From Spirochaetia bacterium (GTDB taxonomy: Bacteria; Spirochaetota; Spirochaetia; UBA9216), in assembly GCA_965140585.1 (NCBI GenBank), contig OZ223265.1, positions 128,001 to 192,000 on the forward strand: a stretch of 64,000 nt of DNA, written 5' to 3'. Both the position numbers and the translations under genes were made by a program. This document shows, piece by piece, positions 1 through 64,000 of the stretch (positions are counted from its first letter, which is position 1; each line of letters starts with the position of its first letter). The notes beneath the pieces were generated by a model. That model saw only the letters and a program-made list of their open reading frames with translations, did no database searches and had not been told where the DNA came from.

Positions 1-7
1 CCATAAA

Positions 8-742
8 CTATTTAAAATCCGCCTTTAGATAAGCTTCCTCTTCTGAGCGGTTCTGGGGATGCAGAAAAACCGGAGATATTGAGATATAGCCATTTGCAAC
101 GGCATCGGCATCTGTTCCGGGTTCTGTGGTCTTATCAAGATCTCCTTTAAGAAAAAAATATGAACCGCCTCTGGGCGCGTCAAATCGCATCAGACTGTCA
201 CGGTAATTTCTTCTGGAAGGGCTGGTAACCTTTACTCCGCTGTAGGGCGTACTCTGGTTTGGACCGTTAATATTAATAAAATGATCGGGATGCCATAGCT
301 TTGTTATCAGTTCCAGGTTTCCAGCAACAAAATCAGCCAGGCCCTTGAAATAAAACGGCTCAAAAAAAGTATCAACAGAAACGGCTATACCGGGTATTCC
401 CATTAATGCAGCCTGTCTGGCAGCGGCAGCAGTACCTGAAAAAATCAGATCGGTCCCCAGATTTGCGCCTAAATTTATACCAGAGACCACTATATCCGGC
501 TTGACAGGTATGGCTCCAAGTGATGAGTACATCACACAGTCTGCCGGACTTCCGTCACAGGCAAATTCTCTTTCCCCATGCGGTTCAAAGCAAACCGGTT
601 TTCTGAATGTTATGGAATGAGACTGGCCGCTCTGTTCTTTATCAGGAGCAACGACCCAGACTTCATGCTCTGCAAAGGCATCTTTCAGGGCTTTCAGCCC
701 CGGACTTTTAATACCATCGTCATTTGTAATAAGTATACGCAT
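8..742 (-). CDS. surE: 5'/3'-nucleotidase SurE
   Basis: N-terminal ILITNDDG plus GSPADC and SGINLGANLG...SGT motifs of SurE. Confidence 0.95.
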   Translation of the reverse strand: MRILITNDDGIKSPGLKALKDAFAEHEVWVVAPDKEQSGQSHSITFRKPVCFEPHGEREFACDGSPADCVMYSSLGAIPVKPDIVVSGINLGANLGTDLIFSGTAAAARQAALMGIPGIAVSVDTFFEPFYFKGLADFVAGNLELITKLWHPDHFININGPNQSTPYSGVKVTSPSRRNYRDSLMRFDAPRGGSYFFLKGDLDKTTEPGTDADAVANGYISISPVFLHPQNRSEEEAYLKADFK

Positions 743-749
743 TATTTCC

Positions 750-1910
750 TCAATCGCCGGGAAATAGAATCTTTACGCCTCCGGAAGGTTCGCATACAAA
801 GATCTCCGGCGTGAATCCGAATATATGCTCATATTCTTGCAGTCTTTCAATGTAATTGTCAAGGAGTCTTGTTTCAAGAAGTGTAACAGTACAGCCGCCG
901 AATCCGCCCCCGGTCATTCTGGAACCAAGGACCCCTTCCATTTCCTGGGAGCGTTTTACCAGCCAGTCAATTTCAGGGCAGGAAACTTCATAATTATCTC
1001 TCAGGCTCTCGTGTGATCGGTTCATCATACGCCCGAAAATATCATAACTTCCTGAGATTATTGTATCTTTAGCTTCAATGGCACGCTGGGTTTCTCCGAT
1101 CACATGCGTGCATATCCGCCTGATACCTTCAGGCAGAAGCCCAAGACCGCCGGTAATATCCTCCATCGAGTAGTCGCGAAGGCTTTTACCGGGCTTTTTT
1201 CTGTTCAGGTAATCAACACATTCAACACATTGCTGTTTTCTTTCCTGAAGCTCCGCTTCACGGACTGAATCGGTACCCGGAACATTTGAATTAATTATTA
1301 CAAAACTCAAATCAGGCATTTTCAGAGGCAGATATTCAAAATCAAGGGTACGCAGGTCAAGATAAACAGCCTTACCGCTCTTTGATATCGTAGAAATAAA
1401 CTGATCTGTCAGCTCAGTATTCCGTCCGATAAAGGTTGATTCGGAATAGGAAGCGGCCTGTATAAGCTGGCTGTCGGACAATTCCAGTTTAAACAGCTTG
1501 CTTACAGCAGCAGCAAATGCAACTTCCATCGCAGCCGATGCTCCCAGACCGATACCGGGTATAATATCTCCTGAGATCGTTACATCGAGGCCTTTAACAG
1601 GGTAACCCATATTCACAAGCTCAAAAAGCACACCCTTCGGGTAATTCGCCCAGCGGTCTTCTCTTTTATATTTAAGGTTGGGAATAGTTGTACGTTTTCT
1701 TTCTTCTGTATCGGAAAGATAAAACCTCAGAGAGTTGTCTTTACGGGGAGAAACCGCGACAATAGTGCTGCGGTTGATGGCAATTTGAATAACACAGCCC
1801 TCATTGTAATCTGTGTGCTCACCCATCAAATTCAGTATGCCGGGAGCCGAAGCTATAACAGCAGGCTTTGAGTTGTATTCTTTAGTATGGGCGGCAATTA
1901 TTCTGTCCAT
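750..1910 (-). CDS. galK: Galactokinase (GHMP kinase)
   Basis: NLMGEHTDYNEG signature, PGIGLGASAA ATP loop, GSRMTGGGFGG. Confidence 0.93.
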   Translation of the reverse strand: MDRIIAAHTKEYNSKPAVIASAPGILNLMGEHTDYNEGCVIQIAINRSTIVAVSPRKDNSLRFYLSDTEERKRTTIPNLKYKREDRWANYPKGVLFELVNMGYPVKGLDVTISGDIIPGIGLGASAAMEVAFAAAVSKLFKLELSDSQLIQAASYSESTFIGRNTELTDQFISTISKSGKAVYLDLRTLDFEYLPLKMPDLSFVIINSNVPGTDSVREAELQERKQQCVECVDYLNRKKPGKSLRDYSMEDITGGLGLLPEGIRRICTHVIGETQRAIEAKDTIISGSYDIFGRMMNRSHESLRDNYEVSCPEIDWLVKRSQEMEGVLGSRMTGGGFGGCTVTLLETRLLDNYIERLQEYEHIFGFTPEIFVCEPSGGVKILFPGD

Positions 1911-2023
1911 CCAGCTTTATATTAAAAGAAATAGCAAATATTTGCAAATAAATTAATTAAAAAAGCCTGATTAGAAATGTTTAACACAGATGAGAATAAT
2001 TAAGAATTATTTTGATTATCAGC

Positions 2024-2056
2024 AAAAAAAGGGCTGACTTTTTATCAGTCAGCCCT
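2024..2056 (-). terminator. Intrinsic terminator of rho-rpmE
   Basis: AGGGCTGACT/AGTCAGCCCT inverted repeat followed by a T-run on the minus strand. Confidence 0.85.
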
Positions 2057-2076
2057 GAAATTCATAATAAAATGAC

Positions 2077-2286
2077 TTATTTTTCAGTCTTAATACCGTA
2101 TTTTCTGTTGAATCTTTCAACACGGCCGGCGGTATCAACAAGCTTCTGCTTTCCAGTAAAGAAAGGATGGCACTGAGAACAAATTTCCACTTCAATATCT
2201 TTAACTGTGGCTCTTGTGTTGATCACATTACCGCATGCACATTTAATCTCTGTCATTTCATAGTTAGGATGAATGTCTTTTTTCAT
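2077..2286 (-). CDS. rpmE: 50S ribosomal protein L31 (Zn-binding type)
   Basis: MKKDIHPNY...CACG...[10 protein letters not shown]; GGAGG upstream supports the start at 2286. Confidence 0.97.
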
Positions 2287-2312
2287 TTCACGGACCTCCA
2301 TATTGCCTTCGT

Positions 2313-4025
2313 CTATATATCTGAACTTACACCTGTAGTGTTCATTGATCTAAGGAAAGCCTCATTATTCTTGGTTTTTCGCATTTTGTCAATTAACAGC
2401 TCGGTAATTTCGATATCATCCATCGGATTTATTACCTTCCTGAGTACCCAGAGTTTACTCAGTTCCTCTTCCAGAAGTAGAAGATCTTCCTTTCTCGTTC
2501 CCGACTTCTTGATATTGATAGCAGGATAAAGACGTCTGTCCGACATCCTTCGGTCTAGGTTAATCTCCATATTACCGGTACCCTTGAATTCCTCAAAGAT
2601 AACTTCATCCATCCTGCTTCCTGTATCAATAAGTGCAGTTGCAACAATGGTAAGGCTTCCGCCTTGCTCCACGTTTCTTGCAGCACCAAAGAATCTTTTC
2701 GGTTTGTGGAGTGCATTTGAGTCAACACCGCCCGATAGAATCTTTCCTGATGTAGGAACAGTCTGGTTATATGCTCTTGCAAGCCTTGTAATAGAGTCAA
2801 GAAGGATAACTACATCCTTTTTATGCTCTACAAGCCTTTTGGCCTTTTCAAGGACCATCTCGGCTACCTGAACATGTCTTGTAGCCTGTTCATCGAAGGT
2901 TGAGGCAATAACCTCGCCTTTAACATTACGTCTCATATCTGTAACTTCCTCAGGCCTCTCATCGATGAGCAGGACCATCAGAAATACTTCAGGATGATTG
3001 GTAGTAATAGCATTAGCTATCTGCTGAAGCAGAACGGTTTTACCGGTTCTTGGCGGAGAAACTATAAGACCGCGCTGTCCTTTACCGATCGGACAGAACA
3101 GGTTTATCATTCTGGTAGCCATACCTTCAGTTTTTGTCTCCATATTGAGCCTGACTTCAGGATAGAGAGGAGTTAAATTATCGAAGGGTATTCTTGTTTG
3201 AGCCTCAACAGGATCGTTAAAGTTAACCTTTTCAACCCTGAGCATCGCAAAGAAACGCTCGCCTTCCTTCGGAGGCCTTATCTGTCCGCCGACCGTATCA
3301 CCTGTTCTAAGATTAAATAGACGTATCTGAGACGGTGATATATATATATCATCTGAACCTGGAAGATAAGAGTTCTGAGGAGACCTCAGGAATCCATACC
3401 CGTCAGGAAGTATTTCAAGTGAACCGTAGGCATGAATCTGACCGCCGCCGACTGTGTGAGCCTTGAGCACAGAGAAAATAATTTCCTGCTTTTTCATGGA
3501 CATCAGCTCTTCGCTGGTAATCTGATAGGATATTGCCAGATCCCTCAGTTCCCTCATATTCATGTTTGTAAGGTCATTTATACTCAGCTTCTCACCATCG
3601 CCGAGCGGTTCATCATTACTATTCTTGGTTCTTACATAACTTTTTCTGTTTTTGCGATCTACCGGTCGTCTTGAACCAATATTCTCTGGAGCCTCTCTCT
3701 TTACAGACTCCTTTTTTTCTGTATCTGTATCTGTATCACAGTCAGCAGAATCATCAGCCTTAACTATCTCGACCCTCACCTTTTTCTTCTTGACAGCTCT
3801 TTTTTTAGGAGCATCAGACTCCTGGATGGGTGATTCTGTAGACCCAGTTTCTGCCTCAGCTTCAGTATTTTCCCCTTTTTTAGCTGTTTCGGTCACAGCT
3901 TCAGTGCCTGATGCAGTCTCTGCTCCTGACTCAACAAGATTGAGCTCCTGTTGGTTTTCTTCTGAAGCACCGGCTTCTGTATCAATAACTTCGACAGCAG
4001 CCTGCTTCTTTCGAATTATCGCCAT
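2313..4025 (-). CDS. rho: Transcription termination factor Rho with low-complexity N-terminal extension
   Basis: [46 protein letters not shown]. Confidence 0.98.
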
Positions 4026-4121
4026 AAAATCTCCAGTAAGATTATTTTCTATACGAATTGTTCTATAGTATTATTTTAAAAACCATGCGGGTAATCGAAA
4101 AAAGAATTTTACGATGCCTAC

Positions 4122-4150
4122 AATATAGTTATTCAACAAAGGGCTGTCAA
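4122..4150 (-). promoter_or_regulatory. Putative sigma70 promoter of rho
   Basis: TTGACA-17 bp-TATATT on the minus strand, about 95 bp upstream of rho. Confidence 0.6.
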
Positions 4151-4170
4151 GTATTAAAATACCAAAGGTT

Positions 4171-4584
4171 TCAGACGTTCTGTACGATTTCTTTGAGTTT
4201 TTCAACCCTGGCTGAAAAGACATCAACAGATTCAGGGTTCCTGATCATGCTGCATTTCCCCTCAAACTTTACTCCGTCGGAGATTTTCAGCCGTGAAGTT
4301 TTAAGATTGCCTTTAACCTTGCCTTCAGCTAGTATTTCAATTCTTTCCTCAGCAGTAATATCGCCATTGACAGTCCCGCTGATAATTACCGTTTTAGCCT
4401 TGATGTCAGCGGTAACCGTTGCATCAGTGTCTATATACAGGATGCTTTCGGATTCAATCTCACCATTAAATTTTCCATTTATCTTTAAAGGTTTGCTGAA
4501 TCTGAGTATTCCGTTAAAATCAGTTCCGTTCTTTAATACTGTATTTACTTTATCAAATCTGTAAAATTCTGCTTTTCTGTTCAT
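4171..4584 (-). CDS. Bactofilin (polymer-forming cytoskeletal protein)
   Basis: Beta-helix pattern LKINGKFNGEI...ISGTVNGDITA...FEGKC; ATG at 4584 avoids overlap with the upstream gene. Confidence 0.88.
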   Translation of the reverse strand: MNRKAEFYRFDKVNTVLKNGTDFNGILRFSKPLKINGKFNGEIESESILYIDTDATVTADIKAKTVIISGTVNGDITAEERIEILAEGKVKGNLKTSRLKISDGVKFEGKCSMIRNPESVDVFSARVEKLKEIVQNV

Positions 4585-4601
4585 ATCTTCCGGCTGTTTA
4601 G

Positions 4602-4823
4602 TTATTTTGTAGTCATCACAAATACCCCATCCCAGTCCTCGGGCGGAGGAGATGTGATATAGTGTTTGCATCTGGCAAGATAAACTTTAGAGGGACCATC
4701 CTCTTTATCAATCTGTAGTGCTTTTAAAAAATAGTCCTTTGCTTTTTCAAAGTCCATAAGTTTATAACATTTTCTTCCTTCAGAAAAAAGTAATAATACC
4801 TGTTTTTTTTCTTCTGTAATCAA
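4602..4823 (-). CDS. Small TPR protein resembling the C-terminal tail of class III adenylate cyclases
   Basis: One TPR (FEKAKDYFLKALQID) plus DGPSxxYxxRC...PPPEDWDGV; 4-nt overlap with the upstream gene. Confidence 0.75.
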   Translation of the reverse strand: MITEEKKQVLLLFSEGRKCYKLMDFEKAKDYFLKALQIDKEDGPSKVYLARCKHYITSPPPEDWDGVFVMTTK

Positions 4824-5557
4824 ACCGGGTCCTCTTTATTAAAATCCTCTTCGCCCAGAGCGCGAAAATGCCTGCTGAATTTCTCTTCAAGATCCTTCAT
4901 CGACTGACCACTGAAAAAGCTGTCGGAATTTTCTTCAAATTCATTTATTTCATCTTCAAGAGCATCAACAGCAGCAATCACTTCCCTGCTCTCACTCTTA
5001 ATTTTCTCTATAATATTTTTTACTGCATTACCGTCGTTCAGATCAAGCTCGGTACATTCAGTTGCAAGCTCCTGCATGGGCTTTTTCAGATGAACCGTGA
5101 AATACTTCAGTGATTCATTAAGAGACTCAAGGACTGAAAGCCTTTTCTCCCGGGCAATAACCTGCCTGGACAGCTCCCTGGTCTTCAATACTGCACGAAT
5201 CCTGGCCAAAACTTCTGAGAAGTTAAAAGGTTCTGTAATATAGTCTTCTACACCAAGCTCAAACCCCTCAACCTTATCTTTAACACTATCCATTGCCGAC
5301 AGCATTATGATAGGAATATCACGATATTCAGCATATTCATCGCTGGTTTTCAGAAGGCTGGTCACCTTCCACCCTGAAAGACCGGGCATAATATTATCAA
5401 GGATAACAAGATCGGGCTCAAAAGTTTTAACTTTCTCAAGAGTCTCATACCCGTCAGAAGCCTTCGCAACATCAAAACCAAGGCGGCTTAACGTTACATC
5501 AAAAAACTCTAAATTTACGGGTTCATCATCTGCAATAAGTATTCTAGTTTTTTCCAT
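4820..5557 (-). CDS. Response regulator (REC plus helical C-terminal domain)
   Basis: ILIADDE, PDLVILDNIMP, IPIIMLSA, DYITEPF. Confidence 0.88.
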   Translation of the reverse strand: MEKTRILIADDEPVNLEFFDVTLSRLGFDVAKASDGYETLEKVKTFEPDLVILDNIMPGLSGWKVTSLLKTSDEYAEYRDIPIIMLSAMDSVKDKVEGFELGVEDYITEPFNFSEVLARIRAVLKTRELSRQVIAREKRLSVLESLNESLKYFTVHLKKPMQELATECTELDLNDGNAVKNIIEKIKSESREVIAAVDALEDEINEFEENSDSFFSGQSMKDLEEKFSRHFRALGEEDFNKEDPV

Positions 5558-5577
5558 CTAAATTAATAATGATACAC

Positions 5578-7209
5578 TTATTGATGATTGTCAAATCTAT
5601 TTTGCAGAGCATACCGTCTAATTCGGAATACCGTACCTGCAAGAAGTGCAGTTATAGTTAGAATCACAGTCAGAACTGCAAACCAATCGCCCCAGGCCAG
5701 ATAGAGGGTGTTAAGCTCATCAAAAACAGGGACCGAGGCTATCATATAATTCTCCTCGAAAGGTCTGATGATATTGGTTATTTCCCCGTCCGGTTCAATT
5801 GTACATGTAATCCCGGCATTGGTTCCACGCACGACAGTTCTACGGGTCTCAACAGCCCTGAAAACGGCCATAGCCATATGCTGCATTTCTGCAGGAATAG
5901 AACCCGACCACGAATCATTAGTCAGATTGACTATCATCTGAGCACCGTTATTAACAAACTCTCTTGAAAGGTATCCGAAGACATCCTCAAAACAGATAGG
6001 TGTACTGAATTTAACTCCGGCAGCATCGAAAACAGTATATTCCGTTCCTTTCTTCCAGAAATGAAAATCATGGTCCCTCAAGGCCTGATAAAATCTGGGC
6101 ATCTGTTTCTGATATGGAAAATTCTCAGTAAAGGGCACTAAATGAGTTTTTCTGTATGTAGCCTGAAGATCTCCGTCATAAAGAAGAACTGCGTTATAAT
6201 CAACCCTCTTCAAATCACCATTTTCATCGGGTTCCAACTGCCCGTCATCGTTGCCTATGACGTAAGGAATATCCTGTGTAGCAAAAAATTCCTTGAGCTC
6301 TTTTACAAGTCTGTACTTTTCAGGTTCTGTTCGATATCGGCTATGGTAATCAATCCCCGGAACAAAAGCAGTTTCAGACCAGACCATCATCTCAATTGAA
6401 GGATCTTCCGCAAGAGCCTTCTTACTGAGTTCTATCATCTTGTTCATATTGTTTTCGTAGGTTTTAACACCGCCCTTCCAGGTGTCTGCATTATGCTGCA
6501 CAAAACCAAGTTTTATCTGACGGGAGTCTGAAAAATCTTTCGGAGTAAAAAGCCCGAAAATCAGGACAGCAATAAAAAGTGCTGCGTATGCATAGATAAA
6601 AACTCGCTGTTTTTTAACATTACTTACAAATTCACCGAAACCGTCTCTCAAAGCATTTCCCAGAAATACTGAAGGCAGAACAACCATAAGGGAAACAAAC
6701 CAAAAACCGGTTATTGATGAAATCTGTATAAACGGTCTGAATAGATACTGTGAATATCCGAGATTTCCATAGGGATATCCGAGAAATCCAAGTGTTCTGA
6801 AATATTCATATGCAAGCCAGACGCCGGCCTGAACAATAAAACCCCATTTTGGAAATAATGTACCTGCAAGCTTAAGAACCGGAAACAGAACGAGAAAATA
6901 TGCGGCATATATGACCGGAACTATGACTATTGCAAGCGGATGGAAGGTGGACAGCCAGTAATTGAACAGGACATAGCAGATATACCCGTAAAATATTCCG
7001 TAAAAAACGGTGCGCATCCACCCTGCATTATGAATAACTATAAATATGGGGGTTAAACAAATAAAAGCAACAGGGAAAAACCCCCATTCATTAAGAAGGT
7101 TGGGAAACGATAATGCGAAAAGAACCGCAGAAAATACTAAAAGCCCGATCTCCTTCAGAAGAACCGGTATCGAGAGCTTTTTTTCTGCCGTCAATGTCAA
7201 ATCATTCAT
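5578..7209 (-). CDS. lnt: Apolipoprotein N-acyltransferase
   Basis: Multi-TM N-terminus; WSETA, YRKTHLVPFTE and ICFE nitrilase-fold triad motifs. Confidence 0.95.
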   Translation of the reverse strand: MNDLTLTAEKKLSIPVLLKEIGLLVFSAVLFALSFPNLLNEWGFFPVAFICLTPIFIVIHNAGWMRTVFYGIFYGYICYVLFNYWLSTFHPLAIVIVPVIYAAYFLVLFPVLKLAGTLFPKWGFIVQAGVWLAYEYFRTLGFLGYPYGNLGYSQYLFRPFIQISSITGFWFVSLMVVLPSVFLGNALRDGFGEFVSNVKKQRVFIYAYAALFIAVLIFGLFTPKDFSDSRQIKLGFVQHNADTWKGGVKTYENNMNKMIELSKKALAEDPSIEMMVWSETAFVPGIDYHSRYRTEPEKYRLVKELKEFFATQDIPYVIGNDDGQLEPDENGDLKRVDYNAVLLYDGDLQATYRKTHLVPFTENFPYQKQMPRFYQALRDHDFHFWKKGTEYTVFDAAGVKFSTPICFEDVFGYLSREFVNNGAQMIVNLTNDSWSGSIPAEMQHMAMAVFRAVETRRTVVRGTNAGITCTIEPDGEITNIIRPFEENYMIASVPVFDELNTLYLAWGDWFAVLTVILTITALLAGTVFRIRRYALQNRFDNHQ

Positions 7210-7507
7210 TTCTAAGAGGCCAGGCCAGAGTCTTCAGTTCTTTACCGGGTCTGAAAACAGCTACACCATGAGCTTTTACCGGAACAATTTCCCCGGTTTT
7301 AGGGTTTCTGGCCTTCTCACGGCCTTTTCTTGTACGGATTTCAAAAGTACCGAAACCACGAAGTTCGACTATTTTATCCTCTTCAAGAGCATTTTTCAGT
7401 TCATCGAACATGGCATCAATTACCGCATGAACATCCTTACGGTTCAACTCTACCCTTTCATGAATATTTTCGATTATTTCAGCTTTTGTGAGTTTGATTT
7501 GGCTCAC
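7202..7507 (-). CDS. hup: HU/IHF-family DNA-binding protein
   Basis: TKAEI...VELRGFGTF...ARNPKTGE...FRPGKELK; GTG start with AGGGG upstream. Confidence 0.9.
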   Translation of the reverse strand: MSQIKLTKAEIIENIHERVELNRKDVHAVIDAMFDELKNALEEDKIVELRGFGTFEIRTRKGREKARNPKTGEIVPVKAHGVAVFRPGKELKTLAWPLRNE

Positions 7508-7544
7508 AAGCAATCCCCTGTTATTAAAATCTTCGTTTTGCGAA

Positions 7545-7814
7545 TTATTCCGCAGCGATTGAATTCAGAAGCTTATGCATTCTGGATTTCTTTCTTGCAA
7601 CCATATTCTTATGGTAAATACCCTTTCCTGCAGCAGTATCCATGAGCTTTGTCATCTCAAGAAATTTTGCTTCTGCTGCCGGTTTATCACCTGATTTTAC
7701 TGCAAGAATGAAGTTTTTTGTAACAGTTCTTACGGTGCTTTTAGCAACCCTGTTTTTCATTCTTCTTTTTTCACTTTGTCTATAGCGTTTTGCCGCTGAA
7801 TCTTTTCCTGGCAA
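7545..7814 (-). CDS. rpsT: 30S ribosomal protein S20
   Basis: SAAKRYRQSEKRR...KGIYHKNMVARKKSR. Confidence 0.95.
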   Translation of the reverse strand: MPGKDSAAKRYRQSEKRRMKNRVAKSTVRTVTKNFILAVKSGDKPAAEAKFLEMTKLMDTAAGKGIYHKNMVARKKSRMHKLLNSIAAE

Positions 7815-7852
7815 TTTAATCCTCCGATAATTTCTATATCTAACGGTGTGAT

Positions 7853-7881
7853 AAATTAGCAGATAAATCCTTTATAGTCAA
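7853..7881 (-). promoter_or_regulatory. Putative sigma70 promoter of rpsT-hup-lnt
   Basis: TTGACT-17 bp-TAATTT. Confidence 0.55.
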
Positions 7882-7932
7882 GTATATATCTTTGATTATA
7901 CTAAGCGGATATCTGCTTAAAAACACGATAAT

Positions 7933-7971
7933 AAAATAAAAAGGCTGTCATTCAGTATAATGAAGACAGCC
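7933..7971 (-). terminator. Intrinsic terminator after the small Zn-ribbon ORF
   Basis: GGCTGTC...GACAGCC stem followed by TTTTTATTTT on the minus strand. Confidence 0.7.
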
Positions 7972-7995
7972 CCGGCTAAATACAGTTAAAAGTGA

Positions 7996-8166
7996 TTATT
8001 TGAAGTCGCTGGGTCTTCTTTCTCTTCTGCTGCATTTTTCACATACTGCGACATTTTTGAGTTTACCATTCTGGAAAACTGCTCTCATCTTAACATCTCC
8101 ACCACATGGACATGTGTGTTTATGTGTACCAGAGCCAACACGCGCATTCTTACTGACCTGTGCCAT
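7996..8166 (-). CDS. Small basic Zn-ribbon protein (56 aa), absent from the ORF track
   Basis: Manual translation MAQVSKNARVGSGTHKHTCPCGGDVKMRAVFQNGKLKNVAVCEKCSRRERRPSDFK; TAAGGAG SD; downstream terminator. Confidence 0.85.
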   Translation of the reverse strand: MAQVSKNARVGSGTHKHTCPCGGDVKMRAVFQNGKLKNVAVCEKCSRRERRPSDFK

Positions 8167-8232
8167 TTGATACTCCTTATGTAATTTTATGCCTGTTCCG
8201 AAGCTTTAATCTAACAAAAAACTTTATGAAAG

Positions 8233-9093
8233 TCAATCTTCAAGACTGCCTGTAAATTCCCATGGACCGTTTTCTGCTTTTCTGGCAAATTTATCTGCCG
8301 GAACTTCAGCTTTTCGTCCGTCATCACCATATAATGTTATTTTCATTGACTGAATATTCACTTCTGTCACCTTAAAAACTGTTTTACCAATTATAATTTT
8401 GTTTCCTTCAGATGGAAGCTTTCTTTTTTCTTCTTTATAAAAATCATATTCATATGACAGACAGCATAAAAGCCTTCCGCAAGGGCCGGAGATTTTCATT
8501 GAATTAAGCGAAAGATTCTGCTCTTTAGCCATTTTAATAGATACAGACTGAAGCCTGTCGGTAATATTATGACAGCAGTACTGCCTTCCGCAAACAGCTA
8601 CTCCACCAAGAACCCTGGACTCATCCCTCACACCAATCTGTCGAAGCTCTATCCGCATCTTGAATATTGAAACAAGATCTTTTACAAGCTCTCTAAAATC
8701 AACACGGGCATCAGCTGTAAAAAAGAACAGAATCTTGGATTCCTCAGGAAGATAGTGCGCAGAGACAAGCTTCATATCAAGGCTATGCGCTAAAACCTTT
8801 TCACGGCATATCTTAACAGCCTCTTTTTCCTTGGCCAGATTGGCCTCATACTGTGACATGTCATCTTCAGTAGCTATCCTGATAAAGTTCTGAAATTCAC
8901 CCTCATGCTTCTCTTCGGGTCTGCATTTCAGCTGCCCCATCACTTTGGCAATATCTTTGCCGTAACGGCTGCTAATAACTGAAAAACTACCGTTTTCCAG
9001 TTCCTGCCCCACCTCACAAAGATGAGTCTCGCTTGAATGCAGCATTTTAAATCTATAAATATGTTTAACAGCTGTTGAACTGTTACCTTCCAT
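8233..9093 (-). CDS. ricT: PSP1/RicT (YaaT) family Fe-S protein
   Basis: RVDFRELVKDL, RIELRQIGVRDE, CGRQYCC and CGRLLCCL motifs. Confidence 0.92.
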   Translation of the reverse strand: MEGNSSTAVKHIYRFKMLHSSETHLCEVGQELENGSFSVISSRYGKDIAKVMGQLKCRPEEKHEGEFQNFIRIATEDDMSQYEANLAKEKEAVKICREKVLAHSLDMKLVSAHYLPEESKILFFFTADARVDFRELVKDLVSIFKMRIELRQIGVRDESRVLGGVAVCGRQYCCHNITDRLQSVSIKMAKEQNLSLNSMKISGPCGRLLCCLSYEYDFYKEEKRKLPSEGNKIIIGKTVFKVTEVNIQSMKITLYGDDGRKAEVPADKFARKAENGPWEFTGSLED

Positions 9094-9106
9094 AATAAAA
9101 GTACTC

Positions 9107-9604
9107 CTATCTGGTCATGTCTATTAACAGACCATTTATCTCTTCAACCTTGGCAAGAAGATCCAGCTGTTTAAGTTGATTCTGAAGTATTCCACTTGCA
9201 AGTTTTTCAAGTTTATCATCAATCACACGAATAAGGGTATACCTTTTCTGCTTATTAGCTGGTTTATATTTACTGAATTTGACACCATCAATTGATTCAA
9301 CAGAAAGTGACTGCTGTGTAATATAATGGATAAAGTTTCTAACTGATTTTTTATAGGCCATAACAGCAGACAATGACATTTCTTCAAGAAGCCGTTCCCC
9401 ATTCTGATGCACATCATCAAGAAGGTCTTCAAGATCTGCATCTTCATCGAATCCCTCAACCCCCTTAACTGCATTTGCAGTTAAAGTTTCAGACTCAACC
9501 AGACTCTTAAAAACAAGGGGAGATTCCTTTCCTTTCTTTACCTTATTATTACCGCTGCCTTTACTTGATAGTGAGCCCCCGGAAGGGAAATCTATCTTTT
9601 CCAT
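9107..9604 (-). CDS. YaaR/DUF327-family protein
   Basis: GERL...YKKSVRNF...IDDKLEKLA...EINGLLID pattern. Confidence 0.8.
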   Translation of the reverse strand: MEKIDFPSGGSLSSKGSGNNKVKKGKESPLVFKSLVESETLTANAVKGVEGFDEDADLEDLLDDVHQNGERLLEEMSLSAVMAYKKSVRNFIHYITQQSLSVESIDGVKFSKYKPANKQKRYTLIRVIDDKLEKLASGILQNQLKQLDLLAKVEEINGLLIDMTR

Positions 9605-10041
9605 GAAGAAACTGGTTCTAGCCCTTTCAGCTTCTCAGCATAGCTTTTAAAAAACTTGCCTTCATCAGAATTGCCGTCAGCATGGTCAGAGTTGTCGTTT
9701 TGAAGTATCTTGCAGTTACCGTCAAAAATTACCCCGTCTTCAACAATAAAACGAGGCGTTGAGACATTTCCTATAAGCATACCGGTTGAAAGAATAATAA
9801 CCTTTTCTGTTGCAGTTATATTTCCCTTAAGCACGCCGCCTATAACAATAGTACCGGCATCAATGACGGCTTCCGCCCTGCCGGTTTTTCCTATAAGAAC
9901 CTTGCCATCAGTCTTCACAGTGCCTGAAAAATCTCCGTCGACGCGAAGCAGACCGTTCAGAGACAACTCGCCTTTAAAAACGGTACCCTCCCCTATCAGG
10001 GAATTAATGAATGTTCCTTCTTCCGAAAGATAATTACTCAT
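9592..10041 (-). CDS. Bactofilin (second paralog)
   Basis: SLIGEGTVFKGEL, LRVDGDFSG, GVIFDGNC. Confidence 0.92.
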   Translation of the reverse strand: MSNYLSEEGTFINSLIGEGTVFKGELSLNGLLRVDGDFSGTVKTDGKVLIGKTGRAEAVIDAGTIVIGGVLKGNITATEKVIILSTGMLIGNVSTPRFIVEDGVIFDGNCKILQNDNSDHADGNSDEGKFFKSYAEKLKGLEPVSSWKR

Positions 10042-10079
10042 CTTAGAATCCTTAAATGCAAAAAATCCGGAGTCCGGTT

Positions 10080-11093
10080 CTACCTCTTTCTGACGTTAAG
10101 AAATTTTTCAGGGTCAACAACCTGCGAACCTATCCTTACCTCAAAATGCAGATGAGGTCCGGTTGACAATCCTGTGCTTCCCATAGCTCCAATTACCTGG
10201 CCCTGGGTTACAACATCTCCTTCATTGACGTAAACATCATTAAGATGCGCATATTTCGTCAGAAAGCCGTAATTATGTCTGATAACAATGTAGTTTCCGA
10301 ATCCTAGAGGTTCATACTTTTTTTCTACAATCTTGCCGTTTGCCGCAGCAAGAATAGGCTTTCCAAAGCCGTACCCGATATCAATCCCCTTATGCAGGTA
10401 CCATTGATGGGTAAACGGGTGTTCCGCCGGACCAAAATAATTGGTAATTCTGCCGTCTCCACCTTCAACAGGCCAAAGTGTAGGCATTTCAACCAGAAGA
10501 TCACCCTGAGAGATAATTAAATCTGTAATCTTGCTGAATGACTCTACTGAATCCTGAAGATAAGCGGATAGATTTTTCAGTTCACTGATTTCCCTGATAA
10601 CTCCTGCTTCAGTTTCACTGGCAGAAATAAGGGAGGCAAAATCACCGTCGGCAACACTGGCCTTAAGTTCTTTTTCATTATCAATATTTAGAATATCCAT
10701 AGCCTTATCAAGGGCCACTTCAAAACTTCTGGACGATTTTTTAAGATCGGAAACCTGATCCATCAGAAGGTCTAGATTTGATTCCGCAGAATCAAGATCC
10801 TCGGTACGTTCAGCAAGCTGGTGAACTATTCCGGACATTCTGGTAGTGTATACAAAGAAAGAGGAAATTACACCTACAGTTATTACAAAAATGAATACAA
10901 GTGCAAAAACAGAGATTCTGAAATTTACAACCTTCTTCTCCGAATGAGGAATGAGCATGATGGTAATTTTCTGTTTTCCGCCGTTTAGAAAGCTGTGAAC
11001 TGCGGAAGAAATCGTTACTCCGATCTTCCTGAATATACGTCCAGCATTCTCAACGAACCTGTTTTCGAACTTCTTATAGCGCTCAGCTGACAA
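10080..11093 (-). CDS. Membrane-anchored M23 metallopeptidase
   Basis: TM helix and coiled coil, then HKGID, YAHL and STGPHLHFEV; TTG start after GAGGAG. Confidence 0.92.
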   Translation of the reverse strand: MSAERYKKFENRFVENAGRIFRKIGVTISSAVHSFLNGGKQKITIMLIPHSEKKVVNFRISVFALVFIFVITVGVISSFFVYTTRMSGIVHQLAERTEDLDSAESNLDLLMDQVSDLKKSSRSFEVALDKAMDILNIDNEKELKASVADGDFASLISASETEAGVIREISELKNLSAYLQDSVESFSKITDLIISQGDLLVEMPTLWPVEGGDGRITNYFGPAEHPFTHQWYLHKGIDIGYGFGKPILAAANGKIVEKKYEPLGFGNYIVIRHNYGFLTKYAHLNDVYVNEGDVVTQGQVIGAMGSTGLSTGPHLHFEVRIGSQVVDPEKFLNVRKR

Positions 11094-11174
11094 AACCGTT
11101 CTCCTCTGGGTATTATATTTTAATTTTCGGATACTAGCAAGATAATAAGTATAAAAACATTTATTAAATAAATG

Positions 11175-11203
11175 TTGACGACGAATGGTGAACGTGGTAG
11201 TTT
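11175..11203 (+). promoter_or_regulatory. Putative sigma70 promoter of tatD-dusB
   Basis: TTGACG-17 bp-TAGTTT with extended TG. Confidence 0.5.
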
Positions 11204-11260
11204 TAACTGTATCAATGTAATTATAGACCAAATAAACCACTTTTTTAAATAGGAAATACT

Positions 11261-12034
11261 ATGAAGCTTTTTGATACTCACGCGCATATAGGGCTTATCA
11301 ATGAAGACCCTATCGAGCAGTTAATTATTTGCCAGGAAGCACGTCAATCAGACGTAAAACATATTGTCAGTATCTGTAACAGCCTTGGAGATTTTGATTA
11401 TGTTTATCCCAATCTTGAGACTGCGACACACATATATCACAGTATAGGTGTATCTCCTTCTGAGGTTCAGAACCCGGGCTCTGACTGGGAAATGAAAATA
11501 ATAGAAGGGACCTCACTTCCAAGAGTTGTCGCTGTAGGTGAGATCGGTCTCGATTATTACCGAAAATTCGGAAACAGGGATTCACAGGTTGAACTTTTTA
11601 TTCGCCAGCTGGAACTTGCGGAAAAACTTGATAAACCGGTAATTATCCATAATAGGGAAGCCGGTGAAGATGTACTGAGTATTCTGAGCGAAAAACTCCC
11701 TTCAAGAGGAGGCATACTCCACTGCTACTCTGAAGACTGGAACTACGCACAGAGAGCCCTCGAACTCAACCTGTACATATCTTTCGCAGGAAATGTAACC
11801 TATAGAAATGCAAGAAATCTACATGATACTGCCAGGAACATGCCTCTCGACCGCATGCTAATAGAATCAGAAAGCCCCTTCATGGTTCCTTCTCTCTATC
11901 GCGGCAAAAGAAATAAACCAGCTTATCTGCATGCTACTGCGGAATTTCTTGCTGATTTACGCGGCATGTCTATAGAAGAATTCAGTGATATCATCTATGA
12001 AAATTCAATGAATTTCTTCGGCATCTCCGACTGA
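11261..12034 (+). CDS. tatD: TatD-family hydrolase
   Basis: DTHAH, VGEIGLDY, IIHNREA, LHCYS. Confidence 0.93.
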   Translation: MKLFDTHAHIGLINEDPIEQLIICQEARQSDVKHIVSICNSLGDFDYVYPNLETATHIYHSIGVSPSEVQNPGSDWEMKIIEGTSLPRVVAVGEIGLDYYRKFGNRDSQVELFIRQLELAEKLDKPVIIHNREAGEDVLSILSEKLPSRGGILHCYSEDWNYAQRALELNLYISFAGNVTYRNARNLHDTARNMPLDRMLIESESPFMVPSLYRGKRNKPAYLHATAEFLADLRGMSIEEFSDIIYENSMNFFGISD

Positions 12035-12050
12035 GAGAATAACACTTTCG

Positions 12051-13037
12051 ATGAACAGTTTATATCATGAAATAGAATTGCCCGGAATTACGATTCCGGG
12101 CAATATTTTTTTAGCACCCATTGCCGGGTTTTCAGATGCTCCTTTCCGGAGCGTATCAGTCATGCACGGTGCGGATATGTGCTTTACCGAAATGGTTTCC
12201 TGCGATGGAATCATCCGTGACGGTGAGAAAACCATAGCCTTGATGAAACCGGCTGAAAATGAAAAGTTCCTTGCCATCCAGGTTTTTACCTCTGATCCGA
12301 AAATTGCAAAAGAATCAATGAAGACTGTACTTGAATACAACCCGTCTGTAATTGATTTAAACTGCGGCTGCCCGGTACCTAAAGTAATTAAAAACGGTGC
12401 AGGTTCTGCACTTATGAAAGACCCAGTACGTCTCGGCGAAGTTGTAAAGGCTATGAATGAAGGAATTGCAGAGGCAGGTAAAAATATACCGGTTTCAGTA
12501 AAAATCAGGTCCGGATGGGATTCAGGCAGCCTGAATTTTCTTAAAGCCGCGGAAACCGCAGTAGATTCAGGAGCCTCGATGGTAAGCCTTCACCCGAGGA
12601 CCCGGGTTCAGGGCTATTCAGGAAAGGCCGACTGGACACTGATAAAGGAATTAAAAAAAAACATAACTGTTCCGGTAATCGGATCAGGAGATCTTTTCAG
12701 TTCTGAAGATGCATACAATATGATTTCTTCAACCGCCTGCGACGGCGTAATGTTTTCCAGGGGCTCACTCGGTAACCCCTGGATATTCAGCATGACCAGA
12801 GCACTCCTTAAAACGGGGACAGAATCCCCTCCTCCACAGGAAGATGAAAAAATAAATACAGCACTTAGACATCTTGAACTTGCGGTTCAACTTCACGGAG
12901 AACAGCGAGCATGCAGGGAAATGAAAAAACATCTGTGTTCATACACAAAGGGAACCTCCGGAGCTGCTTCACTGCGTAATAAGATTGTTCATGCCTCATC
13001 TTTTGAAGAATACAAATCAATACTGACTTTAAATTGA
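12051..13037 (+). CDS. dusB: tRNA-dihydrouridine synthase
   Basis: LAPIAG, DLNCGCP, GAGSALM, HPRT. Confidence 0.9.
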   Translation: MNSLYHEIELPGITIPGNIFLAPIAGFSDAPFRSVSVMHGADMCFTEMVSCDGIIRDGEKTIALMKPAENEKFLAIQVFTSDPKIAKESMKTVLEYNPSVIDLNCGCPVPKVIKNGAGSALMKDPVRLGEVVKAMNEGIAEAGKNIPVSVKIRSGWDSGSLNFLKAAETAVDSGASMVSLHPRTRVQGYSGKADWTLIKELKKNITVPVIGSGDLFSSEDAYNMISSTACDGVMFSRGSLGNPWIFSMTRALLKTGTESPPPQEDEKINTALRHLELAVQLHGEQRACREMKKHLCSYTKGTSGAASLRNKIVHASSFEEYKSILTLN

Positions 13038-13108
13038 TAAATGAATCAGGACTGCGGCTTTAAGATGATAATCATAGATTTAATGTCCTGAATTTTCAGG
13101 CCATAGTC

Positions 13109-13137
13109 TTTACAAGGTTTTTCAGTTCTGGTAGCTT
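13109..13137 (+). promoter_or_regulatory. Putative sigma70 promoter of the pur cluster
   Basis: TTTACA-17 bp-TAGCTT with extended TG, ending 5 nt before the purF GTG. Confidence 0.45.
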
Positions 13138-13142
13138 TCATT

Positions 13143-14522
13143 GTGGACGATAAAACTGACAGCCTTGGCCATTTCTGCGGAGTGGCCGGTTTTTACTCAA
13201 AAAAAGCAGTTAACATTCCGGAAATGCTGTTCTACAGTCTCTTCTCGCTTCAACACAGAGGTCAGGAGAGTACCGGTATTTCATATCGAAAAGACGGTCA
13301 TACAGTCACCTATAAGGATCTTGGGATGGTTTCAACCGTTCTATCAAGATACCTTCAGGTTCAGAAGCTGACCACCGCAGGCATAGGACATGTCCGCTAC
13401 TCAACAAGAGGCGGCAACAGGCTCGAAAATGCCCAGCCCATAAACGTTGAATGCAATAAAGGTGAAATAGCGCTTGCACATAATGGAAATATCTCCAATG
13501 CCGCTGATATTCACAAAGCACTGCGTGCAGAGGGCTCAATATTCCAGACAACCAGTGATACCGAGCTTATCCTGCACCTTACTGCAAGAAGCCGGAAAAC
13601 AAACTTCTATGATGCCCTTGTGGAAACACTCGAACAGCTTGAAGGAGCATACAGCATGGTAATGCTGCATAATGACAGCTTCATAGCCGTGCGTGATCCG
13701 AACGGGTTCAGACCTCTTTATATAGGCGAAAAAGATGGACTGATTGCAGTTGCAAGCGAAACCTGTGCATTGGAAACCCTTAACGTAACCGAATACAGAC
13801 AGGTTGAACCCGGCGAGATGATCATCGCAGATGATTCCGGCGTCAGAAGTATTTTTCTGGGTAAAACAGCTCCGAAAAGTCAGTGCATATTCGAACTTAT
13901 TTATTTTGCACGCCCGGATTCAAAAGTTTTTGATGAATCTGTTCATGGAATGCGAAAGAAAATGGGAGCGGCATTGGCAGAATGCGATCCGGTCAAAGGC
14001 GACATTGTAATACCGGTACCCGATTCAGGAAACAACGCTGCCATTGGCTACGCTAAAGCCTCCGGGATCCCCTTTGATCACGGCCTGACAAGAAACCACT
14101 ATGCAGGACGCTCATTTATTATGCCGACAACCGCCCAGCGTGAGCTTGCAGTAAGGATGAAACTTCATCCGATTCGTGAAACCATTAAAGGAAAGAAAAT
14201 AATTCTCATTGACGATTCACTTGTTCGAGGCACAACCAGCAAGATTCTTGTTCAGCTTCTGAAGGAAGCCGGTGCTGCTGAAGTACACCTTAGACTCTCG
14301 TCACCCGAGCTCAAATGGCCATGCTATTTTGGAATCGATATTCCTACACGTGAAGAACTTATCTCAAACAGCATGACTCCCGAGCAGATAGCAGAGCACA
14401 TTGGTGCTGATTCGGTAATGTTCCTTCCAATTGAAAAACTAAAAGAATGCGTAGGCAGCAGCAGTGATTACTGTTATGCATGCTTCTGCGGAGAATATCC
14501 GGTTCAGATACCGGAAAAATAG
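13143..14522 (+). CDS. purF: Amidophosphoribosyltransferase
   Basis: Propeptide then CGV, QHRGQES, GHVRYST, DDSLVRGTT, and Fe-S cysteines (CYACF). Confidence 0.97.
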   Translation: MDDKTDSLGHFCGVAGFYSKKAVNIPEMLFYSLFSLQHRGQESTGISYRKDGHTVTYKDLGMVSTVLSRYLQVQKLTTAGIGHVRYSTRGGNRLENAQPINVECNKGEIALAHNGNISNAADIHKALRAEGSIFQTTSDTELILHLTARSRKTNFYDALVETLEQLEGAYSMVMLHNDSFIAVRDPNGFRPLYIGEKDGLIAVASETCALETLNVTEYRQVEPGEMIIADDSGVRSIFLGKTAPKSQCIFELIYFARPDSKVFDESVHGMRKKMGAALAECDPVKGDIVIPVPDSGNNAAIGYAKASGIPFDHGLTRNHYAGRSFIMPTTAQRELAVRMKLHPIRETIKGKKIILIDDSLVRGTTSKILVQLLKEAGAAEVHLRLSSPELKWPCYFGIDIPTREELISNSMTPEQIAEHIGADSVMFLPIEKLKECVGSSSDYCYACFCGEYPVQIPEK

Positions 14523-14533
14523 GAGATATTAAC

Positions 14534-15496
14534 TTGGGTATCAAATCATATTCTGAAGCCGGCGTAGATATTGAAAAGGGCGACAGGTTCGCCGAATACA
14601 TTTCCGGACTCAAGTCCAGTGCTGTATCCGGAGCAATCGGAGGCTTTGCCGGCGGAATCGAACTTGATATGAGCGGATTTAAGAATCCAGTAATGCTCTC
14701 GTCAACAGACGGCGTAGGCACCAAACTGCTGGTTGCACAGAAACTGAAGAAATTCGATACAATAGGAATCGATCTTACAGCAATGTGCGTGAACGATCTT
14801 GCAGTTTGTGGCGCATGGCCGCTGACCTTTCTGGACTATATAGGCTGCGGAAGCCTTAATGAAGACATTATGAAAGAGGTTATCTCCGGCATCGTTGACG
14901 GCTGCGAGCAGGCTGAATGTATATTAAGCGGCGGCGAAACAGCTGAAATGCCTGACATGTATCAGGGCGATGACTTCGATCTCGCCGGCTTCTGTGTAGG
15001 ACTTGTCGAGAAATCAGAAATGCTTCCCAGAATCAATAAGGTTAAAGCCGGAGACATCATTTACGGACTCCCCTCTTCAGGGATTCATTCAAACGGACTC
15101 TCACTCGCAAGAAAAATAATACCAGATACAGATGAGAAGCTTATGAAACTGCTTCTGGAACCGACGGTTATCTACGTTAAAGCACTCAAGACCATTATTG
15201 GAAGCGGATGCGTTGATGCAGCCGCCCATATTACAGGCGGAGGCTTGACCGGAAACCTGATCAGAGTACTACCTAAAAATGTGAAACCTAAATTCAACTA
15301 CAGCTGGCCGGTTCCGGAAATCTTTGAAGCTATAAGTTCCATCGGAAAGATAGAAGACGCTGAGATGCGGAAAGTTTTCAACATGGGAGTTGGAATTGCA
15401 TTCACTGCAGCTCCGGACTGTGCTGACAAACTGAAAAAAACTGCATCAGAAGCCGGAATTAAGCTTTTGGAAATCGGTAAAATTATAAATGGCTAA
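14534..15496 (+). CDS. purM: AIR synthase
   Basis: YSEAGVDI, TDGVGTK, GGETAEMP, SSGIHSNG; TTG start after AGGAG. Confidence 0.96.
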   Translation: MGIKSYSEAGVDIEKGDRFAEYISGLKSSAVSGAIGGFAGGIELDMSGFKNPVMLSSTDGVGTKLLVAQKLKKFDTIGIDLTAMCVNDLAVCGAWPLTFLDYIGCGSLNEDIMKEVISGIVDGCEQAECILSGGETAEMPDMYQGDDFDLAGFCVGLVEKSEMLPRINKVKAGDIIYGLPSSGIHSNGLSLARKIIPDTDEKLMKLLLEPTVIYVKALKTIIGSGCVDAAAHITGGGLTGNLIRVLPKNVKPKFNYSWPVPEIFEAISSIGKIEDAEMRKVFNMGVGIAFTAAPDCADKLKKTASEAGIKLLEIGKIING

Positions 15497-16049
15497 CCTT
15501 GCAATACTTGCCTCGGGAAACGGCTCAAACTTCGAGGCTATAGCTGAATCACTCGCAGACAGCGACCATAAAACTGTCTGCATGATCTGCGACAGAAAGG
15601 ATGCAGGCGTATTCAAAAGAGCCGAAAGGCTTGGTGTAGAGGGAATCTATATTCCTTATTACAGAAGAAATAGAGAAGCAGCTGAAACAGACATGATTAT
15701 GGAGCTTAAAGAGAGAAAAACCGACCTTATAGCTCTGGCAGGTTTTATGAGGCTTCTTACTCCAGTTCTGATTGACAGCTATCCTGGCCGGATTATCAAT
15801 ATCCACCCTTCACTTCTCCCGAAATATCCCGGGACTCATGGCATTCTTGATAGTTTTGAGTCCGGAGACAGTGAACTCGGGATCACAATTCACCGGGTTG
15901 ACTATGGTCTTGACACTGGCCCCGTAATTGTGCAAAAGTCTTTTAATAGAAGCGGAGAGGAATCATTAGATGAGATCGAGTCAAAGATCCACGAACTCGA
16001 ACACCTCTTCTACCCGGCAGTTCTGCGGGAATTGCTGGACTCTGTATAA
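15489..16049 (+). CDS. purN: GAR formyltransferase
   Basis: SGNGSNF, LAGFMR, INIHPSLLP. Confidence 0.96.
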   Translation: MANLAILASGNGSNFEAIAESLADSDHKTVCMICDRKDAGVFKRAERLGVEGIYIPYYRRNREAAETDMIMELKERKTDLIALAGFMRLLTPVLIDSYPGRIINIHPSLLPKYPGTHGILDSFESGDSELGITIHRVDYGLDTGPVIVQKSFNRSGEESLDEIESKIHELEHLFYPAVLRELLDSV

Positions 16050-16095
16050 AACAAAATAACTAAAATCGGATCGATCGCACCACAGGAGGTTTTTT

Positions 16096-17355
16096 TTGAA
16101 AGTTCTAATTCTTGGATCAGGAGCCAGAGAACACGCAATTACCTGGAAATATTCCAACAGCAAGAGAATTTGCGGACTATTTATAGCTCCGGGAAACGCC
16201 GGTACTAATGAACTTGGAATGAATCTTCCGGATGTTGACCCGGAAAATGCCGAATCGGTAATACAGGCCTGCCGTGAAAATGATATTTCACATGTATTTG
16301 TTGGCCCGGAAGCCCCTCTGGCTGCCGGCATTGTTGACGAACTTGAAAAAGCAGGTATACCCGCTATCGGCCCTCACAAAGCAGCTTCAAAGCTTGAATC
16401 CAGTAAGATCTTTTCAAAGGATTTCATGAAATCCAACAAGATCCCGACTGCAGATGCAAAATCATTCAGTAACAGTGATAAATTCGAAAAATATATTAAA
16501 TCACTCAAGGGTCCTGCTGTTATCAAAAAAGACGGGCTTGCTTCCGGTAAAGGTGTTTTGGTTTCAGCAGATCATGAGGAGCTGATTGCCTTCGGTAAAG
16601 ATGTACTTGTGGGAGATATTCTTCTTGTAGAGGAATGCCTTGAAGGTTATGAGGTCTCAATATTTGCCCTGACTGACGGCAAAAATTACAAACTTCTACC
16701 CGTCTGCGCTGATTTTAAGCGTGCAGGTAACAATGATACCGGCCCCAACACCGGAGGTATGGGTGCTATCTGTCCAGTACCAATCATCAACTCTTCAATG
16801 CTTAAAGATATTGAAGAAAAAATTGTTGTACCAACCTTCAAGGGAATGGAAAAAGAAAAATTAAGCTATAAGGGAGTTCTTTACTTCGGTCTTATGATCA
16901 CTGAAAAGGGTCCCATGCTTCTTGAATATAACGTAAGATTCGGAGATCCTGAAACTCAGGTTCTGCTGCCGCTAATTGACTCAGATTTTGGAAATATTGC
17001 CGACGCCATTCTCAACGGATGGCTTGATGAATACAATATCAGGATTTCAAACAACTCCGCACTTGGAGTGGTTGTTGCCAGCGGCGGTTATCCTGGAGAT
17101 TACGAAACAGGAAAGCAGGTTAACCCTATCCCAAGCTATCCGGAAAAGGATGCACTTGTTTTTCATGCATCAACGACTGAAGATGAAAACGGTAAAGTTC
17201 TAACAGGCGGAGGAAGATGCTTCACATGTGTGGGCATCAGCAGTAACATTATCAAGGCAAATGCCAGGGCATACGAAGCTGTAAAGGGTGTTTCCTTTGA
17301 AGGTTCCTGGTACCGTAAAGACATAGGCAAGAAATTCTTTACCAACGATCAGTAA
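16096..17355 (+). CDS. purD: GAR synthetase
   Basis: GSGAREHA, GPEAPL, GPNTGGMG, EYNVRFGDPE. Confidence 0.97.
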   Translation: MKVLILGSGAREHAITWKYSNSKRICGLFIAPGNAGTNELGMNLPDVDPENAESVIQACRENDISHVFVGPEAPLAAGIVDELEKAGIPAIGPHKAASKLESSKIFSKDFMKSNKIPTADAKSFSNSDKFEKYIKSLKGPAVIKKDGLASGKGVLVSADHEELIAFGKDVLVGDILLVEECLEGYEVSIFALTDGKNYKLLPVCADFKRAGNNDTGPNTGGMGAICPVPIINSSMLKDIEEKIVVPTFKGMEKEKLSYKGVLYFGLMITEKGPMLLEYNVRFGDPETQVLLPLIDSDFGNIADAILNGWLDEYNIRISNNSALGVVVASGGYPGDYETGKQVNPIPSYPEKDALVFHASTTEDENGKVLTGGGRCFTCVGISSNIIKANARAYEAVKGVSFEGSWYRKDIGKKFFTNDQ

Positions 17356-17369
17356 TCAGGAGTTTAGCA

Positions 17370-17768
17370 ATGAAAGATCTTTTATTCATAATAGGTTCAG
17401 AATCAGATAAATCTCAGATTGAACACGGCACTGCACTTGCAGAAGAAAAGGGACTCAGTTACGATTTGGTTGTATACTCTGCCCACAGGAATCTTCCTGA
17501 ACTCACAGCCTTTCTCGAAAAAGAAGAAGAAAATTACAGGGTAATAATAACTGCTGCCGGTCTTTCGGCTGCACTTCCCGGTGTTGTTGCCGCTATGGTA
17601 AAAAAACCTGTAATAGGTATTCCCCTTGTTTCAGGCGAGCTGTCCGGCATCGATGCCCTTCTTTCCATACTCCAGCTGCCCAAGGGAATTCCCTGTGCAA
17701 CAATGGGAATCGGCAAACAGGGAGTTTTAAACTCGGTGCATCTGGCAGAGAGAATGATTAACTGTTAA
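17370..17768 (+). CDS. purE: AIR carboxylase / N5-CAIR mutase family protein
   Basis: GSESD, SAHR, AGLSAALPG, PKGIP. Confidence 0.9.
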   Translation: MKDLLFIIGSESDKSQIEHGTALAEEKGLSYDLVVYSAHRNLPELTAFLEKEEENYRVIITAAGLSAALPGVVAAMVKKPVIGIPLVSGELSGIDALLSILQLPKGIPCATMGIGKQGVLNSVHLAERMINC

Positions 17769-17790
17769 TTTTATTTTGAATGATATCACA

Positions 17791-17833
17791 GGCTGACCGC
17801 ATATAATTTCGGGTCAGCTTTTTTTATTTTTTT
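17791..17833 (+). terminator. Intrinsic terminator of the pur cluster
   Basis: GGCTGACC...GGTCAGCT stem then a long T-tract, between convergent genes. Confidence 0.75.
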
Positions 17834-17851
17834 ACGATAAAAAATATCCGG

Positions 17852-18625
17852 TTAAGCCTGCTGCCTTCGGACCTCATACATAATAATTCCGGCTGCCACT
17901 GAAACATTCAGTGAATCAATATTACCTGAGGCTGGAATACTCACCAGAGCATCACATTTGTCAGCACAGAGTCGTGATATGCCCTTGCCTTCGCTGCCCA
18001 TAACTATAGCAACTCTGCCCTTGAAATCAGTTTTATTGATGCTCTGAGTTGCCATATCCGCACCGTACACCCAAAAGCCGTGTTCTTTGAGGTAATCTAT
18101 AGATCGGGAAAGGTTTGTAACTACACTGACAGGAACATAATTAACCGCTCCGGCCGAAGTTTTCGCAACGGTATCTGTTTCCGAAACTGAACGTCTGGCT
18201 GGAATAACAACAAGATCGGCACTGAACTGATCGGCACTTCTGAGAATAGCACCATAATTATGAGGATCAGTGATACCGTCGAGAATTAAAATCAGTGCAT
18301 TATCTGATGCGATACGGTCAACGACATCTTCAAAAAGCTGCTCAACTCCACCATGCCTGCCGGACTTACCCTCTGAACGGCCCTTTCCAAAGGAAGCAGT
18401 TTCACCGGCAGAGGTGTAAAGTTCAAGTACGACCCCTCTGTTATCTTCACCGAAACGCCTGTTCATATCAGCTGGAGAGAGGTTTTCAACTCTTATTCTA
18501 CTTCCTGCATTATTGATAATATTATTTATTCGGCTGTTTTTTCTAGAAATATAAAGGACGCCTTTGTTTTTTCCTGATCGGACCGCTTCCTCTATCCCAT
18601 GCAGGCCTGTAATAACTCTTTCCAA
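17852..18625 (-). CDS. rlmB: 23S rRNA 2'-O-methyltransferase (SpoU/TrmH family)
   Basis: LDGITDPHNYGAILRSA, MGSEGKG, SLNVSVA. Confidence 0.88.
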   Translation of the reverse strand: MERVITGLHGIEEAVRSGKNKGVLYISRKNSRINNIINNAGSRIRVENLSPADMNRRFGEDNRGVVLELYTSAGETASFGKGRSEGKSGRHGGVEQLFEDVVDRIASDNALILILDGITDPHNYGAILRSADQFSADLVVIPARRSVSETDTVAKTSAGAVNYVPVSVVTNLSRSIDYLKEHGFWVYGADMATQSINKTDFKGRVAIVMGSEGKGISRLCADKCDALVSIPASGNIDSLNVSVAAGIIMYEVRRQQA

Positions 18626-18627
18626 TC

Positions 18628-19050
18628 CTATTCCTCTACAAAGTCTTTCTTCACATCAACCACACCATCAAAGTCGGTATCTTTTTCATATCGCTGGATA
18701 TAAATACCATCAAGATATACCCAGATATCAACCTTGCCGTCATAGTTTGAATCTATTTCTCTCCGGGTCATCTTACCGCCGCTGTAAAAATAGAAATCAT
18801 CCATTTCGCCATCAGAATTGAAATCCATTTCCTCATAAATCTTTTTCTGATTTTCATCATAGCTGACCATATAATCAACAAGCCCGTTATAGTCCCGATC
18901 AATCTTTACTGACGATATTATTCCGGACTCACTTTCAACCCACTTGTCGGTAATACCGTCATTATTAAGGTCATCTTCCATGACAGAGGCGAAGCCGTTG
19001 AACACCGAAAAAAGCAGCATAACTGCAGTAAGAAAAGAAATTGTTTTCAT
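18628..19050 (-). CDS. Exported protein with five DxDxDG-type (Ca-binding-like) repeats
   Basis: Signal peptide; DLNNDG, DRDYNG, DFNSDG, DSNYDG and DTDFDG at about 23-25 aa spacing. Confidence 0.8.
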   Translation of the reverse strand: MKTISFLTAVMLLFSVFNGFASVMEDDLNNDGITDKWVESESGIISSVKIDRDYNGLVDYMVSYDENQKKIYEEMDFNSDGEMDDFYFYSGGKMTRREIDSNYDGKVDIWVYLDGIYIQRYEKDTDFDGVVDVKKDFVEE

Positions 19051-19096
19051 CCTACAATTATCGGCTTATCGGCTTATTATCGTTACTTTGATTGTC

Positions 19097-20221
19097 TTAT
19101 AAATCTGAAAGTGCTATCGGCTCTGGACTTGAATCTTCTCCCTGAACAGATGCAAACTGTTTCAGAAGATCCTTTGCCTGCGAACCGAGCTTGGCAGGGG
19201 TTTGTACAATTATTTTTATATACATGTCACCCTTCCTACTTTTATTCTGAACGTAGGGTATACCTTCATTCTTAAGTCTGAGCATTTTACCAGTCTGTGT
19301 TCCTGCAGGAATTTTTAGTTTTATTCTCTTTTCTTCAAGATTTTTAACAAAAACTTCAGCGCCAAGAGCTGCCTGAGTAAAGGTAATGGGAAGCGCACAG
19401 TAAACGTTGTTTGCATCCCTCTCAAAATACTTATGCGGCTTTATCTTAATATACACATAGAGGTCTCCTGTTCTGCCGCCGTTAGGAGCCGCATCACCCT
19501 GACCTGGAATTGATATCCTTTTGCCGTTTTCAATTCCCGCCGGGATTGTAACCTTTATTTTCTGAGTCTTTCTTGAAAGTCCGCTTCCGTGACAGGCAGT
19601 ACAGGGATTTTCAATAATATGCCCTTCACCGCCGCAGGTATGACATGGAGAAGCGATAGAAAAGAAACCGGAATTTCTCCGGACCTGACCGGTACCACCG
19701 CATGTTGGACAGACCTTTCTGCCGGTTCCTGCTGCCGCACCTGAACCGCTGCAGGTCTTACAGGCAACATCCCTTGTATAACTGATTTCGACATTTGTAC
19801 CGAATACAGCATCCTTGAAAGATATTTCGAGATTATACCTGAGATCAGAGCCCCTGGGTACACCACCTCCGCCGCTGCGGCTTCTGCCGCCTCCGCCGAA
19901 GAAGGAATCAAATATACCGCCCATTCCGCCGAAAATGTCTTCAAAATCATGAAAAACTGTCGAGTAGTCATGACCGCCTCCGGGACTGTTAACCCCGTCA
20001 ACACCGGCAAACCCGAACTGGTCATAAGCTGCCTTTTTCTTGTCATCACTCAGAACTTCATAAGCTTCGGTCGCTTCTTTGAATTTCTCTTCAGCTTCTG
20101 CATTTCCTGCATTTTTATCAGGATGAAACTGTATTGCAAGTTTTCTGTATGCCTTTTTAATTTCATCTTTACTTGAGCTCTTGTCTACTCCAAGAACCTC
20201 ATAATAATCTCTCTTTGCCAA
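19097..20221 (-). CDS. dnaJ: Chaperone DnaJ
   Basis: J domain with HPD, G/F region, four CxxCxGxG repeats. Confidence 0.98.
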
Positions 20222-20269
20222 ATTACTAACCCTGTACTGATGCTGATTGTTCTAGCTCATATTGCAGTA

Positions 20270-20301
20270 AAGCGCAAATCCCCGAAACGGGGATTGCGCT
20301 T
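20270..20301 (-). terminator. Strong hairpin between dnaK and dnaJ (partial terminator or stabiliser)
   Basis: AAGCGCAAATCCCCG/CGGGGATTGCGCTT inverted repeat with only a short U tail. Confidence 0.6.
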
Positions 20302-20335
20302 GATATTTGAATATATAGTTTCTGATGTAAAATTA

Positions 20336-22270
20336 TTATTTACTATCCTCATCATCTACAACTTCAAAATCTACATCATCTACACTGCCGCTCTTGGGAG
20401 CTTCATCCTGCGCCTGCTGAGCACCTGCTTCTGCACCCGGGGCAGCTTCACCCTGCTGTGCCTGAGCACCTGCAGCTTTATAAATCTCTTCAGCAAGTTT
20501 GTGTGATGCAGTTTTAAGGGCTTCAACCTTTTCCTTCATCTGCTCCACATCACCGGCTGAAAGAGCAGCTTTCAGCTCTTCAAGTGCTTTTTCAATATTA
20601 GCCTTATCTTCATCTGTTACCTTGTCACCGTAATCCTTCAGTGATTTTTCTGTTGAATAAACAAGTGTCTCAGCTTCATTTTTGACTTCAGCTTTTTCTT
20701 TCTCTTTCTTGTCTGCTTCTGCATTCAGCTCAGCATCCTTAACCATTTTCTCAATTTCAGCCTCTGAGAGTCCTGATGAAGATTCAATTCTAATCTTCTG
20801 CTCTTTACCGGTTCCAAGATCCTTTGCAGATACGTGTACAATACCGTTTGCATCAATATCAAAGGCAACTTCAATCTGAGGAACGCCTCTTGGAGCTGAC
20901 GGAATACCTACCAGGTCAAACTTACCGAGAGTTCTATTCTGTGCAGCCATTTCACGCTCACCCTGAAGTACGTGTATTGATACTGCGGTCTGATTATCTG
21001 CTGCTGTTGAGAAAATCTGACTCTTTCTTGTAGGAATAGTAGTATTCCTTTCAATCAGCTTTGTTGAGACTCCGCCAAGAGTTTCAATACCAAGTGAAAG
21101 CGGAGTAACATCAAGAAGAAGAACATCTTTAACATCACCGCCGAGAATACCGCCCTGAATTGCAGCACCCATTGCTACAACTTCATCAGGATTAACTCCC
21201 CTGTTAGGTTCTTTACCGAAAATCTGTTTAACCATTTCCTGAACAGCAGGGATACGTGTAGAACCGCCTACAAGGATAACCTCATCAATTTCAGAAGCTG
21301 AAAGACCTGCATCCTTGATTGCATTAATACACGGCTGCTTTGTCCTTTCAACAAGCGATAAAGTCATCTGATCAAACTGTGCTCTGGACAGGTTGTACTG
21401 AAGGTGCTTGGGACCTGATGCATCCGCTGTAATGAACGGAAGGTTGATATCTGTACTCTGTCTTGAAGAGAGCTCAATTTTAGCCTTCTCGGCTGCCTCT
21501 TTAAGCCTCTGAAGCGCCATTTTATCCTTTGAAAGGTCAATAGACTGATCTTTTTTGAAAGAATCAATAAGCCAGTCAATAACTGCCTGGTCGAAGTTAT
21601 CACCGCCAAGATGTGTATCACCGTTGGTTGATTTAACTTCAAAAACACCGTCACCGAGTTCAAGAATTGAAATATCAAAAGTACCGCCGCCAAGGTCGTA
21701 TACTGCTATTTTCTCATCTTTGGTTTCACGCCCGAGTCCGTATGCAAGTGAAGCTGCAGTTGGTTCGTTAACAATCCTCTTAACCTCAAGACCTGCAATC
21801 TTACCGGCATCCTTTGTAGCCTGTCTCTGTGCATCATTAAAATATGCTGGAACAGTAATAACTGCTTCACTTACAGTTTCACCAAGGTAGTCTTCAGCTG
21901 TTTTCTTCATCTTCTGAAGAATTGCAGCAGAAATCTCAGGCGGTGAATAATGTTTACCTCTTGAGTCAACACGGATTTCACCGCTTGAACCTTCAACAAG
22001 ATTGTAAGGAATCATTTTAACTTCAGAGGGGACCTCTGAATATTTCCTTCCCATAAACCGTTTGATAGAGTAAATAGTATTTTCAGGGTTTGTAACCATC
22101 TGGTTTTTAGCCGGCTGACCAACGAGTCTTTCTTCCTTATCGGTGAAAGCTACAATAGAGGGGGTTGTCCTCTGACCTTCTGAGTTCTGAATTACTACAG
22201 GCTCACCGCCTTCCATTACTGCAACACATGAATTAGTTGTTCCAAGGTCTATTCCGATTATTCTTCCCAT
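20336..22270 (-). CDS. dnaK: Chaperone DnaK
   Basis: [25 protein letters not shown]. Confidence 0.99.
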
Positions 22271-22298
22271 ATTATTATCTCCTTTTTAGGTGCTTTTC

Positions 22299-22961
22299 TT
22301 ATTCAGTTTGTTTTTCAACAGGTTTACTAACCTTAACTTTAGCATGCCGTACAACACGGTCATGAAGGGTGTATCCTTTCATATAATCTTCAAGAACAGT
22401 CTGAGTATCATAATCACCGTTCTCTTCCATCATAAGAGCTTCATGCCTTTCCGGATTGAACTCTTCACCGGCACTGTCGAAGCGTTTCAGGCCCCAGTTC
22501 GATTCAAGCATTCCAACCATCTGTTTTTCAATGATTTCAATACCGCTGTACAGTTTTTCAAAATCTTCAGATTCTTTACCTGACTGCAAAGCCCTCTCAA
22601 AATCATCAATAACAGAGATTAGATCAATCAGAAGCTGCGAATTAGCATAACGAATTGAATCTTCCTTATCCCGGATCATTCTCTTGCGAAAATTATCAAA
22701 ATCAGCCTGCTTTCGCAGATACTGGTCTTTTAACTCCGCAAGATCAGCATCCAGCTTCTCATTAGCAGCTTTCAGCTCTTCTAATTCCTTATCATGCTTC
22801 TTTTTTGATTTAGAAGCGCTTTTCTTCTCATCACCAGACTTTACTTCTTCTGATGCTGTTTCCGGCCCCTCAGTACCGGCCGTAGTCACATCCGCATCGG
22901 CTGCAGTATTTTCTTCTTTTACCTCTTTTTCAGCCTCTGCCTGTTCACTCTTTTCCGCCAT
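22299..22961 (-). CDS. grpE: Nucleotide exchange factor GrpE
   Basis: ADFDNFRKR, FNPERHEA, GYTLHDRVVRHAKV. Confidence 0.96.
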   Translation of the reverse strand: MAEKSEQAEAEKEVKEENTAADADVTTAGTEGPETASEEVKSGDEKKSASKSKKKHDKELEELKAANEKLDADLAELKDQYLRKQADFDNFRKRMIRDKEDSIRYANSQLLIDLISVIDDFERALQSGKESEDFEKLYSGIEIIEKQMVGMLESNWGLKRFDSAGEEFNPERHEALMMEENGDYDTQTVLEDYMKGYTLHDRVVRHAKVKVSKPVEKQTE

Positions 22962-23043
22962 ATATATCCTCTAACCGTACATATAGAGAACCCCTGTCAG
23001 TTTCTGATAGAGATTCTCATTAAATTAGCAAATCCTTGTCTAT

Positions 23044-23072
23044 AAAATAATAATACCGTATGTAGGCGTCAA
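23044..23072 (-). promoter_or_regulatory. Putative sigma70 promoter of grpE-dnaK-dnaJ
   Basis: TTGACG-17 bp-TATTTT. Confidence 0.5.
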
Positions 23073-26000
23073 CTATTTTTTGGGCTGAAGTTCAAGAATG
23101 AGTTCAACTTCTCCCCTGGCAAGCTTGGTAGAACGTGCAATCTGCTCTACTGTCCAGCCCTGATGTGCAAGTTTTATAACTACATCCCTGATTTCCATGG
23201 GAGGAGCCCCACCTCCGCGTGTTTTTGAAGCAGAATCCTTCACAAGAGTGCCCAGAAGCCTTACCTGATCCTGAGCCTGCTTGTTTACATCCTCAAGCCT
23301 TGTCTCTATTCCGGCAAGCCATTCGCGGGCCTTCTGCATTCGATCCATCCTGTCTTCAAGATCGGAAATAACAGTATCTATACCTTCAATCTGCTCTATG
23401 GCAGTATCTATCTGTTTCTTGTTCTTTGATAGGAAATCAATTCTCCGGGTAAGTTCATCGAGTCTTGATGACATAGGCGAACTCTTTTCCTGGATAACGC
23501 TTATCAGATGGTCCAGCTCATTAAGCTGTTTGAAGCTTCTGTCAACACCGTCGATAGTTGAATCAACGATAGATTCTTTCTTCTTGAGTCGCTCATAACG
23601 GCCTTCAACCTCTGACTGCAGACCATCAAGTTCCCTCAGTTTTGCCTGTATAAGCTGCAGCGAATCATCGGCAGTAGTAACCTGTGCAAGTTTTGAGTCA
23701 ACCGACTGACTTATTGAAAGGAGCTTTGTAAAATCTTCATCAAGCTCTTCAATTTTACGCTTATCAGCTGCAAATTTGGCCATTTTTGCTGATATATCAT
23801 CAGCCTGTTTTTTAATAAGTGCAAATTTCTTCTCAGCTTCTCTTATTTCCTGAGCTTGGTTGGTCACACGGAGGATTTCATCCTTCAGAGCATCAATACC
23901 ACCCTCAAGAGATTCCTTCATTGAATCAGCACGCTCAAAGATTTTTGTCTGTGCAATAAAACTTTTCTGCTGTTTATCAATTTCGGAAACAGTAAAGGAC
24001 AGTTCTTTTGTCTGTTCATCTATCTTTTCATACATCCGCTTGGTTGCAAGGGTAAAATTCTCACTTATTTCAGAAGATCTCTCCTCAAAAGTTCTCATCT
24101 GCTGCTCAAGTTCATTCTGAAATTCACGGCTGCGTTTCTGAATGTCCGTTGAAACATTATCAAACTCATCTCTTTGAGTCGAAAGGGCCTCGCGGATTTC
24201 AGATATCCGTTCAGATGATTCAGAACGCATACCGGCATACTGCTCGAGAATACCGTTCTCGATATCCTGAATCTGCCGCAACAGCCTGGACTGCCACAAC
24301 TCAAGTTCTGCCTTCCGGGCTTCGACAGACTCGCTGAGTTTTTCTGTTTCGGCAGACATAGCCGCTTCAACACTGCTTAAATTCTCCTCAGCTTCCCGTC
24401 TTACACGGTTCATGCCTTCATTAAGTGAATCGCGGACCTTGTCCATTTCGGCGGCGATAAGCTCTTCAGATTCTCTTCTGCCGCTTTCCATCTGATTCTG
24501 GATATCAGCCTTTGAACGCTCAACAAGCTCGTCCACAGATCCCATCTTTGCGCTGATGGTATCCGCGTATTCTAAAAGCTGATGTTCATAGCCCCTGAAC
24601 CGTTCTGCAGTACTCTCACGAAGACCGGCAACTCCGGCAGCAAGCTCTTCAACATACTCGGCTTCCATAGATGAGCGTGCGGCAGAATGTTCCTGTGCAA
24701 GAGTTTCCAGCTTTTCATTAATAGACTCCTGCCATTCTGTAAACTGTGTGGTCATCTGGCTGCTGCGCTGACGCAGATCATCAAAAAAGCCGTCTTCAAA
24801 TTCTCGCAGACCGGCTGAAACATTATCGTAGGCACGGGTCTTGAGCTCGTTTATCTCCTGTTCAAGAGCATTTATAACTTCTCTGGTCTGAGCAACCTGA
24901 TCTTTAATTTCACGCTCACTGCCGCTCCAGAAAGATTCCATCTGCCGTTGTATGCCGGTAAAGTTCTCATTTACCGCATCAACAGATTTATCAACCATCA
25001 GCTTGAGGTTCTGTTCAAGGGTATCAATATCAGAGGTAACATCCTCAATCCTGGAAAGTTTATAGGCTAGAGATTCCTCAAAATCAGTAAGCTGCTTTTC
25101 CTTCTCCCCTACGAGAGATATGAGCTCATCCATCCTGCCGTTGAATTTACTGCTTAATTCTGTACTGCGGTCATCAACTGAAGCAAGAAATCCCGTTCTG
25201 ACCTCTTCCAGTCTGCTATCCAGCGACTTCCGGTAGGAAGCTGCTGTATTTTCAATACTCTGGGCCATCTTCTCATAACGGGAATTTACCTCGTCCGACA
25301 TATCCTGATCTTTGGCAAGAAGTTCCTGAATCTGAGCCTCAATTTCAGTTTTAAATGAATTGAACTGCTGTGAAGCAGCCTCAGCGCCGTCATCAAACTC
25401 TTTCTTAAGTTTAGCCTTCCAGACTGCAATCTGAGACTGACCTTCTCCAAATGAAGATTCAATATGATTCTTGTATACAACAGTTTCTTTTTTTATAGAC
25501 TCAAGAGAAGCAGTAATATCTTTTCTTGCATCATTTGCCTTGGAATCGATATAGGTTTTAAGACTGATAAATACATCATCTTCGAGCTTCTTGGCTTTTT
25601 CTGCAGCGTCCTTGAGGTTTTTCTGGTACTCTTCTTCAAGAGTATTAACATTATCCTTAAAATCAACAAGTTTATTATTCAGCAGCTCTCCAATCTGATC
25701 GATGTGAGTCCTGAATTTCTGTTCGGAAGCTTCCAGCTGATGATTGATATCACTTTTCTTTTTGTCGGCCGATTCGATATACCCTTCCAGAGTAGTAGAG
25801 AAGTCATGCATTATGGTTTTTACCTGTTCATCCGTGTCGGAAAGGACTTTGTCAAGCTTCATATCAACCTGACTCATCACCTCTTCTGCGGCATTATCCC
25901 GTCGGTTCTCAAGATCAGTCATATAAGCACTGAATTCATCAACACGATCCGAACTGCGGTCAACATTGTCCATAATAGAGGAAATTTGACGCTCCACTCC

Positions 26001-26522
26001 TGCCATTACTTCAATTCGAAGCTGTTCCAGAGATTTTTCATTTTCCACTGCGAATTTACTGTTCAGTTCAGGTATATTTTTTTCAAGCTGACTGACCCGA
26101 ATCTGAGCGTCTTTCAGCCTTTTTCCTACCTTATCAACAAATTCAGACTCCTGATGAAGCCGCTGCAGGTTTTCATCCACCTTTCCGGTCATTCCGATCA
26201 GCTGGTTGAGAACCTTGTCGTATTCATTAATTCTGTTATTTATTTCGTCGATTGTACGGGCCTTATCACTGAAACCGTCTTCAACAGCCTTGATTCGTTT
26301 AAGCACTTCCTTTCCGGCTTTCTGATGAACATCTATCTCTATTGCAAGGTTTTTCATATCCTGAGTTTTTGAATCCACAAAGGAATCGAGATCTGAAGTA
26401 ACCTTTTCAGCATATCTTCTAATCTTATCAAGAGATCTGTTATTTCTGTCGAATTGCCTGTAAAGCGCAAGTATAGTCAATACTATAAGTATTGTGATTA
26501 TGTTACCGATTGAGAATAACAT
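23073..26522 (-). CDS. Large membrane-anchored coiled-coil protein (spirochete SpiroCoCo-like) with C-terminal HTH-like tip
   Basis: N-terminal TM plus DRNNRSLDKIRRY, about 1050 aa of heptad-rich sequence, C-terminal QGWTVEQIARSTKLARGEVELILE. Confidence 0.8.
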   Translation of the reverse strand: MLFSIGNIITILIVLTILALYRQFDRNNRSLDKIRRYAEKVTSDLDSFVDSKTQDMKNLAIEIDVHQKAGKEVLKRIKAVEDGFSDKARTIDEINNRINEYDKVLNQLIGMTGKVDENLQRLHQESEFVDKVGKRLKDAQIRVSQLEKNIPELNSKFAVENEKSLEQLRIEVMAGVERQISSIMDNVDRSSDRVDEFSAYMTDLENRRDNAAEEVMSQVDMKLDKVLSDTDEQVKTIMHDFSTTLEGYIESADKKKSDINHQLEASEQKFRTHIDQIGELLNNKLVDFKDNVNTLEEEYQKNLKDAAEKAKKLEDDVFISLKTYIDSKANDARKDITASLESIKKETVVYKNHIESSFGEGQSQIAVWKAKLKKEFDDGAEAASQQFNSFKTEIEAQIQELLAKDQDMSDEVNSRYEKMAQSIENTAASYRKSLDSRLEEVRTGFLASVDDRSTELSSKFNGRMDELISLVGEKEKQLTDFEESLAYKLSRIEDVTSDIDTLEQNLKLMVDKSVDAVNENFTGIQRQMESFWSGSEREIKDQVAQTREVINALEQEINELKTRAYDNVSAGLREFEDGFFDDLRQRSSQMTTQFTEWQESINEKLETLAQEHSAARSSMEAEYVEELAAGVAGLRESTAERFRGYEHQLLEYADTISAKMGSVDELVERSKADIQNQMESGRRESEELIAAEMDKVRDSLNEGMNRVRREAEENLSSVEAAMSAETEKLSESVEARKAELELWQSRLLRQIQDIENGILEQYAGMRSESSERISEIREALSTQRDEFDNVSTDIQKRSREFQNELEQQMRTFEERSSEISENFTLATKRMYEKIDEQTKELSFTVSEIDKQQKSFIAQTKIFERADSMKESLEGGIDALKDEILRVTNQAQEIREAEKKFALIKKQADDISAKMAKFAADKRKIEELDEDFTKLLSISQSVDSKLAQVTTADDSLQLIQAKLRELDGLQSEVEGRYERLKKKESIVDSTIDGVDRSFKQLNELDHLISVIQEKSSPMSSRLDELTRRIDFLSKNKKQIDTAIEQIEGIDTVISDLEDRMDRMQKAREWLAGIETRLEDVNKQAQDQVRLLGTLVKDSASKTRGGGAPPMEIRDVVIKLAHQGWTVEQIARSTKLARGEVELILELQPKK

Positions 26523-26585
26523 AGCCCCCCCAGTTTTTTGCTATATTTCTCTATTTTTTAATCTTCTACCAGTTTAGCATTATTG

Positions 26586-27248
26586 TCAACGTTTTTCCAG
26601 CCGGCACAGGTATTGATATAGTTCGCTGTATCTCCCGAAAGTTATATCAGCAATAGAGTTATCTTTCTTTTTCAAACTGAAATGTGCTGTCTTCATCCCA
26701 ACCGCTGCGGCACCTTCAACATCCTTGCTGTATGAGTTTCCGACATAAAGAATTTCTTCCGGTTTTACACCCAGCCTCTCTGCCAGAAGAAGAAAGGATT
26801 CGGGATGAGGCTTCAGGTAGCCGGTTTCCTCTGAAGTAAATTCACAGTCCCAGTAACCGTCAAGCCCGAGATATTTAAGCTTATTCTGAACCGGAAAATC
26901 AGAGAGTGCACCAAGGCCCAGACCAAGCTCCTTAATTTTTTCAAGAGTCTGTCTAACACCCTTAACAGGTCTTATGCATTTGAAGGTCTCTTCCCAGTCT
27001 TTGTAAAGGCGCTTCTCAATCATTGCTTCAACTCGATCTTCAGGTATTCCCATCGAAGCGGAGATTAGCGATGTCTGAACCTTCCGGAAATCATCAATCG
27101 GTCTGATATTCCTGATTTCTTTGCGGGCCTTACTGAAGTGAGAGACAAGTACAGGGTGCTTGATAAATGACGGTGTGCTGCATATATACATCATCATATT
27201 TCGATACAGAGTACCGTCTATGTCGAATCCGACTGCTTTAATTTCCAT
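26586..27248 (-). CDS. HAD-family hydrolase
   Basis: FDIDGTL, KPHP, YVGNSYSKDVEGA. Confidence 0.9.
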   Translation of the reverse strand: MEIKAVGFDIDGTLYRNMMMYICSTPSFIKHPVLVSHFSKARKEIRNIRPIDDFRKVQTSLISASMGIPEDRVEAMIEKRLYKDWEETFKCIRPVKGVRQTLEKIKELGLGLGALSDFPVQNKLKYLGLDGYWDCEFTSEETGYLKPHPESFLLLAERLGVKPEEILYVGNSYSKDVEGAAAVGMKTAHFSLKKKDNSIADITFGRYSELYQYLCRLEKR

Positions 27249-27258
27249 GGGGCTTATT

Positions 27259-28278
27259 CTACTTTGTTTCTATAACATATGTAAGAGTTGCACGAACTTT
27301 TTCTTCAGAGGATTGCCCTCTGGCAGGCTCAAACTGCCACTTTCGCAAAGCTGCCTGTACGGCAGAATCCAATATAGAGTTACCTGAGGGTTGTAGTATT
27401 TGAAAGCTGCTTGTATAACCCTCTGCATTAACCAGGAAAGTGATTCTAAGAGTATATTTAGGTGTGCCGGCGGTTTTAATATCTTCAGGAATTTCAGGCT
27501 GAGCCCTTGGTTCTATTACCTTCCGCTGTATCGAAGGATCATCAAAAATGATCAGTGCAGGCCCATTATTAGTCATAGCAGGGGCACTTCCGACAGCTCC
27601 CGTTGAATTCGATACAGACTCAGAATTGGAGGATGAATTCGTATTCTGACTACTCAGCCTTTCATCAAGATTTGCCAGGACATCTGAACCGAGTATGGAA
27701 GTCTCAGAAGGTACGTTCTCTGCCGACTGAAGAGTTGTCTGCGATTCAACCGGGACATCAGAATACTCTACATAGCTACCTGCTCCTCCGGCTGCAGCTG
27801 TATTACTTTCCGGGGTTGTTGCAGGAACTGAGTCGGATCCGCTGCCCCAAATCCTGCTTAAATCCACGTTTCCTGAAGAGTTTGTTCGTGACTGAATTGA
27901 TGAAATAATATCCTCATCAGCACTTGAGGCAGTATAAGTCCGGGATTCGGTTGTACTCTTTGCCGGAGAAGTTCTCTGAACCGGAACCGGCTGCGGTTCC
28001 GGCGCGACAGTCTTTTCAGGAGGAAGAGCCTCTGCCTGATTCACCTGTTCTGCCTCGGAGGGACTCTGCTGAGGGGCAGTCTCCTCAAGATTTTTCTGTT
28101 CAGGCTCTGCCGGCTTATCCTTAACCGGAAGCTGCTCAAGGCTCACCTCAAGCGGACCATATTCTCTGGGAGGAGTAAAATCAAGGGTATTCATACCGAT
28201 GAGTACAAATGCTGCTGCATGAATAAGCAGCGCAGCACTTACGCTTGTAAGCATCCGTTTATTTTCAGCTGTCATCAC
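27259..28278 (-). CDS. TonB-family energy transducer
   Basis: N-terminal TM with SxxxxxH, P/E/S-rich linker, C-terminal SGNSILDSAVQAALRKWQFEP. Confidence 0.85.
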   Translation of the reverse strand: MMTAENKRMLTSVSAALLIHAAAFVLIGMNTLDFTPPREYGPLEVSLEQLPVKDKPAEPEQKNLEETAPQQSPSEAEQVNQAEALPPEKTVAPEPQPVPVQRTSPAKSTTESRTYTASSADEDIISSIQSRTNSSGNVDLSRIWGSGSDSVPATTPESNTAAAGGAGSYVEYSDVPVESQTTLQSAENVPSETSILGSDVLANLDERLSSQNTNSSSNSESVSNSTGAVGSAPAMTNNGPALIIFDDPSIQRKVIEPRAQPEIPEDIKTAGTPKYTLRITFLVNAEGYTSSFQILQPSGNSILDSAVQAALRKWQFEPARGQSSEEKVRATLTYVIETK

Positions 28279-28691
28279 TGCGATTCCTGCGGTGTCCTCA
28301 TCTTAAGATTAATTCCGTTAAAACCGTACATTCTTAGCGAATCAAGGACATTTACAAGCAGTTCATAGGATACGGTTTCATCCCCCTCTATTACAACTGC
28401 ACTAAGGTCACTCTTCTGTTCTTCAGTAACTTCAGATAAAGCTGTTCTCAATCCTGTCAGGTTATAAACATCCTTGTTGAGGTATATTTCATTTTCTGAA
28501 ACGACAGAAACCACCATTCTGGTCATGGTAACCGATTCGGCGGTTGATGATTCGGGAAGATTGATTGATATTCCGGGCGTCTGCAGAAAAGTGCTTGAAA
28601 CCATAAAGAAGATTACAAGCTGAAATACCACATCAATCATAGGCACAAGATCAGCCTTGACTGAGGGACTCAGACGTCTTCTAAAATGCAT
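28275..28691 (-). CDS. exbD: ExbD/TolR-family protein
   Basis: LVPMIDVVFQLVIFFMV, INLP, IEGDETVSY. Confidence 0.92.
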   Translation of the reverse strand: MHFRRRLSPSVKADLVPMIDVVFQLVIFFMVSSTFLQTPGISINLPESSTAESVTMTRMVVSVVSENEIYLNKDVYNLTGLRTALSEVTEEQKSDLSAVVIEGDETVSYELLVNVLDSLRMYGFNGINLKMRTPQESQ

Positions 28692-29298
28692 TATCTTTTC
28701 CTTTCAGCAGAAGCACCAGTTCATTTACACTGTTTTCCATCCTGAGAATGATATTATTCACCCTGTTAACCAGATGGTTGTAAAAAACCGTTGCCGGAAT
28801 TGATACGATTAGTCCTGCTGCCGTTGTAAACAGAGCCTCTGAGATCCCCGAAGCAAGCATTGAAAAATCTCCAAGGGCTCCGACAGAGCCGAGCAGACCG
28901 AAGGCCTTGATATTTCCGGTAACGGTTCCCAGAAGACCCAGCAGCGGCGCAATATGCGCGATAGTTCCGAGTGCTGAAAGATATTTTTCGAGCCTTGGAA
29001 CTTCCATATTGGCAGCACCCATAATCGATTCTTTAATCTCTGACTGCGAATAATGTCTGTGCTCGATACCGACCTTCATAAGGTTGGCAACCGGGGAGGG
29101 ATCACTTTCACAAATAGCAATAGCCTCATAAAAATGATTCTGTTCGAGAGCTCCCCGGAGATTGGCTATAACCTTCTCTTCATCACTTTTAATTCTTCTG
29201 AAAAACAGAAGTCTTTCTATTATAATAACAGCGGCAATTACGGAAAGGATCAGAATAACAATCATCACCGGGCCGCCCTTTTCAATCAGAACAAACAT
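28681..29298 (-). CDS. exbB: ExbB/TolQ/MotA-family proton channel
   Basis: APLLGLLGTVTG, GISEALFTTAAGL. Confidence 0.92.
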   Translation of the reverse strand: MFVLIEKGGPVMIVILILSVIAAVIIIERLLFFRRIKSDEEKVIANLRGALEQNHFYEAIAICESDPSPVANLMKVGIEHRHYSQSEIKESIMGAANMEVPRLEKYLSALGTIAHIAPLLGLLGTVTGNIKAFGLLGSVGALGDFSMLASGISEALFTTAAGLIVSIPATVFYNHLVNRVNNIILRMENSVNELVLLLKGKDNAF

Positions 29299-29312
29299 AT
29301 TTCCTCCAGATA

Positions 29313-30993
29313 TTATAGTGAAATTTTTAATTTAAGCAGTGCAGAAGCACCCTTTGCTTCAAATGTATTCCAGGAAAGCCTTGCGCTGTCAAAGAGATTT
29401 CCCGCGATATCATCAAAACCGGCAGACAGGAGAACACCTTCTGTAAGCCTCAGATAACCTTCAAGAGACAGTTCCGGCATCCAGTTTGTTTCATACCAGC
29501 TTTGAGATTCATCATATATTGAAACTCCTGCGGTAAAGGAAAGCCCTTTATCGGAATTATCATCTTCAAGATCAAAACCAGCGGTTATCATATGTCTGGG
29601 TTTGTACGGATCAACATCATTTAAAAGCTGTGCAGCCCATGCTGATTCAAAAAGCAGATTATCGGACATCCTCCAGTTCATCTCCAGATTGAGATCAAGC
29701 AGTGTAAGATCGGCGGTGGTTATTGAATTAAACCCGCTGATACTGCTGCTTCCGGGATACGGCGAATTTTTAAGCATCTCAAAACCGGCAGAAGCGCCCG
29801 CTGTCAGATTTCCGGTCAGTTTCCAGCGTAAACCGGCATCTGCAAACCAGCCGGTAGTAATGGGCAGCTCCCCGATCATTATGTCACTCAGCGGCCCTGA
29901 TGCAAAAGGATATTCGGTGCTGAACTCTGCGTAATTAAGTGTCTCAGCCCTGTATCCGCCGCCTGCACTGTACTCAAGAAAATCACCGCCAAGCCCGTCG
30001 ACACTTAGATAGAAAGGCCAGTATGAGTCGGTAAAATCGTGAAGCAGATAATCAAGCCCGCCTTTTATACTTATTACATCACCAAAATCAGAACCAAAGT
30101 CCAGAGTAACGCTGAAATCCTGAACAACAGGAAGATCCGCGCCCGATAACATATCAGACTCGGAAGTTCCGGTAATATTATACTCAAGGCCCAGCTCGGA
30201 CCATATTGAATTATTTCCTACCCTAAGCCCTACAGAAGGATCAATTAGATAAACTCCGTAATCAAGCGGTGATGTTCCATTTAGGAAAAGACCGGCATAA
30301 GAACTATCCAGACGCCCTTCAAGCCTTAGCCAGTCAATAATTCTATATTCCGCCGTACTGCTGAGTTCCGGAACACGCTGTGTCATAGAGTAATAATCTG
30401 CATTTCCCTGAAGGCCGGTCTCAGTTTCAGTATACTGGAAATATCCATACAGATCAGTTTTACCCTCAGCATATTCAATTTCGGCCTCAATAAGTTCCTG
30501 ACGGTAGGAATATCCCTGTCCGGGAGAATGGCCCCAGGTGCCATCATACCCGTCATGAAAATATCTAAGCATAAAATTAGGCTGATCGCCTATCTTATAA
30601 AGAGTAATATCTCCTGTGACATCGAGAGCAGAACCAAAACCAATCATTCCCTCACTGAAAAAACGAAACCGGTTCAGAATCGGCAGGCTTGACTCCTGAA
30701 AAGGAATCCGGAGAACCTGTTACAGCAAATGCTTCATACGGCAATTCAATATCATCAAGCTGCGGTAGAGGCGTATCAAGTGAAGAATAATAGACTTCAT
30801 CTTCATCCGGAATAACAGCATTAATATTTTCTACGCTGAGATCTTCTATTTCAAGATACATGGGAGGAAGAATTATATCAGTACTCTCAGGTTCAGCCGG
30901 TCCTGACTGAAAATCGCTTTCCCGCTCCTGAGAATAAACTGAGCCGGCGATGAAGAATATTGTTAAACATAAAAGCAGTAACCTGTTGTTCAT
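29313..30993 (-). pseudogene. Putative outer-membrane beta-barrel protein (about 559 aa) split by one extra T
   Basis: Signal-peptide ORF from ATG 30993 joins the 29313..30647 ORF if one T of the T6 run at 30658-30663 is removed; amphipathic strands and a C-terminal LKLKISL; could be a sequencing error. Confidence 0.7.
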
Positions 30994-30994
30994 T

Positions 30995-33865
30995 CTAGTT
31001 GCCTCCAAGAAGCTTGTCAGCTTCATCAGCCCATTCTGATTCTTCATAATGAAGTTTCAGCTGCCGCACAAGAGCCTGGGCGTCGCTTCTGCTTCCGGCC
31101 AGCAGGGCTGCTTCAGCCGCCCTGTATAAAGAGCGTGCAGAGAAGTCAAGATCTTCAGGATTTGTACCCGCTGCCTCGGTAAAGGCTGCAGCAGCTTCGG
31201 CAGGTCTGTTCTGTCTGAAGTAATAATCACCAAGGTAGTAGTCAGCCAGAGCTGCAGAGACAGGATCTTCAGCCTTCATCTCTTTCACCTGATTCAGCAT
31301 CGAAATTACAGGTTTCATGTCACCGCCGCCTCTGGAAATATGCAGGGCTGCAAGCTCTATCATCGCTTCACGGCCCTCTGCACTATCCGCACCGCCTTCA
31401 CGGGTAATTATAACATTCAGCTCCGCCTCCCGGTCTGAAAGACCGTCCAGCAGAAACCTTATCTTTTCAGACATTGCCGCAGATTCCGAAGCTCTGTCGG
31501 TACCCGGGTATTCAAGCCTGCATCTTTCATACATATCAAGAGCAGAAGAATAATCACCTGAATTGGTAAAAACTTCAGCTGTTTTCATCATTGCTGAAGA
31601 GCGGAATCCCGATTCAGGATAGTCATTTATCAGTTTTTCCCAGAGCAGAACAGCACCGAAAGATTCATCATTTTTCATCGATGACATACCGCCCCAGTAC
31701 AGTGCAGCATCCATCATTCTGCTTTCAGGGTAGCTTCTTCGGAAATCATAGAATGCATCAACAGCCTTTTTAAAACTGTCGGCAGCATAATAAATCTCAC
31801 CCCTGCGGTACATTCCCTCTTCAGCAAGCTGTCCGCCATATTTCTGATACAGAGTCAAATAGTCTTTTGCCGCCTGTTCAGTTTCATTCCCAATCGCAGC
31901 CAGCGCCGCCTTCTCAAATAAAGCGTCATCAGAAAGCATACCGGCTGTATCAGAGTTTGCTATCTCCGCAAAAATAGTACTTGCTTCACGATAGCGGCCA
32001 AGTGATGCGAGATTCTTCGCGTACATAAAGCGACCCTTAGTATTGTCGCCGCTTAAAGTAGTATAGCGGAGAAAAAAACCGGAAGAGGCATCATAATCTC
32101 CCATCAGATACGAACTCCAGCCGGCAATGTAGGCTGCATCAGCGGCAGAATCTGAATCGGGATAATTTCTTGTCAGCTCACCAAAGGCTTTAACAGCTTC
32201 GGGATAACGTGCAAGCCGGTACAGAGCCCATCCGCGATAATACTCTGAATAAGTATAAATTTCAGGAACGCCTGCAGACTCTGCATTTACGGGGCTGATC
32301 AATGCCAATTCATTAAGAGCTCTTTGATAATCGCCCTCCGCAGTGGCAGCAAGACCGCTTAAGTATGATGAAAGAACATAAACATATTCGTTTCCGCTTC
32401 GGACACTGTCATTCCATTTAAGTTCAACAGCCTCATTGAGCAGTGTATTATAGTCCTTCATCTGAAACCTGATTCTCAGAAGATCAAGCCTTGCAGCAAG
32501 TTCATCGGGACGCAGATCTATATAACGCTGAAGAGATTCAGCGGCTCTGCTGTATTTACCTGTTTTCTTGAGAAGTGTAGAATCAAGCCTCAGCAGCGCT
32601 GCAGTACGTTCTCCCTTTTCATCTGTAGAATAAGCCCTGGAAACATACTCCGAAGCATCTTCAATCCGGTTTGTCTTGTAGCAGATAAAGGCCTTCAAAT
32701 AGGCAGCATCCGAAAACAGCGCAGACTCTGAGAAGTCCCGGAAAAACTCATCAAGAAGACTTTCAGCTCTTCCCCATTCTTCTTTAGAGGTATAAAGCCC
32801 GGCCAGCCTGACAAGAATCTCCATTCTATGTGAATCAGAAGATGTTAAAAAAATTTCAAGAATCTCAACGGCTCGCTCCGTGTTTGCTTCTTCTTCAAGG
32901 ATTCGTGACAGGTATAAAGGCACAAGACCGTTAAGTGCTGACGGGTCTGAAGTATCCCAGGCTTTCAGCAGGTAGGTCTGGGCAGTTTTTATATCTCCGG
33001 CATTATAGGATGCAATTCCAATTCTCATCCTGAAATCCTGAAGAATAAGAGGCTTATCATTTAGAGTCTTTTCTGCCTCATTAAGAAGACTAACCAGTTC
33101 ATCATTCCTGCCGGCCTTACGGTAAATGGTAAAAAGCCGCTGCCATGCAGGCTCGGCACCTTCAACGCCTATCAGCTCGGTATACAGTCTCTGGGCGTTG
33201 TTCATATCGCCCAGCATGTAATAGGATTCTGCTCGATAAAGCCTCAGACGCCCCTGCCACTGTGAATCAAATTTATCGGGAGAAGTCTCATCAAAAAAAT
33301 CAATAATAGTCTGATACTTACTCTGTTTCAGATAGAGGCTGCAGAGCAAAGCAGATATATAACCGTCATCGTTAAAATCATCACGCTGCAGAAGCAGTTC
33401 AAGAGAAAATGCTGCGTCAGCAGTATTCCCCATGTTATCGTAACACATTGCACGGTAAAGATAGGCATCTGATATCAGTCTATCATCGCCGCTTTTTATA
33501 TAATCATCAAAGTGGCCTACAGCCTTTGAAAAGTCCTGCTGCTCCAGATACACCCTGGCCTGCCAGAATGGAACAAGCTCAATATAGGATGTTGAGCGGT
33601 AGCGGCTGCTGATTTTTTCAAACAGACTAAGAGCTTCATTGCCCTTCCCCGTCTGATACAGGCAGATAGCCTTTCTGAACTGAGCATCAGCAACATAGGT
33701 TGAGATGGGATAATCATCAATCAGCCGCTGGTATAGATTAAGAGCAGCTGTATAATTTGCGCTCCGGAATCGGCCTTCTGCTTCCAGGTAAAGTTCGCGG
33801 GCATCCGCAGAAACATGAAGCAGAGGAATTATAAAAATCAATAAAGATAAGAATATCCTTTTCAT
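30995..33865 (-). CDS. Large exported TPR protein (BamD/CpoB-like repeats)
   Basis: Signal peptide; repeated YPxS..A..A.F/Y TPR pairs across 956 aa. Confidence 0.88.
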   Translation of the reverse strand: MKRIFLSLLIFIIPLLHVSADARELYLEAEGRFRSANYTAALNLYQRLIDDYPISTYVADAQFRKAICLYQTGKGNEALSLFEKISSRYRSTSYIELVPFWQARVYLEQQDFSKAVGHFDDYIKSGDDRLISDAYLYRAMCYDNMGNTADAAFSLELLLQRDDFNDDGYISALLCSLYLKQSKYQTIIDFFDETSPDKFDSQWQGRLRLYRAESYYMLGDMNNAQRLYTELIGVEGAEPAWQRLFTIYRKAGRNDELVSLLNEAEKTLNDKPLILQDFRMRIGIASYNAGDIKTAQTYLLKAWDTSDPSALNGLVPLYLSRILEEEANTERAVEILEIFLTSSDSHRMEILVRLAGLYTSKEEWGRAESLLDEFFRDFSESALFSDAAYLKAFICYKTNRIEDASEYVSRAYSTDEKGERTAALLRLDSTLLKKTGKYSRAAESLQRYIDLRPDELAARLDLLRIRFQMKDYNTLLNEAVELKWNDSVRSGNEYVYVLSSYLSGLAATAEGDYQRALNELALISPVNAESAGVPEIYTYSEYYRGWALYRLARYPEAVKAFGELTRNYPDSDSAADAAYIAGWSSYLMGDYDASSGFFLRYTTLSGDNTKGRFMYAKNLASLGRYREASTIFAEIANSDTAGMLSDDALFEKAALAAIGNETEQAAKDYLTLYQKYGGQLAEEGMYRRGEIYYAADSFKKAVDAFYDFRRSYPESRMMDAALYWGGMSSMKNDESFGAVLLWEKLINDYPESGFRSSAMMKTAEVFTNSGDYSSALDMYERCRLEYPGTDRASESAAMSEKIRFLLDGLSDREAELNVIITREGGADSAEGREAMIELAALHISRGGGDMKPVISMLNQVKEMKAEDPVSAALADYYLGDYYFRQNRPAEAAAAFTEAAGTNPEDLDFSARSLYRAAEAALLAGSRSDAQALVRQLKLHYEESEWADEADKLLGGN

Positions 33866-33874
33866 ATCCTTGAT

Positions 33875-33903
33875 AGGATATACCTTTGCATTCCAATTTT
33901 CAA
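33875..33903 (-). promoter_or_regulatory. Putative sigma70 promoter of the TPR-barrel-exbBD-tonB operon
   Basis: TTGAAA-17 bp-TATCCT just upstream of the TPR gene. Confidence 0.45.
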
Positions 33904-33922
33904 GATTTTTCGATTTTTTCCG

Positions 33923-35240
33923 TTAACGCCTGAAAAGGTTGTGGTCGCCCAGCCCTTCCTCATTAACGAGCTGCGGCAGTTTTATAACAGGAGGAACCTC
34001 AATTCGGACAAGGTGAACATATGCCCCGGGATACCTTTTTTCAAGACTCTCGGTATTGCTCTCAAAATTACGTTCTAAAATAACATCATCAAAATCATCT
34101 CTGTTTTTAATGGATGGTAAAAGAACTGCGGTATGAACATGCTGTCTGAGTACCGGGCCTTCTCCCCATGGAATATTAACTGATGCAAGATAGAGCGTCG
34201 AAGGTTCAGTGACTGCAAGGTAGTACATTATTGTTTCAAGTTCCCCAATCGGAAAACCTATATCTTCAACATAATCAGCCCAGGGAACATTGGTCACATC
34301 AGCTGATTCATATCCGGATTCCTCATGCTTCCATTCGGACCGGATTTCTGTTGCAATATTTCTTGTCCAGTCCAGACCAAAATAAGGATCACGTTCGCTC
34401 TCATATCTTGCAGACCATCTGTTTCCGCGAAGATCAAGAAACTTCTCCTTCAGTTCACGAATTCCCATATACTTTCCTGTAAGACCGGCATAAATACCGT
34501 CTGCCACCCACTTAACAAACCCCGAACAGTTAAAGCCGGGAGTTTCCATAACTTGCAGATTTTCAATAAAGCGGAACTCACCATCCGCATCGAGGGCTCC
34601 GTCATCTTCATCACTGAGCTTTGGAAGCTCACTGCGGATTTCATCGAGCAGTATCATCTTGCTGTCCGACGAGATTGAGTATCTGTCGGGAAAGATCAGA
34701 TCCCAGTCAATAATCCCGGCCGTAGCCTTTATAATATCAGCAAAAGGCAGGACAAGCACATCGGAGAAACTGTATGGAAGATTGATTCCCGAATAAATTT
34801 GTTTACCGTAAATATTAAGCTCAAGCACTGCGCGATCATTGTCCGGATAAATCCGGACAAAACATTCACTGTCGTTTTTTAGAAAGACCTTAATTTGACT
34901 GAATTTACCATCATCCAGGTTACGTCTTATTATATAAGTCCCGCTGCTGTATACAGGATAACGATAATCCTTCTCATTGATAAAAAGCATATAGAAACTG
35001 TCGTTCTGGGTTTTAATATCATACTTAACCCTTGATCGTCCGGACTGCTGCGGATAGTTTTTTTCCCGGGAATTAAGCACATCACCGGTAGGTGCAGTAA
35101 TTATTTCACGAAGCTGCATACGAATTTCATAATTTTCAGGAAATCCGTAATCTTTATCTTCAGGCCATGCGGATATTGAAACCGATGGAATTACAATAAA
35201 AAAAAGTAATTAGTGCTGTACTAAGGATGATTTTTCTCAC
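33923..35240 (-). CDS. Exported hypothetical protein with NlpC/P60-like GFNCSGF motif; signal-peptide segment frameshifted
   Basis: ORF 33923..35119 stays open upstream to a T8 run (35198-35205); removing one T links it to GTG 35240 encoding MRKIILSTALITFFIVIPSVSISA. Confidence 0.7.
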
Positions 35241-35253
35241 AGATTTATTATCG

Positions 35254-35574
35254 TCAGGATTCGGATGATTTTTCAACTTTTAGTGAAAGACTTACAAGTG
35301 ACTGTCTCATGGAATTAATCGCAGCCCGCAGATCGGCATTACCGGATGAAACATCCTTCCAGATACGGTTTCGGGCACCCTCTATAGTATACTTTTCCTC
35401 ATAAAGAAGGTGCCTTATCCGATAGAGAGTGTTCAGATCATTGGAGGTATATTTCCTTTGGCCGTTAAAATCTTTTCTCGGGGAGAGCAGGGAAAATTCC
35501 TGCTCCCAGTATCTGAGCACATGCGGTTTAACATTAAGCAGCCGACAGACTTCCCCGATTGAATACGATTCCAT
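35254..35574 (-). CDS. MerR-family HTH regulator
   Basis: YSIGEVCRLLNVKPHVLRYWE...GQRKY. Confidence 0.9.
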   Translation of the reverse strand: MESYSIGEVCRLLNVKPHVLRYWEQEFSLLSPRKDFNGQRKYTSNDLNTLYRIRHLLYEEKYTIEGARNRIWKDVSSGNADLRAAINSMRQSLVSLSLKVEKSSES

Positions 35575-35586
35575 GCACCTAAGGTC

Positions 35587-36924
35587 CTACTCCCTGAAAT
35601 CGAGGGTAAGGGGTATTAAATTAAGTCCAAAATCCTGCCTTATCATTCTCATAAGATATCTGGCATAGAATTCCGGAAAATTCTTATTTCTGTTTACAAA
35701 CGCAATAAAGTGATGCGGATTTGCACTGACCTGGGTAATGTATTTAATCTTGAACCGGCCGGTCTTGGTTCTTGGAGGCTCATTTTCCTCAACCCAGTCT
35801 TTAAGATGAGCATTAAGTGCCGATGTTTCGACTCTGCGGTTAAGCTGCCACCAGACTTTAAGCACATTATCCAGAAGAACGTCAACGCCTTCCGATTTTA
35901 ATGCAGACAGAGGTACTATCGGAGCAAAGGAAAGCACCGGAAAAAGGAACCTAACCCTGTCAGCAACAGCCTCAAAGGCATTGGGTACGTCTTTCATTAG
36001 ATCCCACTTATTAAGAACAAGAATAATACCCTTACCCTTGCGGACAGCCAGACCTGCAATCTTTTTATCCTGATCAGTCAGGCCTTCTTCAGCATCCATC
36101 ATCAATAGAATTATATCTGATAAATCAATACTTTTGATTGCACGGTTAACTGAATAATATTCTACGTCCTCAGTAACCTTCTTCTTTCTTCTGATGCCGG
36201 CTGTATCAAGTATCCTAAACCTGTTATCTTTGTAAACGAAACTTCCCTCAACGATATCTCTGGTTGTACCGGGAATATCAGACACTATAGAATGTTTCTT
36301 GCCTGTGAGACTGTTTATGAGAGTTGATTTTCCGGTATTCGGTTTTCCAAGAATTGAAATCCGTATATCCGCATCTTCTTCTATAAACTCGGAACTGCCG
36401 GCAATCCCCTTTACCCGGGCTTCAGCCACTTCAAGCAGATCACCGATACCTATTCCATGGGTCGCTGATATAGGATAGATGTTATCGAATCCGTAGGAAT
36501 AGAAATTCCATATCTCATTCATCTTTTCCGGACCGTCAACCTTATTAACGACGAGCAGTATTTTTTCTGTATAAGGGCGAAGTGCCTCAATAAGGATTTC
36601 ATCTTCAGGAGTTGTTTCCTTAATATCGAGAACCAGAAGCACCAGATCAGCCGCATCAATTACTTCAAGAGCTCTTGAAACAACAAGATCATCAAGAGCC
36701 TCCTGATCAAGCTTATATCCGCCGGTATCTGTAAGCCTTATTTTAGTGTCGCCGATCACACAAATTTCCTCAACAGGATCACGCGTAACACCCGGAACCG
36801 GATCTGTTATAGCCTTTCTCTTTCCGATAATTCTATTAAATAAAGTTGATTTGCCTACATTCGGCCTGCCGGCAATAGCTACCAGCGGTATATTATTGCT
36901 GTTTAAGGAATTTAAACCTGTCAT
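35587..36924 (-). CDS. der: Ribosome biogenesis GTPase Der
   Basis: Two G domains (GRPNVGKS, GKPNTGKS), DTGG/DTAG, NKVD/NKWD. Confidence 0.97.
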   Translation of the reverse strand: MTGLNSLNSNNIPLVAIAGRPNVGKSTLFNRIIGKRKAITDPVPGVTRDPVEEICVIGDTKIRLTDTGGYKLDQEALDDLVVSRALEVIDAADLVLLVLDIKETTPEDEILIEALRPYTEKILLVVNKVDGPEKMNEIWNFYSYGFDNIYPISATHGIGIGDLLEVAEARVKGIAGSSEFIEEDADIRISILGKPNTGKSTLINSLTGKKHSIVSDIPGTTRDIVEGSFVYKDNRFRILDTAGIRRKKKVTEDVEYYSVNRAIKSIDLSDIILLMMDAEEGLTDQDKKIAGLAVRKGKGIILVLNKWDLMKDVPNAFEAVADRVRFLFPVLSFAPIVPLSALKSEGVDVLLDNVLKVWWQLNRRVETSALNAHLKDWVEENEPPRTKTGRFKIKYITQVSANPHHFIAFVNRNKNFPEFYARYLMRMIRQDFGLNLIPLTLDFRE

Positions 36925-38638
36925 CCATCCACCCTCTTACAAATCTGTCAATTTCCCTGTAGGATTTCATTTCAAAAATGGTTCCTACAAGCTCTTCCGC
37001 CTGGGACATTGATACAGTACGGATTATGCTTTTAATTTCGGGAATGCTGAATGAACTCATACTGAAAACATCCAGTCCTAACCCCAGAAGAATGACAGCA
37101 GCATAGGGATCCCCTGCCATTTCTCCGCACATTGCAACAGGGATGCTCTGTGAATGAGCACCTTCAATAATCATCCTCAGCAGCCTGAGCACACCTGGAT
37201 GAAACGGTTCGTACAGATACGCAATCTTTTCATTTCCCCTGTCAACTGCGATAGTATACTGCAGAAGGTCATTTGTTCCAATAGAGAAGAATTGGACTTT
37301 TCGTGCAAGAATATCAGCAGTCAGAGCTGCAGAGGGGACTTCTATCATTATTCCGAGCTGAATTTCCCTATTGAACTTAATATTTTCTGCTGAACATTCA
37401 GACTGAACTTCAGTATAGAACTCCAGAACACGATCAAGTTCTTCAGCCCCGGATATCATCGGGAACATAATTCTCAAATTTCCATGTACCGAAGCCCGCA
37501 AAAGTGCTCTTAACTGGGTTCGGAATATATCTTTCCTGGACATACAGAATCTGATAGATCTCCATCCAAGTATTGGGTTGGCCTCATCTGAAGTGGATGT
37601 ACCCGGAAGCAGTTTATCACCGCCCAAATCAATTGTACGGATAGTTACCGGAAGATTTCCCATAGAAGTCAGAACACGCTTGTAAGCCAGATACTGTTCA
37701 TCCTCGGAGGGTATAATTCCCGGCTGCATAAAGAAAAACTCGGAACGATACAGCCCGACGCCATCTGCACCATGAGCTTTTACTGACTCTGTTTCTTCAG
37801 GAATTTCGATGTTGGCAGTCAGCATAATACGTTTCCCGTCCTTGGTTTCAGCCGGCAGACGGTTAAGATTGAGCAGCTCTACTTCCTTCCGTTGCCACTG
37901 CTGAAGCTTCATCCTGTAGAGTTTCAGCATGTCATCATCAGGCCTGACAATAACATCGCCGCTGGTTCCGTCCAGAATAATCTGCTCACCGTTTCTTACT
38001 TCGGCTGTAATATTGGAAAGTCCAAGGACTGCAGGTATTTCAAACGCTCTGGACAAAATAGCTGTATGAGACGTTTTACCGCCTGTATCAGTAGCAATAC
38101 CTCTAACCATTCGTTTATTCATGGACAGCGTATCTGATGGAAGGAGTTCATGAGCTACAACAATCACTTCTTCATTTAGATTTTTAAGATTAATTCTTTC
38201 CTTGTACAGCAGATTGTCCAGAATTCTCTTTGCCACATCACGAATATCAAAAGTACGCTCCCTGAGGTATTCGTCTGAAGAACTTTTAAGAATTTCTATA
38301 TAATCTTTAAATGTTTCATACAATGCCCATTCTGCATTGTGTAGTTTTTCGTTAATTTTTTTCTTGATCTGTCCGGTTAGCTCTGGATCCTCTAACATCA
38401 GGATATGTGCATCGATAAACTGGATTTCACTGGTGGCTGTGCCGGAATCGACCTCACTTTTTAATTGAAGGAGGTCTGACTTTGTTTTAGCGACAGCATC
38501 CAAATAGCGTTTTTCTTCGGCTGCAATATCTGTTTTGCTGATGGTATATTCAGGAACCCTTAAGTTTTCATCAAGGTAGAAAAAAACTCTTCCGATTACA
38601 ATTCCTTGTGATGCGGGGATACCCTTCAAAATTTTCAT
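36893..38638 (-). CDS. ptsI: PTS enzyme I
   Basis: GGKTSHTAI phospho-His motif, GVGLYRSEF, SIGTNDL, CGEMAG. Confidence 0.95.
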   Translation of the reverse strand: MKILKGIPASQGIVIGRVFFYLDENLRVPEYTISKTDIAAEEKRYLDAVAKTKSDLLQLKSEVDSGTATSEIQFIDAHILMLEDPELTGQIKKKINEKLHNAEWALYETFKDYIEILKSSSDEYLRERTFDIRDVAKRILDNLLYKERINLKNLNEEVIVVAHELLPSDTLSMNKRMVRGIATDTGGKTSHTAILSRAFEIPAVLGLSNITAEVRNGEQIILDGTSGDVIVRPDDDMLKLYRMKLQQWQRKEVELLNLNRLPAETKDGKRIMLTANIEIPEETESVKAHGADGVGLYRSEFFFMQPGIIPSEDEQYLAYKRVLTSMGNLPVTIRTIDLGGDKLLPGTSTSDEANPILGWRSIRFCMSRKDIFRTQLRALLRASVHGNLRIMFPMISGAEELDRVLEFYTEVQSECSAENIKFNREIQLGIMIEVPSAALTADILARKVQFFSIGTNDLLQYTIAVDRGNEKIAYLYEPFHPGVLRLLRMIIEGAHSQSIPVAMCGEMAGDPYAAVILLGLGLDVFSMSSFSIPEIKSIIRTVSMSQAEELVGTIFEMKSYREIDRFVRGWMDDRFKFLKQQ

Positions 38639-38711
38639 TATAAAATAAATATAAATCATTTTGATCGCCCCGTCAAACAACATACTTAAATTAATCATAA
38701 AGTGAATTCAC

Positions 38712-38738
38712 TCAAAAAGCCCATTTACATGCCGATAA
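38712..38738 (+). promoter_or_regulatory. Putative sigma28 (FliA) promoter
   Basis: TCAA-15 bp-GCCGATAA, 10 nt upstream of the GerMN gene ATG. Confidence 0.65.
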
Positions 38739-38748
38739 TCAGCATAGT

Positions 38749-39531
38749 ATGGCTCGAACTAACAAAAATAAATCATCAATCGGCTGCCTTTTCTGGATAG
38801 CCTTAATCCTACTCATTCTGGTCATTTTCCTTTTTAACAGGGCAACAATCCAGAATGTTCTTGAAGACACTGACTTTATTGACTTCATTAAGCAGGAAAA
38901 AGGGGAACCGGAAGTAACAATTAACAATACACAGGAACCTGAATCGGATACTCAAATTCCGGAAGTGGTTCAACCTGTTCAGGAAACTGAAATTTCAGTC
39001 TCACAGCCTGAAAATATACCCGAAAAGACCGTAGAAATTGAAATCACTGAACCGGAAACAATACCTGAAACCACAAAACCTGAGACGCAGGCTCCTGAAG
39101 TTCCCAAAAAAATAAGACGTTCAAATCTGTATTTTATCGAAATAGCCGATGACGGCGGCATTCAGATGAAAAAAATTGTCAGGCCTGTATATTACATTGA
39201 CTCACCTCTTACTGAAACTATCAAAACTCTGCTTCAGGGCTTATCAACTTCGGAGCTCAATATGGGACTGATATCTCTCATTCCGGAACAGACACAGCTT
39301 CTTTCTATCAGCATAAGTAATGGAACTGCATTTCTGAATTTCTCTGAAAGTTTCCGATTCAATGCATTCGGGGTTGAAGGCTATAATGCCCAGCTTAAAC
39401 AGATAGTATTCACCACTACTGAATTTTCAAATGTTAATTCTGTTCAGTTTCTGATTGAAGGTAAGAAAACAGATTACATGGGACCTGAAGGGGTCTATAT
39501 AGGCGCACCGCTTAGCAGGGATGATTTTTAA
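38749..39531 (+). CDS. Membrane-anchored GerMN-domain protein
   Basis: TM helix, P/E linker, LLQG...SLIP...TAFLNFSE...QIVFTTTEF...VQFLIEG. Confidence 0.85.
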   Translation: MARTNKNKSSIGCLFWIALILLILVIFLFNRATIQNVLEDTDFIDFIKQEKGEPEVTINNTQEPESDTQIPEVVQPVQETEISVSQPENIPEKTVEIEITEPETIPETTKPETQAPEVPKKIRRSNLYFIEIADDGGIQMKKIVRPVYYIDSPLTETIKTLLQGLSTSELNMGLISLIPEQTQLLSISISNGTAFLNFSESFRFNAFGVEGYNAQLKQIVFTTTEFSNVNSVQFLIEGKKTDYMGPEGVYIGAPLSRDDF

Positions 39532-39540
39532 TAAATACAG

Positions 39541-40326
39541 CTATTTAAACAGTGTATCTATCATATGAGAAAGGCTGGAGTCATAAGCTGATCTTGATTC
39601 CGGCTTTTTTTTCCCAGTCCGGAAAAGGAATTCCGTATTACCCTTAGTACCCCTGACAGGAGATTCAAGCATAGCTGAAACATAAACTTCTTCAGCGGTT
39701 AAAGCTTCTGCGGTTTCGAGGATTATTTTTTTCAGAATTTTTCTGTCGGTTATTATACCATTAAAATCAGGACCGCCCTTATATTCAAATTGCGGTTTAA
39801 TAAGTGCGATTAGTAAATCATCAAGTGTATTTGAAAGAATATGCCCTGCTGCACCGGAAATAGATCTGAAAGACAGATCTGCAACGGCAAAATGTGCCGC
39901 AGGCGAAAGGTTTTCAACAGACATGATATTGGTTTTTTCCATAACCACTACCCGCTTATCCTGTCTTAATGTGTATGCAAGCTGGTTATACCCGACATCA
40001 ATAGCATAAACAAGTGAGGCTCCATGCTGAAGCAGACAATCAGTGAACCCGCCGGTTGAAGAGCCCGCATCCAGGACAGTCTTTCCCTCTGTGTTGATAT
40101 TCCATTTGGTTAGGGCAAAATCAAGTTTTTCACCTGCTCTTGACACCCATTTCTTCATTTTTAAATTAATTTCCGAATCGAACCTGAACAATCTTCTGTG
40201 TTCTCTGACGGTTTCTCCGTTAACCGAGACTTCTCCGCACAAAACCATAGAATACAGCTCTTTCTCTGAGATTTCAGGATATTTCAACTTAAGAATAGCT
40301 ATTAGCGGTTTAGAAGGATTTTTCAT
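39541..40326 (-). CDS. tlyA: TlyA-family rRNA methyltransferase
   Basis: S4-like N-terminus, VSRAGEKL, LDAGSSTGGFTDCLLQ, LIKPQFE. Confidence 0.93.
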   Translation of the reverse strand: MKNPSKPLIAILKLKYPEISEKELYSMVLCGEVSVNGETVREHRRLFRFDSEINLKMKKWVSRAGEKLDFALTKWNINTEGKTVLDAGSSTGGFTDCLLQHGASLVYAIDVGYNQLAYTLRQDKRVVVMEKTNIMSVENLSPAAHFAVADLSFRSISGAAGHILSNTLDDLLIALIKPQFEYKGGPDFNGIITDRKILKKIILETAEALTAEEVYVSAMLESPVRGTKGNTEFLFRTGKKKPESRSAYDSSLSHMIDTLFK

Positions 40327-41101
40327 TTATCCGCCGTACAGCTGTGGCCTTTCCGGTACTGCTGTCGATCGTAATGAGCACTCCATTTATTGTTGCAGGA
40401 ACATCTTCGATTTCCATTTTAAAAGGCATTTGAGTTAGCTGTCTCTTAACTGCTGTTTCAACATTTGAACCTATAACACTGTGGCCAGGGCCTGTCATAC
40501 CAATATCTGACATATAGGCTGTACCGCCTCCAAGTATTCGTTCGTCCGCAGTCTGAATATGTGTATGAGTTCCTGTTACAGAGCTCACAGAGCCATCAAG
40601 ATACAGCCCCAGAGCTTCTTTTTCCTCAACATTTTCAGCATGAAAATCTACAATGATTATCTTTGTCTCCTGAGAGACTTTTCTTACAAGCTCCTTCGCT
40701 GTTCTGAACGGACAATCAAGATTCCCCATATCTACTCGGCCCTGAAGGTTTATTACACCGATTTTTACACCCTTTCTAGAAATAACACATGAGCCATGCC
40801 CCGGAGCCCCTGAAGGATAATTTGCAGGTCTTAGAAGTTCATCCCTCCTGTCAAGAAGTGGCAGAATTTCTTTTTTCTGCCACACATGATTACCGGTAGT
40901 GATTACATCGACTCCGGCAGAAAATAGCATTTCTGCATTTTCAGGAGTAATTCCAAATCCATCTGCCGCATTCTCTCCATTCGCTATAACAACATCAGCT
41001 CTGGTTTTTCCAATTAGAGTTTTAAGACCTATAAAAACTGCTCTGCAGCCCGGTTGTCCTATGACATCACCAAGCAGCAGAGCATTTACTGTATCAGACA
41101 T
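40310..41101 (-). CDS. ymdB: YmdB-family metallophosphoesterase
   Basis: GDVIG, NGEN, TGNH, DFHAE, GTHTH. Confidence 0.93.
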   Translation of the reverse strand: MSDTVNALLLGDVIGQPGCRAVFIGLKTLIGKTRADVVIANGENAADGFGITPENAEMLFSAGVDVITTGNHVWQKKEILPLLDRRDELLRPANYPSGAPGHGSCVISRKGVKIGVINLQGRVDMGNLDCPFRTAKELVRKVSQETKIIIVDFHAENVEEKEALGLYLDGSVSSVTGTHTHIQTADERILGGGTAYMSDIGMTGPGHSVIGSNVETAVKRQLTQMPFKMEIEDVPATINGVLITIDSSTGKATAVRRINEKSF

Positions 41102-41122
41102 TAATTCAAATTCCCTGGTTGC

Positions 41123-42652
41123 CTACCTGGCATATTCAGTAACTCTTGTCTCCCTGATAATAGTTACCTTAATTCTGCCCGGATAACGCAATTCATCTTC
41201 AATCTTTTTGGCAATATCCTTTGCCAGCAGTTTAGAATCATCATCAGTCACAGATTCATTATTAACCATGATTCTAAGCTCTCTTCCTGCCTGAATGGCA
41301 AAAGCTTTAGTTACACCGCCGAAGCCCTCAGCAATATTTTCAAGGTTTTCAAGTCTCTTTATATAATTATTTAGAGTTTCCCTTCTTGCTCCAGGTCTTG
41401 AGGCCGAAATAGCATCTGCAACCTGAACAATAATAGCTTCGATAGTAGTCGGTTCAATATCATTGTGATGCGAAATAATTGCATTAATTACCCGGGGATC
41501 TTCACCCATCTTCTTTGCAAGACTTGCACCGAGTTCTGCATGATTTTCATCACCTTCACTCTCAATACCCTTGCCAATATCATGGAGAAGCGCACCTCTT
41601 TTAGCAATTTCTACATCTGCACCAACTTCTGAGGCAATCATTCCTGCAATAACTGCAACCTCTTTGGAATGGTCAAGAACATTCTGTGTATAACTTGTTC
41701 TGTACTTTAATCTTCCAAGAGCCCTGATTCCTTCCTGGTGAATATTATGAAGGCCTAAGTCAAAAACAACCTTCTCACCTTCTTCTATGATGGTCTGATT
41801 AATCTCTTTTGTGACTTTGTGAACTACTTCTTCAATTCTGGCGGGATGAATTCTTCCATCAGAAATGAGTCTTTCAAGCGCAGTTCTGGCGATTTCCTTT
41901 CTTACGGGATCAAAACATGAAATTACTACAGCCTCTGGAGTATCATCAATAATGATATCAACACCTGTAAGAGTTTCCAGCGATCTTATATTCCGCCCTT
42001 CACGACCGATAATCCGGCCTTTCATTTCATCATTCGGCAGACTTACTGATGTAATAGTTACATCAGAGCTGACCTCAGTAGCAATACGCTGAATAGTACT
42101 GACAACGATATCTCTGGCCTTTTTCTCTGCATTTTTCTGAGCTTCCTGTTCAACCTTATTGATTAGGACTACAGCATCTTTGCGCGCCTCGTCTTCCATT
42201 GATTTGATAATCAAATCCTTGGCTTCCTCGGTAGAGATTCCGGCTATTTTCTCAAGTTCAGCCTTCCATCGTATTTCTTCTTCTGATAAAACTCTTTCTT
42301 TTTCTTTTAACTTATCCTCTCGTACACTAATCGCACGTTCCTGATTTTCCAGGGACGCGGATTTTTTGTCTAGATTTTCTTCTTTCTGTAACGACCTTCT
42401 CTCAAGTCTTTGTATTTCATTTCTTCTTTCTCTGAGCTCTTTTTCCTGCTGAGCTCTTTCTTTAAGAAGCTGATCCTTAGTCTCAAGCAGCAACTCGCGC
42501 TTTTTGGCTTCTGCTTCTTTCAAAGCATCCTGATTTAGCCGCGCAGCTTTCTGCTCTGAGGAGGACAGCTGAAATCTGGCATAAAGCCATCTAATCGTCC
42601 AACCTAGAACTGTTCCAACGAGAGGAAGGATTATCAACTTAATATCAAGCAT
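41123..42652 (-). CDS. rny: Ribonuclease Y
   Basis: TM, coiled coil, KH (KGRIIGREGRNI) and HD (LLHDIGK) domains. Confidence 0.98.
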   Translation of the reverse strand: MLDIKLIILPLVGTVLGWTIRWLYARFQLSSSEQKAARLNQDALKEAEAKKRELLLETKDQLLKERAQQEKELRERRNEIQRLERRSLQKEENLDKKSASLENQERAISVREDKLKEKERVLSEEEIRWKAELEKIAGISTEEAKDLIIKSMEDEARKDAVVLINKVEQEAQKNAEKKARDIVVSTIQRIATEVSSDVTITSVSLPNDEMKGRIIGREGRNIRSLETLTGVDIIIDDTPEAVVISCFDPVRKEIARTALERLISDGRIHPARIEEVVHKVTKEINQTIIEEGEKVVFDLGLHNIHQEGIRALGRLKYRTSYTQNVLDHSKEVAVIAGMIASEVGADVEIAKRGALLHDIGKGIESEGDENHAELGASLAKKMGEDPRVINAIISHHNDIEPTTIEAIIVQVADAISASRPGARRETLNNYIKRLENLENIAEGFGGVTKAFAIQAGRELRIMVNNESVTDDDSKLLAKDIAKKIEDELRYPGRIKVTIIRETRVTEYAR

Positions 42653-42715
42653 AATCTTCCTCCATTTTAAAGTGAAACTTACCTGAACCAATTATATTTG
42701 AAGAATTTCTATTGG

Positions 42716-45700
42716 TCAAGCAAGTTGTTCTTTTAATATTTTTATATATTCCTCCATACTGCCCTTATCCTTTTTTAATCCTACAAAAAGGTATGCTTCT
42801 GTATCTCTGAATTTTACAGGTATATACAGATATCCGCTAAAATGCACTCTGTCTTCTTTCTTAATTCTTGAATCAATTGCATCTATACCAGTTGTGCTCT
42901 TTTTAATAAAGACGTACTGCTTCCTTTTTATGATCTGCAGGTAAAACGGCTCAGTATCCTTAAAAAACATCAGGGTTCTGCTCTTAGCATCCATACCTAC
43001 TGAATATTCAACCTTTATCTTGTTACCCTGGGATGTGAACACCGCAGCGCATAAAGCATCCATTTTCTGCGTAATTCTTAACAGTGATTTGGATATACCG
43101 GTGATATTCGCACTGAAATTATTGAGGTAAAAATCATAATCAAAACCATCAGGGTTAAAAAGCTGTGAATCGGAAGATTGCTCAATTTCCTTTTCCGGAG
43201 CCTCTGCTGGCAATCCAAGATCAAACAGGTCAACTTCTCTATCTTTAAATATTGATAATGACTCTTCTTCAGCATCTTCCTCAACGCTAATTATAGAATC
43301 AACCAGTTCTTTAAATGTATTATCCTTTGCTACTGAATTAGCAATTGTTTTTTCATTTATCCTGAAAACGCCATCTTCTTCCTGAATACTGTTATCAGAA
43401 GGACCGCCTGTTTTAAGATAAACAGATTCTGCAGATTCCACTTCAATTAGATTTTTCTTAATTACAGATTCTAAATCTTTTAGAAAATCACGTTCAGCAG
43501 GCGAAATTGAAACTTCTTCCTTAACAGTTACTGTATCAGATTCTTTTATCGCTATCGAGGCTGCCGGCTGCATATGCTCCGGCACCCTATCCGCTATAAC
43601 TCTGGAACTTTCCCCCTTAAGAGCGCGGAAATCAATATTATAGTTATAAGAAGTATAGAAATTGTCTGTTCTGCTTCCAGATACAGTGTGCTCAATTTCT
43701 ATTATATTTGAGACCTCTTCATCAGCAGTCTCAAAAGCAGGGAGCTCCTCAAGCTGCTCCTCTACTTCAGAAAGCTCCTTCTCAAACTCCTCTTCATTAA
43801 TATCCTCTGCATCAAGGGTTTCCAGTTCTTCCGAAACGAAGTCTTCATGTACATAATCCTGAGAATCAGTTTCCTCAACTTCTTCAAGTTCATCCAATTC
43901 TTCAAGTTCTTCCAATTCTGCATCATCTACATTTGAAACTTCGATTGATTCAGTTTCTGTTGAAGCAGTTTCGAGCTCTGCAAATTCCTCATCAAGCTCT
44001 TCCAAATCATCCAGTTCTGATAATTCTTCAAGGTCTTCAGGTTCAAGCTCATCTGCAAGATCATCATAATCATTTTCAGCTTCAAGTTCTTCATCATCAA
44101 AAACACCGATATCACCTTCAATATTCTCTTCCTGAAAAAGAATTTCCAAATCAAGCGGTTCGGTTTTTAATAAATTCATATCCGGATAAAGCACTTGTAG
44201 TTTTTCCTGAAGGCTTTCACCGGAAAGCTCTTTATCATTTTCAAGCGCTAATTCTGTTTTATTATCTAACTCTTCAACAAAAATACTATCAGGGCTATTA
44301 AAAACCAAAGACTGTTCTGAATCAGTTCCGATATACTCCGGCTGAATCGCTTCAAGAGCCGCCGGCGCCTCAGCAACTTCAACATCAGCTAAGTCTTCTA
44401 ATTCTTCAGTTTCCAAATCTGAAACAGGCTCAGTGTCTTCTGAGTCTTCAACAGACAAAGACTCTGAATCCGCAATTTCGACAACCTCTGAGAGTTCTTC
44501 ATCTGTTTCATCAAGCTCAGCTAATTCTTCAAGCTCTTCAAGCTCTTCAAGTTCTAAAAGGTCCTCCGGCTCCTCAGCCACTTCAACATCAGCTAAGTCT
44601 TCTAATTCTTCAGTTTCCAAATCTGAAACAGGCTCGGTGTCTTCTGAGTCTTCAACAGACAAAGACTCTGAATCCGCAATTTCTACAACCTCTGAGAGTT
44701 CTTCATCTGTTTCATCAAGCTCAGCTAATTCTTCAAGTTCTTCAAGGTCCTCCGGCTCCTCAGCCGATTCAACATCAGCTAATTCGGCTAATTCTTCAGT
44801 TTCCAAATCTGAAACAAGTTCAGCGTCTTCTATTTCCTCAGCATCCTTAATTTCTTCAATTTCTACAGGTTCGGACTTATCATCAGATTCGACCAAATCT
44901 AAAGGCAGAATTTCTTCACCAAAATCAAGTTCTTCAGTATCTTCAATTTGCTCTACTGCGTTTGTCGTACCACTTACGTTAACAGATGTTGGAGATTGAC
45001 CTGCTCCAGCCGCTGATACAGAGGCAGACAATTTAACATTGTCACCTGATATAACTATATTACTCTTTGATAGAGCTTCTTTGATTATCTCTTCAATATT
45101 TTCCAGCTGTGGTCTGGCAACCGGCTGCTGTATACTTTTTTCAGAAATTAGACTGATAATTTCTTCCCAATTTTTCTCTATTATCTCGTCTGCATCCTTC
45201 TTAGATGCCTTTCTACCAAGACCTTTTTTTATCTGCCTGTTTATAATCTCTTTTTTTTCAATAATATTAGTTTGTACGCCAGTCCAGTCTATTTCTTCTT
45301 TCCGGTCAACAAACTGCTGCAGAAAACTCATTTGAAGCTTCTTTATTCTGTCATTAATAACTATGTCCGAATCTTGATTTATATTAAAGATAAGAAATAC
45401 TATTAGAAAAATTGTTATGCCAAATGCAGCAACTAGTAAAAACTTAAGATTCCTTGTCAGAATAAAATCAACTGAGTCAACTGCAAGACCGCTATAACCT
45501 CCGTTTTCCAAACGGCTGCTGAATATGAATAGTTCTGTGCTCTCATCGGTAACCGGAATAATCACAAAAGCGTCATTTTCATTTTTAAATTTATCTTCAA
45601 TCTCAGCCCTAATATCATTTTTGCCAGCGATATTAAGTCCGGATAGATAACCATTCACTAAAACATTGAAATCTCTTCCAAGTTCAACCGCATTTACTTT

Positions 45701-46309
45701 TATCAAATATTGGTATAAATCCTTTTCTGCTACATAAAATGCGGCTGCACCTTTTAAAGTGTTAATATTGTCATACACCGGGAAAAAGTATTCGAATAAA
45801 GCTTTTTCGGGGTTTGCCATCACAAAAGGACCTTCACTTACCCGCTTAAAAATATCAGTTAATAATATCCCCTCACTCTCTTCATCGAAATTATTATATA
45901 TTTTCTTATATCTGCTGTCTTCTTTAAGGTCCTGAGAAAGTGAGCTATAATGAATATTTCTGTTTTGATCTATGAGACGCATAAAGAGTAAGCCGGGATT
46001 TTCTTTTTTTAATACTGATACAAGATTAGAAGTTGAAAAGATATCTTCCTCACTTATATTTGGAAGATAATTTCTTGCTATTGAACTATTCTCATTGATC
46101 ACAGAAAATGATTCTATCTTTAGAGAGTGATATTTCTCAATGTTGGTTTTTAAAACTTCAGATTCCTGCTGTTTAAAATCCTTCACCCTGGAATGATAGA
46201 AGGTGGTTTCAATATAATCGAAAAGTCCAGAATAGGAGATCACGATAAAACCGGCAAAGAGGATAACACTTATTAATAAACTGACTGCAAATTTCAGTCC
46301 GGATCTCAT
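42716..46309 (-). CDS. Giant acidic membrane protein (two TMs, periplasmic domain, E/D-rich repeats, globular C-terminus)
   Basis: 1197-aa ORF with hydrophobic segments near residues 5-25 and 290-310. Confidence 0.85.
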   Translation of the reverse strand: MRSGLKFAVSLLISVILFAGFIVISYSGLFDYIETTFYHSRVKDFKQQESEVLKTNIEKYHSLKIESFSVINENSSIARNYLPNISEEDIFSTSNLVSVLKKENPGLLFMRLIDQNRNIHYSSLSQDLKEDSRYKKIYNNFDEESEGILLTDIFKRVSEGPFVMANPEKALFEYFFPVYDNINTLKGAAAFYVAEKDLYQYLIKVNAVELGRDFNVLVNGYLSGLNIAGKNDIRAEIEDKFKNENDAFVIIPVTDESTELFIFSSRLENGGYSGLAVDSVDFILTRNLKFLLVAAFGITIFLIVFLIFNINQDSDIVINDRIKKLQMSFLQQFVDRKEEIDWTGVQTNIIEKKEIINRQIKKGLGRKASKKDADEIIEKNWEEIISLISEKSIQQPVARPQLENIEEIIKEALSKSNIVISGDNVKLSASVSAAGAGQSPTSVNVSGTTNAVEQIEDTEELDFGEEILPLDLVESDDKSEPVEIEEIKDAEEIEDAELVSDLETEELAELADVESAEEPEDLEELEELAELDETDEELSEVVEIADSESLSVEDSEDTEPVSDLETEELEDLADVEVAEEPEDLLELEELEELEELAELDETDEELSEVVEIADSESLSVEDSEDTEPVSDLETEELEDLADVEVAEAPAALEAIQPEYIGTDSEQSLVFNSPDSIFVEELDNKTELALENDKELSGESLQEKLQVLYPDMNLLKTEPLDLEILFQEENIEGDIGVFDDEELEAENDYDDLADELEPEDLEELSELDDLEELDEEFAELETASTETESIEVSNVDDAELEELEELDELEEVEETDSQDYVHEDFVSEELETLDAEDINEEEFEKELSEVEEQLEELPAFETADEEVSNIIEIEHTVSGSRTDNFYTSYNYNIDFRALKGESSRVIADRVPEHMQPAASIAIKESDTVTVKEEVSISPAERDFLKDLESVIKKNLIEVESAESVYLKTGGPSDNSIQEEDGVFRINEKTIANSVAKDNTFKELVDSIISVEEDAEEESLSIFKDREVDLFDLGLPAEAPEKEIEQSSDSQLFNPDGFDYDFYLNNFSANITGISKSLLRITQKMDALCAAVFTSQGNKIKVEYSVGMDAKSRTLMFFKDTEPFYLQIIKRKQYVFIKKSTTGIDAIDSRIKKEDRVHFSGYLYIPVKFRDTEAYLFVGLKKDKGSMEEYIKILKEQLA
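44368..44816. repeat. In-frame tandem repeat (units of 204 and 186 bp plus a partial third)
   Basis: Near-identical units begin at 44368, 44572 and 44758; the length difference is two extra 9-bp subrepeats. Confidence 0.9.
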
Positions 46310-46420
46310 TAAACCACTGGTCTCCAGCTAAAAAACATTTATTCCTTTTAATATCGGCACTTAACAGCAAATATTATAGCGCATTTTTGCCAGAGTAACC
46401 GTTATCATAATGCTTTGAGG

Positions 46421-46448
46421 AAAAAAAAGAGGTGCCTTTCAGCACCTC
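46421..46448 (-). terminator. Terminator of the ribosomal alpha operon
   Basis: GAGGTGC...GCACCTC stem plus T8 after rplQ. Confidence 0.85.
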
Positions 46449-46469
46449 CTTTTCAGATATGTTGATTCT

Positions 46470-47063
46470 TTATTTGTCTTCTTCAACTGTTTCGGCGTCT
46501 TCAGCCTTTTCTTCAACTTCAGTAGCTTTATCTTCTACAGCATCTGCTTCAGTTTCTTCAACCGCGGCTTCTTCTACTGCAGCTTCTTCAGTTACAGGAG
46601 CTGTTTCCTTAACAGGAGCATCCTTTTTAACTTCAGTTTTTACTGCGGCCTTAGGCTCAGCTGATTTTTTTGCTTTTGCAGGCTTCTTCTTTTTTGTCTC
46701 AGATTCTTCCTCAGAAACGAGTTCAAGAATAACCATTTCAGCAGCATCGCCTTTCCTGAAACCAAGCTTGTAGATTCTGGTGTACCCACCAGGTCGTGTA
46801 GCATTTCTCGGCCCGATTTCAGTAAAAAGCTTATTAAGAACTTCACCGTCCTTAATATCTTTGTTAATAATCCTTCTATTATGAACAGAATCACTTTTAG
46901 CTCTGGTGATCATCTTCTCAGCAGTTCTTCTGATCTCAAGAGCTTTTGCCTTGGTAGTTGTAATTCTTTCATGTTTGAATAGAGAGGTTACCATATTTCT
47001 ATGTAAAGCCTTTCTGTGGCTTGATTTCCTGCTGAGCTTGTTAAAACCAACTCTATGCTTCAT
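46470..47063 (-). CDS. rplQ: 50S ribosomal protein L17 with long C-terminal tail
   Basis: [12 protein letters not shown]...RPGGYTRI. Confidence 0.97.
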
Positions 47064-48108
47064 TTGCTTCTTCCTTCTTCGACTGTAATTTTCTTGAAGT
47101 CTTAAGCACGCTGTAATCAGTCATACCAAGACTAAGACCCCATTCACTGAGCTTTTCTTTAATTTCAAGAAGAGATTTTTTACCAAAATTTCTTGTTTTA
47201 GCAATTTCATCTTCACTTCTTCTTGTAAGGTCACCAATTGTCTTAATATTAGCGTTCTTAAGGCAATTACTGGATCTCACTGAAAGTTCAAGCTCTTCAA
47301 CAGGTGTGTCGAGGATAGTTTTGATTCGCTCTTCTTCCTCGTCAACTTCTTCATCACCGCCAATTGCATCTTCATCAAAATTGATGAATATGGTGAAATG
47401 ATCCTTAGCAATTTTTGCAGCCTCAGCAACGGCATCTTCAGGAGAAATTGTACCGTCTGTTTCTACATCAAGTACCAGTTTGTCATAGTCATTTCGCTGA
47501 CCGACTCTTGTATTCTCTATATCGTAACTGACTTTCACTATCGGTGAAAATACTGAATCAATTGCAATTGTTCCAATTACCTCAATGTACTGCTCGTTAA
47601 CCTCTGCAGGGACATAGCCCCTTCCGAGATCAATCTGAACTTCTACATCAAGATTAGCTTTATCCATCAAAGTTGCAATTACAAGATCTTCATTGAAAAT
47701 TTCAATGTCCTCGTCAACTTTAAAATCAGCACCTGTGATTTTTCCGCCGCCCTTGAATTCAAGGTTAAGGATCTTCTGTTCAACTTCTTCAGGAAGCTTG
47801 ATTTTCAGTTTCTTAAGGTTATTAATAACCTCCGGAGTATCTTCTACTACCTCAGGTATTGCCTCAAACTCACTGGAAATCATATGAGGAGTGCCTTCTT
47901 TATCATAACTGGTTATCTTAACTGCTGTCACAGAATAACCCTGTATAGAAGAAAGCAGAATCCTTCTCAGTGTATTTCCGATGGTAGTTCCAAATCCCCT
48001 TTCGAACGGATAAGCTGTAAATCTTCCGATATTATTGCTTAATTCACTGTGCTCAAAGGATATACCTTTCGGCTTCTTAAATCCCTTTAAAAGATTTTTC
48101 CTCGCCAT
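47053..48108 (-). CDS. rpoA: RNA polymerase alpha subunit
   Basis: [31 protein letters not shown]. Confidence 0.98.
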
Positions 48109-48125
48109 GTGCACTCCCTGTTTTT

Positions 48126-48761
48126 TTATCTTGAATAGAGCTCAACGACCAGCTGCTCATTGATCTCAGCAAGGTCGGCGACATCACTTCTTAATGGTAA
48201 CGCTTTTACGCTTCCTTTCATTGCATCAGGATCTACCTGAAGCCAAGGATAAACACCGGACTTGGTGTATTCTTTCAGACTGTCTTTTATAACAGTAAGT
48301 TTTTTGCTGTTCTCACCAACTTCGATTACGTCGTTTTCCTTTACAATATAGGAGGCGATAGTAACTCTTTTTCCGTTAACAAAGATATGTCCATGAGAAA
48401 CAAGCTGTCTTGCCTGATTTCTTGATGAAGCAAACCTCATTCTGAAAACGATATTATCGAGTCTTCTTTCAAGAAGGACAATAAGGTTTTCACCTGTCTT
48501 TCCCTTCATTTTTTCAGCTTTATCGAAAGTAAGCTTGAACTGTTTCTCAAGCATACCATAAGTTCTTTTAAGCTTCTGTTTTTCCCTGAGCTGAACACCG
48601 TAGTCAGAGAGCTTACCAGCTCTTGTCTTCGGACCCTTTCCAGGAGGATTTCGTTTCTTTGTAATAGGACATTTAGTGCTTCTGCATCTTTCGCCCTTAA
48701 GATAAAGTCTTTTCTTCTCAGCTCTGCACAATCTACACTGTGGCCCTGTATTTCTTGCCAT
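48126..48761 (-). CDS. rpsD: 30S ribosomal protein S4
   Basis: [23 protein letters not shown]. Confidence 0.98.
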
Positions 48762-48778
48762 TTCCTGTCTCCCTCTAC

Positions 48779-49159
48779 CTATACTCTTCTGCTCTTTCTG
48801 GGTCTGCAGCCGTTATGAGGTATAGGAGTAACATCGATGATACCCTTAACCCACAGTCCAAGATTACCGAGAGATCTGATAGCAGACTCTCTGCCTACAC
48901 CGGGACCCTTTACATATACGTAGACTTCTCTGAGACCGTAATCCATAGCTTTCTTAGCCGCAGTCTCTGCAGTAGTCTGTGCTGCGTAGGGAGTAGATTT
49001 TTTCGCACCCCTGAAACCAAGTCCACCGGCACTTGCCCATGATACAGCATTTCCGTTTAAATCGGTAATTGTAACAATAGTATTGTTAAAAGTAGCCTGA
49101 ATATAGACGTTACCTTCTTGTACCGTCTTTTTATCTTTCTTTTTCTTTACCTTAGCCAA
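48779..49159 (-). CDS. rpsK: 30S ribosomal protein S11
   Basis: [26 protein letters not shown]. Confidence 0.98.
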
Positions 49160-49176
49160 TCTCAATTCCCTCCGAC

Positions 49177-49551
49177 TTATTTACCAGCTTTCTTCTTTCC
49201 AGCAACGGTCTTTTTCTTACCCTTTCTGGTTCTAGCATTGGTCTTTGTTCTCTGACCTCTTACCGGTAAGCCTCTTCTATGTCTAAGACCTCTGTAACAT
49301 CCGATGTCCATGAGTCTCTTAATATTAAGCGCGGTCTCTGTTCGAAGTCTTCCTTCAACTTTATACTCATTATCAAGTATCTGGCGAAGCTTGGCTATAT
49401 CATCACTTGAAAGGTCATTTATATTACTTTCTGGACTGACATCAAGCTTTTTACAGATTTCTAAAGCTGTTGTTCTGCCTATTCCATAGATGTATGTTAA
49501 AGCTATTTTAATCTGTTTATTTGGGAGGTCAACACCCGAAATTCGTGCCAT
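49177..49551 (-). CDS. rpsM: 30S ribosomal protein S13
   Basis: [26 protein letters not shown]. Confidence 0.98.
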
Positions 49552-49560
49552 AAAATACTC

Positions 49561-49674
49561 CTACCTCTGTCTCTGTTTGTGTTTTGGATTCTCACACAGT
49601 ATGCGGAGCACACCCCGTCTTCTTATAACCTTGCATTTATCACACATTGGTTTAACACTTGCTCTGACTTTCAT
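49561..49674 (-). CDS. rpmJ: 50S ribosomal protein L36 (below the ORF-track cutoff)
   Basis: Manual translation [37 protein letters not shown]. Confidence 0.97.
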
Positions 49675-49686
49675 CATCTACCTCTT

Positions 49687-51009
49687 CTAAAGATTCCTTG
49701 ATCTTATTTTTCCTTTCTTCACAAATCCATCCTGATGATGCATCCTGAGATGACCTTCGATCTGTGACATCGTATCCAGGTCAACACCAACCATAATCAG
49801 CAGTGAAGTTCCGCCCAATAACATTGCCGCAGAGGCGGGAAAATTAAATACTGATTGTACAATAGTCGGTATGATCGCTATAAACGCCAGGAAGAGAGCA
49901 CCCGGTAAAATTATCCTGGCAAGTATCTTGTTCAGGTGCTCTTCAAGTTTATCTGATCTGACACCAGGAATCGAACCGCCGTTTTCTCTAATCTGTTTTG
50001 CTATCTCCATGGGGTTTAAAGTTGCCTGAGTATAGAAGTAAGCAAAAAAGATGATCAGCAGCGTATATATAATAAGATAAGCCGGACCTCTAGGTCTTAA
50101 CCAGTAAGCAAAACTGGAAAGCCATTTGACATCTCCGCCAAGACTGTTAGCAATCTGCAAAAGAAACGTCAGAATTGATGACGCAAAAATTACAGGTATA
50201 ACTCCTGACGGGTTAATCTTAAAGGGAATGTAAGTACTTTGAGCACCGTACATTTTTCTTCCGACTACCCTTTTAGCATAGTGAACCGGTATTTTTCGCT
50301 GTCCCTGCTGCTCGTAAATAACAAGTGCAACAACAACTACAAACATTGCAAGAACAATGATTACGAAAACCGGATTAAGAGAATCTTCTCTTACTGCTCT
50401 GATTATTGATACAAACGCATTAGGCATTCTGGCAACGATACCTGCGAAAATTATGAGCGATATACCGTTTCCAACGCCTCTCTGAGTTATCTGTTCACCC
50501 ATCCACATCAGGAACAGAGTTCCTGTAGTTACTGTCAGCATTGCAATAACAGAATAAGCAAGTCTGCTCATTGTAATTGCATCAGGAATCTGATTAGCAT
50601 AAATAGTAACCGCATATGACTGCACGAGACAAACAACTACCGTACCGTACCTTACATATTTCTGTATCTTCTTTCTTCCGCCGTCTTCTTCTGATATTTT
50701 CTTTAAGAAAGGAAATACCATTAAAAGAAGCTGCATGATAATAGACATTGATATATAGGGCATAATACCAAGCATAAAAATAGAGAAGTTTTTGAATCCT
50801 CCACCTGAAAAGAAATCAATATACTCAGTAACTCCTATTCCTCCTGCGGCATCCTGTGACATGAAGTATAACTTCAAAGCGTTCAGGTTAATACCAGGAA
50901 TAGGAATAGCTACACCCAGTCTGTATACTACCAGCATCAGAATAGTAAAAAGGATTCTATCTCTTAAATCCTTTACACGCATCATGTCTGCAAGTTTATT
51001 TCCGGCCAT
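49687..51009 (-). CDS. secY: Preprotein translocase SecY
   Basis: Multi-TM protein; LGIMPYISMSII, GVGNGISLII, GVIPVIFASS. Confidence 0.98.
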   Translation of the reverse strand: MAGNKLADMMRVKDLRDRILFTILMLVVYRLGVAIPIPGINLNALKLYFMSQDAAGGIGVTEYIDFFSGGGFKNFSIFMLGIMPYISMSIIMQLLLMVFPFLKKISEEDGGRKKIQKYVRYGTVVVCLVQSYAVTIYANQIPDAITMSRLAYSVIAMLTVTTGTLFLMWMGEQITQRGVGNGISLIIFAGIVARMPNAFVSIIRAVREDSLNPVFVIIVLAMFVVVVALVIYEQQGQRKIPVHYAKRVVGRKMYGAQSTYIPFKINPSGVIPVIFASSILTFLLQIANSLGGDVKWLSSFAYWLRPRGPAYLIIYTLLIIFFAYFYTQATLNPMEIAKQIRENGGSIPGVRSDKLEEHLNKILARIILPGALFLAFIAIIPTIVQSVFNFPASAAMLLGGTSLLIMVGVDLDTMSQIEGHLRMHHQDGFVKKGKIRSRNL

Positions 51010-51010
51010 C

Positions 51011-51457
51011 CTAACCTTCTTTAACTACAATATTTCCGCCGGCCTTTTCAATTTTCTCTTTTGCACCGGCTGAGATTTTTTCAATTTCAACTGTAAGCTT
51101 CTTGTCTATATCACCCTCACCGAGTATTTTAACAAGCTTATTCTTACCTTTAAGTATGCCTTTTTCACGAAGAGTATCCATATTTACGACCTCTCCATCA
51201 GCATACTTTTCGCTGAGTTCTTTAAGATTAATGGTCTTATATTCTACCTTGAAAGGATAGTTAGAGAAACCTCTGCTTGCTATCCTTCTGTAGAGCGGCA
51301 TCTGACCGCCTTCAAATCCGGGTCTTACTCCACCGCCTGATCTTGCATTCTGACCATTGCTGCCTCGACCGCTTGTCCCGCCTCTTCTTGAACCGTTACC
51401 GCGACCCTTTATTCTTTTCTTACTGGTTGCGCCAGCAGGTAATTTAATATCACTCAT
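51011..51457 (-). CDS. rplO: 50S ribosomal protein L15
   Basis: GFEGGQMPLYRR. Confidence 0.97.
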   Translation of the reverse strand: MSDIKLPAGATSKKRIKGRGNGSRRGGTSGRGSNGQNARSGGGVRPGFEGGQMPLYRRIASRGFSNYPFKVEYKTINLKELSEKYADGEVVNMDTLREKGILKGKNKLVKILGEGDIDKKLTVEIEKISAGAKEKIEKAGGNIVVKEG

Positions 51458-51459
51458 AA

Positions 51460-51648
51460 TCAGTTAATCTCCTCGACCTTAACGAGATGTGAGACAGTAT
51501 TGACCATGCCTAAGATAGCCGGGTTTGCTTCTTTAACAACCGACTGGCTGATCTTTCTAAGCCCGAGAGCTTTAAGTGTCTTAACCTGATTTGGTTTTCT
51601 GCCGATATAGCTTCTAACCAGTTCAATCTTTATCTTCTTATCAGCCAT
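51460..51648 (-). CDS. rpmD: 50S ribosomal protein L30
   Basis: LVRSYIG...ALGLRK...[10 protein letters not shown]. Confidence 0.95.
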
Positions 51649-51650
51649 TT

Positions 51651-52145
51651 CTAACCCCACATATCAGCAAGAGTTTTACCTCTGCCCTTGGCTATGCTCT
51701 TGGCGTTCATCATATTTTCAAGTCCGTTAAAAACAGCCTTTGTAATATTCATAACATTTTTTGAACCAAGAGATTTGCTGAGAATATTGTTTATTCCGCT
51801 TACTTCCATTACAGCACGAACGGGTCCACCGGCGATAATACCGGTACCGGGTGCAGCAGGCTTCAGAATAACTTTGGCGCTTTTAAATTCACCAATATAT
51901 TCATGCGGAAGTGTGTCGTTTTTAATGGGTACAGTAATAAGGTTGCTTTTGGCTTTTTCAACGCTTTTTCTAATAGCTTCAGAAACATCATTAGCCTTTC
52001 CAAATCCGTATCCGACTCTTCCATTCTGATCACCGACAACTACCAGTGCGGAGAATGAAAATCGTCTACCACCTTTTACTACTTTGGCTACCCTGTTGAG
52101 CTTAATCAGCTTTTCAACGTATTCTTTTTCGTTTACAGCGTCCAA
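51651..52145 (-). CDS. rpsE: 30S ribosomal protein S5
   Basis: [15 protein letters not shown]. Confidence 0.98.
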
Positions 52146-52154
52146 GTTCTCCTC

Positions 52155-52514
52155 CTAGATAGTTACTCCGGCTTTTCTGACACCTTCAGCAATGGCTTTC
52201 ACCTTGCCGTGATATAAAAATCCGTTTCTGTCAAAAACAACCGTAGAAATATTTTTTTCTTTAAGACGCTCTCCAAGAAGTACACCGAGCTTTTCCGCCC
52301 CTTCTACTGTGGAAGCAATCGCCTTATTGTCTTTTTCCATATTATTAGCATAAGCGATAGTAACACCGCTCATGTCATCGATAACCTGTGCATATAAGTG
52401 CCTGTTACTCTTAAAAACACTCAAACGAGGTCTTTCAGGAGTACCACTAACTGTTTTTCTAACGTGTTTCTTTCTCCGAACTCTTCGGTTAGCCTTTTGT
52501 ATTAGTTTCTTCAT
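52155..52514 (-). CDS. rplR: 50S ribosomal protein L18
   Basis: RPRLSVFKSN, VFDRNGFLYHGKV. Confidence 0.97.
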   Translation of the reverse strand: MKKLIQKANRRVRRKKHVRKTVSGTPERPRLSVFKSNRHLYAQVIDDMSGVTIAYANNMEKDNKAIASTVEGAEKLGVLLGERLKEKNISTVVFDRNGFLYHGKVKAIAEGVRKAGVTI

Positions 52515-52523
52515 TTTAGTACC

Positions 52524-53060
52524 CTATTTAATACCAGATTTTCCGACTTTTCTTCTGATATTCTCGTTATCGTATCTTATTCCTTTACCCTTATACGGCT
52601 CAGGAGGTCTCAGTCCTCTGATTTCAGCACTTATCTGACCAACGCGCTGTTTATCGATACCTGATACAGTTACCTTTGTACCTTCAACACTGATATTGAT
52701 TCCCTCTTCAATATAGAAATCAATCGGCTGTGAATAACCAAGGCTGAGTGTAAGGATATCCTTGTTTACTTCAGCACGGTAACCAACGCCGTTAATAATA
52801 AGTGTTTTTGAAAAACCGGCTGAAACTCCGGTAACCATATTGCTTATAAGTGAACGATATAAACCATGGTAAGAATGAGCGCTTTTTGTGTCGGATTTGG
52901 CCGTAACAACTACGGAATTATCTTCAACCTTAATCTCAACTTCAGGTTTATAATCCTGTTCAAGTTTTCCCTTCGGTCCTTCCACGGTGATAAGTTCTTC
53001 TGAAACAGAAACCTTTACGCCCTGCGGAATTGCTACCGGTAATTTTCCAATTCGAGACAT
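52524..53060 (-). CDS. rplF: 50S ribosomal protein L6
   Basis: [17 protein letters not shown]. Confidence 0.98.
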
Positions 53061-53075
53061 CTCGCTACCCCTATC

Positions 53076-53474
53076 CTACCAAACTGAGCAAATAACTTCA
53101 CCGCCGACTTTCTTTTCAGCAGCCTTCCTGCCGGTAGTAACACCGGTTGAAGTAGATACAATCAGAGTTCCGTATCCGTTATACACTCTGGGCATTTTTT
53201 TATAACCTGTATAGATTCTTCTTCCAGGCTTTGAAATCTTTGTAATACCATGAATTATTGGTTCATCATCATTTACATATTTCAGAAAAATTCTGATGAA
53301 GTTAATTCCATCTATTGTCGTTTTCTTAAAGTTTTTAACGTAGCCTTCATTCTTAAGTATCTTAACTATTTCAAGCTTCAACTTTGAAGTAGGTATATCA
53401 ACTCTGTCAAATCTTGCGTTGTTTGCATTTCGAATTTTAGTTAACATATCAGCTACAGGATCTGAAACTGCCAT
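53076..53474 (-). CDS. rpsH: 30S ribosomal protein S8
   Basis: [21 protein letters not shown]. Confidence 0.98.
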
Positions 53475-53484
53475 ATTACTCTCC

Positions 53485-53670
53485 CTACCAGCTCGATTTT
53501 GTTACACCCGGGATAAGTCCCTCACTGGCGTATTTTCTGAAACAAACCCTACACATCTGAAACTTCCGCATATAGCCTCTCGGTCTTCCACAGACTCTAC
53601 ATCTGTTTACTTTTCTTGTACTATATTTCGGAGTTCTGTTAGCTTTTACAATCATTGATTTTTTAGCCAT
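53485..53670 (-). CDS. rpsN: 30S ribosomal protein S14 (Zn-binding type Z)
   Basis: RCRVCGRPR...MCRVCFR. Confidence 0.97.
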
Positions 53671-53681
53671 TATCTACACTC

Positions 53682-54239
53682 CTATTTCCTGAAAGGCATG
53701 CCGAGCTTCTTCAGAAGGCTTCTGGCTTCCTGGTCTGTTTTTGCGGTTGTTACAATTGCTATATTCATACCACTGACCCGTTCAATCTTATCAAAATCGA
53801 TTTCAGGGAAAATGATCTGCTCGGTAATACCAAGCGAATAATTACCGTTGCCATCAAATGCATTTGGATTAATACCTCTGAAGTCCTTAACACGAGGAAG
53901 AGCAATTGAAATAAATCTTTCAAGAAACTCCCACATGTACGCACCTCTAAGTGTCACCTTTGCGCCGATTTCCATACCCTCTCGAAGCTTAAAGTTAGAA
54001 ATTGACCTTCTGGCCTTTGTCTTTACAGCTTTCTGGCCGGTAATCAGTTCAAGTTCGGAAACTGCGGATTCAAGAAACTTTTTGTTCTGAATTGCATCAC
54101 CACAGCCTACGCTAACTATAACCTTCTCAAGTGCGGGAATCTGCATAACAGAGCTGTATCCAAATTCTTCCCGAAGTTCTTTTGCAACTGAATCTTTATA
54201 AAACTTCTTTAGTGTTGGTACATATTCTTTCACTGCCAT
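53682..54239 (-). CDS. rplE: 50S ribosomal protein L5
   Basis: [22 protein letters not shown]. Confidence 0.98.
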
Positions 54240-54550
54240 CAGATTGCTTCTCCGCATTTCTTACAAATTCTAACCCTATCGTCACCTTCAATCTTGTATC
54301 CAAGTCTTGTGGGTCCGCATTTCTTGCAGATTACCCTGACATTGGATATATCCATTGAAGCTTCAATACTGACGATACCGCCTTTTTCGTTTTGGCTTTT
54401 AGGTTTCATTGCTTTTTTTACAATGTTAATACCCTGAACAACTACACGGCCTTTCTCACGGTTAACTTTAACGACCTTACCGGTCTTACCTTTATCCTTA
54501 CCGCAGACAACCTTTACTGTATCGTTCTTCTTAATCTTATATTTAACCAT
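54239..54550 (-). CDS. rplX: 50S ribosomal protein L24
   Basis: KOW motif [10 protein letters not shown]. Confidence 0.96.
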
Positions 54551-54562
54551 TCCCAAACCCCT

Positions 54563-54931
54563 TTAAAGGACCTCCGGTGCAAGGGAAACAATCTTCATGA
54601 AGCCTCCCTCTCGCAGCTCTCGAGCTACCGGGCCGAAGATACGCTTTCCTCTAGGATTTAAACTAGCATCCAAAATGACGCAAGCATTATCATCAAACCT
54701 GATATATGTACCGTCAATTCGACGATATTCCTTACTTGTTCTGACAATAACGGCTTTATGGACATCGCCCTTCTTGATTGCTGCGTTAGGAAGTGCATCC
54801 TTAACAGCTACAACAATTACGTCACCTACTCCGGCAATATTTTTGTGGCTTCCGCCCAGAACCTTGATACACTGTACCCTTTTGGCTCCGCTGTTATCTG
54901 CAACATTCAGATACGTTTGCATCTGGATCAT
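54563..54931 (-). CDS. rplN: 50S ribosomal protein L14
   Basis: VADNSGA, FDDNA, SLAPEVL. Confidence 0.98.
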
Positions 54932-54963
54932 ATTATCACTCCTTCAGACAAAATAATTTTAAA

Positions 54964-55254
54964 TTATTTTGCTCTCTCAACAATTTCGAGAAGGCGCCAG
55001 CACTTATCTTTACTGATAGGCCTGGTTTCAATCACACGAACTGTATCACCGATATGAGCATCATTCTTCTCATCATGCGCCTTAAGCTTCTTTGTTCTAG
55101 AAAGATATTTCTTGTACAGTCTGTGAAGTTTCTTTGTCCTTACTTCGACAACTATGGTTTTATCCATTTTATCGCTGACAACTACACCCTGAAATGTCTT
55201 ATTATAGCCTTTTGTCTTTTCTACTGCTTTAGTATCCACAACTATCTCCTGCAC
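54964..55254 (-). CDS. rpsQ: 30S ribosomal protein S17
   Basis: [18 protein letters not shown]. Confidence 0.97.
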
Positions 55255-55454
55255 TATGCCTTGCGAATTCCGAGTGCATATTCATGAATAATAGTATTCA
55301 ATCTAGCGATCTGTCTTCTCATAGTCCTGATTTCAATCGGACTTTCCACATGACCAAGCACCTTGTTGAATCTGCCATCAAGAAGCTTCTTTTTAAGTTC
55401 TTCTCTTTTATTGAGAAGTTCTTCATAAGTTAAATCAGAAAATGAATTCTTCAT
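55254..55454 (-). CDS. rpmC: 50S ribosomal protein L29
   Basis: RRQIARLNT; position in the S10 operon. Confidence 0.95.
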
Positions 55455-55456
55455 TC

Positions 55457-55870
55457 TTAAAGACTCCTTCTTTCGACAAACTTAACCTTGATAGGCAGTT
55501 TATTACCTGCAAGTCTCATAGCTTCTGCAGCAAGTTCAGAGCTAACTCCGGCCATTTCAAACATAACTGTGCCGGGTTTTACTTCAGCAACCCAGTATTC
55601 AGGGTTACCCTTACCTTTACCCATTCGGGTTTCAGCAGGTTTTTTGGTATATGGAAAATCCGGGAAAATTCTAATCCAGACTTTACCGCCCCTCTTGATA
55701 TGCCTTGTCATCGCAATACGTGCTGCTTCTATCTGTCGGTTTGTTATCCATTTATTTTCGAGAGACACAAGTCCGAAGTCACCGAAAGCAACTGTGTTGC
55801 CCCTGGTAGCTTCACCTACAAGCCTGCCTCTCTGTTTTTTTCTAAATTTCGTTCTCTTAGGACTAAGCAT
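55457..55870 (-). CDS. rplP: 50S ribosomal protein L16
   Basis: [16 protein letters not shown]. Confidence 0.98.
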
Positions 55871-55876
55871 CTTGCA

Positions 55877-56578
55877 CTAACTCCTTGAGGAGGATTTTTC
55901 CCTCTGCTTTTTAACAAGCAGTCCGGCATCTTCCTTCCTGTCTCTCTTGTATACCTCGCCGGTGAAAACCCAGACCTTAACTCCGATTAAACCGAAGGTT
56001 GTATCAGCTTCAGCAAAACCATAATCGATATTAGCTCTAAGAGTATGCAGAGGAACACGTCCGGCTTTATACTGTTCGGTTCTTGACATTTCAGCACCGC
56101 CAAGCCTTCCGGAAACTTTAATTTTAATTCCCTGAACACCGGTTTTCATAGCATTGTTAACAGCCATCTTAAGAGTTCTTCTGAAAGAACTTCTTGATTT
56201 AAGCTGTCTGGCTACATTAAGTGCAATAATCTGAGCATCATTTTCAGGCTGCTTTATCTCTTTAATTTTAATCTGAATTTTCTTTCCTGAAATAGTCTGA
56301 AGTCTGTTGCCGATCTTCTCAATATTGGCACCCTTGGCACCGATAATGATTCCCGGTCTGGAAGTATGAATCACAACAGTTATTCTCTGCGGGTGTCTGA
56401 TAATCTCAATATCTGAAATATCCGCTCCGTTTGTCTCAGGACAATTAAGCAGGGTTTTTCTAATTACAAGATCTTCATGCAGCGTATCCGCATATTCTCT
56501 TGGGTCTACGTACCATTTAGATTTCCAGGTTTTATTTATACCTAACCGCAGACCAATAGGATTAACTTTCTGACCCAT
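55877..56578 (-). CDS. rpsC: 30S ribosomal protein S3
   Basis: [23 protein letters not shown]. Confidence 0.98.
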
Positions 56579-56944
56579 TTATTCCCCCACACTACCTATT
56601 TCATCAACAACAACAGTTATATGACTCATTCTCTTAAGAAGAAGGTCTCTTCTTCCTCTACCACGTGCCCATACTCTTTTCATTCTTGGGCCTTCATCCA
56701 CCATCAGAGTCTTAATGTAGAGCATTTCTTCATCAAGATTTTTATTCTGAAAAAGAGCGTTTGCTGCAGCAGACTGTATTGTCTTCTTAAGATATACAGC
56801 GCCTTTATGAGGAAGACTTTCCAGTATCGCAACAGCCTCTGTATAAGGTTTCATCCTTACAACATTAGCTACCCTTCTTAATTTGGTAGGAGATATCATC
56901 AGATGTGTTGATTTTGCTTTATAACCTTTTTTCGCGTCCATCAT
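56579..56944 (-). CDS. rplV: 50S ribosomal protein L22
   Basis: ISPTKLR, SAAANA, SHITVV. Confidence 0.97.
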   Translation of the reverse strand: MMDAKKGYKAKSTHLMISPTKLRRVANVVRMKPYTEAVAILESLPHKGAVYLKKTIQSAAANALFQNKNLDEEMLYIKTLMVDEGPRMKRVWARGRGRRDLLLKRMSHITVVVDEIGSVGE

Positions 56945-56950
56945 CTCACC

Positions 56951-57232
56951 TTATCTCTTAGAAGATTTCTTATCAGAAGCTGTATGGCCTCTATAGAATC
57001 TTGTAGGTGCAAACTCACCGAGCTTGTGACCTACAAGGTTTTCAGTTACATACACGGGAACCCATGTTTTTCCGTTATAAACGGATATTGTAAACCCAAC
57101 CATTTCCGGAATAATTGTAGATGCTCTTGAAAATGTCTTGAGCATTTTCTTATCTCCGGCTTTAGCCATTTCAACTACTCTTTTATACAGTTTCCTTTCA
57201 ATAAAAGGACCTTTCTTTATTGACCTTGCCAC
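56951..57232 (-). CDS. rpsS: 30S ribosomal protein S19
   Basis: [19 protein letters not shown]. Confidence 0.98.
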
Positions 57233-57243
57233 TAGTTAAACTC

Positions 57244-58068
57244 CTACTTCCGCTTCTTGACTATAAATCTGCTGGAAGACTTACTCTTCTTTCTGGTCTT
57301 ATATCCCTTAGTAGGAACACCCCATGGAGTAACCGGATGACGACCACCTGATGTTTTACCTTCACCACCACCATGCGGATGATCGTGCGGATTCATAACA
57401 ACACCACGAACTTTAGGTCTCTTACCGAGCCATCTTGATCTACCGGCTTTACCCAGATTTACATTCATATGGTCTTCATTTCCAACAATACCAAGTGTTG
57501 CTGAACATTTTTTGAAAACCATTCTCATTTCACCAGAAGGCAGTTTAAGCGTCACGTAATCGCCTTCCTTAGCAACAACTGAAGCACTCATCCCTGCAGA
57601 GCGTACCATCTGACCGCCCCTTCCCAGCTGAAGTTCAACATTATGAACTGTCATACCAAGCGGAATAGCTTCAAGAGGAAGACTGTTTCCTGACTCAAGC
57701 GGAGCTTCAGGACCGCTCATGACGGTTGCACCTACCTGAAGACCCTTAGGAGCAAGGATATACCTCTTTTCCCCGTCAGCATAGCTAACAAGTGCAATAT
57801 TTGCAGTTCTGTTGGGATCGTACTCAACAGAAACAATCTTGCCGGGTACTCCGTATTTGTCTCTTTTGAAGTCAATTACTCTATATTTTTTCTTGTGACC
57901 GCCGCCACGTCTTCTAACACTAATTCTTCCGCCGGCACCACGACCAGCTTTATAACTAAGCCCTTTGGTTAACGACTTTTCCGGTACCCTTGTTGTAATC
58001 TCGTCAAAGGTCAGAGTGGTCTTATACCTCAGGCTTGGAGTTCTAGGATTGTATTTCTTGATTCCCAC
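57244..58068 (-). CDS. rplB: 50S ribosomal protein L2
   Basis: [23 protein letters not shown]. Confidence 0.99.
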
Positions 58069-58092
58069 ATTAGCCCCCTAAATCCTTACCAT

Positions 58093-58395
58093 CTATACGC
58101 CGTCAACCGACTCAATTTTATCACCCGCTTTAAGGGTAACAATTGCTTTCTTCCATGTAGCAGTCTGACCATATCTCATACCAGATTTAGTACGTGACAT
58201 TCTTGGTTTCGACTTAACATTTATGATATTACATGTAACAGGCTGAACATTAAAAACTTCTTTAACAGCAGTCATAATCTGCACCTTGTTAGCACGTCTA
58301 TCAACCTTAAAAACATACTTCCGGGTTTCACCTTCTCTCATGAGATTAGTTTTTTCGGTTAAAACCGGAGAAATCAATACCTGCATTGAATCCAT
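58093..58395 (-). CDS. rplW: 50S ribosomal protein L23
   Basis: PVLTEK, WKKAIVTL. Confidence 0.96.
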   Translation of the reverse strand: MDSMQVLISPVLTEKTNLMREGETRKYVFKVDRRANKVQIMTAVKEVFNVQPVTCNIINVKSKPRMSRTKSGMRYGQTATWKKAIVTLKAGDKIESVDGV

Positions 58396-59031
58396 TTATT
58401 TCCCCTCTTTCTTTCCGTAAAAATCATTAAGGCTTCCCGCAGCAGTTTCCAGGACAATAACCTTTTTTCCGTAGAAAAGATCATGTGCATTAAGACGATC
58501 GAAGGAAAGAATCCTAAGCCAGGGAATATTTTTTCCTGCTCTTTTTATCATCTGATCATCGTCTTTAAGAACCATTATTGTCTTTTCACCGCCAACATGG
58601 TTTTTAAGAATACTAACAAGATCTTTAGTTTTGCCGGACTCTACATTAAAGTCCTCAACTATACGAAGCGACTCTTCCTTAACCTTAAGGCTCAGGATAG
58701 ATTTCATCGCTGCTCTCTTCATTTTCTTAGGAATGCTGTAGGAATAATCTCTCGGCCTGGGACCAAAGATTGTACCACCGCCGACCCAGACGGGTGATTT
58801 CTTATCACCTGATCTTGCATGACCAGTACCCTTCTGACTCCAAGGCTTAGCATTACTATAATTCACTTCGGCGCGTGTTTTTGTGCAGGCAGTTCCGACT
58901 CTTCTATTAGCAAGCTCATTTCTGATAGCATAATAGATTGCACCCTCGCTGACCTCTCGACCAAAAACATCATCATTAAGAGTTATATCTTTTATCTCTT
59001 CGCCTTTTACCGAAAAGACCTTTGCTTTCAT
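58396..59031 (-). CDS. rplD: 50S ribosomal protein L4
   Basis: TKTRAEV, QKGTGHAR, GGGTIFGP. Confidence 0.98.
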   Translation of the reverse strand: MKAKVFSVKGEEIKDITLNDDVFGREVSEGAIYYAIRNELANRRVGTACTKTRAEVNYSNAKPWSQKGTGHARSGDKKSPVWVGGGTIFGPRPRDYSYSIPKKMKRAAMKSILSLKVKEESLRIVEDFNVESGKTKDLVSILKNHVGGEKTIMVLKDDDQMIKRAGKNIPWLRILSFDRLNAHDLFYGKKVIVLETAAGSLNDFYGKKEGK

Positions 59032-59045
59032 ATTCTTATCCTTTA

Positions 59046-59666
59046 CTATTTCTTCTTGGCCTTCCTGACCAGTACAACACTGTTCCTGGTTCCAGGTACG
59101 GCACCTTTCACAAGAATAATCTGCTTACCTGCATCAACCCTGACTACTTTCAGGTTCTGCACCGTCTTTCTTTCAGCTCCCATCCTACCGGGCATTTTTG
59201 TACCCTTCATAACTCGTGATGGATAAGCCGCCATACCGGTTGAACCGTTAGCTCTGTGGAACTTAGAACCATGAGTCTTACGTCCACCGCCGAAACCGTG
59301 ACGCTTCATTACACCCTGGTAACCTTTACCCTTGGTTGTTCCTATAACATCTACAAAACGAAGCTCATCAAAAAGCTCAACACCGTATTTCTGTCCAACC
59401 TCTGCTTCGAGCTCAAAATCTCTCATTTCATAAAGAAACTGCTTTGGCTCAACGCCTTCAGGAAACTGTCCTGCGTAAGGCTTGCTTACTCTATTCTTCT
59501 TTTTATCTACAGTCCCCAGCACACAGGCTTCGTAACCGTCTTTATCTATGCTTTTTTTACCGACTACAACATTTTCTTCAAACTTAATAACGGTTACAGG
59601 AGTCATAACTCCCATCTCATCATAGACCTGTGTCATTCCGACTTTCTTGCCGATTAGCCCTAACAT
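59046..59666 (-). CDS. rplC: 50S ribosomal protein L3
   Basis: GKKVGMTQ, GKGYQGVMKRH, KGAVPG. Confidence 0.98.
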   Translation of the reverse strand: MLGLIGKKVGMTQVYDEMGVMTPVTVIKFEENVVVGKKSIDKDGYEACVLGTVDKKKNRVSKPYAGQFPEGVEPKQFLYEMRDFELEAEVGQKYGVELFDELRFVDVIGTTKGKGYQGVMKRHGFGGGRKTHGSKFHRANGSTGMAAYPSRVMKGTKMPGRMGAERKTVQNLKVVRVDAGKQIILVKGAVPGTRNSVVLVRKAKKK

Positions 59667-59694
59667 CGTATACCTCAAATCAATAAAATTGCAG

Positions 59695-60006
59695 CTACTG
59701 CTTAATCTCTACATCAACGCCAGCGGGAAGCTCTAAAGTCATTAAAGCGTCCATAACTTTTGAAGTAGGGTCTAAAATGTCAATCAGTCTTTTATGTGTT
59801 CTCATCTCAAACTGCTCTCTGGACTTCTTGTTAACATGAGGAGACCGAAGAACAGTATATTTGTTAATCCTTGTAGGAAGAGGTATAGGCCCGGCCACCT
59901 TGGCTCCTGCCTTACCAACAGTCTGAACAATAGACTTGGCACTCTGATCAACTAACTCAACATCAAATCCTCTTAACCTAACGCGGATTCTATCATTACT
60001 GGCCAT
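59695..60006 (-). CDS. rpsJ: 30S ribosomal protein S10
   Basis: [21 protein letters not shown]; AGGAGG before ATG 60006. Confidence 0.98.
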
Positions 60007-60060
60007 TATTCCTCCTGACAAATAGAGTCCCAACCTTCAGGCTGGGACCCCTGTCTAAAA

Positions 60061-61245
60061 TTATTCGATAATTTCAGTTACCTGACCACTGGCAACTGTT
60101 CTACCACCCTCTCGGATAGCAAATCTAAGACCCGGATCCATAGCAATCGGATGAATCAGCTCAACTGTAAGCTCAACATGATCGCCAGGCATAACCATCT
60201 GCTTATCTTCAGCAAGTGTTACTGAACCAGTAATGTCAGTAGTTCTGAAGTAAAACTGAGGTCTATATCCTGAAAAGAACGGTGAGTGTCTACCACCCTC
60301 TTCCTTACTGAGTACGTAGATAGCACCCTTAAACTTCTTATGAGGAGTAATTGTTCCCGGTTTAGCAAGAACCTGTCCTCTCTCTACTTCTTTCTTGTCT
60401 GTACCTCTGAGAAGAGCACCGATGTTATCACCAGCCTGACCTTCATCAAGAAGTTTATTGAACATTTCAACACCGGTACATGTTGTCTTTGCAGTATCTT
60501 TGATACCAACAATTTCAATTTCATCACCAACATGAACAATACCGCGTTCAATACGTCCTGTAACTACAGTACCTCGACCCTGAATTGAGAAGATATCTTC
60601 GATAGGCATAAGGAAGGGCTTATCAACTGCTCTTTCAGGAACAGGAAAATAAGTATCCATAGCATCAAGAAGTTCCTGTATACATGCAGTCTTCTCAGGA
60701 TCGTCAGGATTACTCATAGCTTCAAAAGCTGAACCTTTGATAAACGGACAATCTGACGGAAATTCGTAAGATTCAAGAAGCTCCTGAACCTCAACTTCAA
60801 CAAGCTCAACAAGTTCAGGATCTGCGAGATCCATCTTGTTAAGAAAAACAATAAGTTTAGGAACGCCAACCTGTCTTGCAAGAAGGATATGCTCTCTTGT
60901 CTGCGGTTCAGGTCCTGAATCAGCAGCAACAAGAATAATAGCACCGTCCATCTGAGCAGCACCGGTAATCATGTTCTTGATGTAGTCAGCATGGCCCGGA
61001 CAGTCAACATGAGCATAATGTCTTTTTTCTGTTTCATACTCAATGTGACGTGTATTAATGGTTATACCTCTGGCTTTTTCTTCCGGAGCATTGTCGATAT
61101 CATCATAATTCATGATCTTACCGCCTGCCTTCTTTGAACAATACATAGAGATAGCAGCAGTAAGAGTAGTTTTTCCATGGTCAACGTGTCCGATAGTACC
61201 AACGTTTACATGGTCTTTCGTTCTGTTAAACTTTTCTTTAGCCAT
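60061..61245 (-). CDS. tuf: Elongation factor Tu
   Basis: [26 protein letters not shown]. Confidence 0.99.
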
Positions 61246-61586
61246 TTATTCCTCCTTACCACGATTATATTAATGGCTCAATAAAAAATAGTATGACTAT
61301 ACTGTACAATCCAGACGACAAACTGCCGCAGAAAAGATTGTTCACAACACTGTCATCAACAAACATTATTTTGGTCCAGAATTGATCTGGAGATCACCGA
61401 ACTTCGCCTGTATAACTGTAAGATTAGATGGTAATGTTTAGAATAAGCCACATTAAATGCGAAAAAATCTAAGACAGTACCACCTTATCACCCATTCGAC
61501 AGCTCAAAAGGACGATTGGTTTGGTAACCTATTTCGAACCAACCGGCTCGATCGCAGAACTAAAATAGTTCCAAGCAAGTTCATGC

Positions 61587-61615
61587 ACTATAATAGCTAT
61601 AGGCATTAAAGTCAA
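61587..61615 (-). promoter_or_regulatory. Putative sigma70 promoter of tuf-S10
   Basis: TTGACT-17 bp-TATAGT, about 340 nt upstream of tuf. Confidence 0.6.
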
Positions 61616-61668
61616 CCTCTACTATAGCCGAAGAGGCTGTAAACCTATTTTAAAACAGATTTTCCAGA

Positions 61669-62145
<477 letters not shown>

Positions 62146-62153
62146 TCAGACTC

Positions 62154-62528
62154 CTATGCCTTTGGCTTCTTAGTACCGTACTTGGAACGGCCCTGCTTAC
62201 GATCATCTACACCAAGCGTATCCTTGGCTCCTCTGACAATGTGGTAACGAACTCCTGGAAGATCCTTAACCCTGCCCCCGCGCAGTAGAACAACTGAGTG
62301 CTCCTGAAGATTGTGACCTACACCGGGAATATATGCAGTAACCTCTATTCCATTAGTCAATCTTACCCTTGCCACTTTACGCAAAGCAGAATTAGGCTTT
62401 TTAGGAGTCACAGTCATCACACGGGTACATACCCCTCTCTTCTGTGGACAGGCATCAAGAGCAGGTGCTGTTGTTTTCTTCGTTACCTGCTTTCTGCCTT
62501 TTCTTACAAGTTGATTTATTGTAGGCAT
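62154..62528 (-). CDS. rpsL: 30S ribosomal protein S12
   Basis: [21 protein letters not shown]. Confidence 0.99.
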
Positions 62529-62576
62529 TTACGTGTATTACTCCCTAATACCTTATATTGGTTTTTCGTGAGCTTG

Positions 62577-62605
62577 ACTCTAACAGCCAGCTGAAAAAAA
62601 GTCAA
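62577..62605 (-). promoter_or_regulatory. Putative sigma70 promoter of rpsL-rpsG
   Basis: TTGACT-17 bp-TAGAGT. Confidence 0.5.
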
Positions 62606-62657
62606 GCCCACTGTCCCTTCATACTCAGAGACAATTGTAATAAATACAAATAACTAT

Positions 62658-64000
62658 CTATTCGTCATCATCCATTCTTGAATCAATTATTCCTGCTTCC
62701 GACAATGTCTGCTCAAATCCGAATTTCGGCTTAAGCTGTGTACTGTCGTCACCGTCGTCATCATCCTTCTCTGCAGCTTCCATAGCAGCCTTTTCGGCTT
62801 TTCGCTGTTCAAGAATCATGGCAATCGACGCATCAAGGTTTTCGGAATTTTCGTCATAAAGACGAACATTTCTGTAAGCTCTCATTCCCGTTCCTGCAGG
62901 TATCGGATGTCCGATAACTACATTCTCCTTAAGCCCCCTGAGCTTGTCAGTACTTCCGGCTATTGCAGCATTTGTAAGAACTTTCGTTGTCTCCTGAAAG
63001 GATGCTGCCGAAAGGAAGGAATCAATATTAAGCGAAGCTCTGGTTATACCAAGAAGAAGCGGTCTTGCCACTGCGGGCTGTCCTCCCTCTCTCATAACCT
63101 TACGGTTCTCTTCATGAAATTTATATTTGTCAACCTGCTGGCCGTAGATAAAGTTAGTATCGCCAACCTGCCAGATTTCAACCTTTCGCATCATCTGACG
63201 AACAATAACACCGATATGCTTATCGTTAATTACTACACCCTGCATTCGGTAAACTTCCTGCACCTCATTAACAAGGAAGGACTGAAGTTCATTCTCACCC
63301 AGGATATCAAGAATATCATGCGGATCAATACTTCCGTCACAAAGCTGTTCTCCAGCTTCAACAAGGTCTCCATCTCTTACAAGAAGGTGTTTACCCATAG
63401 GAACAAGGTGCTTGAAGACCTTACTGTTCGCTCCGTCTTCCTTTGCAAAACTGTCTTCTATCTCAATAACACGTTTACCCTTTACAATTCCCTTAAGATG
63501 GATAATTCCACTAATCTTTGCAAGAACTGCCGGGCTCTTAGGACGTCTGGCTTCAAAAAGTTCACCAACTCTAGGAAGACCACCAGTAATATCCCTTGTT
63601 TTAACACTTTCTTTAAGAAGCTTTGCAAGAGTTTTACCTACACGTACTTTTTCACCGTCTTCAACATTAAGATATGCATTACCCGGCAGGTAATAATTTG
63701 CGATCTCCTCGCCTTCGCTATCAACAATAACCAGCATCGGCTGCAGTGTTTCAAGCATATGCTCGGTAATCTTCTTGTCAATATTTCCGGTATCCTCGTT
63801 AACCTCTTCCTTGAGGGTTGTTCCGAGAATAATATCCTGATATTTTACAGTACCTTCCACCTCAGCTATAATAGGCTCAGAGAAGGGGTCGAATATAGCG
63901 ATTGAATCTTCCGCAGCAACAACAGAACCGACACCAATCATCAGCTTTGCACCGGTCCTGATATCTATTTTCTGATCCTGTGCTATAAGGACAACCTCGG
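62658..64000 (-). CDS. rpoC: RNA polymerase beta' subunit, 3' part (runs off the window)
   Basis: [33 protein letters not shown]; the frame is open to the window end. Confidence 0.98.

Follow-up and report, generated by a model that had tools for sequence, protein, structure and literature searches.

A probable four-cysteine form of ribosomal protein bL38 encoded between ricT and rpsT in a member of the Spirochaetia

What, if anything, is encoded by the short open reading frame (ORF) that lies between ricT and rpsT in this genome? The sequence analyzed is a stretch of 64,000 nucleotides from a Spirochaetia bacterium (referred to below as the window), and the ORF, taken from the ORF listing and supported by homology, spans positions 7996 to 8166 on the minus strand, starts with ATG, and specifies 56 amino acids, including four cysteines (C19, C21, C42, and C45). 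The original prediction, with which the peptide in the ORF listing is identical, had proposed a spirochaete ribosomal protein, possibly similar to bL38, or else a metal-binding partner of RicT. Very probably, we are dealing with a real gene that has its own transcription signals and encodes the ortholog of bL38, a protein of the 50S subunit of Borrelia burgdorferi (BB0162).

The position of the ORF was corroborated by family matches on either side. Upstream is ricT (8233 to 9093, minus strand), a member of the PSP1/RicT-YaaT family that reached 264 bits with NF041131 (cutoff, 70), and downstream is rpsT, which encodes bS20 (7545 to 7814, minus strand; Pfam PF01649, and TIGR00029 with 88 bits versus a cutoff of 33). 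The order on this strand, from 5′ to 3′, is a bactofilin gene and a DUF327 gene, ricT, the bL38 ORF, rpsT, an HU-family gene, and a 543-amino-acid ORF (5578 to 7209, minus strand) that we take to be lnt (apolipoprotein N-acyltransferase). The bL38 ORF starts 66 nucleotides downstream of ricT. A strong Shine-Dalgarno sequence, TAAGGAG, can be read at 8179 to 8173 (minus strand), 6 nucleotides 5′ of the ATG (8166 to 8164), and there is also a terminator of its own, both as predicted. The latter (7930 to 7973, minus strand) comprises a 13-bp hairpin, interrupted by one bulge, and a U-run 3′ of it; the hairpin at 7973 to 7941 has a folding energy of −16.8 kcal/mol (z score, −3.41), was equaled in stability by none of 200 shuffled sequences, and has UUUUUAUUUUAUU directly 3′, which marks it as an intrinsic terminator between the bL38 ORF and rpsT. 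A simple scanner overlooked it because of the 1-nucleotide bulge. On the 5′ side, a candidate σ70-like promoter (TTGACT, a spacer of 17, and TAGATT, with a TG extension) is located at 8236 to 8208 (minus strand) and overlaps the stop codon of ricT; since the region holds four promoter-like sites versus 5.3 expected from shuffled sequences, this candidate is weak evidence.

An ORF of only 171 nucleotides could be a chance occurrence or an untranslated shadow frame, particularly as an ORF of equal length lies on the opposite strand (8000 to 8170, plus strand) and overlaps it. However, of the 401 genomes sampled from the class, 368 have this frame open and full length, the alignment of the window protein's 17 close homologs has 21 invariant columns, the Shine-Dalgarno sequence is strong, and the product resembles a protein that has been seen by both cryo-EM and mass spectrometry. 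The chance reading, to which we give practically no credence, is already refuted by the conservation data. The 56-codon ORF is a real gene.

To whom is its product related? In a sequence search of the PDB with the single 56-amino-acid protein, the sole significant match was chain Ai of 8FMW, that is, B. burgdorferi bL38 (E value, 3.4e-4), with residues 18 to 55 aligned to positions 8 to 45 of the 46 in 8FMW/8FN2 chain Ai. A profile (A1) made from the 17 close homologs, all four-cysteine proteins of 56 to 60 amino acids with 59 to 100% identity and none of them of the Borrelia type, recovered bL38 at an E value of 3.6e-8 (36.8 bits), the next match being bL31 at 0.14. With a broader profile (A2), the E value fell to 8e-16, with 44 of the 46 residues aligned, a match that is less independent because A2 takes in cysteine-poor members. 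All four cysteines are among the 21 invariant columns of the first alignment; hence, the predicted CxC...CxxC motif is not only present but kept in 17 of 17 close homologs.

The relationship also holds in the reverse direction. Both the 56-amino-acid protein and the A1 profile have one match each in the window's own genome (98.5% complete), and a Borrelia-type protein (L036) searched against this genome found the bL38 ORF only (E value, 1e-6; 41% identity over residues 1 to 54). Where the two can be aligned, L036 differs from the PDB chain by K/R exchanges only, and its source is a small genome of a family (f5) that we infer to be the Borreliaceae, given this near-identity and the location of the gene at ca. 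160 kb beside alanine racemase and a Na/Ca exchanger. Borrelia-type genomes likewise gave one match each, at about 160 kb. Thus, Borrelia bL38 (BB0162, UniProt O51184; PDB 8FMW/8FN2 chain Ai) is a full-length homolog, with 55 residues versus 56 here, and each protein is single copy in its genome. They have in common an N-terminal MAxxSKNA, a hairpin of the type GG-x-[IV]-x-M-K...F-x-x-G-K, and a C terminus R-[RK]-P-x-D-[FL], but the Borrelia protein has S, W, C, and S at the positions of the four cysteines of the window protein.

Curated Pfam and NCBIfam models gave only subthreshold zinc-ribbon noise with the protein, and the same was true for 90 of the 141 family representatives described below. 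The best subthreshold NCBIfam matches were a rubrerythrin-like domain (E value, 0.0022; 17.7 bits versus a cutoff of 32) and bL31 (15.6 bits versus 70).

The predicted structure points in the same direction. An AlphaFold2 model based on the 17-sequence alignment (mean pLDDT, 75.9) has two strands (residues 24 to 32 and 35 to 42), a short stretch in extended conformation, and a helical turn at the C terminus (52 to 55). In a Foldseek search against the PDB, its top match was 8fmw_Ai (probability, 1.00; target-normalized TM score, 0.73; 46 of 46 residues; 37% identity; E value, 0.011), while the second-best match had an E value of 1.1. The topology agrees with the published description of Borrelia bL38, in which a β-hairpin is accompanied by a small third strand and by a short helix (PMC10618245). 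The same paper lists a spine of 23S rRNA contacts formed by K34, K36, R49, K50, and R52 (PMC10618245), which, with an alignment offset of one residue, correspond to K35, K37, R50, R51, and S53 here, so that four of the five positions remain basic. In the A1 alignment, R50 never varies, and R51 is conserved at 90% or more. A spirochaete ribosomal protein similar to bL38, as originally suggested, is therefore supported by the PDB match, by single-copy reciprocity, and by the predicted fold.

By cryo-EM and mass spectrometry, Borrelia bL38 has been placed in the 50S subunit, adjoining uL6, H95 (the sarcin-ricin loop), and H97 (PMC10618245). Judging from that structure, the window protein would sit on the 50S subunit beside uL6 and bind helices H95 and H97 of the 23S rRNA, presumably through the β-hairpin (residues 24 to 42), the short third strand, and the C-terminal helical turn. 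The gene for uL6 (rplF; PF00347 match plus ORF) is found in the window at 52524 to 53060 on the minus strand, outside the bL38 locus, and is mentioned for context only.

The neighboring genes bear on the second part of the original prediction, according to which the protein would bind metal and act together with RicT, as a small partner or accessory, rather than being part of the ribosome. RicT is part of the RicAFT iron-sulfur RNA-maturation complex, and the proposal has some appeal, as the ORF lies 66 nucleotides 3′ of ricT on the same strand, the protein carries four cysteines, the RicT family (NF041131) is itself a cysteine-rich Fe-S family, and there is the weak, subthreshold rubrerythrin-like resemblance mentioned above. 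We compared the surroundings of 46 distinct genes from 45 genomes (L047 was left out, being the same gene as L014), 31 of them of the four-cysteine form and 15 of the cysteine-poor, Borrelia-type form. RicT was upstream in just five of the 31 four-cysteine loci and in none of the 15 cysteine-poor ones; the adjacency of ricT and bL38 is not conserved. By contrast, rpsT was found within 1.5 kb in 25 of the 31 (downstream on the same strand in 20 and divergent in five), usually followed by hup and lnt. Together with the promoter-like site and the terminator flanking the ORF, and with the fact that the Borrelia ortholog is a structurally resolved component of the 50S subunit, these counts make a RicT partner very improbable, and this half of the prediction was not supported.

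The linkage to rpsT, hup, and lnt was a property of the four-cysteine genes. Near cysteine-poor bL38, rpsT appeared in none of the 15 loci, and the Borrelia-type gene lies alone between convergent and divergent unrelated genes, namely, alanine racemase, two ORFs (without a Pfam match at an E value of ≤1e-5), and the Na/Ca exchanger. However, lnt was within 3 kb in seven of eight further cysteine-poor loci from metagenome-assembled genomes (MAGs), which looks like a remnant of the four-cysteine neighborhood.

How widespread is the family? Among 401 genomes sampled across the phylum, 78 had a match at an E value of ≤0.01, and every one of them shares its class with the window's genome. One genome of that class (G225) had no match, and none of the ca. 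322 genomes of other classes matched at this threshold (19 of 322 unmatched genomes were among those listed, and these share only the phylum with the window's genome). When five genomes of other classes were searched with a broader profile, the best E value was 0.07. Within the class itself, a match was obtained in 368 of the 401 genomes sampled and, among those of high quality, in 291 of 306. Three complete genomes of 4.6 to 7.0 Mb from one family (f95) gave a best E value of 0.03 with the broad profile and have no bL38 by this search. As far as sampled, no class of the phylum but this one has the family. The survey across Spirochaetota contemplated in the original prediction thus found the four cysteines kept among the close homologs and the family present in most of the class.

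Outside the genome samples, we scanned 1.84 billion cluster representatives and obtained 141 proteins at an E value of ≤1e-3, 56 of which reached ≤1e-10. Wherever the source name included an organism, it was a spirochaete (10 protein names plus eight MAG records), and the named MAGs and one isolate carrying the family included Spirochaetaceae, Sphaerochaetaceae, and Spirochaeta lutea. Where public names were given to family members, they were “hypothetical protein.” A search of species-representative genomes with a further alignment (A4) yielded the eight cysteine-poor MAG loci (Spirochaetaceae/Spirochaetales) and two spurious partial matches, in one Flavobacteriales MAG and one MAG of the PVC group. 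Divergent four-cysteine forms from metagenomes were absent from the species-representative genomes in one pattern scan, and a cluster look-up of 10 of these proteins returned no organism names. A precomputed Pfam label, PF27425.1, was attached to six of the 120 matches listed; it found no mention in the literature searched, and Pfam curators may already have modeled part of the bL38 family under this accession.

The family is split into two forms. The 31 four-cysteine genes encode CxCGG (CxxCGG in one genus) followed by CxxC, while the 15 Borrelia-type genes encode S-[RK]-W-GG followed by C-x-x-[ST], the third cysteine alone being kept. In a maximum-likelihood tree, the 15 cysteine-poor genes fell on one side of a single long branch with 100/100 support. 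The tree does not give the direction of the change in cysteines because it is unrooted and built from only 56 columns. Among diverse representatives, the four-cysteine form is the commoner type. In a collection clustered at 90% identity, 89 of 116 further matches were cysteine poor versus 27 with four cysteines, a count that reflects sampling density rather than diversity. That the solved Borrelia protein is a cysteine-poor one, that the four-cysteine form is the commoner, and that the family is, as far as sampled, confined to one class had not been foreseen when the ORF was first noted.

Cysteine-rich and cysteine-poor versions are known for the ribosomal proteins bL31, bL33, bL36, and uS14. 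We considered two explanations along these lines for the two forms of bL38, and neither fitted. A general zinc economy, in which cysteine-poor bL38 would be paired with cysteine-poor bL31, disagreed with one genome that combines four-cysteine bL38 with cysteine-poor bL31 (G030) and another with the reverse combination (G371), although such cases are few. Pairing of C+ and C− paralogs of the Zur type was not observed either: no cysteine-poor second copy was detected, and in G341, the sole genome where two full copies occur, both are of the four-cysteine form.

In the AlphaFold2 model, C19 and C21 are just ahead of strand 1, and C42 and C45 are at or just past where strand 2 ends. Two-knuckle zinc ribbons have this arrangement, and a single metal ion bound here would link the N-terminal segment with the hairpin. 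The four residues probably hold one Zn2+, as is the case in other ribosomal proteins of the zinc-ribbon kind; zinc is assumed by analogy with these, and iron is possible too. Among 95 near-full-length sequences, the pattern at the four ligand sites was CCCC in 74, HCCC in nine, S-W-C-[ST] in four, and something else in eight, and the first knuckle was CxC or CxxC depending on the lineage. The occasional histidine at the first site and the alternation between CxC and CxxC would fit a constraint imposed by metal ligation rather than by disulfides. In the Borrelia-type form (S, W, C, and S at these sites), the tryptophan presumably fills the metal site.

Another reading is that the four-cysteine proteins, though homologous to bL38, act mainly off the ribosome and bind it only weakly or conditionally. 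They could, for instance, store zinc or, as RNA-binding proteins dependent on zinc, regulate or autoregulate the rpsT region. The long, fully supported branch between the two forms is compatible with such a role, as are the different contexts (linkage to rpsT in 25 of 31 versus 0 of 15 loci), the loss of one rRNA-contact residue (S53), and the apparent absence of the protein from some genomes of the class. Yet the fold is retained in full, as are four of the five contact residues, and a structural function in the ribosome would agree with the strong conservation seen throughout the class. Furthermore, as the protein is single copy in the genome, no other gene could supply bL38, and it has no cysteine-poor paralog like those of the zinc-regulated pairs of ribosomal proteins. 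We consider a mainly off-ribosome role improbable and retain a ribosomal bL38 as the preferred reading. Presumably, the window protein binds both the ribosome and zinc.

Could the four-cysteine protein be a relative of bL31? The N-terminal zinc ribbon of bL31 (PF01197) has the same CxCG...CxxC motif at near-equal spacing around a β-hairpin, and both proteins exist in cysteine-rich and cysteine-poor versions. After bL38, bL31 was the consistent runner-up in our searches (E value of 0.009 with NCBIfam and 0.14 with the PDB profile). In a comparison by hhalign, 26 bL31 sequences from spirochaetes gave a probability of 54% (P value, 1.3e-4) over 28 columns of the zinc ribbon only. The genes are also not far apart, and many four-cysteine genomes have rpmE at a distance of 4 to 9 kb from bL38. 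Nonetheless, the protein is not bL31, in keeping with what had been stated at the outset. With the bL31 model NF000612 it scored 15.6 bits, well short of the cutoff of 70 (all bL31 scores were subthreshold), and it lacks both the IHP start and the C-terminal HPFYTG...RF..RY half of bL31; a genuine bL31 gene (rpmE) is present in the window at about 2095 to 2286 on the minus strand, about 6 kb from the bL38 gene. Matches between cysteine motifs inflate profile scores, and convergence is therefore as likely as common descent. A kinship of bL38 with the bL31 ribbon is a lead suggested by sequence comparison, not a finding.

A second question of ancestry concerns the name. Ribosomal protein bL38 is among the newest bacterial ribosomal proteins, reported from Bacteroidia in 2020 and from B. 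burgdorferi in 2023 (PMC7797042 and PMC10618245). The Bacteroidia protein is the product of rpmL (Fjoh_4981) and corresponds to Pfam DUF4295 (PF14128). Like the spirochaete one, it is small (about 50 to 57 amino acids), basic, and built around a β-hairpin, and published accounts place it on the 50S subunit where Borrelia bL38 also sits, beside uL6, H95, and H97 (PMC7797042, PMC10618245, PMC11851116). Common ancestry of the two proteins has been argued by way of a Rhodothermus intermediate, with reference to a supplementary figure (2025, PMC11851116).

Our searches did not recover such a link. PF14128 had no match to the protein at an E value of ≤1, to the window's genome at ≤0.1, or to 90 family representatives at ≤0.05, and it exceeded its 27-bit cutoff in none of 201 genomes of the phylum, with a positive result in the Bacteroides thetaiotaomicron control. 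For comparison in the other direction, we searched 61 genomes from the Bacteroidota-side phylum, 29 of which supplied DUF4295 genes; these reduced to 28 distinct sequences. None of these 28 sequences contains a cysteine. In hhalign, A1 and A2 matched them with probabilities of 0.1 to 0.3%, and a genome-wide search with another spirochaete profile (A5) recovered the DUF4295 gene in none of five carrier genomes. With hmmsearch, the spirochaete profiles reached about 10 bits, located at the N-terminal motif of three to four divergent members. This divergent subset (four proteins) starts with MAK(K)VSKNQRT, compared with MAxxSKNAR in the spirochaetes, and can be aligned to spirochaete bL38 without gaps and at similar length, but only at the same ca. 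10 bits. The gene contexts also differ, as the DUF4295 gene follows rpmB-rpmG and the order in the window is ricT-bL38-rpsT-hup-lnt. Homology between the two proteins named bL38 was thus not demonstrable by hhalign, hmmsearch, or the A5 search, nor was it disproved.

A possible, though rather doubtful, scenario is that spirochaete bL38 began as a zinc ribbon, perhaps a duplicate of the bL31 ribbon, and is unrelated to the cysteine-free DUF4295 protein, so that two mini-proteins would have been recruited independently to the uL6/H95/H97 site. Later, in the Borrelia-type lineages, the metal site would have disappeared in a single event, a tryptophan-packed core taking its place, and the gene would have left the rpsT neighborhood.

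In Flavobacterium johnsoniae, bL38 has a role in the incorporation of uL6 into the 50S subunit (PMC11851116). By analogy, the window protein may stabilize uL6 and aid its entry into the assembling 50S subunit. This is the weakest step of the proposed mechanism, as homology between the window protein and the F. johnsoniae one was not demonstrated.

The four-cysteine form of bL38, its breadth across the class, the split into two forms, and the linkage to rpsT appear to be undescribed so far in the literature searched, supplements apart. For annotators, a gene that is called “hypothetical protein,” or not called at all, gains an identity. The solved Borrelia protein becomes the cysteine-poor form of a family that occurs throughout most of one spirochaete class, and bL38 would join the short list of ribosomal proteins with cysteine-rich and cysteine-poor versions. 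Since no link between the four-cysteine form and DUF4295 was detectable, the locus also has a bearing on the question of a shared origin of the two proteins named bL38. For the ribosomes of the Treponema type, the prediction is of an extra zinc site near the GTPase-associated center.

The window carries a genuine gene for the four-Cys form of ribosomal protein bL31 (rpmE) at positions 2095-2286 (-), which matches PF01197 with an E value of 1.3e-31 and is separated from the bL38 gene by about 6 kb. Match coordinates placed rpmE 4 to 9 kb from bL38 in many other genomes with the four-Cys form of bL38, such as G474, G462, G469, G476, G571, G512, G464, G471, and G145. Further along, at 52155-53474 (-), the window also includes a segment of the main cluster of ribosomal protein genes, with three ORFs corresponding to uL18 (52155-52514, -), uL6 (52524-53060, -), and uS8 (53076-53474, -); a family match confirmed only uL6, the other two being named from their position in the cluster.

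The longer, Cys-free type of bL31 was present in three genomes of the class (L122 in G465, L123 in G030, and L124 in G470). In G030 this Cys-free bL31 coexists with a four-Cys bL38, while G371 has the opposite combination, a four-Cys bL31 and a Cys-poor, Borrelia-type bL38. Thus, the Cys state of bL38 does not predict that of bL31.

The genome G341, of family f2, has two four-Cys bL38 genes, both full-length (L046 on G341:C12 and L014, also labeled L047, on G341:C4), one of which adjoins rpsT-hup while the second is located elsewhere. None of the genomes examined paired a four-Cys with a Cys-poor bL38. Even a broad profile detected no bL38 homolog (best E value of 0.03) in G635, G525, and G545 (family f95, genus g204), all of them complete genomes of 4.6 to 7.0 Mb belonging to the same class as that of the window. 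This points to loss of the protein in these genomes or, alternatively, to a form of it that is much diverged.

Among the database matches listed, six four-Cys members (P0158, P0160, P0161, P0166, P0179, and P0183) bore the precomputed Pfam label PF27425.1. Dozens of divergent metagenomic members (35 to 55% identity, among proteins P0033 to P0155) carry patterns like CKCGGEIKM...CxxCG...ARKPKDL and blend characters of the two forms, four-Cys and Cys-poor; the pattern scan recovered none of them from species-representative genomes. A 56-aa ORF at 8000-8170 (+) of the window, a near-exact mirror of the bL38 ORF on the opposite strand, represents a hydrophobic shadow frame rather than a gene. L060 (2215-4152, +, in a MAG of the PVC group) encodes a 645-aa protein with repeated zinc-knuckle motifs (CKKCG, CKCGGEI, and CKRCG), which matched the search pattern by chance and has no relation to bL38.

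Lastly, four divergent proteins of the DUF4295 family, the bL38 of Bacteroidia, from Bacteroidota-side genomes (L084, L085, L086, and L089) are 54 to 60 aa long and start with MAK(K)VSKNQRT. Their N terminus resembles the MAxxSKNAR of spirochaete bL38 and aligns with it without gaps, a similarity that does not reach statistical significance. These proteins may be the Rhodothermus-like bridge forms that PMC11851116 invokes to connect DUF4295 and spirochaete bL38 by shared ancestry.
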